Position numbers and translations under genes: made by a program. 50,222 nucleotides of DNA. Origin: a virus. Taxonomy: Duplodnaviria > Caudoviricetes. Under the pieces are notes generated by a model. That model searched no databases and was not told the DNA's origin. It saw only the letters and a program-made list of their open reading frames with translations. Below are positions 1 to 50,222 of the stretch, piece by piece (within the stretch, counting starts at the first letter, position 1; each line of letters begins with the position of its first letter). The stretch lies in the IMG/VR virus record IMGVR_UViG_3300031658_000011, positions 1-50,222 of that record. One strand, 5' to 3'.

Positions 1-1
1 C

Positions 2-790
2 GACGGCGAGTCAGGTGATGATGACGGCGACGACGGCGACGGCCAGCACCTCGAGCCTAAATACTCAGGCGCTGATCAGGCTACCCAGCAGGCTGAAGAC
101 GAGGCGCGGATAGAGCGCGCAGTCGATCGAGCGATCGAGGTGCAGGAGGTTGCAGTCAAGCAGCGTGAGGTGCGCGAAGACCAGCAGCCGACTGCGGGCC
201 TGCGCGGCGCTGGCAGAGTAGAAGCGCAGGCGTCCAAAGCCGACTGGCGCTCAGAGCTGGCCGAGGATTTCTACTGCGCGGGCCGCAATGGCACGGCCGA
301 CCCAGCGCGCATCCACAGCCGTCGGTTCAGCCTGCTGGGGGTTGTCAGCCCAGCGACGCGCGGTACTCTTAACTCCTTAGTATTAACGATCGATATTTCT
401 TGGTCGGTCAATCGAGATCGCCTCGTGGCGTTCATCGTGGAATGCGCAGCGGCGATCGACGTCCTACAGCCAGCCGATGGCGTCACGGTCGTCTGGTGCA
501 ACCACAAGGTCAAGCAAGTTGATACGGTCTTTAGCGGCGGCGAGCTGCTGGACCTCGAGATCCCCGGAGGCGGCGGCACTGACCTGACCGAGTCAGTCAA
601 ATGGCTCGAGGCCAACGGCATCGAGGCCGACATCCACCTATGCTTCACCGACGGCGAATACTCCAACGAGGACTGGGCCGAGCTGGGCAAGGCTGGCGTC
701 ATCACCGTAATGGATCGTCCGCTCGATAGCTACACTCAGCGGATCGTCGCGCAGACAGGCCAGCGAGTGATCGTGGCGGTGGACGCATGA
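2..790 (+). CDS. VWA-domain protein (DUF2201-like), 5'-truncated
   Basis: Frame is open from base 2 (acidic DGESGDDDGDD linker); MIDAS-like motifs IDISWS, GGGGTDL, CFTDGE. Confidence 0.8.
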   Translation, partial: DGESGDDDGDDGDGQHLEPKYSGADQATQQAEDEARIERAVDRAIEVQEVAVKQREVREDQQPTAGLRGAGRVEAQASKADWRSELAEDFYCAGRNGTADPARIHSRRFSLLGVVSPATRGTLNSLVLTIDISWSVNRDRLVAFIVECAAAIDVLQPADGVTVVWCNHKVKQVDTVFSGGELLDLEIPGGGGTDLTESVKWLEANGIEADIHLCFTDGEYSNEDWAELGKAGVITVMDRPLDSYTQRIVAQTGQRVIVAVDA

Positions 791-1296
791 GCCGCCGCGA
801 CGCCGACGTCGTCTACTGGTGCGCACCCGCGCACCCGAGGCCGCTGACGCGCGCACAGACGTCTGGCTGGGCCTCTGCCATGTCTGCACTCAACTACCGC
901 CAAGACGGCGACACCGCGCTCTGGCGCGCCCAGAGAGGGCGCTACAAGACCGCGCGGAAGATCACCATGCACCGCGTTGACATCGAGCTGGCCGAGCTGG
1001 CCGCAGGCGCGCTGGCGCGCTCACCGAGCAGCGCGCGGGCTGGATCGACCGCACTTGAAACCCTGCGGCGCGCCTGTCGCGCGACCGCCGCGCACGAGGT
1101 CCGGCACGTCGATCCTGACCAGCTCCACAAGCAAGCTGGGCTGGCGCGCATAGCCGCGTGGTCCAGCTACATATCAGTGTTCAACCGCCGCATCGCCGCC
1201 GAGTTCGATCGGACTGAGGCGGCAGCCAACACGCCGATGCGGCGGGCAGGAAAAATAATCACCACTACTGTTAATCAACTAGGAGCAAGACTATGA
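787..1296 (+). CDS. Hypothetical protein
   Basis: ATGA overlap with the upstream stop; 169-aa ORF with the same GC-rich codon style. Confidence 0.6.
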   Translation: MSRRDADVVYWCAPAHPRPLTRAQTSGWASAMSALNYRQDGDTALWRAQRGRYKTARKITMHRVDIELAELAAGALARSPSSARAGSTALETLRRACRATAAHEVRHVDPDQLHKQAGLARIAAWSSYISVFNRRIAAEFDRTEAAANTPMRRAGKIITTTVNQLGARL

Positions 1297-1436
1297 AAGC
1301 TAAATATAACCGACCTGATCGACCCTGCACGAACAAGCGCGATAAGCAGACCAAGCGAATGCATCAGCGCACTGCAATGAATGGGTGCGACATGCACCGT
1401 TACCTAGAACCAATGCGTAAAGGGAGTATGAAATGA
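1293..1436 (+). CDS. Small basic hypothetical protein, 47 aa (MKAKYNRPDRPC...), not in ORF track
   Basis: SD AGGAG at 1281-1285; ATGA overlaps at both ends. Confidence 0.5.
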   Translation: MKAKYNRPDRPCTNKRDKQTKRMHQRTAMNGCDMHRYLEPMRKGSMK

Positions 1437-1516
1437 GCAACAACGACCTGACAGGGCTGCTGGTATTAGCAGTCTACCTAACACCCATTTATCTACTGAT
1501 AGGAGCGTGGATGTGA
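1433..1516 (+). CDS. 27-aa hydrophobic, single-TM-like peptide (MSNNDLTGLLVLAVYLTPIYLLIGAWM)
   Basis: SD GGGAG upstream; ATGA and GTGA overlaps couple it to both neighbours. Confidence 0.5.
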   Translation: MSNNDLTGLLVLAVYLTPIYLLIGAWM

Positions 1517-1668
1517 TCTTTGATTACAACAAGTCCAAGCAGCGAAAAAACCGACACTGTCGGGCCGCCAAGAAAGCCAACGATCGGCGGCGCGAACGCT
1601 CACAGAGACAACGTAAATGGCAGGCCGCTGCCCTTCACAAGCTAACAATAGGAGTAACACATGACTAA
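1513..1668 (+). CDS. 51-aa Arg-rich peptide with a lambda-N-like ARM segment
   Basis: SD AGGAG 1501-1505, GTG start overlapping upstream TGA; contains ANDRRRERSQRQRKWQAAA. Confidence 0.55.
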   Translation: MIFDYNKSKQRKNRHCRAAKKANDRRRERSQRQRKWQAAALHKLTIGVTHD

Positions 1669-1858
1669 AAAACAAATGCTTGACGTCCTCGATGCCGTCG
1701 CCCAGTTAAAGAGCGAAGGCTACGCCGTGGTAGTTTTCTGCCCCGGCGAACTGGAGGGCGCGACACCCAAGAAACTGGAAGCATCGCTGGTGAAATTCGG
1801 AAGGATCGTGATCTCGGATTTGATTGACGGACCGGAGGAAGGAATCCAGTATCACTGA
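1661..1858 (+). CDS. Hypothetical protein
   Basis: SD AGGAG, ATG start, 65 aa. Confidence 0.7.
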   Translation: MTKKQMLDVLDAVAQLKSEGYAVVVFCPGELEGATPKKLEASLVKFGRIVISDLIDGPEEGIQYH

Positions 1859-1936
1859 CCAGTTAGCAGCAACAATATACTGCGGCCCCCTAACGACCGG
1901 GCCGCATAAATTTTAAAAATATTTTGAGGAACAACG

Positions 1937-2236
1937 ATGAAGAGACATCCCGTTAAAGCAATAACCCCGGATACCATCAGCCGAATGGTTGCCGCTGGCA
2001 AAAAGGCCAAACGCGCTGACGGCAACGGCCTGTACCTAATAGTACAAGCCAACGGCCGCAAGGCGTGGTACTGGCGCGCGATAGTTGCGGGCCGCCGCAA
2101 GTATGTGGGCTGCGGAGGCGACCGCGTTTCGCTTGAGGAGGCGCGCGCTGCGGCGGCAGAGCTGTCCCAAGACCTTAGACAGTGGAGAAGGAAGGAACTA
2201 CTGGATAGGCGGCGAGGCGAGTTGTTTCCTAGCTAA
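1937..2236 (+). CDS. Stand-alone integrase arm-type DNA-binding domain protein (DUF4102/Arm-DNA-bind-like)
   Basis: DGNGLYLIV..NGRKAW.WR....GRRK..G.G...VSLEEAR motif typical of P4-like integrase N-termini; SD GAGGA; no catalytic domain follows. Confidence 0.8.
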   Translation: MKRHPVKAITPDTISRMVAAGKKAKRADGNGLYLIVQANGRKAWYWRAIVAGRRKYVGCGGDRVSLEEARAAAAELSQDLRQWRRKELLDRRRGELFPS

Positions 2237-2293
2237 CCGCCCTGCCCCACTAGGGTGAGCCGAATGACATAGGTTATTCGGCTCAGTATACTC

Positions 2294-2320
2294 AGCCCGC
2301 CATCGTGCGGGCTTTTTTTT
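2294..2320 (+). terminator. Rho-independent terminator
   Basis: AGCCCGC-CATCGT-GCGGGCT stem followed by a T run. Confidence 0.85.
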
Positions 2321-2545
2321 GCGCCTGTCAACCCCCTAAGTGGGCAAAAACCGATTCGTTTTTGCCCGCCTAAAAAACCTAGCTCCTGACCAGTTAAGAG
2401 CAACGCTACACGAAGTCAAAAACGAAAACTAACCGGAAAAGGGTTCCAAGGGTTCCAAATTGAAAAAAACGAGGCTCTGTATTGACGTCTAAGCGATTTG
2501 CCGAGGCCACCCCTACCACTGACACCCCTGATTTTGGGGGCAAAA

Positions 2546-2977
2546 CTATTTGCGGGCCAGCCGATACTCAGCTTCCGACAACAACTCCATGCAACGCGCA
2601 ACCCGCCCATCGTGAGCAGCGCGGCTCTTCCTAAACGTATGGCGCGTTACTCCTAACAGCCTAGACACAGTCCGCTCGCCAAACACGTCGCCGTAAAAAC
2701 TGGCCGTCGTGGATAGCAGCGCGACTGACGCCTGCCGCTCGGACCCGCCGACCCACTCGGTCAGGCGCGACAGCTCACCGCGCGACAGCTCCCCGAGTAC
2801 CAGCAGCCGAGCGAACTCAGCGACGGGTCGCGGGTCATCAGGAGCGGCCAAGCTGGCGGCGACGTCCTGCCACCCGCTCTGAAGTCCTGCCGCGCGCCCT
2901 GAAGTCCTGCCGCCCGAGTCAGAGAATGCGGTGCTGCTCCGACACCCGAGCAACGCGATCCGCTCGAGGGCGCTCAC
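2546..2977 (-). CDS. Hypothetical protein
   Basis: GTGA overlap with the upstream gene; 143 aa; last gene of the leftward operon. Confidence 0.55.
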   Translation of the reverse strand: MSALERIALLGCRSSTAFSDSGGRTSGRAAGLQSGWQDVAASLAAPDDPRPVAEFARLLVLGELSRGELSRLTEWVGGSERQASVALLSTTASFYGDVFGERTVSRLLGVTRHTFRKSRAAHDGRVARCMELLSEAEYRLARK

Positions 2978-3384
2978 CCTTTTAGTCCTGCCGCGCGTCC
3001 CGTCTTAGACAGATGCTGGCCCGCGTCAACCCACCCAGTTGGGGTCGAGAAACCCCACCGCCGTTTGACGGGGCCAGTGATAAATACAGTCCAAACCGGG
3101 CTGTGATATACGTCAAGCCGATGAAGCAGCTTGGCTCTGCGATACACAGGCCAAAGCCACGGTATCCTGCGATCAAAGCACCGACCACTTTTAGCCCTTA
3201 ACTCCTCCCACAAGCAACCCCTAAGCAAGAAACTTACCGACCACCACGGATGGTCGTGTAGGATAGCGTCGTCTGAGTTGTGAAATCTGTGCAAGTAGAT
3301 GTTGCAATATTTATTCCGAGGGATGAGATGCCATCGCGTCATGTAATCATCTCGGATCACCACTTTCTTAAAAAACTTTCTCAT
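2974..3384 (-). CDS. Cupin-like phage protein (HDHPW family)
   Basis: YLHRF..SD...LHDHPW...S..L.G...E and a downstream HR, a cupin-type metal-binding pattern. Confidence 0.7.
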   Translation of the reverse strand: MRKFFKKVVIRDDYMTRWHLIPRNKYCNIYLHRFHNSDDAILHDHPWWSVSFLLRGCLWEELRAKSGRCFDRRIPWLWPVYRRAKLLHRLDVYHSPVWTVFITGPVKRRWGFSTPTGWVDAGQHLSKTGRAAGLKG

Positions 3385-3902
3385 CGTACCCCCAACAGTT
3401 TGCGGGCTGTAAATTCAAGTTGCTCTATTGATGAGTCGTTATGAATAACAGGCTCACCTTCTCGCGGGATAATCCCACCCTCGCTGGTGTGCGCAGCAAC
3501 AGTAGGCGCGGCCCGACGGCGAACGTGCCATAGCTCACCTTTCGCTCTGACCCACGCCGCCTCGTTCTCGAACCGGACGTCAGGAATAATTACAAACGTG
3601 TACCGCTCTGAGAATTTGCTTGCAAGGATCAGCCATGTGTCTTGGTGGACAATGTCACGCGCCCACTCAGTGCCAAGCGTTTGCAGCAACTCGCGTGGAC
3701 TCTTGCCGAGCGGCTCGAGAACCACTTCTTTTAAATGGCCGTTGAGATGATCCTCGCTGAGACCGAACCCCGCCGCCAACATTCTTTTAAGGGGGTCGGC
3801 AAAACCGTAGCGCGTGTATCCGTGGTCGCGCACAAGGTGAGCGGCGATCGTGTCCTTGCCCGTTCGCGCTGGCCCAGCCAGCCCTATAATTTTGACGGTC
3901 AC
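3381..3902 (-). CDS. Deoxynucleoside monophosphate kinase
   Basis: P-loop GPARTGKDT, FADPLK, PRELLQTLGTEW.R, DVRFENE, H.SE motifs. Confidence 0.92.
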   Translation of the reverse strand: MTVKIIGLAGPARTGKDTIAAHLVRDHGYTRYGFADPLKRMLAAGFGLSEDHLNGHLKEVVLEPLGKSPRELLQTLGTEWARDIVHQDTWLILASKFSERYTFVIIPDVRFENEAAWVRAKGELWHVRRRAAPTVAAHTSEGGIIPREGEPVIHNDSSIEQLEFTARKLLGVR

Positions 3903-6472
3903 TTGAACTCACCTCCAACCGTTGCGTCAAGCGCAACACGCACAGCCTCTACGTTGCCCGCGTAATTTTTTAACCCACTCTTGGTTGGGTTTATATACAC
4001 CGTAAAGACACGACCCCGCCACTTCAGCTTTCCCTGAGCGTTGGAGTTAAGCTTCTCGTAGCCAAAATTGCGAAGCAACATGGCGATTCGCGCTGGGCGA
4101 ACAGTAGTAGAGAACTCACTCCGAAGACGCTGTGTTATGGCGCTTGTAGTGACCACCCCACCCTCCCCGTTGCATCCTTCAAAAACATCTCCCAGCACTT
4201 CAACGAGTGCGGACTCGTCCTGCGGCAATGTATTGCCGCGCATGACGTGTTTAAATTCTGAGTCGGGCGCGTGGCCGAAGGGTTGAAAGGTGTGTGGAAT
4301 CTTGACGTTCTCTAAGTACCAGCGCAGTGCAGGGGCGTGATCGCTGTAGGCTTTAAACACACCGGAAAAAAGACCGGGGCAACGCTCGACCATTGCGGCA
4401 ACGTCGGACTCGTTTCGAGGTGTCGTGAACGTGACAAAATATCTGCGGTCTCCGCTCTCAAGCGGGATGGCATCCTCGTGATTAGTTAACATTAAGTAGT
4501 TTGTGTAATTTGGTACTTCAAACGGGTCGCGGCCTTTTCGATGTATCGGCACTCGGTTGTTAGTAATGTACGGCTTCATTGCATTTATGATCGAGTGCGC
4601 TGTGCCTCGCTCTCCGGGCAACCGAATTTCCTCGATGATTTTTAGCGAGGAACCCTCTGCCCACGAGGTGAAGCCAGTAGATAAAACGTGCGCGTCAACT
4701 GAGCTGGCATTCGGCGCTCCAAGGCAGGCCCGCATAATCTCAGACAGCATCGTTTTACCCGCGCCCTGCGGACCTTGGATAATAGGACACCAGTTGATGT
4801 GTACTCCTTCATTTTGAATGATCCAAGCCATCCAGTAGAAGAATATCTTGCGCTCCCTACGAGGGAGAAGCAGGGTCAGCAACCGCAAAAAGCTGCCAAC
4901 CGCGCGGTAGTCTGCGTCAAGCCAAGCCTCTGGAGGGCAGCCCTTTGGAACTGTCTCGGCGGACCACTCGTTTGCATATGTTATTCCTGTGCTGTCATCA
5001 GTAAAGACAGGGGGACGCCCCGGTGCATACATTCTTTGGCCTACTATTTTTATAGGCTTCTCGCAAAGCGACAACGCCCACACGTCGGCAGGGGCCATCA
5101 GCACACCGTCAGGGCCAGTCATCTTTCGGTTAAACTCAGCCTGAAAACCCCGTGAAGAACATCGGCGCTTGCTCTTCAGCTCCATGAACTCGTCGCCGTT
5201 CTGGAGATACACCCAACCAGCGGGCCAGCTATCCTCAAGGTCAGCGGCCACACCCTTATTGGGCGGCGTGTTCTTAGTTAACCTCTTAGGATTAAGCCAC
5301 TCTCGCACTTCGCCGATCGGGTGAGGCTTAACCGTCCTGCCAGTAGACGTCACCGCCATTTCCTGCAACCTCGCCTGAATGGCTTGCGCGAGCAAGTTCC
5401 GGTCGTAGTCTCCGAGGGCTATCTCCTCACAAATCTCTACGGTGTACTGGTCCCGCAGCTCACCCTCGTCTGCGCACCGCGCGATCTTCCGCGACCACAG
5501 TTTTCTGATCTCCTGCCGCGCGGCAGTGCGCTCTTTCTTTCCGAGGTTCTTGCACACCGACCGGATCGTGATGGGCGGTCGGTCCGAGAGCTGTGAGTTA
5601 AAAGACGTGTACTCTTTTTCGCAGATGCCTTCGACGTACTTGTCGCCCGAGCCGATGCTCCACTCATCCCAAATCTCTAAGCCCTCATCCTCACCCCCAT
5701 ACTGATGGTGCAGTCCCATGCCTACTCGCAGCCACTCCTCTCGGGAGCAGCTTGGATCAAGGCCAGCCAACTCTTCGGTGATCTGCTCGCGCGTAACGTC
5801 GTGCAAAACAGGGCGAAAGTTTTTCAGCGCACCGTCGAGATCGTCAACGGGCGCGGCCAATACGCTAGTTGCAGGCACTGTTAGGTAGGCAGTGAGGTCT
5901 AAGAAATCCGCGTCGATAACATGCACTTGGGGTGTCAAGTCGTCAAAAATCAGGGGTAGCATCTGGGCTTGGCAAGGGTTGTATGAGCAACTGTCGGCAG
6001 AGATGTCGTGCATACGCAAAAATTCAGGGGCTGCGATCTTGAACTGTTCGACCGTCAGCTCGACGTTGAGAGGCAGCGTGACCCGCCAACGCCTCGCCCC
6101 GCCAACGCTGTTTGCCGTCTGGAAATAGACGCAGGCCCACGACGCATATTTCTGCGCGAGGTCGTGGTGGGATTGATCGTTTTCGTCGAGGTCTAGTATT
6201 AACTGGTCAACACCAGTGACAAACTCTAGCTTGCGCCGCGTTCCTTGCGTCTTGCCCGCTATTATATAGTGGCACTTGACCTTGAGAATATCCCGCTGCT
6301 TTTTTGGCAGCTCATGCCACGAGGACAGGCTGCCGAGGGAGGGGTCCAGCTTACTGACGTGCGTTGCACCACCTCGGATAAAGTCTCCAAAGTCTGCGAT
6401 GGTGTTTAAGTTAATGCGCTTGAGGTTGTTCGCGTTAGATGCGCCCGTACCATACGTTACATTGATTGTCAT
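3899..6472 (-). CDS. Primase-helicase (primase/polymerase N-terminus, PriCT-2, SF3/DUF5906-type helicase)
   Basis: LDLD..., RWRVTLPL; PriCT-2 W..VGMGLH...W.EWS..GDKY; Walker A GPQGAGKT, Walker B IIEE, TNH.DAI....DRR. Confidence 0.9.
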   Translation of the reverse strand: MTINVTYGTGASNANNLKRINLNTIADFGDFIRGGATHVSKLDPSLGSLSSWHELPKKQRDILKVKCHYIIAGKTQGTRRKLEFVTGVDQLILDLDENDQSHHDLAQKYASWACVYFQTANSVGGARRWRVTLPLNVELTVEQFKIAAPEFLRMHDISADSCSYNPCQAQMLPLIFDDLTPQVHVIDADFLDLTAYLTVPATSVLAAPVDDLDGALKNFRPVLHDVTREQITEELAGLDPSCSREEWLRVGMGLHHQYGGEDEGLEIWDEWSIGSGDKYVEGICEKEYTSFNSQLSDRPPITIRSVCKNLGKKERTAARQEIRKLWSRKIARCADEGELRDQYTVEICEEIALGDYDRNLLAQAIQARLQEMAVTSTGRTVKPHPIGEVREWLNPKRLTKNTPPNKGVAADLEDSWPAGWVYLQNGDEFMELKSKRRCSSRGFQAEFNRKMTGPDGVLMAPADVWALSLCEKPIKIVGQRMYAPGRPPVFTDDSTGITYANEWSAETVPKGCPPEAWLDADYRAVGSFLRLLTLLLPRRERKIFFYWMAWIIQNEGVHINWCPIIQGPQGAGKTMLSEIMRACLGAPNASSVDAHVLSTGFTSWAEGSSLKIIEEIRLPGERGTAHSIINAMKPYITNNRVPIHRKGRDPFEVPNYTNYLMLTNHEDAIPLESGDRRYFVTFTTPRNESDVAAMVERCPGLFSGVFKAYSDHAPALRWYLENVKIPHTFQPFGHAPDSEFKHVMRGNTLPQDESALVEVLGDVFEGCNGEGGVVTTSAITQRLRSEFSTTVRPARIAMLLRNFGYEKLNSNAQGKLKWRGRVFTVYINPTKSGLKNYAGNVEAVRVALDATVGGEFK

Positions 6473-6539
6473 TTACCCTGCCCTTCTAATTGATTTTTTA
6501 CCGTGCCTTAACGGTCGGAGTACAAATAAGAGGGGCAGG

Positions 6540-6797
6540 CTACTGAGACCGGAAAACATCCGGGCGCAGTTGATGCTCAGTGACTTCGTTGTCGAGCGCA
6601 TTGCACACTTGCACGACTCGTTGAGCCGGGACTGCGCCCTTAACCATCCACGACTGAACGGCTTGGGGTGTGACGTCGCAACGTCTCGCCAACTCTGACA
6701 GGTTCCCGTCGAGGATGCGTAAGAGTGCGGCTTGAAGGGCGCGGTCGGCTGATTTGAGTTGGGCTTTGGTCATACTGTGGGATCGAGAACTGGACAT
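6540..6797 (-). CDS. cro: Cro/YdaS-like HTH regulator (start uncertain: 6797 or 6773)
   Basis: NLSELARRCDVTPQAVQSW HTH and C-terminal LRPDVF signature; divergent from the repressor. Confidence 0.85.
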   Translation of the reverse strand: MSSSRSHSMTKAQLKSADRALQAALLRILDGNLSELARRCDVTPQAVQSWMVKGAVPAQRVVQVCNALDNEVTEHQLRPDVFRSQ

Positions 6798-7079
6798 ATA
6801 TAAGGTGGCCTTAGACAAGTAAGAGGTGAAAACACACATAAAGTGTAAATCCGTGTAACTTGTAGCAAGTGTAACTGCAACTTGTAATCAACACAACCGC
6901 GCTTCACAACTTTACCCCGAGTAATGCGTGTTGCTTACAACCTACGCTTGCATTTAACCTCGGTGTGACGTAGAGTGACGGTTCGCAGACTTTCTCTGCG
7001 AAACTTTGCCAAGCCGATGGGCAAAGTACACTCTGCGCAAATGGCGACACGGATTAAACGCCCCCCGCACACGAAGGTT
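6798..7079. promoter_or_regulatory. Divergent cro/cI control region with GTGTAA repeats (candidate operators)
   Basis: AAGTGTAA at 6841 and 6867, GTGTAACTTGT at 6853. Confidence 0.6.
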
Positions 7080-7949
7080 ATGACCATGACCAAAACTGTC
7101 CACAGCGGCTTTGCCGCGAGAGCTTCTAACGAAGCCAAAAATCTAGGCTTAACACAGACCGAAATTTCTAAAGAGTGCGGGGTTACGCCCCAGAGCGTTC
7201 AACGCTGGTTTAGTGGCGACTCGCTTCCGAGGCCACACCACCTCCCAGTGCTTGCTAAAATGTTGCAGTGTAGCGTTGGCTTTCTCATCAGCGACACGCC
7301 AGAACTAGCTTCAGGGGGGTTCTCGATCCCGACGCCCCTGCGCGAAGAAAGCCCGCTCAAAGAAATTAACGCGCTACGAAGGTCTACAGAAGAACTAAGT
7401 ACCATAGCTTCTAAACACCAGATTGCACTGGCCGCCGCGTCAGAGGTGTGCGGGCGGACTTTGCTCGAGCAGTTAGGCTGGCATGGGTATTTTCAGGCTG
7501 GGGATATTCAGCCGACAGGTTCTCCGTATTTAGTGTCACGCGACGGCCATGAATATTCAGTCGAGTTGCGCATGCACCCGCCGTCAGTCGCCGATACTGC
7601 TAGGATGTCAAGAGCAACAACCGCACAGAACTCACGCGGGATTACTGCATACGCTTGGTACTCAGAGCGCGTTAAATCTCTACGTTTTTTTATAGCGCCC
7701 GACCGGCTTTTCCTTACGAGACAAGGGGTTGAAATATTAAAAATGGTAGGCGTACTTCAAAGTAAAATTCGGGCTGGGATACTTGACCTTAGCGTAGGCG
7801 ACGCTTCGATGTCCGAAGGCGAATACTTGGATGTCTTGTTCGGTGAACAAGACAGGGTTTATCAAAAGGTGTTTGAGTGGGTCGATCTTTTTGAGCTGGA
7901 AGAGGCCGTCGAGGCCACAAAGCATTGGGATTTGATCCGCAGTAAATAG
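7080..7949 (+). CDS. cI: CI-like XRE-family repressor with a non-S24 C-terminal domain
   Basis: LTQTEISKECGVTPQSVQRW HTH; divergent from cro; start chosen after SD-like GAAGG. Confidence 0.8.
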   Translation: MTMTKTVHSGFAARASNEAKNLGLTQTEISKECGVTPQSVQRWFSGDSLPRPHHLPVLAKMLQCSVGFLISDTPELASGGFSIPTPLREESPLKEINALRRSTEELSTIASKHQIALAAASEVCGRTLLEQLGWHGYFQAGDIQPTGSPYLVSRDGHEYSVELRMHPPSVADTARMSRATTAQNSRGITAYAWYSERVKSLRFFIAPDRLFLTRQGVEILKMVGVLQSKIRAGILDLSVGDASMSEGEYLDVLFGEQDRVYQKVFEWVDLFELEEAVEATKHWDLIRSK

Positions 7950-7962
7950 CTTCACGGATGCA

Positions 7963-7999
7963 GCCCACGCTTGTTTTACACGGGCGTGGGTATTTTTTT
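7963..7999 (+). terminator. Rho-independent terminator after the repressor gene
   Basis: GCCCACGCTT/GGGCGTGGGT stem plus T7. Confidence 0.7.
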
Positions 8000-8020
8000 A
8001 CATTCAATTACACTTTCTAG

Positions 8021-8049
8021 TTGACAAGTTACACTTACAAGTCTAATAT
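8021..8049 (+). promoter_or_regulatory. Sigma70-type promoter of the replication operon
   Basis: TTGACA-17 bp-TAATAT; overlapped and flanked by TTACACTT repeats. Confidence 0.8.
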
Positions 8050-8114
8050 CAACTCAGTTGTAACGCAGTACCGAAAAAAACCTATTACACTTTTAACGAC
8101 TGAGAGCTGAAACC

Positions 8115-8513
8115 ATGATCGAAAAAACACTCCAAGACCTTACCGACCAGATAGTCATTCTCGCAGGCCAGATGGAAAGTCTTCGCGCCCTGCTGCCCCC
8201 GCTCGAGCAGCCTCTACAGAGAGGCCCGACCGCCGAAGAGTGGCAAGCCGCTGTGCGCAGCTCTCCGATCGAACAGCGGGATGAGCCGCCCGAGAAGGAT
8301 TACCCGCACATGCACATACCCCTCAAGGTCCAACGATCTTTGGACGATGCGAGAGGCGTCGTGATGGCTATTGCTGACACGCTGGGGCGTGACAGGGCGA
8401 AGGAGCTTGTACAGTCCTTTGGCGTTGATCGCCTCGGCGATTTAGATGCCAGCAAGTACGACGATTTGGTTGAGACCGCGTCTGACTGGATGGTTAAGGC
8501 TGGCAAAGCGTGA
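8115..8513 (+). CDS. Hypothetical replication-module protein
   Basis: SD GAGAG; C-terminal LV..FG..RL..L...KY motif of the kind often seen upstream of DUF2800 genes. Confidence 0.75.
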
Positions 8514-8655
8514 TTCTCTTTATCGAAGCGATCAGTCCTGCGTGGTTCAAGCTGACGGTCCAGACGCCTGCTACTGGCTCACTGGTCTTCTTTGCAAAAA
8601 CGCGCGATCAAGTGACCGTCAAATGGCACAACTACCGATTAGCAATGGAGCAACG

Positions 8656-9870
8656 ATGAGCGCCCACGCTGTTTTTTCAGCCAGCAGCGCGCACCGCTGG
8701 ATACCCTGCCCCGGCTCTATTGAGATGTGCAGGGACATTCCTGACACGTCATCGCCTGCCGCGATCGAGGGTTCAGCCGCGCACTGCGTTGCTGCCAACT
8801 TGTTAGATGGTACTGAGGCCGACGTCAAAATGCTTTACCACAAGGCAAAAGATGCGCTGGTATGGCCTTCTGAGTATCCGGGTCCGGTGGAGTTGGATGC
8901 CGACATCGTGAGACTCGATGACGCGATGTTTGAACATGCCCATGCTTACGCAGACTACTGTAACGCGATCGTTGGCGACCATTTCACCGAGGTGCGGGTC
9001 AGCTATGAGTCCTACGTCAAGGGCGGCTTTGGAACGAGCGATCACATTGTATTAGGCGACGGCGTCATGGATGTCATCGACCTCAAATACGGAAAGGGCG
9101 TACTGGTACACGCTGACAAGAACGAGCAGGGTCTGCTCTACGCCCTTGGCGCGTACCTCGAGTTTGAGTTTGCTATGTCAACGCCGCTCAAGACCATACG
9201 CATACATATATACCAGCCGCGCAGAGATCACATCTCGGTCGCCGAGTATACGCTTGAGGAGGTTCTTGCGTTTGGGTTAGTTGCAGCCGAGGCCAGCGAG
9301 CTTGCTAGGCAGCGCCCTGCCCCACTGGTCCCCGGCAATAAGCAGTGCAGATTCTGCCTAGCAAAAGGCAAATGCCCAGCTCGGGCCGAAGAGTCAATGC
9401 GGGTTGCATGCGAAGAGTTTGGTGAGTTCGGCACTGCTCTTGAGACGTTACAAGCAGGCAAACCGCTGGCTACCAAGAATCCCGAGCTGCTGGATTACGC
9501 AGACCTTGGGCTGCTGCTAGAGCAAGTCCCTACCATCGAGGCGTGGTGCGCTGCGGTGCGAGAAGAAGCTTTTGGCGGTCTGGTCAAAGGGCTAGACGTT
9601 CCGGGTTTCAAGATTGTCGAGGGGCGCGCTAACAGGAAGTGGACAGGCAACAGCCAAGCCGAGGCCGCCCTGCTTTCGCTAGGAAAAAACCAACATGAAA
9701 TTTATACGTCGTCTCTTATCTCACCCGCGCAGGCTACCAAGCTGCTGGGTAAAGCAAAAGCTCGACACCTAGAATCTGTGATCACGAAGCCCAAGGGTAA
9801 GCCCAGCGTCGTGCCAACCGATGACCCACGCCCCGACTTTCAGTTTGACGACGGCCGTGAATTTAACTAG
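8656..9870 (+). CDS. DUF2800 Cas4-like PD-(D/E)XK exonuclease
   Basis: [31 protein letters not shown]...YALG, CRFC....CPAR; start after SD GGAG. Confidence 0.9.
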
Positions 9871-9888
9871 TAAAAAAAGGAAAACGCT

Positions 9889-10461
9889 ATGAACGCAACA
9901 GCACAGAAAAAAGAAGCATCTGATACTTCAGTTGTAACAGGACAAGGCCGAGGCTCTTACGTCTCAATTTTTACCCCCCGTCTTAACGAGCTGTCGGGCA
10001 AGGAGGAATACTCTATGTCCTTCCTGATACCTAAAGACGACAAGGACACCATCCGCAATTTGAACGGTGCGGTGGAGGCCGCGACTGCGGCGAAGTGGCC
10101 TGACGCTGGCAAGCGTCCCCCGAACTTGCGCCATCCCCTTCGGGACGGCGACGCTGAGAAACCTAACGACCCAGCATACGACGGTTGTTATTGGATCAAC
10201 GTCAAGACCAAGAACATGCCGGGGATTGTGGACGCGAAGGTCCAACCTGTTATAGACGCGCGCGATTTTGTGAGCGGAGACTATTGCAGGGTGTCGGTTA
10301 ACGCCTATGCCTACGATCAGAAGGGCAACCGAGGCGTCGCCTTCGGGCTGAACAATGTTCAAGTCACCGGAAAAGGCGAGCCGCTCTCGGGCGTTGGCCG
10401 ACGTGCCGAGGACGAGTTCAGCGCCATCAAGGACACGTCCGACGCTGATCCTTGGATGTAA
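9889..10461 (+). CDS. DUF2815 single-stranded DNA-binding protein
   Basis: YS..FLIPK.D, PLRDGD, SG.Y.R.S, GNRGVAFGLNNVQ..GEPL; acidic tail with an aromatic residue. Confidence 0.9.
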   Translation: MNATAQKKEASDTSVVTGQGRGSYVSIFTPRLNELSGKEEYSMSFLIPKDDKDTIRNLNGAVEAATAAKWPDAGKRPPNLRHPLRDGDAEKPNDPAYDGCYWINVKTKNMPGIVDAKVQPVIDARDFVSGDYCRVSVNAYAYDQKGNRGVAFGLNNVQVTGKGEPLSGVGRRAEDEFSAIKDTSDADPWM

Positions 10462-10605
10462 AAAGTAGAGAGTGTGCGCTAAGGAGGCCCAGTGGCGCAT
10501 CATTGAAGGGAGGGGTGACATTGCCCCTCCCTGACAAAATAACGCCTTCAGCCAGCCGCGCAACTACTCCTAGTTACATAGTTTTACGCGAAGGGCTGGC
10601 CGCTT

Positions 10606-10630
10606 GGCCCCCGTGACGGGCCTTTTTTTT
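10606..10630 (+). terminator. Rho-independent terminator directly before the polymerase RBS
   Basis: GGCCC...GGGCC stem plus T8. Confidence 0.75.
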
Positions 10631-10645
10631 GTTAAGGAGATTTTT

Positions 10646-12739
10646 ATTAAACTGCACATCGACCTTGAAACTTACTCGGACGTGGACCTACGCGCGCAGG
10701 GTATGTATGTGTACGCCGAGCATCCGACGACTGAGATTCTGATGGTCGGGGCCGCCTACGATGACAAAGAGCCAGTGCTATTTGACACCACCACCGACAA
10801 ACCACCGCAGTGGTTGCTGGATGATTTGATTGATCCTACTGTTGACAAGTTAGCATTTAATGCGCCCTTTGAAATGGAAATTTTAAGAAACGTCTGGGGC
10901 TTAGACATACAGACAGACGAGTGGACAGACGTGATGGTGCTGGCTAAAACCCTCTCGTTCTCAGGAGGTCTGGGTATGGTCGGCGAATGCGTCGGCATCC
11001 CCCAAGACGCGCGGAAATTAAGTCAAGGACGCGCGCTGATCAAGAAATTCTGTGGTCCGAAAGTGAAGACAGAAAAACACCCCCACGGCCGCAGCACAAA
11101 GCTTACCGACCCCGAGGCTTGGGCAGATTTCTGCGGGTACTGCGTACAGGACGTCATTGCCGAGCGCGCTATTTACCGGAAAATGCAACCCTTCGTTAAG
11201 TACACACACCCTGACGGCGAGCGATACATCTGGTTGTTAGACCAAGAGATCAATAAACGTGGACTGCCTATCGACAGTGAGCTGGTCGCGTCAGCCATTG
11301 AAGTGTACGGAAAAAATCTGAAAGGTTTGCTGGCAGCGATCAAGTCAATAACTGGATTGGATAATCCAAACTCGGTGGTTCAGCTACGGAGCTGGTTAGC
11401 CACCCAAGGCGTTGCTGTTGACAGCTTAACAAAAGAAGTCTTACGCGACGTACTCCTGCGGCCTGACCTTTCTAGCCACGTCCGCCAAGTCCTATTGCTG
11501 CGTCAAGAGGCCAGCAAAGTCTCGCCTAAAAAGTTCAGTGCTTTTAAGAAGCGGACGAGTGTGGACAGTAGGCTTCGAGGAGGCTTTCAATTCTACGGAG
11601 CCGCGCGGACGGGAAGATGGACAGGGAACGGCGTACAACCCCATAACCTTGTCGGCCCAACGGCTGCGTTTGCTGCCCCCGACACTCCACAGCTCCAGCG
11701 AAAACTTGCGCAGGCCATCAAAGCTGTCAAGCAGCAGGACTGCGAGCTTCTGACGATACTCTACCCGAGCGTGACAGACGCACTGGTCAGTACGATCCGG
11801 TGCGCGATTGCCGCCCCCGAGGGGCAGAGACTCAGGGTCGCTGACCTATCTTCGATCGAGACAGTGGTGATCGGGTGGCTGTCGGGCTGCGATCGAATCT
11901 TAGATTTATTCAGGACAGGCAAAGACGCATACAAAGATTTTGCCACTGAAGTTTTCTCTGTCGAGTATGACGACGTTACTAAAGACATGCGTAAGTTTTG
12001 TAAGCCGCCTGTCCTCGGCTGCGGCTTTGCGCTGGGCGCGAACGGACTGGCTGCCTACGCGCAGGGATTCGGTATGAACTTGTCACAGCTCTTTGAAGAC
12101 GGTGACAAGTGGTTAATCGACGGGCTGAAAAACCCCGAGGACCAGACAGCCGACACCCTCAGTGAACAGGAGAAGGCCGAGGGGGTGGGCAGGCGACTGG
12201 TCAATGTCTACCGACGTTCCTACCCCCAAGTCTCAGCTTTTTGGGCCTCCCTCAAGTTTGCGTCTTTCGACGCGCTGACAAACGCCTCCGGGTTTTCGCG
12301 CGCGGGGAAAATAACGTATGAGTACATAGAACCTTTTCTTTTTTGCCACCTTCCATCGGGGCGCTCGTTGAGTTACTTCAAACCCGAAGCTCGGATGCAG
12401 GAACACCCCAAGTTTGAACGGCCCGTGAAGACGCTGACCTACGAAGGCATTGATCAATACACTCGGAAGTGGTGTCGGTTGACAACTCACCCGGGCAAGC
12501 TGGCGGAGAACGCCGTGCAAGCTGTTGCCCGTGACCTGTTAGCAGCAGGGCTGCAAAACGCTGACGCCGCAGGGTTCGACATCGTCGGCCATGTTCACGA
12601 CGAAATACTGGCAACGACCGCCGAGGGTGGGCCAGACGTTGAAGGTCTTATTAACTGCATGACGGACGCGCCCGCGTGGGCAGAAGACATGCCCATTTTT
12701 GCGACGGGCTGGGAAGGCTCGTTCTACTTAAAAGATTAG
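10646..12739 (+). CDS. Family A DNA polymerase (APSE-like) with 3'-5' exonuclease; probable ATT start (ORF track starts at TTG 10604)
   Basis: ExoI HIDLET, ExoII AFNAPFE, ExoIII YCVQDV; TGRW, motif A ADLSSIE, motif B RKFCKPPVLGCGF, motif C HVHDE. Confidence 0.95.
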   Translation: MKLHIDLETYSDVDLRAQGMYVYAEHPTTEILMVGAAYDDKEPVLFDTTTDKPPQWLLDDLIDPTVDKLAFNAPFEMEILRNVWGLDIQTDEWTDVMVLAKTLSFSGGLGMVGECVGIPQDARKLSQGRALIKKFCGPKVKTEKHPHGRSTKLTDPEAWADFCGYCVQDVIAERAIYRKMQPFVKYTHPDGERYIWLLDQEINKRGLPIDSELVASAIEVYGKNLKGLLAAIKSITGLDNPNSVVQLRSWLATQGVAVDSLTKEVLRDVLLRPDLSSHVRQVLLLRQEASKVSPKKFSAFKKRTSVDSRLRGGFQFYGAARTGRWTGNGVQPHNLVGPTAAFAAPDTPQLQRKLAQAIKAVKQQDCELLTILYPSVTDALVSTIRCAIAAPEGQRLRVADLSSIETVVIGWLSGCDRILDLFRTGKDAYKDFATEVFSVEYDDVTKDMRKFCKPPVLGCGFALGANGLAAYAQGFGMNLSQLFEDGDKWLIDGLKNPEDQTADTLSEQEKAEGVGRRLVNVYRRSYPQVSAFWASLKFASFDALTNASGFSRAGKITYEYIEPFLFCHLPSGRSLSYFKPEARMQEHPKFERPVKTLTYEGIDQYTRKWCRLTTHPGKLAENAVQAVARDLLAAGLQNADAAGFDIVGHVHDEILATTAEGGPDVEGLINCMTDAPAWAEDMPIFATGWEGSFYLKD

Positions 12740-12747
12740 GAGCTGTA

Positions 12748-12975
12748 ATGGCATTTGGACTTAGCAAGAGCGAAGAAACAAAACTAAGGATCGAGCGGCT
12801 AGTGGCGCTACTGAACCAGAGTAACGATCTCTTGATCGGACTCGGGCAGTACGTCGGAGACAAAGATTCAAACCGCAAGGTCATGGAGGAAGTTATCGCG
12901 TCGAACCGCGTGGTAATAGACCAAGAGTTGGACACGATGCACATTGAAGAAAGCAGGATCATAACTCGGCTATGA
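12748..12975 (+). CDS. Hypothetical protein
   Basis: SD AGGAG then ATG; ATGA overlap downstream. Confidence 0.7.
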   Translation: MAFGLSKSEETKLRIERLVALLNQSNDLLIGLGQYVGDKDSNRKVMEEVIASNRVVIDQELDTMHIEESRIITRL

Positions 12976-13262
12976 GAGAAAGTGCGATTGAGAAGTACCT
13001 TGTCTCGCGGGTTAAGGCGGCGGGCGGCCTCGCCTTGAAGTGGTCTGCTCCGGGCAACAACGGAGTGCCAGACCGAATCGTATTTTTACCCGACACGTTC
13101 CTGACCCGTCTAGTTTTTGTCGAGTTAAAAGCTCCCGGCAAGCTACCGACAAAACTGCAACTCGCGGTCCACAAAAAACTGCGTACCTATGAGCAGTCAG
13201 TGGTAGTGGTAGCCAGCAAAAAACAAGTTGATAAATTACTCGGAGAGTTAGTATGTCCCTAA
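12972..13262 (+). CDS. VRR-NUC domain nuclease
   Basis: E..IE..L, GVPDR, FVELKAPG...T.LQ. Confidence 0.92.
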   Translation: MRESAIEKYLVSRVKAAGGLALKWSAPGNNGVPDRIVFLPDTFLTRLVFVELKAPGKLPTKLQLAVHKKLRTYEQSVVVVASKKQVDKLLGELVCP

Positions 13263-13540
13263 AGAGATTCAATGCTGAAGAACGACAAGAGCTTATGAAG
13301 ACGGCACTTGACCTGAAACAAACGGAGGGTCTCTCCAACCGGAGGATCGCCGGAAAGCTCGGAGTGTCGCCGACCACAATCAACCGACTCCTGAGACCAC
13401 AAGAGTTAGCAAAACCAAACCCCGTTAAAACTAAAAACTACCGCCCGTGGTTGCACGAAGTTCAGACTGCGGGCGTGGCGTTTATCCGCCGGGCTAATTC
13501 TCTTTGGCCGCCTACGAAAACTCCAAACGAGAAAGAGTAG
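13253..13540 (+). CDS. HTH DNA-binding protein
   Basis: GLSNRRIAGKLGVSPTTINRLL. Confidence 0.8.
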   Translation: MSLKRFNAEERQELMKTALDLKQTEGLSNRRIAGKLGVSPTTINRLLRPQELAKPNPVKTKNYRPWLHEVQTAGVAFIRRANSLWPPTKTPNEKE

Positions 13541-13541
13541 T

Positions 13542-14924
13542 ATGGAATTTAAACCGCGCAATTATCAGATACCCTCTATCCAGTTTTTACTGGACGTTAA
13601 AAAGTGCGGGCTGTTTCTTGACGTCGGGATGGGAAAGTCCGTAGTGGCTACTTCTGTTATTAGGACTACGATTTATTCGCAAGAGATTAACCACTGGCTC
13701 ATAGTGGCTCCATTGCGCGTCTGTCAAACGACATGGCGCAGTGAATTTGAGAAGTGGGACGAGTTAAAAGATTTAAGTGTTCAGTTTCTGGATGGGCTTC
13801 CTGCTAAGAAGCGGTTAACAGCAGTGGCGCAGCTTCGTAGCGACGTCACCGTAATTAACATCGACAATCTGGTGTGGCTGATCAAAGAAATAGGCGTAAA
13901 GAATTGGCCGTTCGACGGGCTAGTAATCGACGAGTCTTCTAAGTTTAAGTCTTCGGCCACGACACGCTTCAAGACACTGCGCAAAGTCCTGCACAAAGTT
14001 GACAGGTTGATTGAGCTGACGGGTTCACCCTGCGCGCAAGGGCTTCTCGGCCTCTGGTCTCAGATGTTTTTACTTGATCAAGGCGAGGCTTTAGGCAGAA
14101 CAAATTCAAGTTTCAAAGCAACTTTCTTTGATTCAGATTACATGGGTTATAAGTTCGACCCGAAGCCAAACGCCAGTGTAGATATCGAGAACGCAATACG
14201 TCACAGATGTCTGACGATGAGAGCTATAGATCATTTACCTATACCTGACACTATCCACAACGTAATCCATGTACCTCTGGATAAGAAGGCGACCGAGCAA
14301 TACCTTGAGATGGAGAGGCACTGCGTTTTAGAGCTTACCGACGCGGTGATTACAGCGGTTAACGCTGGAGTTCTTATTGGCAAGTTGTCACAAGTAGCCT
14401 GCGGAGCTGTGTATTTGGGTGAAGGGGCTGACAGGACTTGGACTGAACTACACAACTCGAAGTTCGATGCGCTGTCGGAGCTAGTGGACGAGGCGCAGGG
14501 AAGCCCATTTCTTCTGGCCTACCATTTCAAGTCGGACAGGGAGCGGCTAAGAGCTAAGTTCTCTGAGGACGTGCTAGAGTTTTTTGACGGCAGTGCCGAG
14601 CAGATTAAGAGGTGGGGCGACGGAGAGATACCAGTCCTTGCAGCGCAACCCGCGAGTGCGGGGCATGGAGTAGACAGCCTTCAACACGCCACATGCACGG
14701 TGGTCTGGCTCAGTCCTCCTTGGAGCCGAGAACTTTACGATCAGTTCAACGGCCGCGTCACAGGCGCTCGCCAGATAGGCACACAGTTTGAGACTACAAA
14801 CTCTGTCATACACCACCTTGTGGCGACGGGGACTATAGACGAGACCGCGATGGCGGTCCTTGAATTACGCGGCGCAAGCCAAAACGATTTTCTTAACGCG
14901 CTCAAAGCGCGAATGGGGCAGTAG
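13542..14924 (+). CDS. SNF2-family (SF2) helicase
   Basis: PRNYQ, GMGKS, IDESS, LTGSP, PASAGHG, Q..GR motifs. Confidence 0.92.
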   Translation: MEFKPRNYQIPSIQFLLDVKKCGLFLDVGMGKSVVATSVIRTTIYSQEINHWLIVAPLRVCQTTWRSEFEKWDELKDLSVQFLDGLPAKKRLTAVAQLRSDVTVINIDNLVWLIKEIGVKNWPFDGLVIDESSKFKSSATTRFKTLRKVLHKVDRLIELTGSPCAQGLLGLWSQMFLLDQGEALGRTNSSFKATFFDSDYMGYKFDPKPNASVDIENAIRHRCLTMRAIDHLPIPDTIHNVIHVPLDKKATEQYLEMERHCVLELTDAVITAVNAGVLIGKLSQVACGAVYLGEGADRTWTELHNSKFDALSELVDEAQGSPFLLAYHFKSDRERLRAKFSEDVLEFFDGSAEQIKRWGDGEIPVLAAQPASAGHGVDSLQHATCTVVWLSPPWSRELYDQFNGRVTGARQIGTQFETTNSVIHHLVATGTIDETAMAVLELRGASQNDFLNALKARMGQ

Positions 14925-15200
14925 ATGGGTGAGATTATAGGCATTGGGGACGTCGGTGTTGCACTTCAGAGAAGAGAAACTCTCGAGACGGCCCAAGACG
15001 TAGCGAAGCGAGTGACTGAAGGCGAGTGGAAAAACGCAGTGGGAATGTTGGCTATCGTAATAACTGAGGATAGTTTGATCTCTTTTACGACCAGCAAAAG
15101 CGTAGACGAGGCGACGGCGATAACGCTTGCCACTGTCGTCACACACGCGCTTTGCCCTTTATTACTATCAGACGAACTGGACTTTGAAGATGACTCCTGA
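14925..15200 (+). CDS. Hypothetical protein
   Basis: Abuts the helicase stop; 91 aa. Confidence 0.65.
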   Translation: MGEIIGIGDVGVALQRRETLETAQDVAKRVTEGEWKNAVGMLAIVITEDSLISFTTSKSVDEATAITLATVVTHALCPLLLSDELDFEDDS

Positions 15201-16362
15201 ATTAGCAAATGTACTACTTAAATATACGAATACGGAGGCGCAGCGAGAGTTGATTAAGATGCGCCGCGACGGTGCGACATGGCCCGAGGTTGCCACTAAG
15301 CTCAAAATCGACGGCGGCAACGGTCGGCAAACCATTCGCATCTTGAAAGAGCGAGCGGCGAAGCAAGGGTACGCGCCTGAGTACGACATGAACCATCCTG
15401 TGCCAGAGGGATTTGTCGTGAACAAAGTGTCAACTCTCTATGATGCAGAGGGCAATGTAAAATCGCAGTGGGTGAAGTCTCAGGGCGACAGGGAGAGGCA
15501 GTTGCAGATGCTGCTGGATACGATTCAAAGTGGTGGGAGTGGATATAAGAAGTATAAGCCCACCGCCCAACCGAAGAAATTAGACGCCGACCTTCTCTGC
15601 CTGTTAACCATAACAGACTTCCACTTAGGCATGTACGCATGGGCGGCCGAAGCGGGTGACGACTGGGACTCAGAAATAGCACGTTCGGTTTTCTTAGACT
15701 CGGTCGCGGCCATGATCGCGGCCGCACCCCCTGCGGGGACAGCCGTCTTAAATCAGCTAGGAGATTTTTTACATTTTGACGGGCTGCTCGCAGTGACCCC
15801 CACGGGGGGCAACATCCTAGACGCTGACACCAGATACGGAAAGCTGGTGGATATGTCCATGTCGGTAATGGCCGAGGCCATTCGGATGATGCTTAAAAAG
15901 TTCGGTGAAGTTCGCGTCATTCAAGCGGAAGGGAACCACGACATGGCTGGGTCGATATGGCTTCGCAAGCATCTCAAGCATGTATTCGCAGACGAGCCGC
16001 GTGTGTCAGTTGATGATAGTGAGTTCCCCTACTACGCATATCTGCACGGGAAAACAATGCTTGGATTTCACCACGGACATAAGGTCAAACTCGCGCAAAT
16101 GTTCAAGCTGTTTTCTTCTGAACCTAGATTCCGTGGTATGTGGGGCCAAGCTGACCACACCTACATACACTCCGGGCATCTGCACCATGAGCGCGTTGTC
16201 GAAAATGGCGGCGCGATTGCAGAGCAGCACCCAACCCTTTCGAGTAGGGATGCTTACGCCGCGCGGGGTGGCTGGATCAGCATGCGGGGAGCCAAGATGA
16301 TTACTTACGACAAGACAGACGGTGAAGTTCACCGAATCACAGTCCGACCACGGACAATATAA
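15190..16362 (+). CDS. Calcineurin-like metallophosphoesterase with N-terminal HTH
   Basis: TDFHLG, GDFLH, GNHD, HHGH, GHLHH motifs; GATWPEVATKL HTH-like segment. Confidence 0.85.
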   Translation: MTPELANVLLKYTNTEAQRELIKMRRDGATWPEVATKLKIDGGNGRQTIRILKERAAKQGYAPEYDMNHPVPEGFVVNKVSTLYDAEGNVKSQWVKSQGDRERQLQMLLDTIQSGGSGYKKYKPTAQPKKLDADLLCLLTITDFHLGMYAWAAEAGDDWDSEIARSVFLDSVAAMIAAAPPAGTAVLNQLGDFLHFDGLLAVTPTGGNILDADTRYGKLVDMSMSVMAEAIRMMLKKFGEVRVIQAEGNHDMAGSIWLRKHLKHVFADEPRVSVDDSEFPYYAYLHGKTMLGFHHGHKVKLAQMFKLFSSEPRFRGMWGQADHTYIHSGHLHHERVVENGGAIAEQHPTLSSRDAYAARGGWISMRGAKMITYDKTDGEVHRITVRPRTI

Positions 16363-16372
16363 GGGGGAGGTT

Positions 16373-16561
16373 ATGGATAATTATGGGACGCTAAAACTGA
16401 TAGAGGTACTTAGCCATATAGCCGTTTCTCTGCGCGCTATATCTAACGCAGTTGAGACCGCGATACGAGAAGACGTCGAAGACGTGGACGAGGACGAGGG
16501 CGAGGACGAGGAAGACGACGACGGCTCGCCGTCCTCTCATTTCGGAGGGGGTACTATATGA
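16373..16561 (+). CDS. Small acidic hypothetical protein
   Basis: Strong SD GGGGAGG; D/E tract. Confidence 0.7.
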   Translation: MDNYGTLKLIEVLSHIAVSLRAISNAVETAIREDVEDVDEDEGEDEEDDDGSPSSHFGGGTI

Positions 16562-16854
16562 GTCCGTACCGGAGCAGATTGGAAGTGGCTAAGAAAGGCT
16601 ACATAGCAACAGAGGGAGTTGGTGAGTGTGGTGTACGCCTGTGGTGGTGCGTCGCACAAGTCGGACATAGCTATACAAACATGAGTGTCGAAAACTTGCG
16701 GGTGCTATTCCCCGCATTAAAGAAGCAGGCTACTGACGGGAGAGACTGGGCCTACGTCATAGGCCACGCCGCTCAGTTTTTAATCGTGCCTGTGATTGTT
16801 TGCCAGCTCGTCGTAGTATTTAAACATCGACAGGAGACTTGGTATGGAGGCTAA
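16558..16854 (+). CDS. Hypothetical protein
   Basis: SD GGAGG, ATGA overlap. Confidence 0.55.
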   Translation: MSPYRSRLEVAKKGYIATEGVGECGVRLWWCVAQVGHSYTNMSVENLRVLFPALKKQATDGRDWAYVIGHAAQFLIVPVIVCQLVVVFKHRQETWYGG

Positions 16855-17077
16855 AGAAAAGTTGATAGTCACTATTACTGACCTGTCAACACTAATAGAC
16901 AAATCCCCTCGCTCAATCGAACACGCGATAGCGCGCGGTTCAGACTGGCTACCGCCGGGGTTCCGAATGGGTAAGAGATGGTGTTGGTTGAAGAAAGATA
17001 TTGAAGCGCATCTTATCAAACTTGCCGACCGCTCAGTTAAACCGTCACGAGTTGGGAGGCCACGTCGCCATGTTTAG
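16844..17077 (+). CDS. xis: Excisionase / AlpA-like recombination directionality factor
   Basis: Winged-HTH pattern LPP.FRMGKRWCW...DI and C-terminal GRPR; adjacent to the integrase. Confidence 0.8.
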   Translation: MEAKEKLIVTITDLSTLIDKSPRSIEHAIARGSDWLPPGFRMGKRWCWLKKDIEAHLIKLADRSVKPSRVGRPRRHV

Positions 17078-18054
17078 CCCAGTTTCAGGGCTATGTTAGA
17101 TGGACTCAAGTGCGTATAGGCCAGCAGCATTTTCAGGTCTTTGTGACCTGTGATTCTTTGGACCTCTACTATTGACAAGTTATGCACTTCAAAGAAACGG
17201 CTTGTGGCTTCGTGCCGTAAGTCGTGTAAGGTCAAACCTTCGATCCCTGCCCGCTTGCATGCCTCTGAAAAATGGTAGGTGGCTATGCTGGGCAAGTGAT
17301 CCCAGACCTTACCCGTCTTGCTTAATATTTCTACTTCTCTCAGCACTCGAATTGCCCGACGGGACAAAGGCACGTCCCTCTTGTCCCCATTTTTGGTCAC
17401 GCTCAAGTGCGCAAAACGCTCTCTATAATTTATTTGCGCAAACTCAAGGCTGCATAACTCTCCCCTTCTCATCGCGGTGTATATAGCCAGACGCACAACA
17501 GGTCGGAGAGAAGGTCTACCGACTACAATCTCCCGCATCAACCGCCGATACTCGCCGTATTGCAGGCGTCTACTCCTGCTATTCGGCACTTTCGGTTTAT
17601 CAACCCCAACCGTCGGGTTAACCAAGTTCTTATAGCCCCATCGGGTAATTGCTTTTGTATAGAGATGGCTGATAACGGCTAGTTTCTTTCGGACTGTCCC
17701 CGGCGAGTTTAACGACTCGTCGGCAAACGCTTGGATGTGGTCGGACGTGATATCGTCTAGCTTATAACCAGCCAACTCGTGCCGCTGCCAGATACGGATG
17801 TTGCACATCTCGCTGGCTACCCCTCTTTTCTTACTTGTAACCTCTTCACCGTAACGCTTTAACGCTTCACCCAGTCTTGGTATGCTTACCCCCAAGGAAC
17901 GGCCTAAGTATTTATCCGCGAGAACGTCATGCTCAAGACCACTGGCGAACGCCTCCGCGTCTCGGCGTGTGGCAAATGTTCTGCTCATACTAGGAGCGTT
18001 CTTGCGCCTGATCTGTGCGCGAAACTTCTTGCCGACCTTGGTTATCGTAGCCAC
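17074..18054 (-). CDS. int: Tyrosine integrase (Rci/shufflon-like subfamily)
   Basis: Catalytic set TAMRRGE, TKNG, HDLRHEA, TGH, AYTH; N-terminal MATI.K.G..FRAQIRRK. Confidence 0.95.
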   Translation of the reverse strand: MATITKVGKKFRAQIRRKNAPSMSRTFATRRDAEAFASGLEHDVLADKYLGRSLGVSIPRLGEALKRYGEEVTSKKRGVASEMCNIRIWQRHELAGYKLDDITSDHIQAFADESLNSPGTVRKKLAVISHLYTKAITRWGYKNLVNPTVGVDKPKVPNSRSRRLQYGEYRRLMREIVVGRPSLRPVVRLAIYTAMRRGELCSLEFAQINYRERFAHLSVTKNGDKRDVPLSRRAIRVLREVEILSKTGKVWDHLPSIATYHFSEACKRAGIEGLTLHDLRHEATSRFFEVHNLSIVEVQRITGHKDLKMLLAYTHLSPSNIALKLG

Positions 18055-18207
18055 CCAGTGCTTCTCCCGTAAAACGTCAGGGATAATACTGCTTTTATTT
18101 GCTTCTAATTACAAGGGGGAATTGAAGATTTAAGGTGAATGCTACGGTATCAGTGGCCTGAGAAATAGGGCGAAATGCACTACTATTGCGGTCGTATGGT
18201 TAAGCGC

Positions 18208-18256
18208 AGCAAGGGTTTCCAGTGATAGCAAGGGTTTCAAGCCCCACTGGATACCC
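18208..18256. other. Candidate attP element
   Basis: Non-coding DNA upstream of int; direct repeat AGCAAGGGTTTC (18208, 18227) and inverted repeat GGGTTTCCAGTG/CACTGGATACCC. Confidence 0.4.
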
Positions 18257-18299
18257 ATTCATACCCCGCGTTACGGAGTCAGTGCTTTTAATTGCTTTT

Positions 18300-18431
18300 T
18301 TAGTAGCCTGACTTCATCTTTTTTGCAGGCTTCTTTTTAGCCGCAGGCTTGTTGTGCGATGCACCCGCCATCACCTTGCCATTTGGCATAGTGTGGGTTG
18401 CTTTTTTCTTCGCGGGTTTTTTAGTTGGCAT
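18300..18431 (-). CDS. 43-aa Lys/Ala/Pro-rich basic peptide, not in ORF track
   Basis: SD GAGG; MPTKKPAKKKATHTMPNGKVMAGASHNKPAAKKKPAKKMKSGY. Confidence 0.7.
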   Translation of the reverse strand: MPTKKPAKKKATHTMPNGKVMAGASHNKPAAKKKPAKKMKSGY

Positions 18432-18453
18432 GCTCTTAACCTCTTAGTAGTAA

Positions 18454-21400
18454 TTAAAACTGATAGGGTTGTGGCCCTTTCCCGTCTTGCTGCTGACCAC
18501 CTTCGTTCATCGCGGCTCGGATCGCCTTCGCCGTTACTGAGTTGCGGATATTGTCGCTGGTCACTTGCATAGTGGGGTTCTTTACGCTGAACCTTCTAAT
18601 GGCCGCTATCGTTTCTCCCGACAGTCCGCCCCCACCATTTATATCTTTCCTCGCCTGTTTCATTAGCGCGTCCCTGCGATCGCCAAGCTTTCTAAGCTTC
18701 GTCATTTCGATCCGGTTCCTAGTGTACTGCAACTGAAGTTCAGTAGGCGAAAAACCCAGAGTCTGCAACGCCAGCTCCCACCCGTTGAACTCATCAGCTT
18801 CTATAAGAGGTAGGTTTTCTGAGTTCGTTGCACCTTCTAGGTTGTATCTAACCGACTTACTGACGTCCCGAACAAACTTAGGCACTACTTTCTCAGCCCC
18901 CTTCCAGTATTCACCCTCTTTAAGCAACTCCTTCGCGTCCATAAACATCCCTAAGACGCCACCAAGAACCGGACCAGCCATTTGCAAACCGAAGTGGGCT
19001 AACTGCTCTCGGCCTTCCTTGCCGTTATCTTGTGGCTGAATAAAGAGACGTAGAATATCTGGCGCGACTCTCAAGCCAACGCTTCCCCCTACCAACACGT
19101 CAGTAGGACCGTCAACGACAATCTGCCCGAGAAGGCTGGCTAACTTTTCGTCCTTGACGGCGTCATTTATCATCAGGTAAACCCCTTCACGCAGCTCGCC
19201 CTCAAAGTCTTTCGGCTCATCCTCGTCCCCAAATAGGTCTTCAAGAAGGTTCCAAATTGTCTTGACTACCGAGTAAACAAAGACGCCTTGGATTCCAGAG
19301 AACAGCATGGATATAGCCACCGACGCGAGGGATCGATTCACCATCTCCCGCTTAACCACCGGATCGGTTTCATCCGATAAGTTAACCGCCACATAGGCGT
19401 CCCGCAAAACACGGAACGACATATTGAGCGCGTACTGTTTGTACTGCCCGATCACTTTTGCGGCTGGGAGTCTGAGAATCCGAGGTCGGCCCGCGTTGCT
19501 ATAGTCGAAGTGTACGTCGAGAGTCACGTTGTATGCGTAGTCCAAGGCCACGTTGTAGTTCTGACCTCCTGCTATTGCCATGCGGAAGGCAACCATCGCA
19601 GTGACTTCTCGGTTAAACACTTCCGCGTTATGGAAGCTTGCCGAAATTCTGTCCACTACGACTCGGCCCATCATTGATCGGTTCATCCCCTCGTCGCTGA
19701 TGCCCGCGAGGTCGTGCGCACGAGTCTTCTCGAAAAGGCTACGCCTGACCATCTCTTGATAAAACTCCAGCTCGACGCCTTTGAGGCTGTCGCTCCAATG
19801 TACCTTCATGTCGTTCTCGAGGAACACAGTCTTGTCTTTAGCTCTCACGGCTATGTTTGCCGCGATGACACCTGAAAACTCGTTTGTCGCCTTGGCGAAT
19901 GCGGCAGCGGTTTTAGAGTAGCCATACCTCGCCCCTATGACGGGTATCCCTACCATCGGAGTCTGGAAAGTGTTTATCAAAGCGGCGGCAGGAGAAACCC
20001 CCAACTGGTAAATAAACCCGAGGCTGGTCAAAGTTGAGGCCCACGGTTTGTTGGTCGGGTTCATCGCCCAGTCAACCCCGTCCTCTATCTCACGGAGAAG
20101 GCGACCAGCAAAAGCAGAGTCTTTCAGAGAATTGGACTCTTCTTTAGCTCGCACCAGCAAACCTCGAATCACATCACCGTGCCGCAACTTTGTAATGTGG
20201 TGAGCGTGGTGCAACGCGATAGAAGAATAGGCCCGCATGGCGTCCTCATCCCAGCCTTTTACCTTGCCCCTGTGAATGGACTGCTTGCGGATCGACATCT
20301 CTGGCAGAGTCTGTAGGTAGAGTTGCCACACCGCATCGGCCAGCTCAAATTGCTCCTTGCGACCTATGCCATCAGCGTTCTGGATAAGCCCCGTTACGGC
20401 GCTGGCGTACTCAGGATCAACTTCTTGGAACGAGCTTTGCTCTTCGTCTTTAACGCCCTTCTTAGAAATCCAAGTCGGATGTTTTTTCTCCATGTCGTTC
20501 TGATACTGAAGTGCTTGCTCGTTAGTCTCAAATATTCGGAACTCTTCGGTCACTTCTTTACCGTCCACCACCGATTTCAGTACCACAAAGTGTTCACCGA
20601 ATCGGGAGAGAGGAAAGTACGGCCCACGCACTTCGTTGCTTTCAAACGCTATCCGTAACTTGTCAGCCATAGCAGTACGGACTGTCTCGGACATCTCAGC
20701 TCGTTCGATGCGGTCGGCCAGCTCTTTGTGCATGGCACTGCGCTGCCGTCCGTATTCATCCCTGACTCTGTTGTACAGGTCTTTTGCTTCCTTAGATAAC
20801 GCAGAGTACCGAGAGTCGAGTCCCGCCTGCGCGTTCTTGCGCGTCACCTCGTCAGCTCTCTTCTGTTCTAGGGCTTTAAGAAGCCCGCTGTAACGCAGCC
20901 TCTGATCGGCAGTCCCAGCGGAGCGCATCTTAGTAGAGAGCCGCGTCTTCTCTTTGAAGTATTCTTTCTCGGTGAGTATCGACTTGTATGGCGCAGACGG
21001 GTCGTAGCCCACCAGCGTCGTGTCGTGCATTAAAGTGTGTAGTTTGCTCGCCATCTTCCTGTTCTTGCGCGCCCAGCGATGCCATATATTAAGCACCTCG
21101 CCAGCGTCAGACAGTATCTGGTTACGGTCTGCGTCCATCTGCTCCGCCTGTCGGATCACTTTAGCCGCAGTGGGCATTTCCTCGGGGATTATTTCTGCGA
21201 GCGCACGTCGAGGCAGAAGCGACAACAGGGATGGCCGTTGAGAGATCATCCGCTGGAATCGGTTTTGCGTGTTTGCTGTAGTGGGTAAACGCCCGCCTCT
21301 GCCCTCGGAGTCAATAGACCCTAAGAGATCGGCCAAGCCTTCTAGCCCTGACTGCTCCGTGTCGTTGCGACGGGAGCCGAGTATGTCAGAGTCTAGCTGT

Positions 21401-24400
21401 CCTGCTCTCCCTCGGGCTGAAGCTCGACGGGTAGGTTTGACATCTCCTCGGGATCGGTTAGAAGCTCCTGTATCTCTTCCTCCGACCTGTCTGGGTACGC
21501 CATCGTCATATACATCGCGGCTGTAAGTGCCATTTGCCTTCCGATCATTACGTCCAGAATCGGATCGGGATGCCCATCCGGGTACATCTCCTTTAGTTTT
21601 TGCGAGTCCATAAGCTTCTTTCCTCACTTTAGCGAGGGTCATTTTACCCTCGGCAAATTGTTTCCACAAGGCGTTTATTTTTAGGAGGTTGACTGATTCC
21701 GTGTCCTTAAACTTCTTGGGATAAATGACGCGAATCTCCTCCCATGTAATGCTTTGCAGCTCACGCGGTAGCAGCCCTAACTCGGCAGCCGCTTCTCGAT
21801 AGGCGTCGGCTACGATGCCGTATATTCCGCCTATGCCATTTGATTTTGAACTCCCTGCGCCTGCACGTTCTACCCCTTCTGGTATGCCACGCAAGCCTTT
21901 TACGGGAGTACCGCCAAAGACGTGAGCGACCTCATAACTCTTTGCCGACAAGGGCTTGAACACCGCCGCCGCCATTGCGTGGGTGTCAATAGTCACCTCA
22001 CCCAGATTACTGTTGGGTGCGATAATGTTGTTGTAAAAGTTTCTGACCTTGTGCGCGCCGCCCAGACTCATCGACACCGATTCCAGTGACCCGTCTTGCA
22101 ACACCCTCATCGCCTTGGCGATCTCAGTGAACGAACCCCACGCAACAGACGAGGGTGTAACACCGTCGTCGTTCATCGCAAGCCCAATGATTTCGCCTGT
22201 TGGCTTCATCATGCGGTACTGGCGAGAGTGCTTCGCTTCGTCGTACATGCGTACCCAGATCGAGACAGCAAGGTTGCCATCACGTTCGGAGACGAGAGAC
22301 CTCACGTCAGACAGCTTGGCGTTTTTAATCAAGCCCCATATCTCACGGTATTCTCGTGTCTGGGCTACCTTATCGGATTCACCCTTCCGTGGGTTTTTGC
22401 TGACTATGATCAGCTTGCCTTTGTCGTCCCGCATCACGACGCGGTTAAACGCTTTGTCCATGTCCTTGTCTGCGGTCGCGTCTTGGCGGTAGGTATGGAT
22501 GTCCATGATCCGCTCGGCCAGAGACATATTCATAAACCAGTCTTTTTGTGGTGACAAGTTAGCAATAACAGCAGCCACCTGTCTCGACTCTAACCCATAC
22601 CGAGCAGACCAGATGTCTACGTTCTTGCGCGCGCCGTCGTACCACTTGCGGGCAGTCTCTCTAAGGTTGGGGTCCATCTGATTGTGCAGCCAGATCAGGT
22701 TCTTCACCATGAACTGCTTGAACTCGTTGATGGTCTCTTCCGCAGTCAGGTCTGACCGAGAAGGGGTAAAGAAGTCGTAGCCCTCAATAGTTTTCTTTTG
22801 TGTTTTAGCGACTTTTTCAACGGACAGTATACGGTCAACGCCTATCGAATATTCTTCGGGCGCACCTGTAATATAGTAGGGTACTTTGTTTTTCATCCCT
22901 GACGGCAACGACGTCTGGACGCGATCCTCACCACCCTTAACCTTGTTAGGTCGCACAGCCTGATAAGGTCTGCCTGTCTTACCAATGGGTGCTTTGCGCG
23001 ACGCCAGTATGTCGCTACTGTCTGAGTTGTCAGGGTCAAAGGCTGCATAAGCAGATCGGATGTTCGACTCTCTGCCGGGGAAAGTTACGACGTGTACGGT
23101 GTCGCTGTCCACCCCGTCCATACTGCCGCCATAGCGTCGGGCCGTTCCGAACTTAGTATTTACCGTGTAGTCAAGAACGCCATCGAAACCAAGATTCTTT
23201 AACACCTGCGAGGATATTTCACCCGGAGAAATCATCTCACCTGAATCGTTCTCCAATGCCCCCAGTGACCGAATCGCGGAGTCTATTTCTGTTACGACGA
23301 GGGCGTTATCGGTGATGTCATCCTGTAGCGCCTCCATTACCTCGCCAATAGAATCCGGGCTGATGTACAGGTCTGTGTCCCTGAGAGCATCTTGTATCTT
23401 TGCGTACAGAGATTCGTCCGAGTCAGCCGACAGCTCATCGGCGTACTCAACCAAGGCGTCGTCAAAGGCGTCCTCGTCTTCGTAGTCGTCCCGGTTCAAT
23501 TCATCTCGGGCATCCTCGGTAAAGTCTTTACCATAGATAAAACTTTGGCTGCGCCCGTCGGGGTTGCGGCCGGGGCCACTATCGACCACTGCGTAGTTCC
23601 CAGTCTTTATTTTCAGCGGGTACACGACGCCTTTCTTCGCTGGGCCTAACAGTCTGTCGGAAGCGATTTTCCAATGAGCCGCGTCCATATCCCCAGAGTA
23701 TTCCTCCAAGGGGATGCTGGCCTGCTCAAGAATTTGATCCCTTTCAAAGTCATTATAATCCATGACCTGTGCTATGTTCTCGGCTTCTAGCTCTATTCGA
23801 GCCGTCAAGTCAGGGCCAATTCCTGCGTAGTTTTCATTAACATCCTCGATGCTAGTGCTGGCGTAGGAAGCCTTGCCCCAATCTCCGTCCGGGCGGGCGC
23901 GATCACCGTCAAACGCCACGATGTCAAACGTGCTGCCAGAGAAAACTTCCATGTCGAAGCCTTGCTCCTCGGCTCGGGCGTCTCTCGCTTCTTTTGTCAT
24001 GCCCTCTTTGCCAAACTTCGCGGTGGCCGCAGTCCACTTCTCAGTGCCGCGACTCTCTTGGCCTAACGCTGTACGCGACGCCAGTATGTCGCTACTGTCA
24101 AAACTATTACCGTCAAACTCCGCATTAACAGATCGAATGTTAGCTGAATCAAAGACGGCTATGTTTGTGTATTTCTTACTGCGGGCGTCCCAGTCCGTTT
24201 CAAAATCCCAGTAGGAGTCAAACCCAGCGGCTTTAATGTCTTCCGCGCCACCCTCTAAAGTGCTGTAGTCTCTCGACGCAGCGGGGGTAAGGCCGAGTAT
24301 CTTTCTATGGGAGGGCTTGTTTATATCAAAAGTGTTTTCAACTTTTATGTAGACTGGGTAAATGGTCGGAGCGTCGTCAGGCGAAGTTGCCCACCCCCCA

Positions 24401-27231
24401 AACACCTCTGCAAAACTCTCGGCAGTCTTGCTGTCTGTTGTAAGGTGAGCCGCTACGTTTGGTGTATTACCCCTAAACCCTTTCTTGTTTATCGTCGTTG
24501 TTTTTGTCCCGTGGTAGTAAACGGTGTCCGTGTCGAAACCCATCTCTGTGGCACGGGCTGTGCGGACGGCGCGCGAGCCTAGTATGTCGCTACCGTCTGA
24601 GCTGTCAGCATTAGCAGCTTTATCTTTTCTAGCTTGGTTGCGCTCTCTGGCTCCCTTGTTGTAACTTTCTATGCCTAGAGTGGTTGAAAAGTCGGCAGCG
24701 TCCAACTGCGATTTGTTGAGGACATCAGTAATCCCTAGAATGGCCGCGTCAAGCCAAGTTGGGGTATTGCCACTCTTTGAGCCGAACAAACTTATTTTGA
24801 CCCAGTCTTTAAAACGCTGTAACAAAGTCTTTCCGTTGTAGTCGATGTTGTACAGCTCAAGCTGAAAAGCTGGGTCAGTAGTCGCGCGGATAAAAAATTC
24901 ATCTATACCGCCGTCGGCTCCCGCAATTTGCATGGGGACGCTTAGATTCTCTATGCCCCCCGCCTCGGCTGCTAGTTTCGCAACTTCTTTACGGAACTCA
25001 CGGTGCAAGTTTCGGAACTGGGCAATAGCTTCCTCCGCTTGAGGTCTAGTCAGTCCTGTGCGGTCGTATGTCGAACCCTTCGCAGCAGCAAATAACGTCG
25101 AGTACCGAGCATTGATTACTAGGTGCATCGCCTCGTGCAGCAACGTATCAACGTCATTACCCTGCTCATTTCCTTCATAGATTGTAAGGAGTCCTTTCTG
25201 TAGGGTATTACCATTCGCAAACGACGGGAATCTGTATGAGCCGCCTTTAATTTCGTTGTAGCCCCCTAACTCAACATCGTAGCTAGAGGGGTCCGGTAAC
25301 AACGACATGATTTCGTCTATGAGAAACTTAACTTCTTGCGGCATGCTTTCTTTCGCAGACTCAAGGGCCGCAACAAAATCGTTATCTCGAATAGCCTGTA
25401 AGGTCTTTTCACTTAGGGGTTGGCGGATAGCGTCAGAGATGGGCCTATACTTGCCTCTCTCCAGTGTAGGCTCGGGCCGAGACAGCTCCTCGAGGGTACG
25501 ACGTGTGACAGTACCATCCCCTACGACGGCTGCGGTTACAGCCAGCGACATAATGTTCCGCATAAATCTACGGCGGGTTAAGCCGCGCTCGTCTTCGTCT
25601 ATCTCGGCGTCCGATCTTACCCCGTCTAATTCCTGTTGGAATTTAGCGTCGGAGGCGGCTTGATCTGCCAAATACTTTTTCTCTAGTTCTTTTAAATCTT
25701 CAACCCTTCTCAGTCTCTCTCCGTATTCTTTCGTCCCAAACTTAGGAGTTTTTTCCTCTGCTTCTTGCAACATTTCTCGTACACTTTGCAGATACGTCCT
25801 TGTACTTTTTTCCTCTTTTTTCTGCCTCTCTAAGATTTCATTTCGTTTGTCTTCGACGGTACGAGAGGGGGCTTTTTCTTTCTGTCTCCGTTTCTTATTA
25901 GCTTTCTCGTCAGCTTTAGCTTTCTTATCGGCCTGTCGCTTGTCGTCTTTGGCTTTCTTATCGGCCTGTCGCTCATCAGCTTTGGCTTTTTTCTCGGCCT
26001 GTCGCTCGGCGTCTCTTGCCTCTTTTGCCGCAGCAGCTTCTTGGGCCTTTTTCCCTTTAGCTCTTAGGTCTGCTTCTTTGGCTGTTCTTTTGGCATCACG
26101 CTCTTCTACTTCCTTATCTTCGGCCGCTTGACGGTCTTCTACTTCCTTATCTTCAGCCGCTTGACGGGCTTCTACTTCCTTATCTTCAGCCGCCTGACGG
26201 TCTTCTGCTCTCGTATCTTCGGCGGCTTGTCGTGTTTCAGCCATCGCGCTGTTAGCGGTTTCACGGATAGCCAGCTCGGCAAGCGACGCAAACTCTCTCA
26301 TTGACAAGTTATCAGCAGTGACTTTTATTCGTAACAGCTTACGAAGAGTTTGCTGCACAGCCAGCCGTGCGTCTCCAGCCCACTTTGCGATAGACCCTTT
26401 CTCTGCCTTAGACTCGACGATCGCTTGGATAGCATACGCCATCCACTCGCTTTCTTGTTTAGCTAAGTCCCCGGTGCTATCACCCGAATTAACAAACAAC
26501 TCATAAGCGTCTTGTAAAACCTTTTTCTCTCTGGGGTTTCCAAACTGGCGCAGTAAGTTAAGGCGTCGGTATAGAGCAGACCGCTGATCTCCCATCAGCA
26601 TATCAAAACGGGCGCTGCCAGACTCTTCGGCGTAGCCTTCTGCCGCGTGGAGCATTTCGTGGTAGCCCACTGCCACCGCGCCTATGTCAGCCTCTACCCT
26701 GTCTGAGAATATAACGGCCTGTCCTGTTGACTTCTTATACGCACCGCGCATGCCGTTCTTTTCATCAAACGCCATCGTCCAGCCGTCCCCTAGCGCATCT
26801 CGCTGAGTGCTGTGTACGACACGGAGCTTTCCTGAGTCTAGCGACTCTGACATTGCGGTGTTTTTGCGCAGGACTGCAAGCACCCGAGCGTTCTTTTCTT
26901 CGGCTTCGGCCTCTGTAAAGTTGCTACCCAACGAATCAAGGGAAGGAGCCTCGGAGTCAGTCTCAGGATCAGACTCTCTGCTGCCCAGTACGTCCCCTGC
27001 TGCTGATGCCTTGGCAACGGCAAGGGCCATCACATTAGCTTGTTTTAATCTAAGAGCAGCCAGCGTTTCTTCGACGGCTATTATGTTCGCCTCGCCTAAA
27101 GGCATGGACAGCGTACCTGTGTCTGTCTTGCCCGCAGAGTTACGGATACTTTTCACTTTCTTGCGGAGGGCTGCCTTCTCTTCCTTGGATATTGTATCGC
27201 CAGCTTCTTTGAGGCAGTTGGACAAAGTCAT
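18454..27231 (-). CDS. Giant polyvalent internal-virion/ejection protein (HExxH x2, ART-like x2, glycosylase-like, PLxRFG domain)
   Basis: 2925-aa ORF near the end of the late operon; HEMLH, HEAMH, YYHGT...IYPVY...GFD...NIRS, YFPLSRFG. Confidence 0.85.
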   Translation of the reverse strand: MTLSNCLKEAGDTISKEEKAALRKKVKSIRNSAGKTDTGTLSMPLGEANIIAVEETLAALRLKQANVMALAVAKASAAGDVLGSRESDPETDSEAPSLDSLGSNFTEAEAEEKNARVLAVLRKNTAMSESLDSGKLRVVHSTQRDALGDGWTMAFDEKNGMRGAYKKSTGQAVIFSDRVEADIGAVAVGYHEMLHAAEGYAEESGSARFDMLMGDQRSALYRRLNLLRQFGNPREKKVLQDAYELFVNSGDSTGDLAKQESEWMAYAIQAIVESKAEKGSIAKWAGDARLAVQQTLRKLLRIKVTADNLSMREFASLAELAIRETANSAMAETRQAAEDTRAEDRQAAEDKEVEARQAAEDKEVEDRQAAEDKEVEERDAKRTAKEADLRAKGKKAQEAAAAKEARDAERQAEKKAKADERQADKKAKDDKRQADKKAKADEKANKKRRQKEKAPSRTVEDKRNEILERQKKEEKSTRTYLQSVREMLQEAEEKTPKFGTKEYGERLRRVEDLKELEKKYLADQAASDAKFQQELDGVRSDAEIDEDERGLTRRRFMRNIMSLAVTAAVVGDGTVTRRTLEELSRPEPTLERGKYRPISDAIRQPLSEKTLQAIRDNDFVAALESAKESMPQEVKFLIDEIMSLLPDPSSYDVELGGYNEIKGGSYRFPSFANGNTLQKGLLTIYEGNEQGNDVDTLLHEAMHLVINARYSTLFAAAKGSTYDRTGLTRPQAEEAIAQFRNLHREFRKEVAKLAAEAGGIENLSVPMQIAGADGGIDEFFIRATTDPAFQLELYNIDYNGKTLLQRFKDWVKISLFGSKSGNTPTWLDAAILGITDVLNKSQLDAADFSTTLGIESYNKGARERNQARKDKAANADSSDGSDILGSRAVRTARATEMGFDTDTVYYHGTKTTTINKKGFRGNTPNVAAHLTTDSKTAESFAEVFGGWATSPDDAPTIYPVYIKVENTFDINKPSHRKILGLTPAASRDYSTLEGGAEDIKAAGFDSYWDFETDWDARSKKYTNIAVFDSANIRSVNAEFDGNSFDSSDILASRTALGQESRGTEKWTAATAKFGKEGMTKEARDARAEEQGFDMEVFSGSTFDIVAFDGDRARPDGDWGKASYASTSIEDVNENYAGIGPDLTARIELEAENIAQVMDYNDFERDQILEQASIPLEEYSGDMDAAHWKIASDRLLGPAKKGVVYPLKIKTGNYAVVDSGPGRNPDGRSQSFIYGKDFTEDARDELNRDDYEDEDAFDDALVEYADELSADSDESLYAKIQDALRDTDLYISPDSIGEVMEALQDDITDNALVVTEIDSAIRSLGALENDSGEMISPGEISSQVLKNLGFDGVLDYTVNTKFGTARRYGGSMDGVDSDTVHVVTFPGRESNIRSAYAAFDPDNSDSSDILASRKAPIGKTGRPYQAVRPNKVKGGEDRVQTSLPSGMKNKVPYYITGAPEEYSIGVDRILSVEKVAKTQKKTIEGYDFFTPSRSDLTAEETINEFKQFMVKNLIWLHNQMDPNLRETARKWYDGARKNVDIWSARYGLESRQVAAVIANLSPQKDWFMNMSLAERIMDIHTYRQDATADKDMDKAFNRVVMRDDKGKLIIVSKNPRKGESDKVAQTREYREIWGLIKNAKLSDVRSLVSERDGNLAVSIWVRMYDEAKHSRQYRMMKPTGEIIGLAMNDDGVTPSSVAWGSFTEIAKAMRVLQDGSLESVSMSLGGAHKVRNFYNNIIAPNSNLGEVTIDTHAMAAAVFKPLSAKSYEVAHVFGGTPVKGLRGIPEGVERAGAGSSKSNGIGGIYGIVADAYREAAAELGLLPRELQSITWEEIRVIYPKKFKDTESVNLLKINALWKQFAEGKMTLAKVRKEAYGLAKTKGDVPGWASRSDSGRNDRKANGTYSRDVYDDGVPRQVGGRDTGASNRSRGDVKPTRRASARGRAGQLDSDILGSRRNDTEQSGLEGLADLLGSIDSEGRGGRLPTTANTQNRFQRMISQRPSLLSLLPRRALAEIIPEEMPTAAKVIRQAEQMDADRNQILSDAGEVLNIWHRWARKNRKMASKLHTLMHDTTLVGYDPSAPYKSILTEKEYFKEKTRLSTKMRSAGTADQRLRYSGLLKALEQKRADEVTRKNAQAGLDSRYSALSKEAKDLYNRVRDEYGRQRSAMHKELADRIERAEMSETVRTAMADKLRIAFESNEVRGPYFPLSRFGEHFVVLKSVVDGKEVTEEFRIFETNEQALQYQNDMEKKHPTWISKKGVKDEEQSSFQEVDPEYASAVTGLIQNADGIGRKEQFELADAVWQLYLQTLPEMSIRKQSIHRGKVKGWDEDAMRAYSSIALHHAHHITKLRHGDVIRGLLVRAKEESNSLKDSAFAGRLLREIEDGVDWAMNPTNKPWASTLTSLGFIYQLGVSPAAALINTFQTPMVGIPVIGARYGYSKTAAAFAKATNEFSGVIAANIAVRAKDKTVFLENDMKVHWSDSLKGVELEFYQEMVRRSLFEKTRAHDLAGISDEGMNRSMMGRVVVDRISASFHNAEVFNREVTAMVAFRMAIAGGQNYNVALDYAYNVTLDVHFDYSNAGRPRILRLPAAKVIGQYKQYALNMSFRVLRDAYVAVNLSDETDPVVKREMVNRSLASVAISMLFSGIQGVFVYSVVKTIWNLLEDLFGDEDEPKDFEGELREGVYLMINDAVKDEKLASLLGQIVVDGPTDVLVGGSVGLRVAPDILRLFIQPQDNGKEGREQLAHFGLQMAGPVLGGVLGMFMDAKELLKEGEYWKGAEKVVPKFVRDVSKSVRYNLEGATNSENLPLIEADEFNGWELALQTLGFSPTELQLQYTRNRIEMTKLRKLGDRRDALMKQARKDINGGGGLSGETIAAIRRFSVKNPTMQVTSDNIRNSVTAKAIRAAMNEGGQQQDGKGPQPYQF
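25900..26232 (-). repeat. Intragenic tandem repeats encoding charged helices (RQAAEDKEVED about 36 bp; RQADKKAKAD about 33 bp)
   Basis: Repeated TCTACTTCCTTATCTTC and TCGGCCTGTCGCT units. Confidence 0.8.
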
Positions 27232-27248
27232 TCAGATATACCTTGGGA

Positions 27249-27695
27249 TTATTTATATTTAGGAGGGCTTAAAAGATCGGCGAGGTCCATCGCTCGAGTG
27301 CCTGTCTGTTCTGCAAACTTAGAATCTAAAATCTCAACAGCGGCTTTTTTGTAGTCGTGTTCCAGCAATGCGGCATGGAGACGCTTAAACAGATCGAATC
27401 GAGAAGCCCCCACGCAGAAGGCTAGGTCCGCCAGTGCGGCTTGGCGGCAGGGGGTGAGGTCATCCCAGTAGGGCTTACGCGATAGAAATTCTAGCGTCTG
27501 CTTCAGGTCGTTAGTAAACAGGAACCGAGACTCATCTTCGGAGATTCCTCGGTCTGTGAGGTTTCTCCCGACTCCGATGGTAAGTTTTCCTGCTGTACAG
27601 GTGTAGGGTTTCAGCCTCTCACCCTCGTGTTCTAGGACAATCTCTTTGGTTAACGCGAGGGTGGTCAGGTAGTTGTTCCATTTTTCTTGTGGCAC
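27249..27695 (-). CDS. T4-type lysozyme (GH24 muramidase)
   Basis: HEG.RLKPY.C.AGKLTIGVGRNL; AA.E.LDS..A.Q...RA; SD AGGAGG. Confidence 0.92.
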   Translation of the reverse strand: MPQEKWNNYLTTLALTKEIVLEHEGERLKPYTCTAGKLTIGVGRNLTDRGISEDESRFLFTNDLKQTLEFLSRKPYWDDLTPCRQAALADLAFCVGASRFDLFKRLHAALLEHDYKKAAVEILDSKFAEQTGTRAMDLADLLSPPKYK

Positions 27696-27706
27696 GTCGA
27701 GTCCTC

Positions 27707-27958
27707 CTAGCTTTGAACGTCTACGTTAAGCTCGGTTTCAAGCCAAACCTTGGCTCCGCATGGCAGGGGTTTGTCTGGGCTATATACCAGTGTGGCTACG
27801 ACTTCACCGTCAAAATCCCGAATCGTAGCCTTGTTGCCTTTCCGGTTTCTGCGGTAATCCTTAACAGTCAGGACTGGCACATCCGCGCCTTTGGCGTTTG
27901 CTTTAATGTTATGTTGGTTTACATGGAGTCTGGTTATCACTTGCTCGCCTTGCAGCAT
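27707..27958 (-). CDS. Conserved-looking phage hypothetical protein
   Basis: HVNQH.I..N...P..TVK...Y.P.KPL.CGAKVW.ET; SD GAGG. Confidence 0.75.
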   Translation of the reverse strand: MLQGEQVITRLHVNQHNIKANAKGADVPVLTVKDYRRNRKGNKATIRDFDGEVVATLVYSPDKPLPCGAKVWLETELNVDVQS

Positions 27959-30900
27959 TTGAGTATGGCCTCAAACGCGCTAATCTTGTCCGTCGCTTGT
28001 TGGTACGCCACGCCTGCGTTTTCTGTAACCGTCCCTATTTCGCCGTCCTCTGTGGGGGCGTCCATTTCGATCTCTATTTTACCAAGTTCTGACTGCGTCA
28101 GCGATGTCTTACTGCTAACAGGTGATGGGGCAGATTGATCTGGAGAGCCTTCGGCTGCGGTGGGAGTGGACTCGGTAAGAGGCAGAGAGCCTTGCGTGTT
28201 CATCCGGTTCTTGTAATTTACGAGGCTCTTAACAGCCGCGTCGATCCCCTCCCTTGTATTGCCAAGGCCAAGCAATTCAACGGCGCTGCCCGTTGGAGCG
28301 CCGCCCCACTTAAAGGTATTCTTATCCACAGAGATAGTTTCGGTACTGCCGTCTGCTAACTCTACGGTGTAGACCCCGTTGCTCTCTGATACAACAGGCT
28401 CACTACTAGTAACTGGTGAGGAAGAAGAAGCCGATCCCGAAGACTCTGAAATATCGCTGCTGTTAACTGGTGAAGAAGAAGAGTCTCCGAACATCTCTGA
28501 CTGGACTTGCGTCGATGTGTTAGCGGCAGGGCTAACGAAACGGGGAGACAGGTAGAATTTTGTGCCGTCCGTAGTAACTTCCCAGTTGCCGCCGTGCTGC
28601 TTCTGCTTTTGGACCAGTGAGAGTTTTGCGCCTTTCTCGGTCTTGAACTCTGTCGTGCTGATTGCGTTGGCTTTCGGATCAATAATCCGCGCAGCCCAGT
28701 CCTCATCGATTGCTTGTCCCTGATCTCGCAGGCTCTCCAGCTCGGCTTCCAAAGCCGTGGCGTCTCTCGGCTGGACGACAAATCGACCTTCTTCGTTTTT
28801 AACAACCTCCCACCGCCCTTCAGTCTGCGCGTCTGCGGCTGCCTGCGCGTCGGCCTTGGTCTTAAACTTAGGCTTCAGGGTCGAGGCAAAGGCAGCCTCG
28901 GCGCGGAGCTTGGCTAGGTCAAACCCTTGGACCTTTGCCTCATACTCAGTAAGCGCCTCTCCCTCGGTGATAGTCTCTTGGAGCTGCTGCATGTAGGCCG
29001 CCAGCTCGACGGGGTTCAGCTTCTTTAACTCGACTTGTGACTCCGCGCTAACTAAGGGCGCAGACTCAGAACGCTCGCGCGGCATGAAAATACCGCCGTC
29101 CTCTTCTACGGCTTCACCTTGATCTGGGCGTGTATTAGCTGCGTAACGCGCTTTAAGCCCACTTACCGCTGTTGTCAGCGCAAGACCTTCATTATCGCGG
29201 CCTAGTGTTTGCTGCGCAGGAAAATCTGTAACTCCTCCGACGTACTCCTGACCCTGACCCTGATGTAAAAAAGGTGCGGCGAGGTCACCCATTGTCTCAA
29301 TAAAATCCTGCTCGTGGGGTAGCAGTTCCCGCCCTTCTGCGCCGCGCATTACGCCCTCGTAGACTTCGGCGTTGGTAAGCACACTTGGGTCTACGGGTGC
29401 TTGGTCTTGGCCGACCTGATCAACACTACTTATTTCGGCGATCTCTGACTGGGGATCGTCGGACAGAGTAGTGTCAGACTCAGGGATAGCCACCGTGTTT
29501 TGGCCGCCGCCTGCTAGTTTATACTTGAGAGCAAGGTTGCCAAGCGCGGCTTCCATCGCTAGGCCGTCGCCTTCATCTACTAGCCCGTAAGTCTCAGGGT
29601 AGTTCATACCCCCCTCAACTTCCGCCCCCTCGTCTTGAAACCTAAACGCGGCGTCGGGGTTAAAGTCTTCCGTCTGTTGCTCTTCGTAGGCGAGCATTTT
29701 CGCTTGGTCTTCGGCGGATATTTTTAATCCTGCTTGGGCCACTCTCTCAAACGTAGCGTATTCGACGGCGGCTGTAACTCCCTCGATGAAAGCCTTCTCC
29801 TCGGGCCGAAAGTCCCGACCTTCGGCTTCGGCTTGAGCCACTATTGTGTCAAGGACTTGCCCGTTAGTCAGGTTGCCAGACGGATTTATAAAAGCTTCTG
29901 TTTGCGCCTCCGCGTTAGAATTTTCAAAAATGTCTTGTCTTAGGTCTGGGTAAACAGACTCTACAAACACCTGTTCTTCAAAAGTAGTAGCTCCCCCCTT
30001 ACTAGCCCGATCCAATATATCTCTGGCCCTGCGAATTTCTGGCTGCCTGCCAGAGAGTCTAGTGCCTGCCGCTTCTACCGCTTTAAACGCTCCGGTCTGA
30101 GAGACGCCGCCAATAAAGCCTGCTCCGACTGCTTCGGCTGTGCCTTCTAATAATTCTTGTGACTCATCCGCATACAGCTTAACTCCCATGTTGCCGCCGA
30201 GGGCGTTGATGCCCTCTTGGATAATTTCCTCCGCGCCTTCTCTTAGAAGGGTCATGCCTGTCGCTTTAATGCCGGGGCCGCCTGACGATGCTTTACCCCG
30301 TAAAATACCGGACTCAAACTTCGAGGTTAGCTTTCCTGCAAAACCTGCAATCGGGGCCGTTATAGCAAACGTCGTCCGACTAGCAGATAGGGCGACCATC
30401 TCGCGCGCTATGTCGGGGTTGACTTTGTCCTCGATCAAACCACGGTACTTTTCCGAGCCTTCCATGAGCTGCTCGTGGGTCATGCCGATGACTTTCTGGC
30501 GTGTACCAACGGCGGCGTCCGCGCCTTCCAACGCGCCCATGCCTGCCGCCATTGTAGTGCCAGCATATTTCGCCTGTAGCTTTGCAAGCTCTCCGCCCAC
30601 AAGCTGCCGCCCTTTACCTACGGCCGCGCCTATGACCGCGCCGCCTCTGGACAGTAATGCTCCCGGCGCTAAATACGCTGCGCTTTGTGCTGACTGGTCA
30701 CCAAGAAGCGCGGGGTTGGCGGCAATATCTGCCACTGTATATCCCGCGCGCAACGCCCAGTTCATGCCTTGGGCCTCTCTTTCGGCAGAGGCCGATTGCT
30801 GGATAGCAGTTTCTTGTTTTAGGCTGTCGGATTTATAGTCCTGTAAGAAGTCGGAAAACTCACTGGCTTTATCAGATATATACCCGCCGACTTCACCTGT

Positions 30901-31389
30901 GGTCGGGATGTCCAAACCAGTCACTTTGTTTATGCCCGCTGTCGCAAGGTTAGCAATACCCAAACCGGGGAGTATGTCGTCCCCTAGACGGGCCAGTTCA
31001 GCAGTCCCGCCCACAACGCCCGTAGCACCTTGGGCCAAGGCAATCCCTAAGTCCGGTGCAACTTCGCCCCAACTGCGGTCCTCGGCCTCCCCCATAAATA
31101 CGGCGCGCGCTTCGGCGAGTTTCTCATCGTCTAGCTCACCAAACCCTTTTTTCTTATTGACGAAAGCGAACAGTTGCCCTTTCGTACCCGCGTCCCTAAA
31201 CGTAGAATCAATCCGGTAAACATCTTCTGCGGTTGGCGTTGCATTACCTTTCAGGAAACTACTGCGGAAAGTTTCTGGGTCGTAGTCAGGGTAGTAGGTC
31301 TTCTGAACATACGTCGCCACTTGATTGTCCGTAAATTCTGAAGAACCCCAACTAGGGTTGATCGCGGCAAGTGTTTGTCTGTTGATCAT
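27937..31389 (-). CDS. Internal virion/ejection protein
   Basis: 1150 aa; Gly/Ala-rich helical region with EGAEE..QE motif; directly upstream of the giant-protein block. Confidence 0.75.
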   Translation of the reverse strand: MINRQTLAAINPSWGSSEFTDNQVATYVQKTYYPDYDPETFRSSFLKGNATPTAEDVYRIDSTFRDAGTKGQLFAFVNKKKGFGELDDEKLAEARAVFMGEAEDRSWGEVAPDLGIALAQGATGVVGGTAELARLGDDILPGLGIANLATAGINKVTGLDIPTTGEVGGYISDKASEFSDFLQDYKSDSLKQETAIQQSASAEREAQGMNWALRAGYTVADIAANPALLGDQSAQSAAYLAPGALLSRGGAVIGAAVGKGRQLVGGELAKLQAKYAGTTMAAGMGALEGADAAVGTRQKVIGMTHEQLMEGSEKYRGLIEDKVNPDIAREMVALSASRTTFAITAPIAGFAGKLTSKFESGILRGKASSGGPGIKATGMTLLREGAEEIIQEGINALGGNMGVKLYADESQELLEGTAEAVGAGFIGGVSQTGAFKAVEAAGTRLSGRQPEIRRARDILDRASKGGATTFEEQVFVESVYPDLRQDIFENSNAEAQTEAFINPSGNLTNGQVLDTIVAQAEAEGRDFRPEEKAFIEGVTAAVEYATFERVAQAGLKISAEDQAKMLAYEEQQTEDFNPDAAFRFQDEGAEVEGGMNYPETYGLVDEGDGLAMEAALGNLALKYKLAGGGQNTVAIPESDTTLSDDPQSEIAEISSVDQVGQDQAPVDPSVLTNAEVYEGVMRGAEGRELLPHEQDFIETMGDLAAPFLHQGQGQEYVGGVTDFPAQQTLGRDNEGLALTTAVSGLKARYAANTRPDQGEAVEEDGGIFMPRERSESAPLVSAESQVELKKLNPVELAAYMQQLQETITEGEALTEYEAKVQGFDLAKLRAEAAFASTLKPKFKTKADAQAAADAQTEGRWEVVKNEEGRFVVQPRDATALEAELESLRDQGQAIDEDWAARIIDPKANAISTTEFKTEKGAKLSLVQKQKQHGGNWEVTTDGTKFYLSPRFVSPAANTSTQVQSEMFGDSSSSPVNSSDISESSGSASSSSPVTSSEPVVSESNGVYTVELADGSTETISVDKNTFKWGGAPTGSAVELLGLGNTREGIDAAVKSLVNYKNRMNTQGSLPLTESTPTAAEGSPDQSAPSPVSSKTSLTQSELGKIEIEMDAPTEDGEIGTVTENAGVAYQQATDKISAFEAILKCCKASK

Positions 31390-32390
31390 TCAGGAATCTC
31401 GCCGCTGTCGATCATTTTCCTCATGTCGTCAACGCCAGTGGTTCCTGCCCCCGTGTTATTGGGGTCGGGCGGTGGTGCGAAGTTGGTGCTATTACTACTG
31501 TACCTCGAGGGGGCTTGCGGCCCCGCAGAAAGCATCGAGGTCCACCCCGTCCGCGTTTGCTCCAGCCTTGTCAGCGAGGCATCGAGTTTTTCTATTCTCC
31601 TTTCCTTATCGGTTTTACCATTCAGGTCTTTTTCTTTGTTATCGACCAGCATGTCTTCGATTAAACTCTGTCTCTGTTTGTTTATCGCGCTTATCTGATT
31701 ATCAAGACCTTTTATCGCGGCTGTAGCTTGAAGAGTTTGAGTGCTTTGTAGCGATTGCTGATACTGCTGGTTTGCTTTCACTCGTAAATCTGAGTCTGTC
31801 ATCGGCACTTTCGTAGTAGTCCCGTCATCATTCTTAACATCTTTCATATACTGAGGGTCGGTAGGGTTATCATTTCTTGCCTCTATCATCGAGTTGGTGT
31901 TTTCCTGTATCCCCTGCACCGCTGCGGCCACGGACGATCCTGCTAGACGAGCTGAGTCTCTCTCGTTCTGAGTCTCGGCAAACAGGCCTTCGCTATACGC
32001 ATAACTAGAAGTCCCGTCCTCCAGCGTAGTTTTCTCCATCCCCAATAGCCGCTGGGCATTCTCGAACTCTTCCGTCTTTTGGCGAAACTCACCCAACTCA
32101 AGTTCACTTGATTGCCTCAAACTTTCTGACTGCTGGACTGACGTTTCGATACTTTGTGTGTCTACAGCTATTGAGGACTTAGCGAGGTCACGCTCAATAC
32201 CAAGACCCTCGTTCCCTTGCTTGATAAGTAGTCCTTGGTGTTTTTCCAACGCTACCATTTGCTCCCGCTCAAGCTCCAGCATGTTTGCGTCGCGTTCTTT
32301 CTCATAGTTGAGCTTCTCGCGGTTAGCTCCGAACACCAGCAGCCCTTGGCCGATTGATCCTATGGCGTTTGCCCATCCTGTCTTACTCAT
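31386..32390 (-). CDS. Putative internal virion protein
   Basis: Coiled-coil-like composition; ATGA overlaps; position. Confidence 0.65.
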   Translation of the reverse strand: MSKTGWANAIGSIGQGLLVFGANREKLNYEKERDANMLELEREQMVALEKHQGLLIKQGNEGLGIERDLAKSSIAVDTQSIETSVQQSESLRQSSELELGEFRQKTEEFENAQRLLGMEKTTLEDGTSSYAYSEGLFAETQNERDSARLAGSSVAAAVQGIQENTNSMIEARNDNPTDPQYMKDVKNDDGTTTKVPMTDSDLRVKANQQYQQSLQSTQTLQATAAIKGLDNQISAINKQRQSLIEDMLVDNKEKDLNGKTDKERRIEKLDASLTRLEQTRTGWTSMLSAGPQAPSRYSSNSTNFAPPPDPNNTGAGTTGVDDMRKMIDSGEIPE

Positions 32391-33073
32391 TGCTGGTTAC
32401 CTCTAAGAAGTCCGTCTTGCTGGGCCATCTGCTGTCCGGCCTGCTGAACACCTTGCGACATCGCGCTCTGCTGCGAGGGCATGTTCTCAGGATTGTTAAA
32501 CATCGCGTTAGCTTGCTCTGCCAACATAGGCATATCGCCTTTGATCTGTTCCAACTGGTTAGCCGACATCTTGTTTTCTTCTTTCATTCGCTTGCCATAG
32601 GCGCTGGCAAAAACGTCAATCGCCGCCGTAATCGCTAGACCAATCGGCTCGTCTTCGTCAGGGATAACACCCATCAACACTGCGACTTGTACTAACTCGG
32701 CGACCAAGTCTTCCCCCGCTTCAAAGCGGGTCGCGTCAGAAATTCCAACGCCTTTGCCTTCTAGCTTTTCCTCTGTCACGATGAACATCGTCGTAGCAAG
32801 CTGGCCTATAGTTTTACCGGGGTTCTCTTTACCTTCTTTGAGTTTATTCCCGATTTTCTTTTTCATCTTCTTAGAATGAATTAACCCGAAAAACTCGCCC
32901 ATCATTGCATCGTAGGCGGCTTGCTCCTCTTCAGATGCTTGGTCGGGGTTCTCCAAGTTCAGCACCTCTGGCTCTGACATTTCGACATCACCACCAGCGG
33001 GAGCAGCACCCTCTGCTTGGGGAGCGGGGCCAGCGGTTTGACCTTGTGGCGGCTGTAATAATCCCTCTTTCAT
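32387..33073 (-). CDS. Hypothetical late protein
   Basis: SD AGGAG; 228 aa. Confidence 0.7.
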   Translation of the reverse strand: MKEGLLQPPQGQTAGPAPQAEGAAPAGGDVEMSEPEVLNLENPDQASEEEQAAYDAMMGEFFGLIHSKKMKKKIGNKLKEGKENPGKTIGQLATTMFIVTEEKLEGKGVGISDATRFEAGEDLVAELVQVAVLMGVIPDEDEPIGLAITAAIDVFASAYGKRMKEENKMSANQLEQIKGDMPMLAEQANAMFNNPENMPSQQSAMSQGVQQAGQQMAQQDGLLRGNQQ

Positions 33074-33083
33074 CGTCTTGCTC

Positions 33084-33995
33084 CTATGCGTACCGCTGGG
33101 CGGCGATGTCGTCTAGCGTGGATGGTTGACCGTATTGGTACTGAGTTGACGGTTGGTTAGTGGTGTCGGCTGCCTGCGCTTGCTGCCTCTGTAGCAATCC
33201 CTGAGAAGGTTGGTATCCAATCTCAGACATCGGAGCGATGTCGCCACCGTAGGCTTCAGGGTCTCCGTAGTTCCAGTCCCACCTTGCGGCTTGGCGTTCT
33301 TCGGCTTCTTGCTCGGCTGCGTCGGCGGCTGCGCCTTGCTCATACGCTTGGTAGCCGTTCAGACCAACGCCTGCGAGTGACATGGTCTCGCCCGCTGTCA
33401 AACCAGCGGCGGCTGCTCCTTCCGCCAGTGGTACTACAGGGGCGGCCACTTGAGACGCACCAGCGGCGACGCCCGACGTAGACATTCCCAGTCCGCTCAC
33501 GGCTGGAGCAGCGGTTTGCGGTATTCCTGCTGCTATTACGGAGGGGAGAGTCTGCGATCCTGCTACGGGGACGGCTCCGGCCTTTGCTATTGTGGCCGCA
33601 TTTGCAGTTTGAATTGCTGCGGTGCTGCCCCCTACGTTTACCGCCATGCCTGCGGTTGGCGCAGTAAACGCTCCTCCTGTTCCAAGTCCCTGCACAGTCG
33701 CACCTTTAGCAGTTATCGCGCTTGTTGCCTGTGTCTGCATGCCCATTGCGCCCATGACCGTCTGGCCGAGCGCGCCATACGCGGACTGAATCCCTACCAA
33801 ACCTCCTTGTCCCATTCCGGCTCCGAACGCCAACCCCCCCTGAAACCCCGGCCCGATATACCCAAGCGCCGCTCCGGCAGTGAAAACGACAGCCGCGACG
33901 AGGACAATTTCCTTCCAGTACTTCTTTACGAATTTAGTGACTTTCTTAACTTTCTTTTTCACTTTCTTAAAAATCTTCTTTAACGCTTTTGACAT
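33084..33995 (-). CDS. Putative DNA-pilot/ejection protein with cationic amphipathic N-terminus
   Basis: SD GAGG; MSKALKKIFKKVKKKVKK... then a hydrophobic segment and a Gly/Ala-rich body. Confidence 0.7.
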   Translation of the reverse strand: MSKALKKIFKKVKKKVKKVTKFVKKYWKEIVLVAAVVFTAGAALGYIGPGFQGGLAFGAGMGQGGLVGIQSAYGALGQTVMGAMGMQTQATSAITAKGATVQGLGTGGAFTAPTAGMAVNVGGSTAAIQTANAATIAKAGAVPVAGSQTLPSVIAAGIPQTAAPAVSGLGMSTSGVAAGASQVAAPVVPLAEGAAAAGLTAGETMSLAGVGLNGYQAYEQGAAADAAEQEAEERQAARWDWNYGDPEAYGGDIAPMSEIGYQPSQGLLQRQQAQAADTTNQPSTQYQYGQPSTLDDIAAQRYA

Positions 33996-34011
33996 GATGA
34001 TGCCTCTCAAT

Positions 34012-34455
34012 TTAAAAGTGCAAGGTGAAACAAGCACCCATGTTTTTCATACCCAGTTTTTCGTACATTCTCGCTACGCGCTCGTTGTTTCTAAGCCCGC
34101 TTGAAATTTGCAGAGTGACTTCTTTGACGTTAGGCTGCTTACGCGCCCAGTGAATAAAGTGCCGTGCCAGCATCACCGCTTGGATGGGGTGGCCCGGCTT
34201 AACAATAAAAGCCAGATCAGTGGCATACCGAATATCGACAAACGCCTGCTTGACCACTTGTCCTATCAAAGCGCCTACGACCTTCCCATCAACCTCGGCC
34301 ACTAGCACTCGTGCCTGCTTAGAGTTAATCAGAAAGCGTAAGTCTTTCGGGCCTTGCTTCCAGTCGATTTTGTAGCCGTCATGTATCTGGTCTAAATACC
34401 ACTGGCCTATCTCGAATATGGGCTGTATGTCTTCTAAGCGCCCTTGTCGGATCAC
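34012..34455 (-). CDS. GNAT-family acetyltransferase
   Basis: MIR....D, LVAEVDGKVVG, N....RMYEKLG. Confidence 0.8.
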   Translation of the reverse strand: MIRQGRLEDIQPIFEIGQWYLDQIHDGYKIDWKQGPKDLRFLINSKQARVLVAEVDGKVVGALIGQVVKQAFVDIRYATDLAFIVKPGHPIQAVMLARHFIHWARKQPNVKEVTLQISSGLRNNERVARMYEKLGMKNMGACFTLHF

Positions 34456-36314
34456 TAATCACCAAACCCGTATATGGCGGCTTGTAACGTTGAGTCAGTC
34501 TTAAAACGAGTGTCAACGTCTGCATGTGCTTCCTGTTTCTCCGTCGGATTCATCTCAGGGTTTTGCGCTATTGCCGAGTGTTCGTTCTGCGTTCCGAGTT
34601 GGAGGTTGGTAATGCCGCCTGCGTAGGAGAGCTGGTGTTGGCTGTCAAGAGTCTGCTGGTATTTGTCTGTCTCAGCGTTTACACGCTCTGTCTGAAGCGT
34701 TTGTTCGTTTATAAAGTTTTGATCCATGTTGCTCTGCTGGTAGCTCTGTTGTTGAGCGTTAAGCATAGTCTGACCCTGAAGCTGAGTCTCCTGCCTTGCG
34801 GCCGCTGCTGCGTTGTTTGCAGAAGCAACGGCTGTGGCCGCTGCTGCGTTGATCGAGGCTGACGCCAACTGGGCGCTTGCGCCTATCTGCGTGGTCTGGA
34901 TTGATGTTGCATTGCGGTCTGCGGCTATCTTCTCGGCAGAGCGTATCTGAGTGCTTTGTAAATCTTTCTGCCCCGCAATGCCCTGTGCCTGTAGGCTGGT
35001 GTCCGTCGTGAACTTTGTCGCATCTCGGGCTGTTTGTGCTTTTTGCGCGTCAGTCTGCAATGTCTGCTGACCCTCAATGCCTTGCGCCTGTAGGCTGGTG
35101 TCCGTCGTGAACTTTGTCGCATCTCGGGCTGTTTGTGCTTTTTGCGCGTCGGTCTGCAAGTCCTTACGGCCTGTAATGTCTTGTGCCTGTAAGCTAGTCT
35201 CCTGCCCAAAACGGTCAAGCTGTATGGATTTCTTCCCTGCAATGTCCTGATCCATCAGGCTTGAGTCGTACCCGAAGCCTTGCTCCGCGAGTCCTCGACT
35301 GTTTTGGTAGTCTTGATCCATCAAGGCGCTGTCGGCACGAGTGGAATACTCGGTCTTCTCTTGGTCGTAGGCAGTAGTGGCGTCTTGTGACGCTATGGGC
35401 ATCATGCTTGCGTAAGCGGCTTGTTGTCCCGACTGGACGGCCATAGAGCTGTTCTGCAATCCTCTTGATGCTGATTGCTGTTGCGCCTGTAGTCGTGCCT
35501 GCTGCATTATTGGGTTATCGGATGCCATCAAGCCTTGGAGACGACCTTCTACTGTCATAGTGTCTGCATCAAAACCCATAGAAGGAGGCTTTATAACCAC
35601 AGGTCTATTTGCAGGACTGGCTCCTACGGCACTTGGCCCTGCTGCGCCTGTTGCGCCTGCGGTCGGGTTTGATTGATTTTGAGCCATCATTTGAGGCGCA
35701 ACATCATTGGCATTTCCCGTTTGTATTTTCATCAGACCGGACGACATTGGTCTACCCTCTGATCTACCCTGTAATCTTTCGGGCCTTAGAGTGCCTGTTG
35801 CGCCTGCGGTCGGGTTTGATTGATTTTGAGCCATCATTTGAGGCGCAACATCATTGGCATTTCCCGTTTGTATTTTCATCAGACCGGACGACATTGGTCT
35901 ACCCTCTGATCTACCCTGTAATCTTTCGGGCCTTAGAGTGCCACCCGTAGAGCCGTAAAGGTCTCCGTCTTGCCAGTCCCATCGTGCCTGCGACTGCTGG
36001 AGCGCCCTATCCATTCGAGGGTCACCTTGCTGTTGCTGCCCTTTAGAGGGCGGCATCGGTTCGCGCTTGGAGAGAGTATTTTGTTGTCCCATCAAGCCGC
36101 CAGCCATCGGTCGAACTTGACCCTGTCGAGGAGGTAAGTTGGCTGGCTGACGGTTGGGCCTATGTACTTGACCCTCGGGCTGCCCGCCCGTAGGCTTAGT
36201 GGCGGTGGTATTGCTCATAGGACGCACTTGACGCGGCGGCTTTGCCCCAGCCATCGGCATTCCGCCTGAACTCATTGTAGCCATAGGAGGCTGATTAGGG
36301 TTCATTCTGCGCAT
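34455..36314 (-). CDS. Gln/Ala-rich putative ejection protein with internal repeats
   Basis: 619 aa; RGL.NSS.A motif; position after the holin. Confidence 0.7.
   Translation of the reverse strand: MRRMNPNQPPMATMSSGGMPMAGAKPPRQVRPMSNTTATKPTGGQPEGQVHRPNRQPANLPPRQGQVRPMAGGLMGQQNTLSKREPMPPSKGQQQQGDPRMDRALQQSQARWDWQDGDLYGSTGGTLRPERLQGRSEGRPMSSGLMKIQTGNANDVAPQMMAQNQSNPTAGATGTLRPERLQGRSEGRPMSSGLMKIQTGNANDVAPQMMAQNQSNPTAGATGAAGPSAVGASPANRPVVIKPPSMGFDADTMTVEGRLQGLMASDNPIMQQARLQAQQQSASRGLQNSSMAVQSGQQAAYASMMPIASQDATTAYDQEKTEYSTRADSALMDQDYQNSRGLAEQGFGYDSSLMDQDIAGKKSIQLDRFGQETSLQAQDITGRKDLQTDAQKAQTARDATKFTTDTSLQAQGIEGQQTLQTDAQKAQTARDATKFTTDTSLQAQGIAGQKDLQSTQIRSAEKIAADRNATSIQTTQIGASAQLASASINAAAATAVASANNAAAAARQETQLQGQTMLNAQQQSYQQSNMDQNFINEQTLQTERVNAETDKYQQTLDSQHQLSYAGGITNLQLGTQNEHSAIAQNPEMNPTEKQEAHADVDTRFKTDSTLQAAIYGFGD
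34960..35200 (-). repeat. 99-bp (33-aa) tandem repeat, about 2.4 copies
   Basis: GCCTGTAGGCTGGTGTCC at 34987 and 35086. Confidence 0.9.
35646..35942 (-). repeat. 147-bp (49-aa) apparently perfect tandem duplication
   Basis: Units start at 35646 and 35793. Confidence 0.92.
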
Positions 36315-36339
36315 TACTGTTGCCCTCTATCTCTAAATA

Positions 36340-36732
36340 TCATTTTTTAATAACACCTACGATTTTTTCTGCTGACCTTCCGACTAAATAGCCCCCAAGC
36401 CCAATTTTTAAGAGCGTAAAGGCATCTTCAGACAGCGGATTGGGAAGCCACATCATTGCATCGCCAACTACGAGCGTCAGCATGGTGAGCATGGTGATAG
36501 GTCGCCAAGTAGCCGTTAGCCAATGCTCTGACGATGCCTCGCTACTAACAATATTGGCTTGAGCTTCAAGCGTGGACCTCTCATAATCGAACACTCGCTG
36601 CATAGCTGCCGCTTGAACGTCGAGCAAATGCCCTTTTGCTGCCAGCCGTTCATCCTCAGATGTGTGCAGCTCGTCTATCAACTCTGCCGCTGGCTTGAAG
36701 ATTCCCGCTATTAAGTCTGTTACCCCTAGCAT
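36340..36732 (-). CDS. Holin (GTA 3TM-like family)
   Basis: ID...TSEDERL.AK, EA.S..WL...WRP, GY..GRS.EK; TAATG overlap sets the start at 36732. Confidence 0.8.
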   Translation of the reverse strand: MLGVTDLIAGIFKPAAELIDELHTSEDERLAAKGHLLDVQAAAMQRVFDYERSTLEAQANIVSSEASSEHWLTATWRPITMLTMLTLVVGDAMMWLPNPLSEDAFTLLKIGLGGYLVGRSAEKIVGVIKK

Positions 36733-37001
36733 TACTGGCCCCAATTTTTAAAATACATGCCGGTCACTAATGCACCAAGAACCGTCATTGTTATTATTTT
36801 GATGACGGTATGGGCAACCGATTTTCTAATCTCGCGCCACGAATCAAGTAAATCGCGCAACTCTTTTAGATCGTGAATTGCGTTATCATCTTGCAGCCCA
36901 ACATCGCGCAATGCTTCTTTAGCTGCCACCTTCGCAGTTCGCTGGATTATGGCCTCAATTTCCTCGTCTGACCTTCGCTCTTGGTCGTTGCTAGAGTACA
37001 C
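36732..37001 (-). CDS. Small membrane protein (DUF6127-like), lysis-associated position
   Basis: AK.AL..VGL.D..A..D..ELR.LLD.W and a C-terminal TM segment. Confidence 0.7.
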   Translation of the reverse strand: MYSSNDQERRSDEEIEAIIQRTAKVAAKEALRDVGLQDDNAIHDLKELRDLLDSWREIRKSVAHTVIKIITMTVLGALVTGMYFKNWGQ

Positions 37002-37006
37002 AATTA

Positions 37007-37276
37007 TTACACCTTTGATCTTTCGATTATTCTGTTTGAAAAGTCAACGTCCATAAGCCAACTGTTGTGGCAGTGGTTTTTATCCCAGAAGAAAACAAAG
37101 TTGATAAATCGCTCGACGAATGACCACCCTTTAACAGTATTACAGGAGTACGCCCTTGAGCTTATGGTTTGGTCTGGCTCGCCGCCTAGAATTAACGCAT
37201 TGACTGCCTGACTAATAACGACCAGCAACTTAAAAAACCAAGCCCTGACCCACCGTGTTAAATTACTCCAATTCAT
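37007..37276 (-). CDS. Conserved-looking phage hypothetical protein
   Basis: Q..NA...G.PD.TISSRA...IN..FFW...HC motif. Confidence 0.75.
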   Translation of the reverse strand: MNWSNLTRWVRAWFFKLLVVISQAVNALILGGEPDQTISSRAYSCNTVKGWSFVERFINFVFFWDKNHCHNSWLMDVDFSNRIIERSKV

Positions 37277-37278
37277 TT

Positions 37279-37740
37279 TTAGCCCTCAGTTTTATTTTCT
37301 AATAGAAGCGCGTTGTTTTCTTTCAGAAGTTCGTACTCTTCTGCAAATATGCCCTTACTTGTCTTTCGTACAGTAGTAGTCATGCCTATCGAGGAAAAAA
37401 AGTCTTTAGAGATGTCTTTCTTTGTTGGAAAAACGTAGTGTACATCTCGGCACCCAGACAGCATTCTGTTCATTGTTTTGCTCCAGCCTAGCTCCCCATG
37501 TATCCATTCATAGACTGGCCCCAGCACTTCAGCGTTTAGACACTCTGCTACTCTGTCGTTATGAAATTGCTCTAGTTGTTCAGGCTTGTCTCTTTCTAAA
37601 ACAAAAAGAACTAGCAGTTCGCCATTAGAGTCAAACGCCTCAGCAGCCAAGCTGTTTTCACGCAGACTTATTCCAGTGGTATCCCATACCGCCTTGCGTC
37701 TTGCGGGTGTAATTACACCGAATGTGTGTGACACGCTCAT
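37279..37740 (-). CDS. Hypothetical protein
   Basis: ATGA overlap; 153 aa. Confidence 0.6.
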   Translation of the reverse strand: MSVSHTFGVITPARRKAVWDTTGISLRENSLAAEAFDSNGELLVLFVLERDKPEQLEQFHNDRVAECLNAEVLGPVYEWIHGELGWSKTMNRMLSGCRDVHYVFPTKKDISKDFFSSIGMTTTVRKTSKGIFAEEYELLKENNALLLENKTEG

Positions 37741-38462
37741 AAAGAGGTAAACTCTTGCATGAACAAACCAGAGGCAGTGTCTCCCGCAATGGCTTTTGCC
37801 ACTGCCAGTGCTTCCGCTTCAAAGCATTTCTGAACATGAGCATGGCACAAGTCTGACCACTCAATAATCTGTGCATTGCTCGTTGGCCTAAAGACAAGAG
37901 CGGGAGTTCCGTATTCGTCTAAAGTGGCACACTTCCACACGCCTCCATCGGATCGTGTCCCTGCCTCAACCGCCAATCGTGCAGAGGCAAATCTATTCTG
38001 TGACTCAGTGCTGGTATCCAAAAACCACGAAACGCTCTCCGAGTCTGCCCAGACAATACCCTGACTTTCAACTTCGTAACGGGTGTTTGCAATAGTGTTT
38101 AATGCCTGTTGAATTGGCGTAAAGTTTTCAGCATTCTCAGACGGCTCGGTAACTATTTCAGTGATAACGCTTTGAAGTTCTTCATCGCTGACTAAAAAAT
38201 CTTTACCAATAACTTCAAGCAGATCGCTCGGTACTTCAATTTCCTTCAAATCTATTTGTGATTGCCAGTAGGTGATTGGTGCATTGACAATAATATCTTT
38301 ACGCAATGCTTCTTTTGCTTCTTCGATAGGCAGCGATAGAGTCTCTAAACTGGATGCAATTGTTCCGTGATACGGTGCTAGAGTAGTATCGGCGGGCGTG
38401 TAAACAACACGCATACAGCGATCAACTAAGCTGATACTTTCAACGGCAAATGTAAATTTCAT
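37737..38462 (-). CDS. Tail-fibre-associated protein (DUF4376-like C-terminus)
   Basis: RY..E..G...T..ESQ...WK...HVQ.CF.AE. Confidence 0.7.
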   Translation of the reverse strand: MKFTFAVESISLVDRCMRVVYTPADTTLAPYHGTIASSLETLSLPIEEAKEALRKDIIVNAPITYWQSQIDLKEIEVPSDLLEVIGKDFLVSDEELQSVITEIVTEPSENAENFTPIQQALNTIANTRYEVESQGIVWADSESVSWFLDTSTESQNRFASARLAVEAGTRSDGGVWKCATLDEYGTPALVFRPTSNAQIIEWSDLCHAHVQKCFEAEALAVAKAIAGDTASGLFMQEFTSL

Positions 38463-38477
38463 AATATTTATAATTTC

Positions 38478-39023
38478 CTATGTAAGCTTGAACGTGAGGC
38501 TGCCGCTGCTGTTGTGTTGTAAGACTGGGTTGGGAGTGTAGGTGGAAAGCCATGACCAAGTTGCTGTGCCACTGTTATAGTCAAAAAAACTAGCGTTAGT
38601 AGCACTCCATGTATAACTGCCTTTTGTAAGCGTTGACCATACACTTCCGATTGTCTGAGTAGAGGTGAATCCAGTCATTGTGATAGTTGTGATTTGAGTA
38701 ACGTTATTGTCCTGCATCCCAGTGACAGTTATTGTCACGCCATCGTGCGTAAATGTTTTAGGACTTAGCGCACCAAATGAGCCATTCGAATAGCCGTAGG
38801 ATGAGCTTGCGGGAGTATATTTTCCAGCAGCGGTAGACTGATAACCATAGGTTAGCGTTGCAACAAGTTTGCCGTAATTTGAATACGCATCACTAAAGCT
38901 AATTGCTCCTGTCGCTGGAAATTCGTTCCTGCCACGAAACTCAGACATCGAGTGCGGTGCTGCGTCCAAATACTCTGCTGCAATTTGTCCTAGCGAAATC
39001 GCGCCTGATGCTTGTAGTGGCAT
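38478..39023 (-). CDS. Putative tail-fibre tip adhesin
   Basis: N-terminal MPLQASGAISL...P..G.IS.SD motif; Ser/Thr/aromatic beta-rich body; follows the S74 fibre. Confidence 0.65.
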   Translation of the reverse strand: MPLQASGAISLGQIAAEYLDAAPHSMSEFRGRNEFPATGAISFSDAYSNYGKLVATLTYGYQSTAAGKYTPASSSYGYSNGSFGALSPKTFTHDGVTITVTGMQDNNVTQITTITMTGFTSTQTIGSVWSTLTKGSYTWSATNASFFDYNSGTATWSWLSTYTPNPVLQHNSSGSLTFKLT

Positions 39024-40507
39024 TAGCTAATCCTCTCTAATGCTTTCTTCAGTTCGTCAATCTGAACTTGCTGCTCTTTGATCGCCTCGATAAGAAGGCC
39101 GATCATGTTGCCGTAAGCCACTGTTTTAATTCCGTCAGAGGGATTTGTAGCGACAACTTCGGGTAGCACTTTCTCAACTTCTTGGGCGATTACACCCGCT
39201 TGTCGAGTGTCTGGCATTACGCCCGTTTCAGCGTCAGGTATAAAGTCGTTGCGGTCAAAGGTGACACCACGCAATGCCTTGACCTTTGCTATCGCGTCAG
39301 GGATGAGTTCAATGTTGTCTTTAAGTCTAATGTCTGAGTACGCGGTAATGTTGCCCGTTGCTGTATAGTTTCCTGCCATATCCCAAGTGTGTTTTATAGC
39401 ACCCGCAGAAAACCCGCCTAGCTCCATTTTATTGGCAGTAGATAAACCAAAGTTTACGCCATACGCGTTTATGCGGTGAAACGACATAGCGGCAACCGTT
39501 GTGGCACTACCTCTAAAAGATATAGAGCCAGTGTCATTCGCTCCCGTTATTGTTGTTGTGGCGCAATTTCTTCCCACAATAAGGCCCGTCATCGTGCCGC
39601 CAGTTCTAGCCAGTGCCGCATTAGCCTTAGTTTGCGCGGTCGCTGCGTTAGTGACGCCTGTGTTGGCCGTACTTTGCGCGGTCGCTGCGGCAATAACGGC
39701 TGAGTTTGCCGAGGTCGCCGCAGCCGCTGCGTTAGTGACACCTAAGTCGGCTCTGGTCTGCGCGGTCGCTGCGTTAGTGACACCTAAGTCGGCTCTGGTC
39801 TGCGCAGTCTGGGCGTTAGTGACACCTAAGTCGGCTCTGGTCTGCGCAGTCTGGGCGTTAGTGACACCTAAGTCGGCTCTGGTCTGCGCGGTGACTATGT
39901 CCGCCTCTGTTTGAGCAGATGTGGTAAAGCTGCCCACAATCTGCGCGCTGAATGTCTTAGTGCCTGCTATTGTCTGGTCGGCTGTTTTCAGCACATTGTT
40001 TGTCGTAGCGGCAGAGTTACTGTTTGCAGCCGCCGTGGCGCTGGCAGCCGCTGCGGTAGCACTGGCGGCAGACGCGGTAGCACTGGTGGCAGACGCGGTA
40101 GCACTGCTAACAGAATCGTTTTTAGCGTTTACGGATGTTAGGCCCGCAGTATATGACGTTACTGAGTGGCCTAGCGACGCTGTTGCTTCTGTAGCACTGG
40201 TGACCGCACTGGCAGCAGCCGCAGTAGCACTGGCAGCAGCCGCTGCTACAGCCGTGTCAATATCCGATAGGCTGTATAAGTCTGCGTCACCAGAGCTATT
40301 TATGTATAGCAGCTTGTTATTAACAGACTGGGATGGGATTTTGTGGTTGCCAGAAAAAGTATCAGGAAACTGTATCCGCGTAGTAAAAGTCGTCTGTACC
40401 GCCTCAAAGCCTGTCTCAATAAGATCAAGTTGAGCGTTGACGCCCGCAGAAGCGACCAGCGTTCCTGCGATAAAAGGATTGTCGTGTTCGTAGTAAGTGT
40501 TTGCCAT
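39023..40507 (-). CDS. Tail fibre with C-terminal peptidase S74 intramolecular chaperone
   Basis: GNITAY|SDIRLKDNI, GVIAQEVEKVLPE, V.YGN...LLIEAIKEQQ; Ala/Ser repeats. Confidence 0.92.
   Translation of the reverse strand: MANTYYEHDNPFIAGTLVASAGVNAQLDLIETGFEAVQTTFTTRIQFPDTFSGNHKIPSQSVNNKLLYINSSGDADLYSLSDIDTAVAAAAASATAAAASAVTSATEATASLGHSVTSYTAGLTSVNAKNDSVSSATASATSATASAASATAAAASATAAANSNSAATTNNVLKTADQTIAGTKTFSAQIVGSFTTSAQTEADIVTAQTRADLGVTNAQTAQTRADLGVTNAQTAQTRADLGVTNAATAQTRADLGVTNAAAAATSANSAVIAAATAQSTANTGVTNAATAQTKANAALARTGGTMTGLIVGRNCATTTITGANDTGSISFRGSATTVAAMSFHRINAYGVNFGLSTANKMELGGFSAGAIKHTWDMAGNYTATGNITAYSDIRLKDNIELIPDAIAKVKALRGVTFDRNDFIPDAETGVMPDTRQAGVIAQEVEKVLPEVVATNPSDGIKTVAYGNMIGLLIEAIKEQQVQIDELKKALERIS
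39729..39891 (-). repeat. 42-bp (14-aa) tandem repeat x4 in the fibre shaft
   Basis: GCGTTAGTGACACCTAAGTCGGCTCTGGTCTGCGC at 39729, 39771, 39813, 39855. Confidence 0.95.
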
Positions 40508-42318
40508 TATTTGCGCCTTGCTCGTGGTGACCAGTGAGTCAACATAGAGTTAACCGTGTGAGGAGTCTCATTAACGGCGTCAGTGAAAAGCACCATACTG
40601 ATGTTTCTCCCTACGCCTTCAAGATACATATCTATTAAGTAGGCCAACGCGGTAGACCAATACACTTCATCCCAAAGCGCAGAGTTGTAATACCCACCGC
40701 CACCTACTGCGATAGCTTCACCCGCGATATGCACTGCATCTAAAGCTCCATAGTCAAACTCTGGAACAATGGTCAGTGATGTAGACCGGACACTCTGGAC
40801 TTCCAGCACGACCTTTTTAAACCGTTTTCTAAACTCTGGCCCTTCGATGTAGGCAAACGCAGGACGCAGCACTGACTTTAAGGCGAGGCCGTCTAAAGAG
40901 TTTCCTTTCTCGGCTTGATACACAAAACCATCGTTGGTTCCGAAGTAAACTTCCTCCAGTCCTTCAGCGCCCTCTCCTGAGTACGCGCAAGCGACAGGCT
41001 TGCCGAAGTCGAACGTCGAAACGCCAAGGACTTCGGCCCCTGCAAAAGTGAAAATAAGCCCCGATCCGTCGTTCATGCACAGTCGGTATTGATTCTTTGA
41101 GCGCACCATAAAACTGGCGACTGCTTTGCCTTGATAACGCTCCAATAAGGGGTCTACTTTGTAGGACAGCGGCGTACCAGCAAAATCACCGAAGTCCGTA
41201 ACTCTTTGTTGTTTCCATACGCCTTGATCCGACAGGAAAACAGGGTCGCCCAGAGGCTGAACCGTGTGCGGATACACGCCTGCCGCGCCATCAAACTCGG
41301 TCAATTCCATGTCCGCTGGCGTCTTGCCGTACAATACTTTGACTGAACGTCGGCAGTAGACTCCCATCGAGTTGTTCGGGGTGGTAATCAAACTGTGTGG
41401 ACTGTCACCCAGTGCGATTTCTGCACCGCCTTGAGCAGCGGCAAACACGGTGGGGTCGCCGATCTTAGACAGCATCAACGATCCAAAAGAATAGCCAAGA
41501 ATGAGAATACCTGTGCCTGTTACTGCCAAGCAGTTAGGAGTATCCGTTGACATACCCGTAGTCAACGCCGTGTAAGTCGTCCCGTTGAACGTGAACGCTT
41601 TGTTCGCGCCGTCAGTGCCAACCAGCAACGGAATGGACACGTTATTGGCGTTGTTGTTGTTAGCGGGTATGGCAGGCAAAGAGAATTTCGCTTTAGTAAA
41701 CTGATATCGCCCGCCGGGAACTAATGTTGGCGTTGTGACTACCGTCCAGCCTGCTGTCGTAGACTTGTGCATGACACCCGCAGTCCCGCCTACGTTGTCT
41801 CTAAAAGCGTACACGTCGCCATTGTAGGTCACCACGCCACGGATAGGGCCACTGCCGGGGACTGCGGTAATAAGATTTCTAAAGTAGGCTAACACTGCCA
41901 AACTAAATGTCTGATCTATTGCGTCAGCGCCGCCTGTGCCAGCAGGGTATACCGTAGTAATGCTCGCCCCGCCTGCCGTCTCGCCTACAACAAACGTGCC
42001 GGATTTATTCACGAGGCACAGCGTTTTTGTCGCCGCGTCTATTGCTACTAGAATACCTGAAGCGCCGCTAGTGCCGCCTGTTACGGTGGCTCCGATGCTG
42101 CTGGTGGTTGCCCCTGCGAGTTGGATGCTGCTGTAGGACTGGTCACTGGGACGCTTGCGCCCGTCAAAACGCTCGTACCCCAAAACCCGTTTGTAGCGTC
42201 CGAGGTCTGTTACCTCGTAGTTAAAAAGCTGGATCGCCTCGCCTGACGTCAGTGATAAGGGCGGAGCCGAAAGGTTAAGGCCGCCTGCCATAACAGTCTC
42301 TGCAACCATTGTCGCCAT
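40507..42318 (-). CDS. Tail nozzle/stabilisation protein
   Basis: 603-aa beta-rich protein starting GGLNL; between adaptor and fibre. Confidence 0.7.
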   Translation of the reverse strand: MATMVAETVMAGGLNLSAPPLSLTSGEAIQLFNYEVTDLGRYKRVLGYERFDGRKRPSDQSYSSIQLAGATTSSIGATVTGGTSGASGILVAIDAATKTLCLVNKSGTFVVGETAGGASITTVYPAGTGGADAIDQTFSLAVLAYFRNLITAVPGSGPIRGVVTYNGDVYAFRDNVGGTAGVMHKSTTAGWTVVTTPTLVPGGRYQFTKAKFSLPAIPANNNNANNVSIPLLVGTDGANKAFTFNGTTYTALTTGMSTDTPNCLAVTGTGILILGYSFGSLMLSKIGDPTVFAAAQGGAEIALGDSPHSLITTPNNSMGVYCRRSVKVLYGKTPADMELTEFDGAAGVYPHTVQPLGDPVFLSDQGVWKQQRVTDFGDFAGTPLSYKVDPLLERYQGKAVASFMVRSKNQYRLCMNDGSGLIFTFAGAEVLGVSTFDFGKPVACAYSGEGAEGLEEVYFGTNDGFVYQAEKGNSLDGLALKSVLRPAFAYIEGPEFRKRFKKVVLEVQSVRSTSLTIVPEFDYGALDAVHIAGEAIAVGGGGYYNSALWDEVYWSTALAYLIDMYLEGVGRNISMVLFTDAVNETPHTVNSMLTHWSPRARRK

Positions 42319-42977
42319 TAGCTAAACTCACTCGCAGAAAACGTCAAAAGGGGGAGTTGGTTACACTCCAAACGATGTAGTATCTGAGAAAAGGTAGTCG
42401 CTGACGCGCGCTCAAGCGTTTGATCTTCATCGTACTGCGCGTAGTACATGACGGCCAGAGCGACAATCGCGCTGTGATAGTCCGCCGGGAATAACGGGAC
42501 ACTCGCGTTCACTGTTAACGTGTCAGCAGTACGGTAATACTCTACGATCAGCGGATAAGCCAAGTCAGGCGGTACATTAAATTGCCACGCCCCGTTAGGT
42601 AATATAAACAGCTTGGTCGGGCAGCCGTTGTCGGTTGGCACGTTATCAAACTCTGACGCTCTAAGCTCGTCCTTAACTATCTCAAGAGGCGTCCACTTAC
42701 CGGAGAGCTGTATAAGAATTTTACTCAGGACGGCACAATCCTCTGCGCCTAGATCACTGGTAAGGTAGTACGAGTCGCCTATCGTCAGCGCACGGCCCGT
42801 CTTTTTCTTCCAGCGAAACTTCCAGTTGGTATGCTGCCCTTGAATATACGCATACGCCTCGTCAACAAACCCGACGATTCGTCCGGGCATGCTGAGTTGC
42901 GATGTGACGGACGCGGGGCCAGCCCCCGTCAAACCACACTTCAGCCACGTCTTTCTGACAATAGTGAGGTAGTCCAT
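42318..42977 (-). CDS. Head-tail adaptor (tail tubular A-like)
   Basis: WKF, G.P, PPD..Y...EY, P..YH.AIV pattern; position. Confidence 0.7.
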   Translation of the reverse strand: MDYLTIVRKTWLKCGLTGAGPASVTSQLSMPGRIVGFVDEAYAYIQGQHTNWKFRWKKKTGRALTIGDSYYLTSDLGAEDCAVLSKILIQLSGKWTPLEIVKDELRASEFDNVPTDNGCPTKLFILPNGAWQFNVPPDLAYPLIVEYYRTADTLTVNASVPLFPADYHSAIVALAVMYYAQYDEDQTLERASATTFSQILHRLECNQLPLLTFSASEFS

Positions 42978-42982
42978 CTAGG

Positions 42983-43408
42983 TTAGGCCACGACAGAGAA
43001 CGGATAGGCCAGCATCTCGCGTGGGACCATCTCATTGTCAATCATTCTGTAGCTGGTCGTGCTGGCGTTTCGTAGTGCCTCTACCACAGACTCAGGTACG
43101 TCTACGTCCATGTCTCTTTGAATAACATAAGCGTGTCCATTTACTGACACAAACACAGGCTGTTGCCCGTCGGAGTTATCCGTGGTCGGTATGCGTATTT
43201 TGGTCTTACTCTGGGATGCCAATTCTTTCGCGGCGACAGTAGCGGGCAGAGGTTTGGCGGGGTTCGTCAACGCCTCATAGTCTACGTCGTCTAATTCGGC
43301 TGCTTTTTGCAGGAGGGTATCTTTTGAGGCTTCTGGCATGTCAACGCCGTGCCTTTCTCGAAGGTACTCAACGAGTTCTTTTTTGGTCGAGCTTCCATTG
43401 ATAGCCAT
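42983..43408 (-). CDS. Hypothetical protein downstream of the capsid gene
   Basis: VFVSVNG..Y.I.R...V.VP..V.E.L.NA...YPFSV. Confidence 0.75.
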   Translation of the reverse strand: MAINGSSTKKELVEYLRERHGVDMPEASKDTLLQKAAELDDVDYEALTNPAKPLPATVAAKELASQSKTKIRIPTTDNSDGQQPVFVSVNGHAYVIQRDMDVDVPESVVEALRNASTTSYRMIDNEMVPREMLAYPFSVVA

Positions 43409-43436
43409 AAAGGGTATGTTCTCTTATAGATGTTAT

Positions 43437-43467
43437 AAAAAAAGGAGGTGGGCAAAACCCACCTCCT
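43437..43467 (-). terminator. Rho-independent terminator after the major capsid gene
   Basis: AGGAGGTGGG/CCCACCTCCT stem with a T run on the minus strand. Confidence 0.85.
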
Positions 43468-43491
43468 CATCGTCGTTACACCGAGTTGCTC

Positions 43492-44484
43492 TTACAGAGC
43501 AGTTACCGCTGACTCGATGCGGTTAAGCCACGCTTGGTTTAGCACAACCGAAGTGTGCCAAGTCTTCCACGCAACCGATCCTCGTTGACCCAGCTCATCC
43601 CCGCCACGCGGAGTGTTGGGGTTGAGGATCATAGGAGTGATGGAGTCCTTGCCTTTAAGCGGCACGGTTCCCCACGCTTCTTGACCCATGATGACAGTCT
43701 GATAAACATCAGCACTTGTGCCACCTGTAGAGACCATAGCCCCCTTAGCTCCACCGCCGTTTGCTATAGGAGCAAACAGAGGAGACAGGACAAAACGGAC
43801 GTTCTCGACCGTGCCTGACTCGTAGTCACACAGAGGCTGGCGGCTGCCGTACTCTGCTAAAGGCGTAAAGCCCGCGAGGCCACGAAGGTCTGCTTCGATG
43901 TCGGTGTGACCGAAAGCGATGTAGCCTGCTTCAACTGGCTGTGTGCCTATATCAACACTACCGTTTAGTATCTTAGTGATGGGCTTGCACCGCTGGGCGC
44001 GCAACGTGCGGACAACAGACCGGATATCTCCAATAGACATTGTGGTGTTGACCGCATTACGAGCCGAGCCGTTTGCGTAAGTCACAGCCGTACCCGCCTT
44101 CAGAACGCCCCAGTTCAACAGCTCGCGTGTCTCAGCGGCCTGTTCGCCGCAAAGCATTGCGCTGTCGTTCAACACGGGGTCTTCGTGCGTGTCGGCAATT
44201 ACGTCAGTCAACTGAACCCAAGCGCCATACTGGGCTAGGGTGGCAGTAACGTCGGTGTATGCCATTTGTTGGCTGCTGGGTGTTACGCCCTCAGACAACG
44301 CCACAGTGCTAACTGTGAACGGGGTGGGCCGACGGAACTTGATCTGTTGACCTTTGTTCTGAGGCATGGGCCGTGCTTGGGAAAACTTCTCCAGAATAAG
44401 GATAGGTTCAGCGTGTTTTAACATTTTAACGGCGGCGTAAACGCCGATACGGGGTGATACGTCACCATATGCTGTAATAGCCAT
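43492..44484 (-). CDS. Major capsid protein, N4-gp56 family
   Basis: YGD.SPR, FRR, L.EGVTP, QYG, D.LGQRG..AWK. Confidence 0.93.
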   Translation of the reverse strand: MAITAYGDVSPRIGVYAAVKMLKHAEPILILEKFSQARPMPQNKGQQIKFRRPTPFTVSTVALSEGVTPSSQQMAYTDVTATLAQYGAWVQLTDVIADTHEDPVLNDSAMLCGEQAAETRELLNWGVLKAGTAVTYANGSARNAVNTTMSIGDIRSVVRTLRAQRCKPITKILNGSVDIGTQPVEAGYIAFGHTDIEADLRGLAGFTPLAEYGSRQPLCDYESGTVENVRFVLSPLFAPIANGGGAKGAMVSTGGTSADVYQTVIMGQEAWGTVPLKGKDSITPMILNPNTPRGGDELGQRGSVAWKTWHTSVVLNQAWLNRIESAVTAL

Positions 44485-44510
44485 GAGTAATTACCTCTGA
44501 GTTGGCAAAA

Positions 44511-45428
44511 TTAGATATTGTTGTTGTTAGCTTGCTCTGCCCAGTATTCCCACGAGTCTCCGTCAACGGAACTTCCATTCAACCTACCTACGCCAGCACG
44601 GGGCAGACCTTCGTCTGCATCGCCGTCGCGGGGTCGAGTGTGCGTTTCGTCATTATTTACGGTTGCTGGTGGGATGCTACGTTTATAAAGGTCCAGTAAG
44701 ACGATGTTGTCATCTGCTGATCTGGAACTAACGAGCTGTTTCACTCCCTCACTTTGTCCTTCTACCCAGCTCCAAAAATCAGGGCTTTCTTGTATCTGAC
44801 GATAGTCCGGGTGCTGGCTTTGCAGCGCATTAAACTGCGCCTGCAAGACCTGTTGCTCTCGGTCTTCGTTGATACTGTCGATAGTAGGCGTTACGTCGTT
44901 GAGTTGCTGCCGCATCGGGGCAACCTCTTGAGCATTCAACTGCTTCATAGCAGCGAACACTTCAGGGAAGTCTTCCTCGAACTGCACAAGGTCTACGGTT
45001 GTCGTAGGCTGCGCATCTTCGCCGCCCTCTGTTGCGGGTGCAGTAGCTTGCACGGCTTGTGCTTGCTTCTGCGATTGCTCAAGAGCGTTCAACTTTTTCG
45101 TTAGTGCCGATACTCTATGGCGATTGGAGTTTTCCGAGTGCTGGACCCTCGCATAGTTCGCCTGAAGTTCTGCTACCGCCTGTGCTTGGTCAGGGGGTAG
45201 TCCATCAAACACTGTCCGTTCCACTTGTGACCCTGCAAACTCCTCTGGCGTACTGCCGTCCTCGGTTGATTGCAAGGTCGCTGGGTCACTGACTGCGCCT
45301 TCTGGTTCTTCGTTATCGGTGGAAGTGGCTTTCAAATTACCGTCTTCATCGAGAAGTTGGGCAAACTCCTTGAATAAGGCGGCATCGGTAGCGTCACTAG
45401 ATTGCTCGTTATTGTTATCGTCACTCAT
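44511..45428 (-). CDS. Scaffolding protein
   Basis: Acidic coiled-coil with HPD....S..F..W; between portal and capsid. Confidence 0.75.
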   Translation of the reverse strand: MSDDNNNEQSSDATDAALFKEFAQLLDEDGNLKATSTDNEEPEGAVSDPATLQSTEDGSTPEEFAGSQVERTVFDGLPPDQAQAVAELQANYARVQHSENSNRHRVSALTKKLNALEQSQKQAQAVQATAPATEGGEDAQPTTTVDLVQFEEDFPEVFAAMKQLNAQEVAPMRQQLNDVTPTIDSINEDREQQVLQAQFNALQSQHPDYRQIQESPDFWSWVEGQSEGVKQLVSSRSADDNIVLLDLYKRSIPPATVNNDETHTRPRDGDADEGLPRAGVGRLNGSSVDGDSWEYWAEQANNNNI

Positions 45429-45454
45429 ACTCGACCCTTTTCAGTGCGTCCGTC

Positions 45455-45664
45455 TTACGGGAGGGGGGTGTCGAAAAAATCAGAAGTCGCGGGGGTTAAA
45501 TCCGCCGGGGCTTCCGTCTCAAGTCGCAAGACGGCGCTATACGCCTCTATGCGCCCTCGTACCCGCTCGACATTGTCGAGGGGGCAACTGAGGAGTTCTC
45601 TGTGGGATGAGTCCAATTTAGATTGGCTCACCCGCTTAATTTCAGGCCACGAAGGTGTTCGCAC
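45455..45664 (-). CDS. Small hypothetical protein
   Basis: Overlaps the portal stop; ..RGRI.A...VL motif. Confidence 0.6.
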   Translation of the reverse strand: MRTPSWPEIKRVSQSKLDSSHRELLSCPLDNVERVRGRIEAYSAVLRLETEAPADLTPATSDFFDTPLP

Positions 45665-47862
45665 TATTCCAGTCCGTAGTTCGCGGTGTTGCCGTCTTGC
45701 TTTTTAATCTCCATTTCTTTGTTGAACTTGCTGTCGTCTAAGTTCAATTTCCATCGAGACTTTTTCAAGTCGGCTAATATCTTTTGATACCCAATGTCGT
45801 TTGTCTGTGACAGCTTGAGAGCTTCCATCTGCAAGATGCGATCCTGCTTCTCCAGCTCTAGCTTCGCCAAGTCTCGGCGTAGCTGTCTGTCCGCCTCGTT
45901 GTTCTGGGACTCAAGGCTAAATTTCAACTGCTCAATCTGCTGGGTGTTCTCATGCCGCTGCGCAATCTGCTCAGTGCGCATCTGCTCTAACGTGATCATC
46001 GGGTCTTCTTCTGGAGGCTGTTCCTGCATGGCAGCCTGCTCGGCCTCCATCTCGGCGTCAGTCTTGATCAAGTCGTCAGGTGCGATGTGCATCGCCTGTA
46101 TGACCTTACGCAACGTGGCCTGCGCTTTAAGCGAGTCGGCCAGTGCTGGGTGGGCCGCGTACTTGTCCAGTACCGCCATGAGGTTAATAGCCTGCTGCTC
46201 TCTTAACAGTAGTGCGCTAGTACCCCGTGCGTGGACTTCGTAGTCTCCTTTAATGTTTTCGTCTTTGTGGTACTGCATGTTCCAGTAATAGAAACGTGTG
46301 ATAAGCGGCTTAGTCACGCTATCGTCCCAATCGCGCACTTGTCGGCGGCGGTCGGTGTTGCTGGCGTTCATCATCATTGCCATGCCGCCCAGCGTACTGG
46401 GTGCTTGGCCCGCGCCCTGCCCTACCTGTGGCGGCAGCCCTGCCGTCTCGGTGAGGAAGTTTCGCGCCATCGTGAGGATGTTGCCGACTTCCTGCTGGAC
46501 AGAAGGGAATGACATAACACTGAACGCAGACCGGACGTCGGTAATGCTCTCATCGGCGTACCACAGTTTCCACGGCGAGATTGTCTCAGTGCCGTCGGCG
46601 GGTGTAATGGCGTGGCGCTTGGCAACGATCTGTGGGCCTGCGGACTTGCTGCTGTTGTCCAGCATCATTCGCCATGCCGTGTTGACGATGGCCTGCTCGT
46701 TGCGACAAAGCCACGGTACGCCAAAACCAAACGGGCAGAAGTCATCGACTGCCCAGTTCCACATTGAGTAGGGCCAGTCTTCGGACTCGAGGGGGTTCAG
46801 TACCGCCTTGAGAACAAAGCCGCCGCAAAAAACCACGACGCCGTCAAACTCATCGAGCGGGTCGTCTTTCTTTATCTTCACGCCCGCTTCTCGCAGCGCG
46901 TCTTTAGAGATAGGACCGTGGTATGTCCAAACCTCATATCGGTTATCAACCGTTTGATCTGTCCCGCCTGTCAGCCTTCGCAGTGCGTTGACGTGGCCGT
47001 TGCTTGCAAACTCAATGGTCTTCGTTTCTTCGAGTAGAACTTTCTTGACGTTGTCTTTTATGTAATTCTTACGCTTCACCAGCCCGCGCATCTGTTTGCG
47101 GGTCATGTAGCTGCGCTCAAATATGAACTCGGACTCTTCTATGGTGGAGCCACTGAGGTCAGGGTAAAAATCCCACGGCGCAACGGCGCGTGTTCTTGGT
47201 GCGCTAGAGGTTTGAGGCTCATACGTCACGGCGGGCTTCTTGCCCCCTGTGCCGTTGTCTTTCATTATCATCTTGTGTCGGGTGGTGGTGAACTGCTCTG
47301 GGCCTGCGATAATCGCAGAGCCGAAGATGCCCGCCCAATGCAATGCTTTGCGGGCAACGCTCGCATGGTCGCACTGCACAAGCTGGTCATCTATCTCACG
47401 CTCCATCGCAATCGCCTTGTCTTTGGCGATTGTCTGCGCTCGGGCGGCGACTTCTGCTGTGGAGATGGGTTCTCCGGTCTCGGCGTCCATCACTTGACCG
47501 CCACCCGGGACTTGGGCGGGGGATGAGTCTTTCAAGTCGCCTTCTATCTGAGGGTTTGGAGTGGCAGAGATGCCGTAGTTCTTATCGTCTGTGGGAAACA
47601 ACAAGTCGGCTATCTGTGCTACTGACTGGTTAACCATAATGCGAGTGATGTTCAAAAATACGCTTGACTGCTTGTTGTCCTCCATCGCTCTGAGCGTTTG
47701 GGGGTCATACTCGCCAATATATTGCTGAAGGTCTTCGATCCAACGCTGCTCGATAACCGAGCGGTTGGCAATCACTGACTTGAGCGACAGAGAAAGTGAA
47801 TGCCCAAGCAAAGACAGCGGGTCTAAACCAGCGACCTTCTTCTCGTCTAGGGGCGATTCCAT
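45664..47862 (-). CDS. Portal protein
   Basis: 732 aa directly after terL; PWDFYPD, FG.GVP, TLGGM.M.MNA; C-terminal coiled coil. Confidence 0.88.
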   Translation of the reverse strand: MESPLDEKKVAGLDPLSLLGHSLSLSLKSVIANRSVIEQRWIEDLQQYIGEYDPQTLRAMEDNKQSSVFLNITRIMVNQSVAQIADLLFPTDDKNYGISATPNPQIEGDLKDSSPAQVPGGGQVMDAETGEPISTAEVAARAQTIAKDKAIAMEREIDDQLVQCDHASVARKALHWAGIFGSAIIAGPEQFTTTRHKMIMKDNGTGGKKPAVTYEPQTSSAPRTRAVAPWDFYPDLSGSTIEESEFIFERSYMTRKQMRGLVKRKNYIKDNVKKVLLEETKTIEFASNGHVNALRRLTGGTDQTVDNRYEVWTYHGPISKDALREAGVKIKKDDPLDEFDGVVVFCGGFVLKAVLNPLESEDWPYSMWNWAVDDFCPFGFGVPWLCRNEQAIVNTAWRMMLDNSSKSAGPQIVAKRHAITPADGTETISPWKLWYADESITDVRSAFSVMSFPSVQQEVGNILTMARNFLTETAGLPPQVGQGAGQAPSTLGGMAMMMNASNTDRRRQVRDWDDSVTKPLITRFYYWNMQYHKDENIKGDYEVHARGTSALLLREQQAINLMAVLDKYAAHPALADSLKAQATLRKVIQAMHIAPDDLIKTDAEMEAEQAAMQEQPPEEDPMITLEQMRTEQIAQRHENTQQIEQLKFSLESQNNEADRQLRRDLAKLELEKQDRILQMEALKLSQTNDIGYQKILADLKKSRWKLNLDDSKFNKEMEIKKQDGNTANYGLE

Positions 47863-49386
47863 TTAGTATCCTGTTCTCATATCGGCAACCTGTAGTGGTG
47901 CGTAAGTGTGTCCGCTGTTTTTCTCCCGCGCTATCGCGGTCAACACCCTCAGACACAGATACTGCAACGCATCGTGGGGGTGGGAAAATTTGTTCTTGTC
48001 GGGCTTCTCTCGGTATCGGGCTTCACCTGAAACTTGGACCCGCGCGTATTGATACCCTGCAATAAAGCCTGCTTTCAAAATTGAACAGTGCGCACTCAGT
48101 AAAAACGCGGGTTCGCCTTTAGGGGCGAGGCGCATTAGAAAGTGGCGTACCGATTCCAACCTTGGCTCGATGGCGTTGGTCGAGGCAGGGACAACCGCCA
48201 TGCCTGTACTCCTCATTACTTGGAAGCAACTGACCTCGTCGGTGTCTCCCGCCGCATTGCCAGAGGGGTCTCCGACATATATGCGCTCGTGTCTGGCATA
48301 CTTCTCTGCGATCAACGGCATCATGGACGTCGCTATAAAATCGGTTAGCCCCATTCTCTTTGCTACTAACTCGTCAAGAATACGGAGCTGCCCGTCAATG
48401 TACTGACCAAAAATGGCGCTGGGGGTGAGTCCGAAGTCCAATCCGATGTAGATCGGCTTGTCTTTGATCGGCCACAGGTTGGTACTAGCAACGTGTATCC
48501 GCTCGTTGAACGTCTCGCCATATACTGGCATCCCGTCGCGGACAGTGGCGTACTCGTTCAGCACATAGGCGCGTATCCAGTTCGGGTCTTTGCCGCCTAT
48601 GGCGTTAAAATAGTAGTCGTACCCTCCGGGGAGGTTCTGTATGTTCTCTGCGGCGGGGTTAGGCTCAAAGCCACTACTCTCGCACCGTGCTTTGGTGATA
48701 CCTGTAACCTCTGGGTCCATCAACAGGGTGTCGCCTTTCCTATACCGCAACAATGCGGCAGGCTGTTGATAGAACTTCCACCCTTCCGGTGGGTTTTGCT
48801 CAAGCTCTGCGTACCAGTGGTCTTCCGCAGGGCTGTTAGTGTCCATGATGACCCCTGACCAGCTTGGGCCGCCCTCTCGCACGGACGGATATCGCCCTAC
48901 CCGAGAGGTAATAGTGTCTGCAACTGCCTTGTCTAGCTCTTTTGCTTCGTTAAGGAACGCGCCTGTCAGTTCAAGCGACAGTAACTTGCCCAAGTCCTTG
49001 GGTTTATCTAACGCGATGAACACAAACTCGGCCATGACTACCGTTTTGTCCGGTAGGGGCAGGGTCAGTCGTGCGGTAATCGGTGATTCGTTCAGTTTGA
49101 CTGGGCAGATCGAGTCTGGCAGCCAGTCTTGAAAGGTTTTTAGCGTTGTACTTTTCAACTCTGGGTAAGTCGCGCGGACCATACCCATTCTGGTCTTGCG
49201 TAGCCCTGCCGCGTTGGGCTTTTGGGCCAGTGCCTTCTCCATCGCAAGGTCGATCATCGCCCCTACGCTCTTACCGGACCCGATAGGGCCGCGCATACCA
49301 CGGACAAACGACTCTCGGTCCGTGTGAAACCCTTTAAATGTCTTTGATGCGGTGTAATCAAGGGTAACGGGTGGCGGTGCGCTCAA
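47863..49386 (-). CDS. terL: Terminase large subunit
   Basis: Walker A GPIGSGKS, R.TYPELK.TT, FLNE, GRYPS, DTN.P; nuclease GLDFG, GDPSG, HDALQY. Confidence 0.95.
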   Translation of the reverse strand: MSAPPPVTLDYTASKTFKGFHTDRESFVRGMRGPIGSGKSVGAMIDLAMEKALAQKPNAAGLRKTRMGMVRATYPELKSTTLKTFQDWLPDSICPVKLNESPITARLTLPLPDKTVVMAEFVFIALDKPKDLGKLLSLELTGAFLNEAKELDKAVADTITSRVGRYPSVREGGPSWSGVIMDTNSPAEDHWYAELEQNPPEGWKFYQQPAALLRYRKGDTLLMDPEVTGITKARCESSGFEPNPAAENIQNLPGGYDYYFNAIGGKDPNWIRAYVLNEYATVRDGMPVYGETFNERIHVASTNLWPIKDKPIYIGLDFGLTPSAIFGQYIDGQLRILDELVAKRMGLTDFIATSMMPLIAEKYARHERIYVGDPSGNAAGDTDEVSCFQVMRSTGMAVVPASTNAIEPRLESVRHFLMRLAPKGEPAFLLSAHCSILKAGFIAGYQYARVQVSGEARYREKPDKNKFSHPHDALQYLCLRVLTAIAREKNSGHTYAPLQVADMRTGY

Positions 49387-50021
49387 TCAGAGTCCCCTTC
49401 GTCGTTTTCATCCGCTTCTAAGGACGTTAATCCCTGCGTGGCTACAAGTAGCTCGGGCTGCTCGGTGCTTGTGTCGTCCCCCATTACGAGGTTTAGGCTG
49501 ACATTTAGCCCTGATGTACCTTCGGCGGCATACAACTGGAAGTGTTTCGACAGTTGGTCTGTAAATCGGGCCGCTGCGCCCAAGTCCGTCTCTTTAACGG
49601 CCTGTGAGGTAAAGGTTTGGGTCTCTTTGTCATACCCACTTTTGATGATTGGGGCTTCACCCATTGACATCTCTAGCAAGTTCACGATTTTAGCGAGCAG
49701 TGAGTCTTTGTTAAGGCCCAGTTTTTGCATTCGCGCGGTCAACAGGTGGTTTAGGGCCGCCTGAACCGTAGGTTGGGCCACCCACGCCGCTGCTTTCTTC
49801 GGCTTTATCGAACATATGTTCGCCGCAGCAATCACATCGAGGGTGGGGTGTGACAGTAACGCCTCAAAAAACACGCGCTGGGTTGTAGTGAACCGAGCGT
49901 CAGCGTTTTGAAACATCGCCTCTTCCATAACACGCAAATCGTCTAGCGTTACAGGGACGCGGCGTGTTGCAGCAGGGCTTTTAGCGTGTGTCGGGTTGGG
50001 GGACATAAGTATGTTCGCCAT
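49383..50021 (-). CDS. terS: Terminase small subunit
   Basis: Overlaps the terL start; N-terminal HTH-like region; SD GGAG. Confidence 0.7.
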   Translation of the reverse strand: MANILMSPNPTHAKSPAATRRVPVTLDDLRVMEEAMFQNADARFTTTQRVFFEALLSHPTLDVIAAANICSIKPKKAAAWVAQPTVQAALNHLLTARMQKLGLNKDSLLAKIVNLLEMSMGEAPIIKSGYDKETQTFTSQAVKETDLGAAARFTDQLSKHFQLYAAEGTSGLNVSLNLVMGDDTSTEQPELLVATQGLTSLEADENDEGDSD

Positions 50022-50090
50022 TAAATCTCCAGACTAGGGGCCAGAGTACACGCACTGGTTGCGTTACACAACACTTTACATACTATATTT

Positions 50091-50120
50091 AGTATATAAG
50101 TGTAATTTTATTGTTTGCAA
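50091..50120 (-). promoter_or_regulatory. Candidate sigma70 promoter of the late operon
   Basis: TTGCAA-18 bp-TATACT on the minus strand in AT-rich DNA; contains the AAGTGTAA motif. Confidence 0.5.
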
Positions 50121-50222
50121 TGTTTTATGAGCTTCGTTTGTCGTATTGTAAGTGTAGATTGTAAGGCAAAACTGAGTTTCACCAAAAATGTACAAAGGGG
50201 CTAATGACCACCCCGGCCGCCC

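Follow-up and report, generated by a model that had tools for sequence, protein, structure and literature searches.

Five copies of a short junction peptide, D-[IV]-L-[GA]-S-R, lie at the module borders of a giant phage protein, and in relatives of this protein whole modules are replaced or inserted with joins that alignments place inside the peptide or within two codons of it. The explanation that best accounts for the whole (with a probability of about 0.6) is that of a packaged polyvalent protein in which variable payload modules are set on a PLxRFG core, each ended by the motif, which would act both as a tag for exchange and in some job as a peptide. Judged from sequence, the module-junction motif is real and a role in processing is plausible.

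The giant protein and its gene neighbourhood

The window, that is the whole stretch of DNA analysed here, corresponds to a viral record 50,222 bases long, whose completeness is estimated at 93%. The runs holding its sequence were marine metagenomes. The phage is uncultured, marine and podovirus-like, and the product of its 2925-aa ORF (P0001) is a PLxRFG-type polyvalent protein. The minus strand, which carries this ORF, also encodes a terminase, a portal protein, a major head protein, an SU10-type adaptor, a tail fibre and a lysozyme, all upstream of it; the same set includes a 1150-aa protein with likeness to the N-terminal part of N4-type virion polymerases. The giant ORF itself lies in the structural module, with the lysozyme before it and a tyrosine integrase after it.

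Two traits by which polyvalent proteins are recognised, namely location among phage late and packaging genes and the presence of several unrelated effector-type domains, were both found. Pfam, run on the whole protein, identified ART-PolyVal (aa 904-1037), DUF7178 (best stretch 1506-1600) and LPD39 (1992-2207), to which two HExxH regions are added. The NCBIfam model NF032893 (PLxRFG) scored 476.1 bits against a cut-off of 100, which places the protein in this family; the match covered aa 2203-2914, or model positions 1-674 of 681, and the peptide PLSRFG was present at aa 2207-2212. The core also matched PHROG 10089 with an E value of 1e-112. DarB of phage P1 is defined by an adenine methylase fused to an SF2 helicase. 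Neither domain was found in the giant by the Pfam scan, so that, unlike P1 DarB, it is devoid of the methylase-helicase dyad, and the DarB-like name of its PHROG is taken to refer to the common core only. In phage records, 73 entries matched the giant, all with less than 60% identity and none covering 80% of the query; among the matches listed (40 of the 73), only the core or the DUF7178 part was aligned.

From N- to C-terminus, the order of parts is: leader, L1, HExxH region 1, charged repeats, HExxH region 2, L2, ART-1, L3, a divergent ART-like module, L4, DUF7178, L5, and LPD39 with the PLxRFG core. L1 to L5 denote the five linker hexamers.

18454..27231, minus strand: giant ORF P0001 (2925 aa), PLxRFG-type polyvalent protein, probably in the virion
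26995..27231, minus strand: N-terminal leader, aa 1-79, helical; also in the giant of locus L001 and in the minimal relative P0073
26977..26994, minus strand: L1, DVLGSR, aa 80-85 (motif scan)
26242..26976, minus strand: HExxH region 1, aa 86-330, no family-model match
25552..26241, minus strand: charged low-complexity region, aa 331-560, two arrays of 33-nt tandem repeats
24589..25551, minus strand: HExxH region 2, aa 561-881, no family-model match
24571..24588, minus strand: L2, DILGSR, aa 882-887 (motif scan)
24091..24570, minus strand: ART-1, aa 888-1047, ART-PolyVal (PF18760)
24073..24090, minus strand: L3, DILASR, aa 1048-1053, within the 26-nt repeat 24074-24099
23014..24072, minus strand: putative ART-2, aa 1054-1406, divergent, ~80% DNA identity with L001
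22996..23013, minus strand: L4, DILASR, aa 1407-1412, within the 26-nt repeat 22997-23022
21388..22995, minus strand: DUF7178 module, aa 1413-1948 (Pfam)
21370..21387, minus strand: L5, DILGSR, aa 1949-1954 (motif scan)
18457..21369, minus strand: conserved core, aa 1955-2925, LPD39 and PLxRFG domain NF032893

The leader was modelled by AlphaFold with pLDDT values of 65-83 over aa 1-60. Both HExxH regions displayed invariant residues: H191, E192, H195 and E262 in region 1 (alignment of six sequences) and H699, E700, H703 and E778 in region 2 (alignment of 11 sequences). No peptidase family was matched by either region in Pfam at E values up to 10. PDB sequence searches returned no match for region 2 and five weak, irrelevant matches for region 1 (E of at least 0.015), none of them a solved peptidase relative. 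In the protein atlas, region 1 fell into unnamed clusters only, plus one in which 18% of the members carry LPD23, and its relatives among 1.84 billion representatives amounted to four proteins. 'Peptidase' is a reasonable label for the two regions, which have the status of candidates.

ART-1 narrowly passed the PF18760 cut-off of 31.2 bits when scanned alone (32.6 bits) and scored 24.4 bits within the whole protein. The module following L3 resembled ART-1 only at its first, N-terminal helix and at its C-terminal tail; it had no Pfam match at E values up to 10 and stayed below the PF18760 gathering cut-off. The DUF7178 module found no match in the PDB sequence search. The original prediction had named these parts peptidase, ART-2 and, for DUF7178, glycosylase-like; none of the three labels was supported by a family model. 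The core contains two hydrophobic segments, at aa 2401-2419 and 2638-2656.

Polyvalent proteins of virions are regarded as the opening weapons of a phage against the cell it infects. By analogy, the giant is probably packed in the virion and delivered to the host. The podovirus JC1 encodes a 4515-aa DarB-like giant, gp69, and mass spectrometry of purified virions identified this protein by 51 unique peptides (PMC9144972); phi24B gp47 is a second precedent for giants of this type in particles. With JC1 gp69 and other PHROG 10089 giants, the protein described here has the C-terminal core in common, and its gene likewise ends the structural module. It also resembles the polyvalent proteins of Iyer et al. 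(PMC5512222), in that many unrelated enzyme-like domains are united in one giant polypeptide in a late-gene setting, and in that a polyvalent-type ART, LPD39 and HExxH regions are among them.

Five linker hexamers at module borders

All five in-frame copies of D-[IV]-L-[GA]-S-R announced by the original prediction were present, at coordinates that proved correct within a few bases. Protein composition alone leads one to expect 0.0016 copies. Scanning the window in six frames with the strict and with loosened six-residue patterns uncovered only these five sites; none lay in another real ORF, and the shorter pattern [IV]L[GA]SR was encountered elsewhere once, in a 32-aa frame. With a reduced alphabet, at least four spaced copies of a hexamer arose in 3 of 360 shuffles of 72 giant proteins, while the giant of the window has five. 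The linker repeat is beyond chance.

The linkers do sit at module borders, as had been proposed, and no Pfam match spanned any of them. They are embedded in stretches rich in Ser, Asp and Gly, and these spacers are probably disordered. L1, L2 and L3 lay in segments with pLDDT below 50 in two poor AlphaFold models (aa 1-335, mean pLDDT 53.5; aa 552-1060, mean 51.4), whose quality did not suffice for positioning the linkers or for a fold search.

Codons varied among the five linkers, Ser being AGC, TCG or TCC and Arg being AGA, CGC or CGT. Isoleucine was encoded by ATA in all four DIL copies, which is unremarkable in a gene where 38% of all Ile codons are ATA. The identity of 22997-23022 and 24074-24099 over 26 nt was exact, as first reported, and two such matches were found in none of 100 shuffles. 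Given the same residues and the codon usage of the gene, the probability of identical codons in L3 and L4 was ~3e-5. In the related loci L001 and L004 (described below), L4 reads CTA CTA at the codons where L4 of the window reads ATA CTG, the same as L3 of the window. L3 and L4 of the window have been homogenised at the DNA level, in a pattern that looks like gene conversion between the two linkers.

Peptide conservation and module exchange in relatives

Among the 71 giants found with the whole protein, the strict motif was restricted to P0001, P0002 and P0003, with five copies each. P0002 and P0003 are 85% and 84% identical to the giant of the window and keep all five linkers. The repertoire of further loci with relatives was limited: none in genome contigs, one in viral contigs (the contig of L001) and two in metagenome contigs, namely L004, which is the DNA of P0002, and again the contig of L001 (L005).

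L001 encodes a giant of 3147 aa in the same gene neighbourhood, with a core 52% identical to that of the window. At the equivalent junctions it displays SILGSK, AILGSR, DILASR, DLLASR and DILGSR. Over the 30 linker codons, ten synonymous differences and five conservative replacements separate it from the window, and the linkers of L004 show a codon pattern like that of L001, with residues kept while synonymous sites change. The spacer residues beside the linkers could not be aligned between window and L001. The linker peptide is kept while its codons drift from phage to phage, so that selection acts on the peptide. The proposal that the linker is partly conserved as DNA therefore stands within this genome, where L3 and L4 are identical, and fails between lineages, where it is the peptide that is kept; since ten of the 30 codons differ synonymously between window and L001, a role as DNA handle appears limited to within one genome.

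If the repeats were purely DNA-level elements, that is recombination sites with the peptide as a by-product, the 26-nt identity of L3 and L4 would be readily understood. Both the other copies and the orthologous ones, however, differ synonymously (Ser as AGC versus TCG) with their residues kept, and no matching recombinase target is known; this reading is extremely improbable.

Whole modules were found to be exchanged in four settings. Window and L001 have in common a DNA block of ~80.6% identity, at nt 3141-4245 of the gene (aa 1047-1415), which starts at GAC ATA of L3 and ends two codons past L4. The modules on either side are unrelated, without detectable DNA similarity, and the alternative modules of L001 matched no Pfam family. 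Secondly, the giants P0004 to P0010 have a DUF7178 block in common at 47-74% identity and are otherwise different. Its borders fall at aa 1389-1417 (start) and aa 1910-1968 (end) in seven of the seven proteins, where related peptides such as DDIMFSR, TRFARR and VAFSRR are found; in P0006, DUF7178 is flanked by a different junction peptide, present in two copies. Thirdly, a metagenome contig from the run X18 aligned to 23594-24091 and then to 24074-25943, with 435 unmatched letters between. By arithmetic from these alignment coordinates, it holds an in-frame insertion of 453 nt with the 18-nt linker sequence 24074-24091 on both sides; the insertion is based on this one contig, known by its alignment coordinates only. 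Lastly, in P0075 a third kind of module precedes a linker of the L3 type. To these may be added P0073, a minimal relative of 1727 aa, in which LPD37 (97-352) is placed between GVLASR (74) and KLLSSK (386). Neither the breaks of X18 contigs at L4 nor stretches lacking coverage were counted as evidence.

In relatives, whole modules are thus exchanged or gained at joins that lie in the motif itself or at most two codons away from it. The concentration of joins on the motif may be due to crossover guided by sequence, or to selection of viable chimeras.

Other mosaic borders were found elsewhere. Between window and L004 the sharpest divergence was located inside ART-1 (~aa 912-965) and inside ART-2 (~aa 1190-1370), off the linkers, while linkers and neighbouring sequence were 89-97% identical as DNA; the part of ART-2 divergent in L004 was also replaced in X18. 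These patches indicate that mosaic borders do not all lie at linkers. The expectation that breakpoints in homologues would fall on the linker consequently held for whole modules (L001, P0004 to P0010, X18 and P0075) and not for the patches inside ART-1 and ART-2. The same duality applies to the linker as a recombination handle, which is favoured by whole-module exchange on the linker and by the homogenised L3 and L4, and disfavoured by the off-linker patches and by the linker DNA not being conserved between lineages. A deletion joining 22997 to 24074, suggested earlier as a check, was not seen in the contigs of 4 of the 21 listed runs, in which rare variants would be invisible.

Origin and possible roles of the junction peptide

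The preferred explanation, a motif-ended series of payloads on a packaged core, can be worded as follows. Variable N-terminal payload modules would be strung onto a conserved C-terminal PLxRFG core, every module closing with [S/D]-D-[IV]-L-[GA]-S-R in a spacer rich in Ser, Asp and Gly. The motif may have begun as the tail that closes ART-PolyVal-type modules at their C-terminus, and have been copied to other junctions later. Serving as a common end tag, the hexamer would allow in-frame recombination between two tags, aided by 15-26 nt of shared sequence, to yield viable chimeras and hence a shuffling of payloads.

More than 20 ART-bearing proteins share a tail of the form ...NIRSxNAxFDP...SS-x-[IL]-L-A-[SAG], with the motif 16-18 residues behind the ...NIRS... 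strand. It was found 10-22 residues from the protein end in the small stand-alone proteins P0076 (468 aa) and P0077 (785 aa), and twice in each of P0083 to P0087, five proteins without HExxH. By this comparison the motif is an ordinary C-terminal tail of the ART-PolyVal-type family. The proteins P0083 to P0087 also imply that a protease in the same chain is no general partner of the motif. Conversely, P0005, P0006 and P0058, relatives of HExxH region 2, do not display the linker motif.

These observations lead to the reading that the tail was simply inherited and is not cleaved: an ART-PolyVal-type tail would have been copied to the junctions by recombination and kept as a good spacer, only joins between folded domains surviving. 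In its favour are the recurrence of the tail in ART proteins both small and devoid of HExxH, the tail common to ART-1 and ART-2, and the two poor AlphaFold models, which gave no sign of processing. Against it, the exact hexamer also follows the leader, HExxH region 2 and DUF7178, and it persists between phages with a core identity of 52%, in which the spacer residues beside it cannot be aligned. Six residues held between flanks that do not align point to more than a mere spacer. Inheritance without cleavage is considered unlikely.

The hexamer probably has a job at the peptide level as well, since it is kept exactly behind modules other than ART. As a best guess, tentative and with odds rather below even, it would be a protease recognition site, at which the modules are released from a membrane-inserting core once the protein has been packaged or injected; candidates for the protease are the two conserved HExxH...E regions of the giant. 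Processing is the most economical proposal in view of these two regions, of the two hydrophobic segments of the core, which could hold it in the envelope, and of the fact that Iyer, Burroughs, Anand, de Souza and Aravind (2017) had proposed processing of polyvalent proteins by zincin-like peptidases (PMC5512222). No docking of a linker was seen in the two AlphaFold models. When HExxH region 2 and the L2 peptide were modelled together as a complex, without controls, the score was 0.00 against a mark of 0.32, a value that weighs on neither side.

A module-end motif could also act uncut, as a docking or threading tag which binds a partner, for instance the portal, a chaperone, the ejection conduit or the inside of the capsid, so that the bead-on-a-string protein is packed or threaded. 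In stand-alone relatives the motif is retained close to the C-terminus, and behind it there is often a hydrophobic stretch rich in Gly and Ala (P0077, P0091, P0097); in the Roseobacter phage CRP-738 the gene of gp40, with a similar tail behind DUF7178, adjoins the portal gene. Yet no binding partner is known, a fused protein would need only one targeting signal, and the N-terminal leader, searched as aa 1-95, was found in no shorter protein. Docking without cleavage is accordingly rated quite improbable.

Cleavage at the repeated motif would have parallels in other systems. Sites of prohead proteases, as for T4 gp21 and in phiKZ-like phages, are short consensus sequences in packaged internal head proteins that are cut inside the head. 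Such processing of internal head proteins is treated in PMC10052503. Unlike in these systems, no further protein of the window carries the linker motif, and no prohead protease was found among the scanned ORFs of the window. Exchange at a short peptide is in turn encountered in polymorphic toxins. There, VENN of CdiA and the DPxGL region of Rhs are short peptides bordering a constant delivery part and variable payloads, and such junction motifs are thought to be both recombination joint and processing point. The proteins and the delivery route are unrelated to those considered here, where several serial payloads each have their own copy, and the analogy is functional only.

Polyvalent proteins are an established class. 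Searches of the literature turned up no account of a junction peptide that is repeated in them and whose exchange points are mapped. The main text of Iyer et al. (PMC5512222) does not use the word 'linker', and neither a repeated junction peptide nor exchange with joins on a motif was found described there. A six-residue module-end tag would provide a rule by which the ends of modules can be recognised in giants that lack annotation, and it makes the older proposal of zincin processing testable in a concrete and cheap manner. It may also offer a natural design by which laboratory phage-host systems could be given a delivery scaffold with exchangeable payloads.

A wider generalisation would treat such peptides as lineage-specific separator codes: each payload would end with a peptide that is cut in the host by a protease of the same protein and that doubles as an exchange joint. 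D-I-L-G-S-R and, in P0004, N-I-L-F-S-R would then be dialects, and the giant would represent a natural plug-in scaffold for effector delivery. This generalisation is doubtful. In contrast to DarB-like giants in general, repeated linkers characterise only two lineages among 72 giants; at least four copies were counted in five of the 72, comprising these two real lineages and P0030, which appeared chance-like. P0004 stands for the parallel lineage and displays five copies of [ND]-[IV]-[LMR]-F-S-R, one of them directly behind an ART domain.

Variable patches and repeats in the giant protein

Two hypervariable patches were located within the ART modules of the giant PLxRFG-type polyvalent protein (P0001, whose residue numbers are used here):

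about 24337-24498 (aa 912-965), patch within ART-1
about 23122-23664 (aa 1190-1370), patch within ART-2

DNA identity between the window and L004, the DNA of the close relative P0002, was 39-53 % in these patches and near 90 % or above in their flanks. The hypervariable part of ART-2 (about aa 1190-1370) was also replaced in the contig from metagenome run X18. The patches may represent target-facing surfaces under diversifying selection.

The charged region displayed two tandem-repeat arrays between two HExxH regions, both with a unit of 33 nt, corresponding to 11 residues:

25906-26014, 33-nt array, 3.3 copies
26098-26229, 33-nt array, 4 copies

Eleven residues of the second array were missing in P0002.

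The PLxRFG core contained two hydrophobic 19-residue segments that may be membrane-inserting:

20030-20086 (aa 2401-2419), Kyte-Doolittle 1.43
19319-19375 (aa 2638-2656), Kyte-Doolittle 1.85

Junction peptides and DUF7178

A sixth, degenerate linker copy was found 14 residues past the fifth (L5) and was conserved in the close relatives P0002 and P0003:

21313-21330 (aa 1968-1973), DLLGSI

Junction peptides distinct from those of P0001 exist in other giants. P0006 displayed D[IV]D[TA]PSGIR at its aa 1417 and 1945, flanking DUF7178 on both sides, and P0004 displayed five copies of [ND]-[IV]-[LMR]-F-S-R (its aa 1141, 1596, 1768, 3116 and 3298).

DUF7178 also formed the C-terminal half of a phage protein encoded next to the portal gene:

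L006 7663-10170, gp40 of Roseobacter phage CRP-738, 835 aa

The gp40 gene adjoined the portal gene on the downstream side, with one 71-aa ORF between them. The part ahead of DUF7178 looks, by eye, like a methyltransferase, and the C-terminal end was a hydrophobic tail rich in Gly/Ala (DIGIATAGLIGAAGL). This tail resembled those following stand-alone ART modules.

An upstream protein with a partial match to virion RNA polymerase

A short distance upstream of the giant ORF lay a gene with a partial PHROG match:

27937-31389 (-), 1150-aa protein

The match, to the N4-type virion RNA polymerase PHROG, was confined to positions 124-517 of the 3406 in the profile, within its N-terminal part, and Pfam and NCBIfam scans of the protein gave no match. 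A counterpart of 1146 aa occupied the equivalent position in the more distant phage contig L001.
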